21,575 bases of DNA from Elainellaceae cyanobacterium (GCA_051117555.1 JBNPEG010000096.1:2110-23684), one strand, 5' to 3'; shown: positions 1-21,575, counted from the first letter of the stretch. Program-made: numbers and translations. Notes: generated by a model not told the origin, from the sequence alone.

Positions 1-82
1 GCATCTAAATTATGACGCCAGTGCTGACGGGGAGCACGAACCCTCACCACGTCAATGAGTTATAAGACGTCAACTCTTATGC

Positions 83-201
83 TGATGATGTTGACAGATT
101 AAAATCTACGACTACATTGATGATGCCTACAGATTAAAATCTACGACTACATTGATGATGCCGACAGATTAAAATCTGATGACGCCGACAGATTAAAATC
201 T
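83..201. repeat. Tandem repeat (period 35, 35, 24 bp) with palindromic core AGATT-AA-AATCT
   Basis: ACAGATTAAAATCT occurs at 94, 129, 164 and 188, each preceded by TGATGA(T/C)G. The intervening ACGACTACAT is identical between units, so it is not spacer-like. Confidence 0.9.
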
Positions 202-235
202 GCGGCTAGATAGACAAAGTCCGCTAATGCGGACT
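188..235. repeat. REP-like cyanobacterial dispersed repeat ending in hairpin AGTCCGC-TAAT-GCGGACT
   Basis: Perfect 7-bp stem at 218-224/229-235, preceded by GATTAAAATCTGCGGCTAGATAGACAA. Resembles intergenic repeats of filamentous cyanobacteria (family assignment from recall). Confidence 0.6.
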
Positions 236-394
236 ACTTATAACGGCGGGGACAGTATTTAAGCACTAATTCTTAGGTGCAGATTCTAAGGAACCCTAAA
301 TAAACTGCATTCAAATTGGCGACTTTTGAGCAATCGATACATCAGGAGTTCCAAAGATTTGTTTATGATAAGGGTTGCTCACGGTTAAATCGCT

Positions 395-2101
395 ATGTTG
401 ACTGACCCCAGTCCTGATAGTATGGCTGCCACACGACTAACTCCCGACTCTGTGATTCGCATGCCTACAGTTGATTTGAGACATCGCACTATTCGCCCCT
501 TTGGTAGCTATGCGCTACACGGTCTGTCAACAGATGGCGATCGCCTCCTGGCTTTGGATACAATTCGGGGATATCTGATTCAAATTGACATGGCAACCGA
601 TGATACGGTTATTCTCAACCCGTATCATGTGGCAGATTTTGTCGATGGAGCAGGGCTTTCAGTCTGGGAAGACACGATTTGGTTCACCAAAGGACATGAG
701 GTGCTGTGGTGTACTCGCGACAACCCATCTCCTCAACATTTTGTAACATTGCCCTACCCAGCCAATGGGGTGGCAGTATGGCAGTCAGCCGTATATGTTA
801 CCTGCCAGAAGGCGGGGTATATTTTCATTTTTGATCGGCAAACGGGACGGCGCATTACTCGCATTTCAGCCCCCGGAATTGGGGTTGAGAATCTCACGAT
901 TCAAGGGGAAGATCTGTGGGTAAGTGATACGACTGAGCAGACTGTGTATTGCATGGATCGAGCCACGGGCGAGGTTCGATTTAGCGTGCTCACACCCTAT
1001 CCGTCTCCGACAGGGATCACCTTCTGGAACGATTCACACACGCAACAGGAGATTTGCTACGTTTCGTATGCCTATGAGGAGCCTTATATTCGAGATGATC
1101 CGAATTCTGACGACCCTCACCAGTTAACGTTTCGCGATCGCACCTTCATTCATCCACTGCATTTTCACTACTATGAGGGCGATCGCTACACTCTCTCAAA
1201 CGGCTACTTGGTTGAAATGTCCTACGTCGAAGAACTGTCGCCCCTCGACGAACTATCGCTCACCAACCTAGAATGGCGCATTGCCCTGCCTGCCGAAACA
1301 CCCCGCCAAAAAATTCGGTGGGTAGAGCCGGTTGGGATGCCCTTTACAGAAGAGATTCAAAACAATCAGCGGGTTGCCTTATTCAAGTTTGACCAGCTTA
1401 AACCCAATGAAGGTAGAATCTTTGGCTGGAGAGCCTTAGTCGAAGTCCGCAGCATTAAATATTGCCTCACAACCTACGATTCAGAAAAGGCCCCCCAACT
1501 CCCTCTCGACCTCCAAGTGCGCTACCTGATCGATGATGATGATCTGGCAATGGACTCGCCTGTCATCCAGGAAGCTGCTAAAGAGGCGATCGGGACTGAA
1601 ACCAACCTGCTCCGTAAAGCCCTTAAAATTCGCAACTTCGTCTACGATCGCCTTTCTTATGGCATCAAACCCCATATCGATACTCCCGATGTTGCACTGC
1701 AGCGAGGCATTGGCTCATGTGGTGAATATGTAGGCATCTTGCTAGCCCTGTTGCGACTTAATGGCATTGCCTGTCGCACGGTCGGTCGCTACAAGTGCCC
1801 GCCCCGCCCAGAGCAGAAAGACGTTCCTCTAGAGCCAGATTTTAACCACGTCTGGATCGAATTTTATGTACCAGGAATTGGCTGGGTGCCTATGGAATCT
1901 AACGTGGACGACGTCATCGAGCGAGGTCCCTATCCTAGTCGATTTTTTATGGGACTTGCCTGGTATCACGCTGAAGTGAGCAAAGGCATTCCGTTTGAGA
2001 AAATTGCCGCACCTGATAAGCCAGAGGACGTGTCAATCGGCGACTTAGCCATCAACCACATTCGCTTCAAAATTTTAGAAGAATTGCCGCCTCCCGAGTA
2101 A
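395..2101 (+). CDS. Transglutaminase-like (TGc) domain protein with N-terminal beta-propeller-like repeats
   Basis: 568-aa ORF. Catalytic-type motifs GSCGEY, FNHVWIEFYVPGIGWVPME and a downstream acidic residue. N-terminal half has blade-like repeats (GLSVWEDTIWFT, GVAVWQSAVYVT, LTIQGEDLWVSD). Start may be ATG 422 or 461. Confidence 0.85.
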   Translation: MLTDPSPDSMAATRLTPDSVIRMPTVDLRHRTIRPFGSYALHGLSTDGDRLLALDTIRGYLIQIDMATDDTVILNPYHVADFVDGAGLSVWEDTIWFTKGHEVLWCTRDNPSPQHFVTLPYPANGVAVWQSAVYVTCQKAGYIFIFDRQTGRRITRISAPGIGVENLTIQGEDLWVSDTTEQTVYCMDRATGEVRFSVLTPYPSPTGITFWNDSHTQQEICYVSYAYEEPYIRDDPNSDDPHQLTFRDRTFIHPLHFHYYEGDRYTLSNGYLVEMSYVEELSPLDELSLTNLEWRIALPAETPRQKIRWVEPVGMPFTEEIQNNQRVALFKFDQLKPNEGRIFGWRALVEVRSIKYCLTTYDSEKAPQLPLDLQVRYLIDDDDLAMDSPVIQEAAKEAIGTETNLLRKALKIRNFVYDRLSYGIKPHIDTPDVALQRGIGSCGEYVGILLALLRLNGIACRTVGRYKCPPRPEQKDVPLEPDFNHVWIEFYVPGIGWVPMESNVDDVIERGPYPSRFFMGLAWYHAEVSKGIPFEKIAAPDKPEDVSIGDLAINHIRFKILEELPPPE

Positions 2102-2102
2102 G

Positions 2103-2214
2103 GGCAGAGGGTGGAAGGTAGAAGGCGGAAGGTAGAAGCAAGGTTCTGTACAGCCTTTCAGGCATAGCTACGCTAAAGCGCCAGCGTAACGCACTATTGG
2201 GGCAGAAGGCGGAA
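2103..2214. repeat. STRR-like heptamer array GG(C/T)(A/G)GAA interrupted by a REP-like element
   Basis: Five heptamers at 2103-2137 and two more at 2201-2214, between convergent genes. Confidence 0.7.
2146..2194 (-). repeat. 49-bp dispersed REP-like repeat containing the 27-nt module (copy 1)
   Basis: Reverse complement matches 11568-11616 at 46 of 49 positions. Confidence 0.9.
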
Positions 2215-2228
2215 ACCTAACTCCCCTT

Positions 2229-3731
2229 TCAATCCCTAAAATACAACTCTCTCAACTCCTGCAACGATACGTCATTGTCTGGAGATGGGTCTTGAAAATA
2301 GGGATGAATGGGCAGGAGATCCACTTCTTTTTTGGATTTAGGCGATGACAAAATGTCTTCGAGAAGGTTTAAATAATCGACTGCCGTGCTTTCCCAGGTG
2401 TAGTGCTTCAAGACATGTTTGCGACCGCATGCTTCTAGATGATGCCAGAGGTCAGAATCGCTAATTATATGCTCTAGCCCTTGAGCAATGTCGTTCGGGT
2501 CGTCTGGGTCAACAAGAATGCCAAACTCTTGATCACCATCACGCAAGCTTTCAATGAGTCCCCCGTTCTGAGTCACCACAACGGGCAACCCGGCTACCAT
2601 TGCCTCTAGAGGCGCAATACCAAACGGTTCATGATGCGATACAAGCGCAAATACCGAACGACGCTGAGCAAAAAAGCGATAGGCAGCTGCGAGTGCCGGC
2701 TGATCTGGAATTGAAAAGGCGCTAATTTTACCCCACAACTCGTGGTCGTTAACCAGTTCACGAATCGGCGTTAGCACTTGATCTTCTGCAATTTCATTTT
2801 GAACCTGCTCGTGAAGCGGATCGTCTTGTCCACGAGTAAACAGCACAAGATTCGCATGCTGTTGGAGGGTTTTATTCTGTGCAAATGCTCGCACTAAACC
2901 CACGACGTTTTTCTTGGGATCGAGTCGGCTTGCCGCCACGATCGCCGGTAAGTCGCGCCGATTTTCGCTGATATCCCGTGCTAAGTGACTCTGAATAAGT
3001 TGGTAAATGTCATCCTCATTTTGGGAATTGGCTTGAGCGCCAAACAGCGACGGGTCAACTCCGGGTGGAATGGTGGCAAACCGAGCATCATTGTTGACAT
3101 CTACCGCACCGTGATAGGCAGGATGCCGATACTGGTCAAAGCGTTCTTGCTCCTTAGTGTTGGTCACATTCACCGCTGAGCGATTCATACTCAGCCGTTC
3201 AGCAACTAACCGACGACCAAAGTGAAAATAGTCATCCATTTCCTTGAGGTTGTCTGGCGTGACGTCGAGCTTGTCCATTTTGAGAGCGCCAAGAGAATGG
3301 GCGGTGAAGGTGAATGGAATACCCGTTGCCTCTTCGATCAATACGCCAGATACTCCTCCATCACCGTAGTGCGTCGTCATCACGTCTGGAAAGTCGCCGT
3401 CGCCTTCATAGAATTGCAAAATATTGGGCACCCAATCGCTGATTAAGTGGGGCCATAGCAACTCTTTTCTCAAAAAGTTGATCGGTCCGGCGGGGAGGCG
3501 AATGATTCGAAGATTGGGCGCATCTGGATATGAATCAAACGGATTCGAAAATTCGGGCCAGTCTGGATCGATAATTTGACGCGTCAAAATGTCAACGGTA
3601 TGCCCGTGTTTTTCCATGGCGATCGCCACATTTTTGACATAGACCAACTGTCCACCAAAGTCAGGATGCTCAGTCCAATGGCTGTCGTTGCGATCAAAGT
3701 TGCCCTGGGGATTGAGAAATCCAATATGCAT
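2229..3731 (-). CDS. spsA: Sucrose-phosphate synthase (GT4, glycosyltransferase domain only, Halothermothrix orenii type)
   Basis: Motifs FLNPQGNFD...WTEHPDFGGQLVYVK, TTHYGDGG, TAHSLGA, ASRLDPKKN and EPFGIAPLEAM closely follow H. orenii SPS. No C-terminal HAD phosphatase domain. Confidence 0.85.
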   Translation of the reverse strand: MHIGFLNPQGNFDRNDSHWTEHPDFGGQLVYVKNVAIAMEKHGHTVDILTRQIIDPDWPEFSNPFDSYPDAPNLRIIRLPAGPINFLRKELLWPHLISDWVPNILQFYEGDGDFPDVMTTHYGDGGVSGVLIEEATGIPFTFTAHSLGALKMDKLDVTPDNLKEMDDYFHFGRRLVAERLSMNRSAVNVTNTKEQERFDQYRHPAYHGAVDVNNDARFATIPPGVDPSLFGAQANSQNEDDIYQLIQSHLARDISENRRDLPAIVAASRLDPKKNVVGLVRAFAQNKTLQQHANLVLFTRGQDDPLHEQVQNEIAEDQVLTPIRELVNDHELWGKISAFSIPDQPALAAAYRFFAQRRSVFALVSHHEPFGIAPLEAMVAGLPVVVTQNGGLIESLRDGDQEFGILVDPDDPNDIAQGLEHIISDSDLWHHLEACGRKHVLKHYTWESTAVDYLNLLEDILSSPKSKKEVDLLPIHPYFQDPSPDNDVSLQELRELYFRD

Positions 3732-3849
3732 AAGGCTGGTTTGCGATGAAGGATTCGCTCACAGAGAACCTATCTGCGTTGATCAGCATCTTGATGCAAA
3801 TTGACGAGAAATGCGTCTGCCTGGATGGAGATTTTAGAGATTCCCTCAG

Positions 3850-4671
3850 CTAGCTCGTAGAAAATCGGGTGGCTTTGTGGGGCAGTAGGGCGCGGCGGTG
3901 GGCGGCGATCGCCCCTGGGTCAAGCGTCGCACTAGGGCGGGATTCGAGTTGAAAATGATGCTGGCGATCGCACCCTCGCACCAGCATTGCGCTAATAGGG
4001 GGCCCGGCTAGCTGTTTCACCTGAGAGGACACATACCGGATGGCAAACCCGATACGAACGCGATCGGTGCGGTTTGCGCCTGACGCATGGGCAAGTTGAG
4101 CATGGTGGAGCGAGAATTCCCCCGGCTTTAATTCCACACACGTGGTCGTTGATTCGTCGATGGAGGCAGCAATGGTTTGCCCGCGCGTGAGCATATTTGA
4201 CTCAGAAACGGTTTCATCGTGAAGCAGCTTGGTCAGATGAGTTCCAGGACTAAACCGCATACAGCCATTGGCGATCGCGCTTTCAGTAATCGCCACCCAC
4301 GCCGTTACCACATCGAGTGGTTCAAGTTGCCAGTAGTTGGCATCCTGATGCCATGAAATGAAGCGGGGATCACGGGGTTGCTTGATGAATAAATCGCCAC
4401 CCAGCACCAACAGGTCAGATCCTAAAATCACCTCGACCGCATCAAGGATAGCCGGATGACGAATCAACTGGTCAAGCCAGGGAAATAGCAAATAGGCTTT
4501 TTGAGTCCACGGACAGTCAAGCTGAGACAACAGGTGTGCTGTCTGGGAGCCTTGGGTTGCCATGATGACGTCATGCCCATATGCGACCTCATCTTCAGAG
4601 AGTGCCGCAAAGGGAAATGCAAAGCCCGTCTGATGGAAATCTAAAACCCACGAATTGAGCAGCTTTGGCAT
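3850..4671 (-). CDS. Phytanoyl-CoA dioxygenase (PhyH) family Fe(II)/2-oxoglutarate dioxygenase
   Basis: HxD in WHQDANYW, VTAWVAI..NGCM..PGTH, distal His in LAHASGAN, and a 2OG-binding Arg in RIGFAIRY. Confidence 0.88.
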   Translation of the reverse strand: MPKLLNSWVLDFHQTGFAFPFAALSEDEVAYGHDVIMATQGSQTAHLLSQLDCPWTQKAYLLFPWLDQLIRHPAILDAVEVILGSDLLVLGGDLFIKQPRDPRFISWHQDANYWQLEPLDVVTAWVAITESAIANGCMRFSPGTHLTKLLHDETVSESNMLTRGQTIAASIDESTTTCVELKPGEFSLHHAQLAHASGANRTDRVRIGFAIRYVSSQVKQLAGPPISAMLVRGCDRQHHFQLESRPSATLDPGAIAAHRRALLPHKATRFSTS

Positions 4672-4717
4672 TCATGACCTGCCTAGAGAATGGGATTAAA
4701 AGATTTGCCCAAAGAAT

Positions 4718-5494
4718 CTAAAGAATTTGAGACAGGAATTTCTTCGATCGCTCCTCTTTGGGATTGTTGAAAAACTCATCCGGCTTGGCTTCTTCGACGA
4801 GTAGGCCGCTGTCCATCAGCACAACGCGATCGGCAACTTCACGGGCAAACCCAACTTCATGGGTGACACATACCATAGTCATGCCTTCACTCGCGAGCTT
4901 ACGCATGACGTCGAGTACTTCGCGCACCATCTCCGGGTCAAGCGCGGAGGTTGGTTCGTCAAAAAGCATCACCTTGGGCTGCATCGCCAATGCCCGGGCG
5001 ATCGCCACCCGCTGCTGTTGTCCTCCTGATAGCTGTCCCGGATACTTTTGAGCTTGTTCTAAAATGCCAACCCGCTCTAAAAGCTGCATCGCAACCTCCT
5101 CAGCTTTCGCTTTGGGCCATCGCCGCACCCAAATAGGAGAAAGCGTCACATTCTTAAGAACCGTTAAATGCGGAAACAGGTTGAACTGCTGAAACACCAT
5201 TCCCACTTCTCGCCGGACTGTTTCAATATCCTTTAAGTCATGGGAAATGCGAATCCCATCAATCTCAATGCTGCCCTTCTGATACGTTTCTAGCGCATTA
5301 AAGGTCCGAATGAAGGTTGATTTTCCTGACCCGGATGGACCCATGATCACCACAACTTCACCCTTATTGACCGTGAGGCTCACCCCTCGCAAGACGTGAA
5401 AGTTATTGTCATACCACTTCTCAACGTCCTTGGCGACAATAATGGGTTCAGACCCCGACTTAACTGAATTGGTATCGGTTTGAGTTTGTGTCAT
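4718..5494 (-). CDS. bgtA: Polar amino-acid ABC transporter ATP-binding subunit (AapP/BgtA type)
   Basis: Walker [23 protein letters not shown], signature [15 protein letters not shown], Walker [14 protein letters not shown]. Start placed at ATG 5494 (MTQTQ) rather than TTG 5518. Confidence 0.92.
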
Positions 5495-5708
5495 CGATTC
5501 GCATCCTGTGCAGTACAACCAGAGTCGTGTTCTGGCATGAAGATAATCACGGTTTCAAATACTAATCTCTATCTTGTTTTCTACTAACTCTACTGATATA
5601 GCGATCTGGATGGCTGTAATTAACGACGGGATCAGCACTATATGGTCAATAGATTAAAACGAACCAAGGTAATAAACTGTTAAGAATTACACCTCCGACC
5701 CTTTATTT

Positions 5709-7001
5709 CTATCTTTGTCCGACGCCTAGCTGCTTCTCAATTCGGCGGCTAGCAAATGACATTGCGTAACAAAATACAAAGTAAATGACTGCCACAAACA
5801 AATACACTTCTGAATGTTTTCCTAAGAAATTTGGATTTGAGAGAATAGATTGAGAAATACCGACCAGTTCTGCCAACCCTACAATATAGAGTAGGGAAGT
5901 GTCTTTAAAGAGGCTAATAAATTGCCCCACAATCGTTGGAATGACGGCTCTCAACGCTTGGGGCAACACAATTAGAAGCGTTAGTAGGGCACCATTCAAC
6001 CCCAATGCTTTGGCTGCTTCAATCTGCCCTCTCGGAATAGACTGAAGCCCTCCGCGCACATTTTCTGCCAGGTATGCTGAGCTAAAGATCGTCAAGCCCG
6101 CCATCGCTCGAAACAGGGTTGGTATATTCAACCCGACGGGTAACACGAGCGGCAGCATCACCTGCGCCATAAACAAGATACCAATTAGAGGGAGCCCTCG
6201 AATCACTTCGATGTAGGCAACCGATACGCTTCTCACAACTGGTAGGGGGCTTTGTCGACCCAGCGCAAGTAATACCCCAATTGGAAATGACAACACAATG
6301 CTCACGATGGCGGTGAGCAAAGTCAACAGTAGCCCAGTCTGCCCTAACCGAGATAATTCAACCTCTTGAAGAAACAGCCCCCCTTCTAAAAGCCAAAAAA
6401 TCACAAAGAAAGAAATAAACCAAGCCAGTGGCAACCATGATCCAACATTCGGAGCTTTGATACCAGCAGCGCGCCCAATCAATCCGCTGATAACCAACAG
6501 CACCAGCATTCCCCAGAGTTGGGGGACGGCGGTCAATCCAGAGAGTAAATAAAGCCCCACACAGGAGCCTGAGGCGTCGCAAGCTTCACGGACGGCATTG
6601 CCTCCCGCAATGATAGACAATCCGTAGCAAATGATGGCAAACGCTCCGAGTAGCGCTATGCTCACGGTGCTAAAGAGGCGATCGCCCCGCGATAAAATTC
6701 CCCAGCTCAGTCCTGCTAATACCACCACCACTGAGAACGTCATCCAAGCTCTCCAAATCAGCTCAGCCGGATAACGTCCTACAAAGAACAGTTGAATATT
6801 TGACGATAAAACTTGCCATTCGGCAGCAGTAAATGCCCACGTCAGTAAATTGGAGATAATCGAGTAGATTACCAACGCGGAAACAATCGTCAAGATGCTG
6901 TTAAATACCCCATTGAAGAGGTTTTTCCTCAGCCAAGCGATTGGGCCAACTTGAGTAATCGGAGGGGCTGAAAAATTAGGATCTGGAGTTGCAGTGGTCA
7001 T
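5709..7001 (-). CDS. natH: Amino-acid ABC transporter permease (AapM/NatH type)
   Basis: Multiple TM segments. Motifs WLRKNLF, YIEVIRGLPLI, the EAA loop AYLAENVRGGLQSIPRGQIEAAKALGL, and FKDTSL. Confidence 0.9.
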   Translation of the reverse strand: MTTATPDPNFSAPPITQVGPIAWLRKNLFNGVFNSILTIVSALVIYSIISNLLTWAFTAAEWQVLSSNIQLFFVGRYPAELIWRAWMTFSVVVVLAGLSWGILSRGDRLFSTVSIALLGAFAIICYGLSIIAGGNAVREACDASGSCVGLYLLSGLTAVPQLWGMLVLLVISGLIGRAAGIKAPNVGSWLPLAWFISFFVIFWLLEGGLFLQEVELSRLGQTGLLLTLLTAIVSIVLSFPIGVLLALGRQSPLPVVRSVSVAYIEVIRGLPLIGILFMAQVMLPLVLPVGLNIPTLFRAMAGLTIFSSAYLAENVRGGLQSIPRGQIEAAKALGLNGALLTLLIVLPQALRAVIPTIVGQFISLFKDTSLLYIVGLAELVGISQSILSNPNFLGKHSEVYLFVAVIYFVFCYAMSFASRRIEKQLGVGQR

Positions 7002-7151
7002 CGCTTCTTATCACGATTCAATGGGGTGAGTTCAGGAGTCGCATACATTAATCAGGATGTATGCAACGAGTAATGTGATCCGCTCAATGCAGGGGCACAC
7101 CCTTGCGGCGTGCAACCCGTGCTATGACGTTACCGAGATGGGGTGTATTAA

Positions 7152-7399
7152 TTGGAGTTTAGACTAAATCTATTCAAATTTGAGTACTGATCCGACGATT
7201 CCTCGTCATTTAGGGCTTCACTGAGAGAAGTTTTCGTATTTATTAAGGAGTTCGAGTCATTGCATCTGTCCACCAAAAAACCTAATAAATACGAAATGAT
7301 GACTAGAGAGTCCTGTGTCGAAAGCTGTATAGCTTGAAATTTAACGCTTTTGGCATTGTACTCCTTGGTAGAGATGCTTCAACTTAGTCTAAACTCCAG
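7152..7399. mobile_element. 248-bp MITE with 15-bp perfect TIR and 7-bp target-site duplication
   Basis: TGGAGTTTAGACTAA at 7153-7167 and TTAGTCTAAACTCCA at 7384-7398. GTATTAA flanks both sides (7145-7151, 7400-7406). No transposase ORF. Confidence 0.88.
7232..7296. repeat. Innermost 14-bp perfect inverted repeat (possible third nested element)
   Basis: TTTCGTATTTATTA at 7232-7245 and TAATAAATACGAAA at 7283-7296. No clear TSD. Confidence 0.65.
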
Positions 7400-7480
7400 G
7401 TATTAAGTCAAAAAATGCATACGTCCTGGTAATGTTCGGCTATAGCAATTCGCAGTCGCGTCAAGTAAGACATAGTAGGC

Positions 7481-8659
7481 TTACCTCTCTTTGAGCTGTA
7501 CTGATTTATTGAATACATTCATGCCCAACGAAATAATTAAGTTAATCGTTAAGTACGTGGCCATCACCACCAACAGCATTTGAATGGATGCTCCAGTTTG
7601 ATTGGCAGTTGTATTCGCAACGCTGTAGACATCGCTGTAGCCGATTGCGGTCGCCAGACTAGAATTTTTCGCCAGATTGAGAAATTCGCTTGTCAACGGC
7701 GGAATCATCACTCGCAAGGCTTGAGGAAAAATGATCAGCTGCATCACTAAATTAGGGCGCAGCCCGAGCGCTTTAGCAGCCTCCCACTGCCCCTTTGATA
7801 CCGATTGAATTCCTGCCCGCACTACTTCTGCAATAAATGCAGCGGTATAAAGCGTCAAGCCGAAGAGAAGTGCCCCAAATTCGGGAGAAAGATTTAAGCC
7901 ACCTTGAATCTGGGTACGTTCGTTGACGGTTGTCAGTTCGGGCTGTTGCCAATCGAAGCCGAAGACAATGGCGAGAATAGCTGCGATCGCCAACCCAATC
8001 AGCACCCATTGAAACAGCGTCCCTGAAGCCTCTTGCTGCACAATCAACGCCGTCCGCCGTCGCCAAACAATCACAGCGGCGATCGCACTCGCGATTAAAA
8101 ACAGCGCAGTCAACACCGTCTGCGAATTGATGGCAGGCCACGGCAGCGCTAGTCCTTGATTCGTCAAAAAAATCGGCCCCGGCAGTTGTAGGCGATTTTC
8201 GATTCGGGGCAGTTTTAGAAAAAGCGCAAAATACCAGAAGAAAAGCTGCAATAGGAGCGGGGTATTGCGAAAAACCTCGACATAAACCGTCGAAATTTGA
8301 CGAACCAGCCAGTTGTCAGATAGGCGGGCAATTCCAGCAATAATCCCGATAATGGTGGCCAAGATAATGCCAACAATCATCACCCGCAACGAGTTGAGTA
8401 AGCCAACCAAAATGGCGCGCCCAAACGTATTGGTAGGGCTGTACGGGATTGGAGTATCGCCAATACCAAAGGAGGCTGGGCGATCCTGATCGATTAGAAA
8501 TTCGAAGCCAAATGATAGATTTCTAGACTGGTAGTTTTGAACCAGATTGTTGGCGAGCCAAGAGATGAGAGCTGCCAGAATAACGACAACTGCAACTTGT
8601 CCGATAATTTTTAAGACGCGCTCATCACGCCATAGCGGAATCCGCTCTTCGTTAGACAT
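7481..8659 (-). CDS. natG: Amino-acid ABC transporter permease (AapQ/NatG type)
   Basis: Motifs PLWRDER, GLLNSLRV, YVEVFRNTPLLLQL, the EAA loop AFIAEVVRAGIQSVSKGQWEAAKALGL, and LAKNSSLA. Start placed at ATG 8659 (MSNEE). Confidence 0.9.
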   Translation of the reverse strand: MSNEERIPLWRDERVLKIIGQVAVVVILAALISWLANNLVQNYQSRNLSFGFEFLIDQDRPASFGIGDTPIPYSPTNTFGRAILVGLLNSLRVMIVGIILATIIGIIAGIARLSDNWLVRQISTVYVEVFRNTPLLLQLFFWYFALFLKLPRIENRLQLPGPIFLTNQGLALPWPAINSQTVLTALFLIASAIAAVIVWRRRTALIVQQEASGTLFQWVLIGLAIAAILAIVFGFDWQQPELTTVNERTQIQGGLNLSPEFGALLFGLTLYTAAFIAEVVRAGIQSVSKGQWEAAKALGLRPNLVMQLIIFPQALRVMIPPLTSEFLNLAKNSSLATAIGYSDVYSVANTTANQTGASIQMLLVVMATYLTINLIISLGMNVFNKSVQLKER

Positions 8660-8683
8660 TCGCCTCAATCCAGTTAATTCAGG

Positions 8684-8718
8684 TGCGTTGACGCTGATTC
8701 AAACAAAACGTCAACGCA
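8684..8718. terminator. Intercistronic stem-loop between the binding-protein gene and the permease (partial terminator or mRNA stabiliser)
   Basis: Perfect 10-bp inverted repeat TGCGTTGACG (8684-8693) / CGTCAACGCA (8709-8718). Function inferred from position. Confidence 0.55.
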
Positions 8719-8798
8719 ATAGTTGCATACCGTCGTATTCATTCCGTTATGGGTTATCCATCGGAGGAACGGATATCCGCCCCTCCCCCTTATCTGAC

Positions 8799-9863
8799 TT
8801 AACGGAACGGGGGCGAATATAGCAAACCGCCCTCAGTCCATAACGTGTTAGGACCCCGCTCTAGATCGAAGGGTTCGCCGACGTTTCGCTCGTAAATCTC
8901 GCCATAGTTACCCACATGGCGAATCACGCGAGCCGCAAAATCATTGGGTAAGCCCATATCCGACCCGAGCGTACCATCTTGACCGAGAAAACGCGCGATA
9001 TTCGGATCTTCAGTCGTTTCAAATTCACCGATGTTCTCAGACGTGATGCCAAATTCTTCTGCTTGAATGGTCGCGAATGTGACCCACTTTACTGCGTCAA
9101 ACCACCGAGAATCTCCGTTGGCAACGGTGGGACCCAACGGCTCTTTAGACATGACCACATCCAGGATGCCATGATCATCTGGATTTGGTAACGTTGTACG
9201 ACGAGCGATTAGCTGCGAACGATCTGATGTGGCACCTTCACACCGCCCTTCGGCATATGCCGCATAGAGAGCATCCTCGTCATCAAATACTACGGGCGAG
9301 AATTCGACGCCTCTCTTCCGCATTTGGTCAGTCAAGTTCAGCTCTGTTGTGGTTCCAGACTGCACGCAGATGGATGCACCTTGCATATCTTCCAAGGATT
9401 CAAACCCAGTTGCCGTCGGAACCATCATGCCCTGACCGTCATAAAACGTTGTGGGTGCAAATTCCATACCGACTGACGTATCACGGCTAATCGTCCAAGT
9501 CGTATTTCGAATGAGAATGTCAACCTCACCCGCTTGAACGGCTGTAAATCGCTCTTGAGCACTGAGATTACGATATTCGACCGCTTCGGGGTCATCGAAT
9601 AGAGCGGCTGCGATCGCCCGACAATAATCGACATCGAGCCCAGAGTATTCACCGCTCTCATCAACAAAGCTAAATCCAGGAAGCTGACCATTCACACCAC
9701 AAATCAAAGACCCGCGACTTGAAACCGTGTCAAGAAGACTGGTTGATGCGGCCTCCTCTGAGCCTTCACCCTCACCCGAAGTAGCAGCCGGTTCTGAACT
9801 ACACGCTGCTAGCGGTGCCACAATCAGAATCATTGCAACTAGCACGGAACGCCACTTAAACAT
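8799..9863 (-). CDS. natF: Amino-acid ABC transporter substrate-binding lipoprotein (AapJ/NatF type)
   Basis: Lipobox LAAC. Motifs CGVNGQLPGFS, GLDVDYCRAIAAA, RNTTWTISRD, SKEPLGP, VGNYGEIYERN and C-terminal GGLLYSPPFR. Start ATG 9863 or GTG 9878. Confidence 0.93.
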   Translation of the reverse strand: MFKWRSVLVAMILIVAPLAACSSEPAATSGEGEGSEEAASTSLLDTVSSRGSLICGVNGQLPGFSFVDESGEYSGLDVDYCRAIAAALFDDPEAVEYRNLSAQERFTAVQAGEVDILIRNTTWTISRDTSVGMEFAPTTFYDGQGMMVPTATGFESLEDMQGASICVQSGTTTELNLTDQMRKRGVEFSPVVFDDEDALYAAYAEGRCEGATSDRSQLIARRTTLPNPDDHGILDVVMSKEPLGPTVANGDSRWFDAVKWVTFATIQAEEFGITSENIGEFETTEDPNIARFLGQDGTLGSDMGLPNDFAARVIRHVGNYGEIYERNVGEPFDLERGPNTLWTEGGLLYSPPFR

Positions 9864-10020
9864 AATCAATTTACTCACGTTTCGACCGATTAGAACTAGG
9901 TGTTGTGCCTGATAAAACGGCAGCGTTGTTGAAATAGAGTGAACTTAGATTTTGAGCTTACCAGTCGGGTGATGCTACTCATAACGCTATCAACCGACGA
10001 TATTGACTCATCCCTGGCTC

Positions 10021-10046
10021 ACCAGCGATTGAACCAGCGATTGAAC
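10021..10046. repeat. 12-bp tandem duplication ACCAGCGATTGA x2
   Basis: Read directly in the natF upstream region. Confidence 0.8.
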
Positions 10047-10199
10047 ATTCACTCAGGGCGAAAAATAATGAACTCCCTTTCGAATCTGGCTCATGATGTA
10101 AACACCATGATTTGATTTCAACGCTTCTTACACTTTGTAAGGTTTATCTAAGCAACTTGTTTTATCCTCCTTAAGATTTCATGGGTCATCGCCCATAGC

Positions 10200-10215
10200 T
10201 GTATCAGATCGTACA
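10200..10215. promoter_or_regulatory. Putative NtcA binding site (TGTA-N8-TACA)
   Basis: TGTATCAGATCGTACA is a perfect extended NtcA consensus ~340 bp upstream of natF. No canonical TAN3T at the 22-nt spacing. Confidence 0.6.
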
Positions 10216-10333
10216 GTTCTATCAGGGGGAAACGCCGTCAGGCACTCTCAACAAAATGTTGGATGAGACATGATGATTCACAGAAGACATCTCTATCCCC
10301 TGATTGACTGACACAAGATTCAGAGACTGGCGT

Positions 10334-11401
10334 CTACAGCTGCTCACCCACATAAGTCCCTAGTGCTCGAGCAGTTTCGACTAGGCAATGGTTGGGAGTA
10401 ACAGACAACGGGCTATGAGCTAGCACGTCGTCTAGCAGTACTGCGGCAACTTTTCCATTTTGCCAAGCAACCATGTGAGCAAAGCGTTTTTGAGCAACTA
10501 AATCGACAGCAGTTTTGCCCAACGCGGCGGCAATTAAGCGATCAAGTGCCGAGGGAATGCCACCTCGCTGAATGTGCCCTAAGACTGACACCCTAACTTC
10601 GGCAGAGCGACAGCGAGAGATTTGCTCAGCAATATACTGTCCTTTCCCGCAAGCAAGTGGGGCTGAACGGTCATACCCGTGTTCTGATGAGGTGCTCGTG
10701 TCGATTCCCTCAGCCACTACCACAATGGCAAATTTATGCCCCCAGCGATCGCGCAATTCATCCAAATGGCGACATACGGCTGGAATGGAGTAGGGAATTT
10801 CCGGAATTAGAATCACATCGGCTCCCCCGGCGATGCCAGCCTGGAGTGCAAGATGTCCGGCTCTTCGTCCCATGACTTCTACAACCATGACGCGATCGTG
10901 GCTGGCGGCGGTAAATGTCAGCCGATTGAGCGCGTCGGTAATTGTGTTCACGGCGGTATCAAACCCAATCGACCGCTCTGTAAAAGCCACGTCATTGTCA
11001 ATTGTCTTCGGAATTCCAATCAAGTTCCAGTTCCCTTGACACGCTAGTTGGTGCAGAATTGCCAGACTGCCATCTCCCCCAATTGCAATCAGCGCATCGA
11101 GCTCAAGTTCATGATAGGCTGCAATGATTTCATCGGCATGGGCTAGGGTATCTCCGTGGTTGATGGTTCCTAAAATGGTTCCTCCCATGCTAAGCAGCGG
11201 ATCAATCCCTCGCAGATCTAAGCCGTGCCTGCTCAAAGAACTGGCTTGGCGTTCTAGCAGACCTCGGGTTGCATACGGAATTCCGAGTACTTCCCATCCA
11301 TAGGTTAGGGTTGCGTGACTGACGACTGCGCGAATGGCCGCATTCAGCCCTGGGCAATCGCCGCCGCTTGTTAGAATACCAAGTCGTAGTTGCATCGTCA
11401 T
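10334..11401 (-). CDS. pfkA: 6-phosphofructokinase, PFK-A family (~38 kDa cyanobacterial type)
   Basis: Motifs GILTSGGDCPGLNAAIR, GGTILGT, IGGDGS, IPKTIDND, VEVMGR, VVAEG and VLGHIQRGG. Start 11401 or 11395. Confidence 0.95.
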   Translation of the reverse strand: MTMQLRLGILTSGGDCPGLNAAIRAVVSHATLTYGWEVLGIPYATRGLLERQASSLSRHGLDLRGIDPLLSMGGTILGTINHGDTLAHADEIIAAYHELELDALIAIGGDGSLAILHQLACQGNWNLIGIPKTIDNDVAFTERSIGFDTAVNTITDALNRLTFTAASHDRVMVVEVMGRRAGHLALQAGIAGGADVILIPEIPYSIPAVCRHLDELRDRWGHKFAIVVVAEGIDTSTSSEHGYDRSAPLACGKGQYIAEQISRCRSAEVRVSVLGHIQRGGIPSALDRLIAAALGKTAVDLVAQKRFAHMVAWQNGKVAAVLLDDVLAHSPLSVTPNHCLVETARALGTYVGEQL

Positions 11402-11436
11402 TGTTCTTATCTGTGATTACTTGAAATAGGTCGGTA

Positions 11437-11539
11437 ATACCAATTTTGGATTTTGGATTTTGGATTTTGGATTGACGGTCACGAGCTTTGCAAGGGTTTT
11501 AGCCTGTTCATTTGTAGCCTTACTTCGGAGAATTGGTAT
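11437..11539. mobile_element. MITE-like element with ATACCAATT/AATTGGTAT ends containing an STRR (TTTTGGA)x4
   Basis: 9-bp perfect terminal inverted repeat at 11437-11445 / 11531-11539. Heptamer array at 11444-11471. Confidence 0.7.
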
Positions 11540-11564
11540 AAAAAAGTTAAAAAATAACCTCATG

Positions 11565-11626
11565 GGGGTGCGTTACGCTGACGCTTTAGCGTAGCCATGC
11601 CTGAAAGGCTATACAGCACCCTACGG
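11565..11626 (+). repeat. REP-like palindrome (GGGTGCGTTA...ACAGCACCC) containing the 27-nt module (copy 2, 11586-11612)
   Basis: Inverted arms GGGTGC / GCACCC. The core 11568-11616 matches the reverse complement of 2146-2194. Confidence 0.85.
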
Positions 11627-11627
11627 C

Positions 11628-14420
11628 TCAATCAAACCGTGACGTTGTTTCTTTACGGTCCCTAAGCTTTAATTCCGCTCGGACAACGGAGACATCACTG
11701 CCGCGTTCGATGTGAAAGCCTAGCTTTTTACACACTCGCTGCATTCCAGAATTTTCTGCCAAGATTTCAGCAGTAACGCAGTCAATGTGCTCGTCACGAC
11801 CCACAGATAGCAACCGCCGCAGCAATTCAGTGCCCAAGCCACACCCTTGGACGCGATCGCTCACGAGCAGGGCAAATTCGGCATCATTTGTTCCGTAGAG
11901 CTTGCTCAACCGACCAACGCCTAAAATAGTATGCTCTCCAGTGTTTGAATCGGTGTGATCGGCCACTAGCGCAATCTCGCGATCGTAGTCGATAAAGCAG
12001 ATCCGGGTGAGGCGGGGGTGGGCAGTTCGCTGGCTCAAGGCCATCAAATGGAAGTAGCGGAAGTAGACACTTTCCTCGGACAGAGTTTTATGGAACGCCA
12101 CAATCAGCGGTTCGTCTTCCGGGCGAATAGGGCGAATGATCGCGGGCGTACCATCCTTCATGACCCAGGGGGCAACATATTGAACTGGATAGGGACGAAT
12201 AGCAAGTCGAGGTAATTGGGGCTCATTCACCCCAGACTCATGCAGCACGATTCGGGCATCGAGGGCAAGGAGATGATCTGAGGTTGCAAGCAATGGATTA
12301 ATGTCAATATCCTTAATCCAGCGCTGTTCAACAACGAGTTGGCTAAATCGCACCAGCAGTTGTTCGAGGGCTGCTAGGTCGATGGGAGGGCGTCCTCGAA
12401 CGCCGTGGAAGGCTTTGTAGATATGAGTGTGCTCCATCATCCGACGTGCCAGCGTGGTAGTGAGTGGAGGAAGCGCGATCGCCCGGTCTTGAAATACTTC
12501 TACCAATTGCCCACCCGATCCAAACAGCAATACCGGGCCAAACTGAGAATCAATACTGCTACCCAAAATGAGTTCATAGCCGTCTAGCTTGATCATCGGC
12601 TGCACAGTCACACCCAAAAAGTGTTCTGCACCCACTGTTTTACTTACGGACGTTTCAATGGCGTGGTATGCCTGTCTGACTGCTTCGGCATCGGTCAGGT
12701 TAAGCTGCACGCCTCCCACATCCGTTTTGTGGGTAATGGTTTTAGAAAGAAGCTTGAGAACGACCGGATAACCGATGCGATTGGCGCAGTCTACTGCGTC
12801 AGTCTCGGTCGTGGCAACACAGGTTTGCACCACTGGGATTCTATACACAGATAGGATTTGCTTGGATTCTGCCTCGGTTAAAAGGGTGCGATCGCTCTGG
12901 CGGGCAGTCTGGATAATTTGATCTACTAAAGCTCGTTCTGGCACTTCGTCGGCATCAGAGGGAAAGACCGGTGTTTCATAAATACCTTGCAAACTATAGC
13001 TCGATCGCCACATATCGCTAAAGACTTGCGCCGCTGCATCCGGATAACGGTATGTTGGAATGCCTGCCTGATTGAGAATCGCTTCTCCCTCATCGACATC
13101 AGAGCCTCCCATCCAACTGGCGAGAATGGGTTTGCGGGGCTGGCCATTCGCCTGCGAGGTTTCTACGAACGATTTCAACTGCTCCGCTGTTTGAGTCGGA
13201 TCGGTCATGGCCTGGGGCGTGAGAATCACCAGCAATCCGTCGCTGTTGGAATCGTTGGCAGCGACCTCCAGAGCTTTGGTATAGCGGTCAGGGTCGGCAT
13301 CTCCCAGGACATCAATCGGGTTGCCATGACTCCAATGAGTAGGCAGAATGGCATCCAGGGAAGCGATCGCTGACCCTGCTACGTCTGCCAGTTTCCCTCC
13401 AGCAGCAATCAGCGCATCGGTAGCTAGCACGCCTGGCCCGCCTGCGTTGGTAACAATGGTGAGACGCGGCCCCTGCGGACGAGGTTGCTTTGCAAATACT
13501 TCTGCCATGTCAAACAAATCTGAAATGCGATCGACACTCAAAACGCCACAGCGCCGGAATGCCGCATCAAGCACCGCATTACTTCCCGCCATAGCTCCGG
13601 TATGCGACGCTGATGCCTTGGCTGCCGCCTCCGTGCGACCCGCTTTGATCACAATAATGGGTTTGGTTAGCGCAACCTCACGAGCAGCCGAGAGAAACGA
13701 GCGGGCATCGCCAATCGATTCCATGTACAGCACAATGCTCTTGGTGTGAGGATCATTCCCGAGATAGTCGATCAAATCACCCCAGCCCACATCCAGCATG
13801 GAGCCAATCGAAATAAAAGTGCTGAAGCCTACATTTTCTCGAAAACTCCAGTCTAAAATCGCAGTACACAGCGCGCCGCTCTGACTAATAAACCCGACAT
13901 TTCCCGGACGCGCCATACTGCTGGCAAAGGTCGCATTGAGCCCTGTAATGGGATTCATGACGCCCAGACAGTTAGGGCCAATCAGGCGCATGCTGCCACG
14001 ACGAGCGTGCTCTAACACCTGGTGCTCTAGTTCTACCCCTGCCGATCCGGTTTCTCTAAACCCAGCCGAGATAATAATCGCGCCTTTTACGCCTACTTCG
14101 ACACACTCACCAATGATGCCTGGCACCGTAGGGGCAGGAGTCACAATGACTGCCAAATCAACAGGTTCTGGAACTGCCGCGATAGTAGGATAGGCTTTGA
14201 TGCCCAAGACGTTATGCCGCTTCGGATTAACAGGAAAAATAGTTCCACCAAATGTGTTGCTAATCAAGTTCCATACCAGGGTTCGTCCTACACTGCCAGG
14301 GCGCTCGGTTGCACCAATTACTGCGATCGCCCGCGGTGCAAAAATGGCATCCAACGGGCGATAGGTAGAACGCAGAATATCATAGGCGCGATCGGTGGCG
14401 ATCGGAGTGGGAGTCTGCAT
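11628..14420 (-). CDS. Bifunctional acetate-CoA ligase (ADP-forming) family / GNAT acetyltransferase protein (Pat/YfiQ-like architecture)
   Basis: CoA-binding domain ([26 protein letters not shown]), [32 protein letters not shown]-grasp [21 protein letters not shown]-terminal [12 protein letters not shown]...[10 protein letters not shown]. True start likely ATG 14420 (MQTPTP), because the track's extension overlaps the hypE relic. Confidence 0.92.
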
Positions 14421-14490
14421 AGTCGATGGGTGGTAGAGGTCTACCGTTAAGATTAGCCGGAAAACTTGAAGAACTTGTGAGGATATCGGT

Positions 14491-14786
14491 AACCTTGGTA
14501 TCTCCGGTGACAATCTGTACCCCTGCTCGCACTGCTGCCTGCTGAATCGACTGCACGACTTGCCATAGCGTCTCCATCGGCAAGCCTTCCTCTAGGATGA
14601 ATCCCAAACTCAGATACAGCGGACGAGCCCCCGCCATTGCCAGGTCATTCACCGTACCATTCACGGCCAGGGAGCCAATATTGCCACCGGGAAAAATCAA
14701 GGGACGTACTACATACGAATCAGTCGTAAACGCAATTCGATTCCCGGATAGGTGCAGGGTGGCAGCGTCATGCTGGGTGCGATCGC
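14491..14786 (-). pseudogene. hypE: Internal fragment of hydrogenase maturation protein HypE
   Basis: Reads [69 protein letters not shown]...[11 protein letters not shown]. Both ends missing; begins at HIP1 14779-14786. Confidence 0.92.
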
Positions 14787-14944
14787 CCGTCTGATAGTCT
14801 CAAATGACTCAGGCAGCCGGTCTAAAATCCACTGCCGACTGTCGTCAGAAAGGGGCGATCGCACGCCCCCCGGCACTGCCCAAGCGGCATGAATCTTTCG
14901 CGCGCCCAATCGCTCAATCACCGTCTGCTCAAACTGCCGCAGGC
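14779..14944 (-). pseudogene. hoxH: Internal fragment of bidirectional [NiFe]-hydrogenase large subunit HoxH
   Basis: Reads [50 protein letters not shown], matching the cyanobacterial HoxH segment RLRQFGQ..KIH.AW.VPGGVRSPL. Confidence 0.88.
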
Positions 14945-15091
14945 AGGCAGAAGCGTGTTGCTGCCCTCCACCTCAACTAAGCAAAGCCGACAGGCCCCTA
15001 CTGCCGACACTCCATTCAAGAAACAGATCGTAGGAATTTTGACGCCAGCCCCTTTTGCGGCTTGTAAGAGGGTTGAGCCTGCTGCGATCGC
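14939..15091 (-). pseudogene. hoxU: N-terminal [2Fe-2S] fragment of diaphorase subunit HoxU
   Basis: Reads AIAAGSTLLQAAKGAGVKIPTICFLNGVSAVGACRLCLVEVEGSNTLLPAC, with all four 2Fe-2S cysteines. Truncated directly after PAC. Confidence 0.9.
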
Positions 15092-15425
15092 CATGCCCTC
15101 TAACACCCGATGCGGATCGCTTTCTAAGACGCTGCGATCCATGCTGCAATGATGGACGGCGCATCCTCTGGACTCATCTGTTCGTATAGGGTACCGCTTG
15201 GATCTAGCTCAACCAAGGGTCCTCGTCCACAAAATCGCAGACACCCAACGCTGCATACCTCTACGTCTGCTTCTAACCCCGCATGTTGAAGGCGGCCTCT
15301 AATCCCTGTTTGGCGGCTGCCGATCCAGATGACAAACAGCCTGCTGCGGTACAGCAGCGAATGCGCGTTGGCGGGTGGCGATCGCGTTCTTGACGAGCAA
15401 CCTCGCGTAGATTTGCAATATCCAT
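15081..15425 (-). pseudogene. hoxF: HoxF relic in two pieces with a frameshift and an internal deletion
   Basis: ATG 15425 gives MDIANLREVARQERD...IRCCTAAGCLSSGS. After a 1-nt frameshift at ~15290 it continues VGCLRFCGRGPLVELDPSGTLYEQMSPEDAPSIIAA, then jumps at ~15142 to MDRSVLESDPHRVLEGMAIAA (the NuoF-like segment that normally follows DEGDPGAF). Confidence 0.92.
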
Positions 15426-15432
15426 AGTCGTT

Positions 15433-15858
15433 TTACCGCTGTTTTAAGACTCTCACGTGGTCTAAAGCCGATTCTGGCGTTTGTTTGGCGCTGACGGCTC
15501 CATCGACGACAATCGCTGGAGCAATGCCACAGGCTCCTAGACATCGAGCGGCCATGAGAGAAATGTCACCGTCTGGGGTCGTTTCACTGACGCTAATACC
15601 CAAATCTTTTTCCAAGGCTGCCATGATTTGATCGCCGCCTTTGACGTAGCAGGCAGTTCCTAGACACACGACACAGCTATGCGCTCCGCTGGGTTTGAGC
15701 GAGAACAGATGATAGAAAGTAGCTACGCCATAGACTCGGCTTAGCGGCAGCTTGAGCCCTCTAGCACTATAAACTAAGACATCTTATTCCAGATATCCAA
15801 ACGAATCTTGCGCTTTATGAAGCACTTCGATCAGAGCATCGGGCTGATACTGGTGATG
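15433..15858 (-). pseudogene. hoxE: HoxE relic, 5'-truncated, with in-frame nonsense codon
   Basis: Reads HQYQPDALIEVLHKAQDSFGYLE*DVL...LPLSRVYGVATFYHLFSLKPSGAHSCVVCLGTACYVKG...ARCLGACGIAP. TAA at 15784-15786; N-terminus and start not found. Confidence 0.92.
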
Positions 15859-15916
15859 CACACCAGCGATCGCCCAGACTGGAAATCCACGTGAGTCTCA
15901 TTGGCAGGCATGAGTC

Positions 15917-16591
15917 TTAAACGCGGCTTGCCCTGGCAGCTTCTTTGGAGACGCTATAGGTTCCCACTTTGCCTCGATACCACTTTTGACGTTTTAGCCC
16001 AACGGTTAACACATTGGAAAGCCGATGACGGACAAGCGCACGAATCTCTTTAGGAGCCTTATCTATTAAGATACTGTCCATAATGTGGGGCACTTCGACG
16101 ACCTGGTCGGGATACTGCTCTAGAACAGACAGCACGGCTTGCAGCAAGGGGCGATCGCGATATTTGGGCTTCAGATATGCGCCCCACTCGTCTGACTTTT
16201 TGCCAGCCCGCTTAGTCGACGATTTAGAACTCGATTTTGACGGCGTGCGTGATTTTGTAGCACTATCGCCTTTTTTCCGACGTCCACGAGGAGAGGGGGT
16301 TGGTTCTGGACTCACCTCAGCAACGTCAGAAGTAACGCCAGATTGGGAATCATCCGACACGTCTGCAACATCAGTGGCTGGGCCTCCAGCCCCTGCTGCG
16401 ATAGAGGCATCTGGCGCGGTGTCGGGTTCAACCCCAAACATATGAATGACAGTTTGCAAGCTTTTACGTTTGTCTTGGAGGGTTTGAAGTTGAGCTGCAA
16501 TCTGTGCTTCTTGAGCTGCGAGCGTCGACTCAATTTCTAAAAGCTTTGTTTCCATCGATTCTGGGGCGGGCTTTGCGGATGACTTTGCCAT
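15917..16591 (-). CDS. Hypothetical protein: N-terminal coiled coil, disordered acidic then basic linker, C-terminal putative winged-helix
   Basis: Heptad segment METKLLEIESTLAAQEAQIAAQLQTLQDKRKSLQTVI; linker containing PRGRRKK and an S/K-rich tract; C-terminal helices ending KWYRGKVGTYSV. ATG at 16591. Confidence 0.8.
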   Translation of the reverse strand: MAKSSAKPAPESMETKLLEIESTLAAQEAQIAAQLQTLQDKRKSLQTVIHMFGVEPDTAPDASIAAGAGGPATDVADVSDDSQSGVTSDVAEVSPEPTPSPRGRRKKGDSATKSRTPSKSSSKSSTKRAGKKSDEWGAYLKPKYRDRPLLQAVLSVLEQYPDQVVEVPHIMDSILIDKAPKEIRALVRHRLSNVLTVGLKRQKWYRGKVGTYSVSKEAARASRV

Positions 16592-16695
16592 CAAATATTC
16601 TCCATTAACTTCATCTACTACTATTTAACCAGTATTAATGCGTATTAGGATAACTGTCTGGAAAAGTAATTGCTTTTGTTAGACATTTCTGGAAA

Positions 16696-16770
16696 TATAG
16701 CAATCCCCAATGGGGTGTGAGTGGCGGGCATCACTCACATAAAATTCACAAGCGATTTAGGATCGCTCTA
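16696..16770. mobile_element. 75-bp MITE-like element with TA ends (TATAGCAATCC...GGATCGCTCTA)
   Basis: 25-nt terminal arms match 18/25 as inverted repeats. Internal hairpin TGTGAGTG...CACTCACA. Confidence 0.65.
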
Positions 16771-16933
16771 CCAGGAGGAACGAAAAATGAACATGCTTAG
16801 GTGAGATGAGGAGTATAAGAGTACCCGCAAAAGGTACTGCCGAATCTGGATTAGATTTTCCAGAATAGGAACAATACTGACGTTGCGAAATTGATGAATG
16901 ATAGGGAAACCATTAGCCCACCAACCACCCGCT

Positions 16934-17019
16934 GTACGGGCATGGCAATGCCTTAGCGAAGCCATGCCCATAGGGCTATTGCCCCTCCGAAAATCATTCA
17001 TACCCCTCCGAAAATCATT
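16934..17019 (+). repeat. REP-like palindrome (GGGCATGGCA-ATGCC..TGCCC) with the 27-nt module (copy 3, 16953-16979) and a 21-bp tandem duplication of its right end
   Basis: The module TTAGCGAAGCCATGCCCATAGGGCTAT interrupts the right arm. CCCCTCCGAAAATCATT repeats at 16982 and 17003. Confidence 0.85.
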
Positions 17020-17084
17020 TGCCGATGAGCAATGCCACAATACTAAACCTAGTATCATTTGGCAGAAATGAGTCAACCATTTGA

Positions 17085-17128
17085 GAGAGCGAGCATCTTG
17101 CCCGCGACGTGAGCGAGACGCTCACACT
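17085..17128. repeat. REP-like imperfect hairpin upstream of the small hypothetical gene
   Basis: Arms AGAGCGAGCATCTTGCCCGC / GTGAGCGAGACGCTCACACT form an imperfect inverted repeat, with mostly transition mismatches. Confidence 0.55.
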
Positions 17129-17171
17129 GTGGTTACGAAACTTTCGCCGTCTTGCTATTAGCACAATAAAG

Positions 17172-17528
17172 ATGCCTACAATCGCAGATTTTACTGTCAT
17201 TAGAGACTCCAGATTTTCGATGGCCTCTGATCAGGATAATGACCGGAGCTTTTCGTTTAATCTGCCTGATACGGCTCACGTGGAGTCGTCATCTGTTCTG
17301 TTTCTATACCTCTACACCCAGGATGCAGATGGGCTCAGATTTTGGATTCAGCTCAACGCCTATAGTCAGGTGAGATATGTCTATTCAAGCCCTCAATCCC
17401 ATACGCTTCACGAGGTCATTAATAGACATGTCCTAGACCGTGGTGCGAATACTATCCGATTTGTGGTTGCAGGAAAGGGCACTATCGAATTCGGAGATGT
17501 GGTGTTATTTTGGCAGCGAAATATTTGA
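17172..17528 (+). CDS. Small hypothetical protein, predicted all-beta sandwich (118 aa)
   Basis: MPTIADFTVIRD...RSFSFNLP...FWIQLN...HEVI...LDRGANTIRF...FGDVVLFWQRNI, an alternating hydrophobic beta pattern. ATG 17172 preferred over GTG 17109, which lies in a repeat. Confidence 0.7.
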   Translation: MPTIADFTVIRDSRFSMASDQDNDRSFSFNLPDTAHVESSSVLFLYLYTQDADGLRFWIQLNAYSQVRYVYSSPQSHTLHEVINRHVLDRGANTIRFVVAGKGTIEFGDVVLFWQRNI

Positions 17529-17663
17529 GGGGTGTTGATTTCGAATCTGCCTTGAGGTCGAGAAGAATGAAGGAACGATTGCTGTAGTATTTGTCTGTAA
17601 TACAAGCAGGATCGACTGGATTGTGTGATTGAGCAATTCAGTGCGATACGGGAGAAATCAATA

Positions 17664-18362
17664 ATGTTACCGAAACGAGCGATCGCCATTACGTCTGCAC
17701 TCTTCCTCGTTCTAGGAACCGGAGCACCTGTCCTCGCAAATGTCTCAGACGAACAGGAAGAAGCAATCGAAGAAATTGAAGAATCCCGCGAAGTATTTGA
17801 GGAAATTTCTGTCGACTCTGAGACTCGTATTCCCTCCGATCTACTGCGAGATAGCGTTGGCATTATCATTCTGACCAATGTTGGACAGGGGGGCTTTATT
17901 GTTGGAGGTCGCAGCGGCGATGGGTTAATGATGGTGCGGCAAGACGACGGAACGTGGAGTAATCCTGCCTTTGTGACATTCGGCGGAGGAAGCTTTGGCC
18001 TCCAGATCGGTGGACGCTCAAGTGATATTGTCATGCTGATCCAAAGCCAAGACACCGTCAATGCCATCTTAGATGGAGCAGTCGAATTTGGCGGCAGCGT
18101 TACCGGAACAGCAGGCCCCGTCGGCGAAACAGTCGTTGATCCTGCGGAATCGGCAGATGGCGAGATCCTAACGTATTCCCGCAGTTCCGGATTTTTTGGA
18201 GGCGTTGCGGTCGAAGGAGGCACGTTGAGTTTTGATGAAGACCGCAACGAAGCCTTCTATAACGTGGTTAACGTCGAACCCGAACAGATTCTAATAGACT
18301 CCACCCTATCGCCTGTGGCGAGTGCCGATGCGTTGGAACAAGCTCTGCTAGCAGCAGAATAG
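17664..18362 (+). CDS. Secreted lipid-binding SYLF (Ysc84/DUF500) domain protein
   Basis: Signal peptide MLPKRAIAITSALFLVLGTGAPVLA. Motifs GGFIVGGRSGDG, WSNPAF, GGSFGLQIGG, TAGPVG and YSRSSGFFGGVAVEG. Confidence 0.9.
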   Translation: MLPKRAIAITSALFLVLGTGAPVLANVSDEQEEAIEEIEESREVFEEISVDSETRIPSDLLRDSVGIIILTNVGQGGFIVGGRSGDGLMMVRQDDGTWSNPAFVTFGGGSFGLQIGGRSSDIVMLIQSQDTVNAILDGAVEFGGSVTGTAGPVGETVVDPAESADGEILTYSRSSGFFGGVAVEGGTLSFDEDRNEAFYNVVNVEPEQILIDSTLSPVASADALEQALLAAE

Positions 18363-18391
18363 GATGCTAGCAAAAGCAGAACCTCATGGCA

Positions 18392-19747
18392 TTATGAGCC
18401 TGTCGGCAGAGGTTCGGGCTGAATGGTAAAGGTCTGCATTTCACCCGACCGCTGTAGCTCAATGGTCATGTCATTGCCGACTCCATTTTCTTCAACAGCG
18501 TCAAGCACTTCATTCACTTCTGTCACCGTTTGATCGTTGATACGTTGGATGACGTCGCCTGCCTCTAAGCCTGCCTGAGCAGCGGGAGAGTTGGGCTGCA
18601 CTCGCACAATCAGGACACCCTCATCGGCTTCAATCTGAAGAGTGGAGTTGGGGCTTTCATTAATCCGTTGCTTGATGTCATCCGTCAGGGGAATGATTTG
18701 CACGCCAATGTAGGGATGCTCAACCTGACCGTCTTCAATCAACTGCTGGGCGATGCGCTGAGCCGTATCGATGGGAATCGCAAACCCAATGCCTTCTGTG
18801 TTGCCGATGATAGCAGTATTGACTCCGATGACCTGACCTCGCGCATTGAGGAGAGGGCCTCCTGAGTTGCCAGGATTAATCGCCGCATCAGTTTGAATGA
18901 AACCAACCCGCTTCCCTTGAACACCAATGTCACCGCCGGAGCGATCCACTCCGCCGACGACTCCTACCGTCACGGTTTCTTGAAGCCCGACAGGATTCCC
19001 GATGGCGATCGCCCACTGACCAATCTTGACCTGCTCAGATTGGGCAAACTCGGCCACTTGCAAATCGTCGCCGGATACTCGAACAACCGCAATATCCGTG
19101 ATTGAATCGGCTCCGACTACCTCACCGTCGGCAGTACTACCATCGGAGAAGGTCACCGTGACTTGATCGGCATCATCAACCACGTGGGCATTGGTGAGAA
19201 TATGCCCGTCAGAGTCGATCAAAAATCCAGAACCAACCCCCCGGACTATACGCCCTTCAGGAACCGGGGCTGATTCTCCGAAGAATTCCCCAAAGAAATC
19301 AGGCAGTTGACTTTGAACCGTTTGAGTCGTATCAATCTTCACGACGCTGGGGCCGACTGCTTCGACGACTTCTACCACAAAATTGGTGTCTACATCAGTG
19401 GGCGTGAGAGAGCGATCGCCCTCCTGCTCCTCATCTACTACTGCTTGCGAATCGGTGTCTTCTACCGTTTGCGGAGTCTCTTCGGGTTGCGTCTCGGTTT
19501 GGGGAAAAATCTCGGCGCACCCCCCCAACACCAGTGCTCCCGCTCCTAGCAGCGAGACCATGAGATGGGTGGATGGGTGCCACCACCGTTGATGAGTATG
19601 TGTTTGCAGGGTTGAATTGTTTATGGCTGAATCGGGCGCGATCGCCCTATCGGCAGACTGATCGACCGGGTGGTCAACCGGCTGGTCAACCGGCTGGTCA
19701 ATCGGGTGAATGCTGTGATGCTGATGATCACGGCGTATCGTATTCAT
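18392..19747 (-). CDS. HtrA/DegP-family serine protease (HhoA/HhoB type) with a single PDZ domain
   Basis: Motifs GSGFLI, LTNAHVV, TDIAVV, AIGNP and IQTDAAINPGNSGGPLLN; C-terminal PDZ (SPAAQAGLEAGDVI); lipobox-like LGGC. AGGAGG upstream of ATG 19747. Confidence 0.95.
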   Translation of the reverse strand: MNTIRRDHQHHSIHPIDQPVDQPVDHPVDQSADRAIAPDSAINNSTLQTHTHQRWWHPSTHLMVSLLGAGALVLGGCAEIFPQTETQPEETPQTVEDTDSQAVVDEEQEGDRSLTPTDVDTNFVVEVVEAVGPSVVKIDTTQTVQSQLPDFFGEFFGESAPVPEGRIVRGVGSGFLIDSDGHILTNAHVVDDADQVTVTFSDGSTADGEVVGADSITDIAVVRVSGDDLQVAEFAQSEQVKIGQWAIAIGNPVGLQETVTVGVVGGVDRSGGDIGVQGKRVGFIQTDAAINPGNSGGPLLNARGQVIGVNTAIIGNTEGIGFAIPIDTAQRIAQQLIEDGQVEHPYIGVQIIPLTDDIKQRINESPNSTLQIEADEGVLIVRVQPNSPAAQAGLEAGDVIQRINDQTVTEVNEVLDAVEENGVGNDMTIELQRSGEMQTFTIQPEPLPTGS

Positions 19748-19915
19748 GAACCTTATCCTCCTTGATTAGTGAATGGGAGTACTCCGCATCCTATCTAAGA
19801 GTGAGGCGTTTAGTCGCAATTGTCTTCTATCCGACTCATGAATCCTGACATCAAATTCTCTGTCTGAGGTTAGGGAATCGTCGGCACGGGGCGATCGCTC
19901 CTGGGGTGAGGTCTA

Positions 19916-20007
19916 AGATCCCCGGCTTCTGACACAAGCGTCTGATGATGTGCTAACCCGTTTATCAAGAAGCCGGGGATCTGGCGCAGCTAAGGGGATC
20001 TGGCGCA
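19916..20007. repeat. 15-bp perfect inverted repeat element with tandem duplication of its right end
   Basis: AGATCCCCGGCTTCT at 19916-19930 and AGAAGCCGGGGATCT at 19968-19982. GGGGATCTGGCGCA occurs at 19975 and 19994. Confidence 0.85.
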
Positions 20008-20134
20008 TCGCCAACCTTACAGAATGCATGGTTATATTTCCTTCAGTCCCCATAGCTGATGCCTATTGGCAAACTTTAGAATTCTCGGTGAGAATGAAGC
20101 AAATTTCTATGGTGAGAGGCATCGAGCAGAAGCG

Positions 20135-21575
20135 ATGGCAAATGAGGAACACGTCAAAATTTTGAAGCAAGGAGTTGAAGCGTGGAATCTCTGGAGACAA
20201 GAAAACCCAGAGGTAAAACCTGACCTCCGCTCCGCCGACCTCCGCTCCGCCAACCTCAGCAACGCCAACCTCAGCAACGCCAACCTCAGCAACGCCAACC
20301 TCCGATACTCCGACCTCAGCGCCGCCAACCTCAGCTACTCCAACCTCAGCGCCGCCAACCTCAGCGCCGCCGACCTCAGCTACTCCAACCTCAGCAACTC
20401 CAACCTCCGATACTCCGACCTCAACGCCGCCAACCTCAGCTACTCCAACCTCCGATACTCCGACCTCAGCGCCGCCAACCTCAGCTACTCCAACCTCAGC
20501 TACTCCAACCTCCGATACTCCGACCTCAGCGCCACCAACCTCAGCGCCGCAATACTTAGCGGTGCTATCCTTAGCAACGCTAATTTGCGAGGTGCAGAAA
20601 TCAATGAAGGCACTCAAATTGATGAAAAGTGGCGTTTAGTCATTAACATCCTGAATCAAGGAGGAGAAGGTAAAAATCTCACAATCCAGAACTTTAGTGA
20701 TGTTAACTTCAGCGGGGCCAATTTTACTGGGGCTAAACTGGAATATGTCAATCTCAAAGAGGCAAATCTTTCCCGCTGCATTCTCTCAGAAATAGACTTA
20801 AGCAAAGTAGAGTTGCAAGGTGCTGACCTCAGCAATGCAATTCTCAGAAAAGTTAACCTTAGCAGTGCCGATCTAAGCTCTACTCAACTGGCACGAGCGG
20901 ATCTTACCGACGCAAACCTTGCTCGTACACAAAACTTTGGGACTAACTTTCAAGGTGCTGTTCTCACTGGAGCCTGTATCGCAGACTGGAACATTAACAG
21001 CACGACAATTTTAGACGACGTAGTTTGTGAGTATGTATATCTTCAAGACAATCAGCAAGACCGTCGCCCTCACAATCCCAATAAAACGTTTGCTCTAGGG
21101 GAATTTACTAAACGTTTTCAGCAAGTACTAGAAACTGTCGATCTATTCTTTGATGACGGCATCGACTGGAAAGCATTTCTTGCAACATTTCAAGATTTGC
21201 AAGCTCAGTATGGCAACGAAAACCTCGACATACAAGGTGTCGAGCGTAGAAGTGCTAGTAGCTTTGAGGTGCGTTTAGCCGTTACGGAAGAGCTTGATAA
21301 AGTTGCTGTTGAGCGAGAGGCATATCAAACTTATGAAATCAATCTTCGGCTCCTAGAGGCTCAACATCGGGCAGAACTCCAAGCAAAAGATAAAGAAATC
21401 GAAAGCTATCGCCGTGAAAGTGCCAACATGAGGGAGATTACTCGATTTTTGGCAAGTAGAGAGATTAAAGTAGAGGAACCCAAAATGTCACTTAGACTAG
21501 ATCAAATAAGAATCCTCAGAGCTATCGCTGATGGTGCAAATTTAGATCGAGAAATAGCAGCTCAATTGAATCTTT
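20135..21575 (+). CDS. Pentapeptide-repeat protein (partial, runs off the window end)
   Basis: Open from ATG 20135 to the end: MANEEHVKILKQGVEAWNLWRQENP, two blocks of A(N/D)L(S/R)x repeats, LTGACIADWNIN...CEYVYL...RRPH...FALGEF...ETVDLFFDDGIDWKAF, then a coiled coil and an HTH-like start. Absent from the ORF track because it has no stop. Confidence 0.93.
   Translation, partial: MANEEHVKILKQGVEAWNLWRQENPEVKPDLRSADLRSANLSNANLSNANLSNANLRYSDLSAANLSYSNLSAANLSAADLSYSNLSNSNLRYSDLNAANLSYSNLRYSDLSAANLSYSNLSYSNLRYSDLSATNLSAAILSGAILSNANLRGAEINEGTQIDEKWRLVINILNQGGEGKNLTIQNFSDVNFSGANFTGAKLEYVNLKEANLSRCILSEIDLSKVELQGADLSNAILRKVNLSSADLSSTQLARADLTDANLARTQNFGTNFQGAVLTGACIADWNINSTTILDDVVCEYVYLQDNQQDRRPHNPNKTFALGEFTKRFQQVLETVDLFFDDGIDWKAFLATFQDLQAQYGNENLDIQGVERRSASSFEVRLAVTEELDKVAVEREAYQTYEINLRLLEAQHRAELQAKDKEIESYRRESANMREITRFLASREIKVEEPKMSLRLDQIRILRAIADGANLDREIAAQLNL
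20219..20550 (+). repeat. 15-bp coding tandem repeat array (~22 units, C(A/G)ACCTC(A/C)G core)
   Basis: Near-identical units such as CCAACCTCAGCAACG, CCAACCTCAGCTACT and CCAACCTCCGATACT encode the first pentapeptide block. Confidence 0.9.

Follow-up and report, generated by a model that had tools for sequence, protein, structure and literature searches.

The window, by which we mean the whole 21,575-nt stretch of DNA analysed here, carries on its minus strand, between positions 14380 and 15920, a decayed hoxEFUYH / hyp / nifJ cluster. An ORF list shows this interval (~14380-15920) fragmented into short pieces, and fragments of HoxE, HoxF, HoxU, HoxH and HypE are recognizable in a three-frame translation of the minus strand (Table 1). 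All of the frame-switch readings in the original prediction were found in that translation, including DRTQHDAA and the switch from hoxF to hoxU. The remnants are 85-95% identical to the hox genes of a genome from the same genus (G002; the genome that holds the window is referred to as G000). Gene names are deduced from protein domains and from the established hoxEFUYH order, with hoxU a putative assignment that draws on its position and on an N-terminus conserved among 12 relatives. All hox remnants are truncated, hoxY is missing, and the piece with parts of hoxE and hoxF contains an in-frame TAA (15784-15786) and, in translation, a frameshift near 15290. The locus is therefore a pseudogene array and not a functional operon. 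Contigs from all three sequencing runs examined (X1, X2 and X3) have an extra C behind 15290, which makes the frameshift of the hoxF 5' remnant either private to this assembly or an error in it.

HIP1, the highly iterated palindrome GCGATCGC, was scored as the exact octamer and is hyper-abundant in this DNA. In the window the octamer occurs 29 times, whereas 0.65 copies would be expected from 100 shuffles, none of which reached 29. The density, 1.34/kb over 21,575 nt, is in line with the about 1-1.5 per kb first estimated. Three copies, at 14779-14786, 15084-15091 and 15866-15873, lie around the deletion joints described below. G000 as a whole has 9156 copies (1.51/kb), and the region of G002 that corresponds to the parental state (16,900-36,700; 19.8 kb) has 38 (1.9/kb).

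Outside the array, about 383 nt at 16698-17080 compare with about 36 nt in G002. Roughly 105 nt of this stretch are common to a second congener (G001, 61% complete), and the part at 16695-16776 is similar (73% identity, inverted orientation) to the G002 spacer between hoxY and hoxH (20658-20755).

Table 1. Gene remnants, flanking genes and deletion joints (J1-J6) in the window, and three HIP1-HIP1 deletions elsewhere in G000
Feature	Position	Strand	Description
ADP-forming acyl-CoA synthetase/GNAT gene, 961 aa	11628..14513	-	Intact, downstream; Pfam; collinear with G002:C8 36657-39504
J6	14485..14491		670 bp lost, hypE 3' part; 0-2 nt microhomology, 5 unaligned nt, no HIP1
hypE remnant, both ends cut	14485..14791	-	~aa 44-147 of 364 (tblastn); 87% DNA identity to G002:C8 35681-35981
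J5, hoxH to hypE	14779..14791		14,306 bp lost; HIP1 14779-14786
hoxH internal remnant, 166 nt	14779..14944	-	92.8% identity to G002:C8 21222-21387
J4, hoxU to hoxH	14938..14944		1665 bp lost, including hoxY; 7-nt microhomology GCCTGCG, no HIP1
hoxU 5' remnant (putative)	14935..15093	-	aa 13-64 of 238 (tblastn); 92.5% identity to G002:C8 19408-19566
J3, hoxF to hoxU	15084..15093		1157 bp lost; 10-nt microhomology TGGCGATCGC containing HIP1 15084-15091
hoxF internal remnant, 61 nt	15082..15142	-	~aa 211-231, DRSVLESDPHRVLEGMAIA; 95% identity to G002:C8 18202-18262
J2, inside hoxF	15138..15142		349 bp lost; microhomology AT
hoxE 3' part and hoxF 5' part	15138..15859	-	85.5% identity to G002:C8 17135-17857
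J1	~15859 (15859..15873)		185 bp lost, hoxE start and upstream spacer; 0-2 nt microhomology
ORF, 225 aa	15917..16594	-	Intact, upstream, function unknown; no Pfam family matched; 88% aa identity to G002 ORF 16223-16900
HIP1-HIP1 deletion	G002:C9 47940->48285		357 bp; removes 112-aa ORF; GGGCGATCGCCC
HIP1-HIP1 deletion	G002:C17 132108->134574; joint G000:C174 ~19962-19972		2476 bp; 11-nt GCGATCGCTCA
HIP1-HIP1 deletion	G002:C26 83632->88536		4915 bp, not a multiple of 3; inside 2114-aa TPS-domain exoprotein gene; 12-nt GATGCGATCGCC

Intact counterpart and loss of the hydrogenase system

The parental state was sought by searching the 1541-nt region against 41 genomes, G000 included. Contig C8 of G002 matched in seven collinear pieces spanning 20 kb, with the gene order hoxE, F, U, Y, H, orf, PAS, SpoIIE phosphatase, orf, hypA, B, F, nifJ (PFOR), DHODH-like, hypD and hypE, followed by a 962-aa acyl-CoA synthetase/GNAT gene, the same flanking gene as in the window. 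Pfam domains in the hox ORFs of G002 are 2Fe-2S_thioredx, Complex1_51K+SLBB+NADH_4Fe-4S, Oxidored_q6 and NiFeSe_Hases, the last in the hoxH ORF, and the hypE ORF has AIRS and AIRS_C domains. By both gene order and domains, G002 thus possesses the hoxEFUYH genes of a bidirectional NiFe hydrogenase. With a divergence of 7-19%, G002 stands only as a proxy for the true parent; an exact-pattern scan of metagenome contigs with a 24-nt hoxH word left of J5, run for a closer intact relative, gave 0 matches.

When 18 G002 proteins were searched against G000 with tblastn, there was no second copy of hoxF, hoxU, hoxY, hoxH, hypD, hypE, hypF or nifJ, and hypA and hypB were represented by distant paralogues only. 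The whole hydrogenase system has therefore been lost from G000 and not moved elsewhere.

In G001 the same hox locus (contig C579) is eroded independently of G000, with different joints. Since G002 is intact, the loss of hox in G000 and G001 is parallel. Joint K1 of G001 (G002 coordinates 17003->17278) is without HIP1. Joint K2 (17624->~30892) has a complex structure: some 55 nt of filler could not be placed, and a HIP1 copy lies 9 nt from the left break. The break at K3 lies 4 nt past a HIP1 in nifJ and is joined to the region of an arsC-like gene, its right parent being a spacer that could not be aligned (G002:C19 / G000:C189). Not one of these joints can be scored as HIP1-HIP1.

Deletion joints in the hox locus

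Alignment to G002:C8 resolves exactly six deletions in G000, of 185, 349, 1157, 1665, 14306 and 670 bp for J1 to J6, in agreement with the original count of about six breakpoints with two exact HIP1 hits. True HIP1-HIP1 joints, in which both parents carry GCGATCGC in register, account for two of the six (J3 and J5). At the joint of hoxF to hoxU, the 10-mer TGGCGATCGC is present in both G002 parents; at the joint of hoxH to hypE, a three-way alignment places the 9-nt exact block GGCGATCGC (14779-14787) in both parents and in register. Both switches had been placed on these HIP1 copies from the window alone, and the proposed check, alignment with an intact orthologue to see whether each parent carries HIP1, bore them out. 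J3 (10 nt) and J5 (9 nt) have the form of a short-homology deletion, that is, a direct repeat on both parents in register with one copy left. At the remaining four, microhomology amounts to 0-2 or 7 bp and does not involve HIP1.

At J3, the parent switch falls within the identical block if a synonymous GCC/GCA difference is allowed. At J5, 5 nt upstream of HIP1 (14787-14791; GACGG, minus strand) match the hypE parent, where they code for the native T-G of TGDR. Against G002 hoxH, three of four of these nucleotides upstream of HIP1 differ. A hoxH origin would call for Arg at the second of the positions concerned in G000, and none of 10 other HoxH orthologues has it there. Comparison with both parents thus suggests that the strand switch at J5 probably lies 5 nt outside the perfect block. 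Such an offset could come from an imperfect, mismatched 13-nt heteroduplex that was later corrected, or from an ancestral variant not seen among the sequences at hand.

Two further HIP1 associations held for position and failed for any role in the joint. The third HIP1 copy (15866-15873) does sit 7 nt from J1, and it belongs to the left parent only (it is present in G002), the right parent being without HIP1. Likewise, a near-HIP1 sequence, TGGATCGC, adjoins J2 inside hoxF; it is native hoxF sequence and comes from the right parent only.

The parental HIP1 sites differ in their conservation among relatives. HIP1 occupies the hoxF site (GMAIAG) in 13 of 13 relatives from other genera, the hoxU site in 1 of 12 (with 2 more displaced by a few nucleotides), the hoxH site in 0 of 10 and the hypE site in 1 of 7. 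The hoxF copy (ATG GCG ATC GCx) is kept across many families, in a setting of variable third-codon positions.

G000 is a 256-contig draft, and one single-base difference, the one at 15290, is absent from the contigs of every run; it might accordingly be asked whether short-read contigs were mis-joined at repeated HIP1 words while the true operon is intact. Against this, Logan contigs of run X1 (soil) with at least 99% identity span J5 together with J4 (14745-15005), and also J2. X1 may be the source sample, so that these contigs counter an assembly artefact and do not amount to independent biology. A repeat of 8-12 nt is also too short to mislead an assembler, and the absence of any other hoxFUYH, hypDEF or nifJ sequence in G000, described above, speaks against a hidden intact operon. 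We consider a mis-assembly of this kind next to impossible.

Run X3, an unrelated soil run from another study, yielded the intact form from a relative 90-95% alike. Contigs of this run cover 14491-14790, 14779-14944, 14938-15093 and 15082-15142 as separate pieces that overlap at 14779-14790, 14938-14944 and 15082-15093, and the break coordinates are the same as those obtained from G002. The overlap is 12 nt across each of J3 and J5, both of them HIP1 joints. The X3 contigs are also longer by 675 letters at J6 and by 187 at J1 (15856/15859).

HIP1 among direct repeats and deletion joints

Within the parental region of G002, HIP1 makes up a growing share of direct-repeat pairs as the repeats lengthen: 703 of 13,573 pairs of at least 7 nt (5.2%), 391 of 1394 pairs of at least 9 nt (28%) and 198 of 523 pairs of at least 10 nt (38%). 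From local repeat shares, the chance that both the 10-nt and the 9-nt joint would be HIP1 is about 0.38 x 0.22 = 0.08.

For a test at genome scale, 2,279,467 nt of G002 in 41 pieces (~39% of that genome) were aligned to all of G000. From the resulting 3875 and 4142 HSPs, non-overlapping best HSPs were selected (573 and 575, with about 1.82 Mb aligned), and these were chained within contig and strand. Clean indels were defined by a gap of -40 to +10 nt in the short allele and of 50-40,000 nt in the long allele. This yielded 228 clean indels of at least 50 bp; the long allele belongs to G000 in 127 of them and to G002 in 101. Exact flanking identity of at least 8 nt was found at 20 of the 228, against 0.25 expected and a maximum of 2 in 300 random-placement simulations.

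HIP1-HIP1 joints numbered five among the 228 indels, where random placement predicts 0.013 and never gave more than 1 in 300 simulations. That breakpoints unrelated to HIP1 should merely have landed on a dense motif is a natural thought, given the copy number in the parental region, and the 7-nt distance of J1 from HIP1 does fit chance (about 9% per joint). For J3 and J5 it is refuted by the HIP1 copies that both parents carry in the same register, and it fares no better with the count of five. The claim that the two hits go beyond coincidence is upheld, and we give coincidence practically no credence.

Besides J3 and J5, the five comprise three gene-destroying HIP1-HIP1 deletions outside the hox locus, all in G000, with identities of 12, 11 and 12 nt (Table 1). 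HIP1 pairs account for 5 of 21 indels of at least 300 bp and for 4 of 11 of at least 1000 bp that have G002 as the long allele.

A second feature of these joints is the length of their identity. At the five HIP1 joints it is 10, 9, 12, 11 and 12 nt, whereas HIP1 pairs as a whole average 9.07 (P = 0.006); together with the 20 joints seen against 0.25 expected, this indicates that deletion frequency rises with repeat length. The extra identity extends to either side of the octamer and has no fixed extended motif, as expected for homology-length dependence.

The comparison that bears on a special role of HIP1 is with other repeats of equal length. HIP1 comprises 12.6% of exact direct-repeat pairs lying 50-40,000 nt apart when these are at least 8 nt long, 24.5% at 9 nt or more, 36.0% at 10 nt or more, 42.6% at 11 nt or more and 43.8% at 12 nt or more. 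With the length of each joint taken into account, the expectation is 5.65 HIP1 joints out of 20; the count was 5 (P(X>=5) = 0.72). The share of HIP1 among joints therefore equals its share among repeats, and HIP1 is not favoured beyond its abundance; the excess over equally long non-HIP1 repeats that would mark HIP1-specific recombination is absent from this sample. With the small numbers at hand (5 HIP1 joints, 20 joints of at least 8 nt), an odds preference for HIP1 of 3-fold or more is excluded (P = 0.012) and a 2-fold preference is still compatible (P = 0.078). The original prediction had named this outcome, no enrichment beyond that of any abundant 8-bp microhomology, as one that would speak against it. 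What stands of the idea that HIP1-HIP1 recombination drives gene erosion is that such recombination is real and contributes (J3, J5 and three more deletions in G000); that it is special beyond abundance does not stand.

Four of the 15 non-HIP1 joints with at least 8 nt of identity resemble target-site duplications of small multi-copy elements, their extra segments having 7, 29 and 137 copies in G000 and one being masked as N. These were kept in the main count; when the four probable mobile-element joints are removed, about 4.95 HIP1 joints are expected and 5 seen. One of these elements (G000:C48 ~41728-41861) is about 140 bp long, has inverted-repeat ends and 29 copies in G000, adjoins a HIP1 and has an 8-nt duplication, ATCGCCCC. 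Another insertion, at G000:C231 14532-14631, is masked as N and has the duplication ATCGCCCCG. An element of 103 bp has 137 copies in G000.

We also considered whether nearness to a single HIP1 marks break sites. This was rejected: 11 of 126 non-hox joints lie within 10 nt of a HIP1, against about 8.6% expected.

Probable short-homology deletion and the proposal of HIP1 as a hotspot

Ordinary short-homology deletion, with HIP1 as its commonest substrate, is in our judgement the probable explanation of the locus. A dead hoxEFUYH-hyp-nifJ cluster for a bidirectional NiFe hydrogenase would have been whittled down by six separate deletions once it was no longer needed. J3 and J5 would be products of short-homology illegitimate recombination between directly repeated HIP1 copies in different genes, leaving a single HIP1 copy at each. 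The route may have been replication slippage or template switching, or the annealing of resected ends after a break; we infer this enzymology, RecA-independent slippage as against annealing, and likewise the order of events. HIP1 would be involved as the most abundant 9-12 bp direct repeat in the genome, and not by way of a HIP1-specific machine. J4 may belong to the same class of process, acting at a 7-nt repeat, and J1, J2 and J6 may reflect end joining with 0-2 nt of homology.

A different proposal is that HIP1 is an active recombination hotspot, whether Chi-like, site-specific or as a break site (a nuclease acting at the CGATCG/GATC core, followed by rejoining), and as such actively drives gene erosion. 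All five HIP1-HIP1 deletions destroy genes and their weight among the larger indels is considerable, as given above; of the 6 joints that combine at least 1000 bp with at least 8 nt of homology, 4 are HIP1 joints, a little more than the HIP1 share. The non-HIP1 joints J2 and J6 lie at GGATCGC-like sequences, J1 is close to a HIP1, and the deletions are distributed unevenly between the two genomes (see below). Proposals in the literature point the same way. Akiyama 1998, as cited in PMC5861425 and PMC4390886, described plasmid recombination at an extended HIP1, GGCGATCGCC, in Synechococcus PCC 7002, and a preprint (10.1101/2024.09.10.611283) describes a Chi-like stimulation of homologous recombination and transformation by HIP1 in PCC 7002 that, in its account, deletion of addAB does not abolish. 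Against a hotspot stand the number of HIP1 joints, which is that expected from repeat length and leaves no room for a 3-fold excess, and the preference for longer flanking identity, which a cut-and-religate process or a core-specific recombinase would not need. The five joints also have no common extended motif, proximity to a single HIP1 is at chance level, and the title of Robinson 1997 speaks of the same excision frequency in E. coli. We therefore hold an active hotspot to be unlikely; a modest active effect of HIP1, of the Chi-like kind, is compatible with these data.

Relation to known HIP1 and short-repeat deletions

Bacteria delete DNA between short direct repeats independently of RecA, by replication slippage or single-strand annealing. 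Deletion of this kind is treated by Bzymek & Lovett 2001, as cited in PMC5861425. The deletions described here are like it in having direct repeats of 7-12 nt at the ends, one retained copy and a preference for longer identity. They are unlike simple slippage in their span, since up to 14 kb is a long way for that process, and annealing after a break would therefore be equally likely.

HIP1-flanked deletion is not new, having been reported since 1993 (Gupta 1993; Robinson 1997, the latter to judge by its title). HIP1 was first described from the excision of a 352-bp HIP1-flanked segment of smtB, which was ascribed to illegitimate recombination (Gupta 1993, as summarized in PMC13756078). As in that summary of the smtB case, the deletions in G000 are bounded by HIP1 on both sides, leave a single copy behind, inactivate genes, and are read as illegitimate recombination. 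Whereas the smtB excision was selected in the laboratory, those in G000 are natural and evolutionary, range from 357 bp to 14.3 kb and affect non-selected, decaying genes; the parental HIP1 copies of J3 and J5 lie in different genes (hoxF/hoxU and hoxH/hypE), and the joints are counted against the full set of microhomologies available. In its title, Robinson 1997 (Mol Microbiol 24:181) gives HIP1 excision as similar in frequency in E. coli and Synechococcus, and the present results resemble those assays, as far as the title conveys them, in that HIP1 promotes excision in a manner not specific to cyanobacteria; that work used an experimental reporter, and ours is comparative genomics of two congeneric genomes. 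The plasmid case of Akiyama 1998, as it is cited, likewise has HIP1 at the recombination joint, but site-specific recombination at a 10-mer was proposed there, and the five joints in G000 have no fixed extension beyond the octamer.

Here the dismantling of an unused operon in a cyanobacterium can be followed in a clean natural case for which both parental sequences were recovered. What is added here is another example of the known HIP1-flanked deletion together with a figure for the share of HIP1 among repeats and joints. HIP1 makes up roughly a quarter to two-fifths (25-44%) of direct repeats of at least 9-12 bp, and hence about a quarter of microhomology deletions; its repeat share accounts for its deletion share without any special recombination function. 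This argues against taking HIP1-flanked deletions as evidence of a dedicated role of HIP1 in recombination. It also means that a hyper-abundant motif bears a measurable deletion cost.

Lineage asymmetry and the loss of rmuC

All five HIP1-HIP1 deletions occurred in G000 and none in G002, a 5:0 asymmetry for which (101/228)^5 = 0.017, calculated post hoc. A purely passive model does not predict it, although it is a post hoc comparison of five events. The 2476-bp deletion removes nearly all of rmuC along with the C-terminal 486 aa, including the nuclease domain, of a 1145-aa UvrD-helicase/PD-(D/E)XK nuclease. G000 gave no other match to rmuC, and only aa 1-659 of the helicase are retained. The loss of rmuC and of the RecB/AddA-like nuclease half, itself brought about by a HIP1-HIP1 deletion, could have raised short-homology deletion in G000. 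The asymmetry and the loss of rmuC and the RecB-like nuclease in the same genome form, post hoc, the residual novel angle of this analysis. The wider proposition, that HIP1, by its hyper-abundance, is the main single substrate of the large deletions that destroy genes in this lineage and that the rate of HIP1-HIP1 deletion is under genetic control, strikes us as doubtful. The TPS-domain exoprotein gene that carries the 4915-bp deletion adjoins a CHAT/TPR gene.
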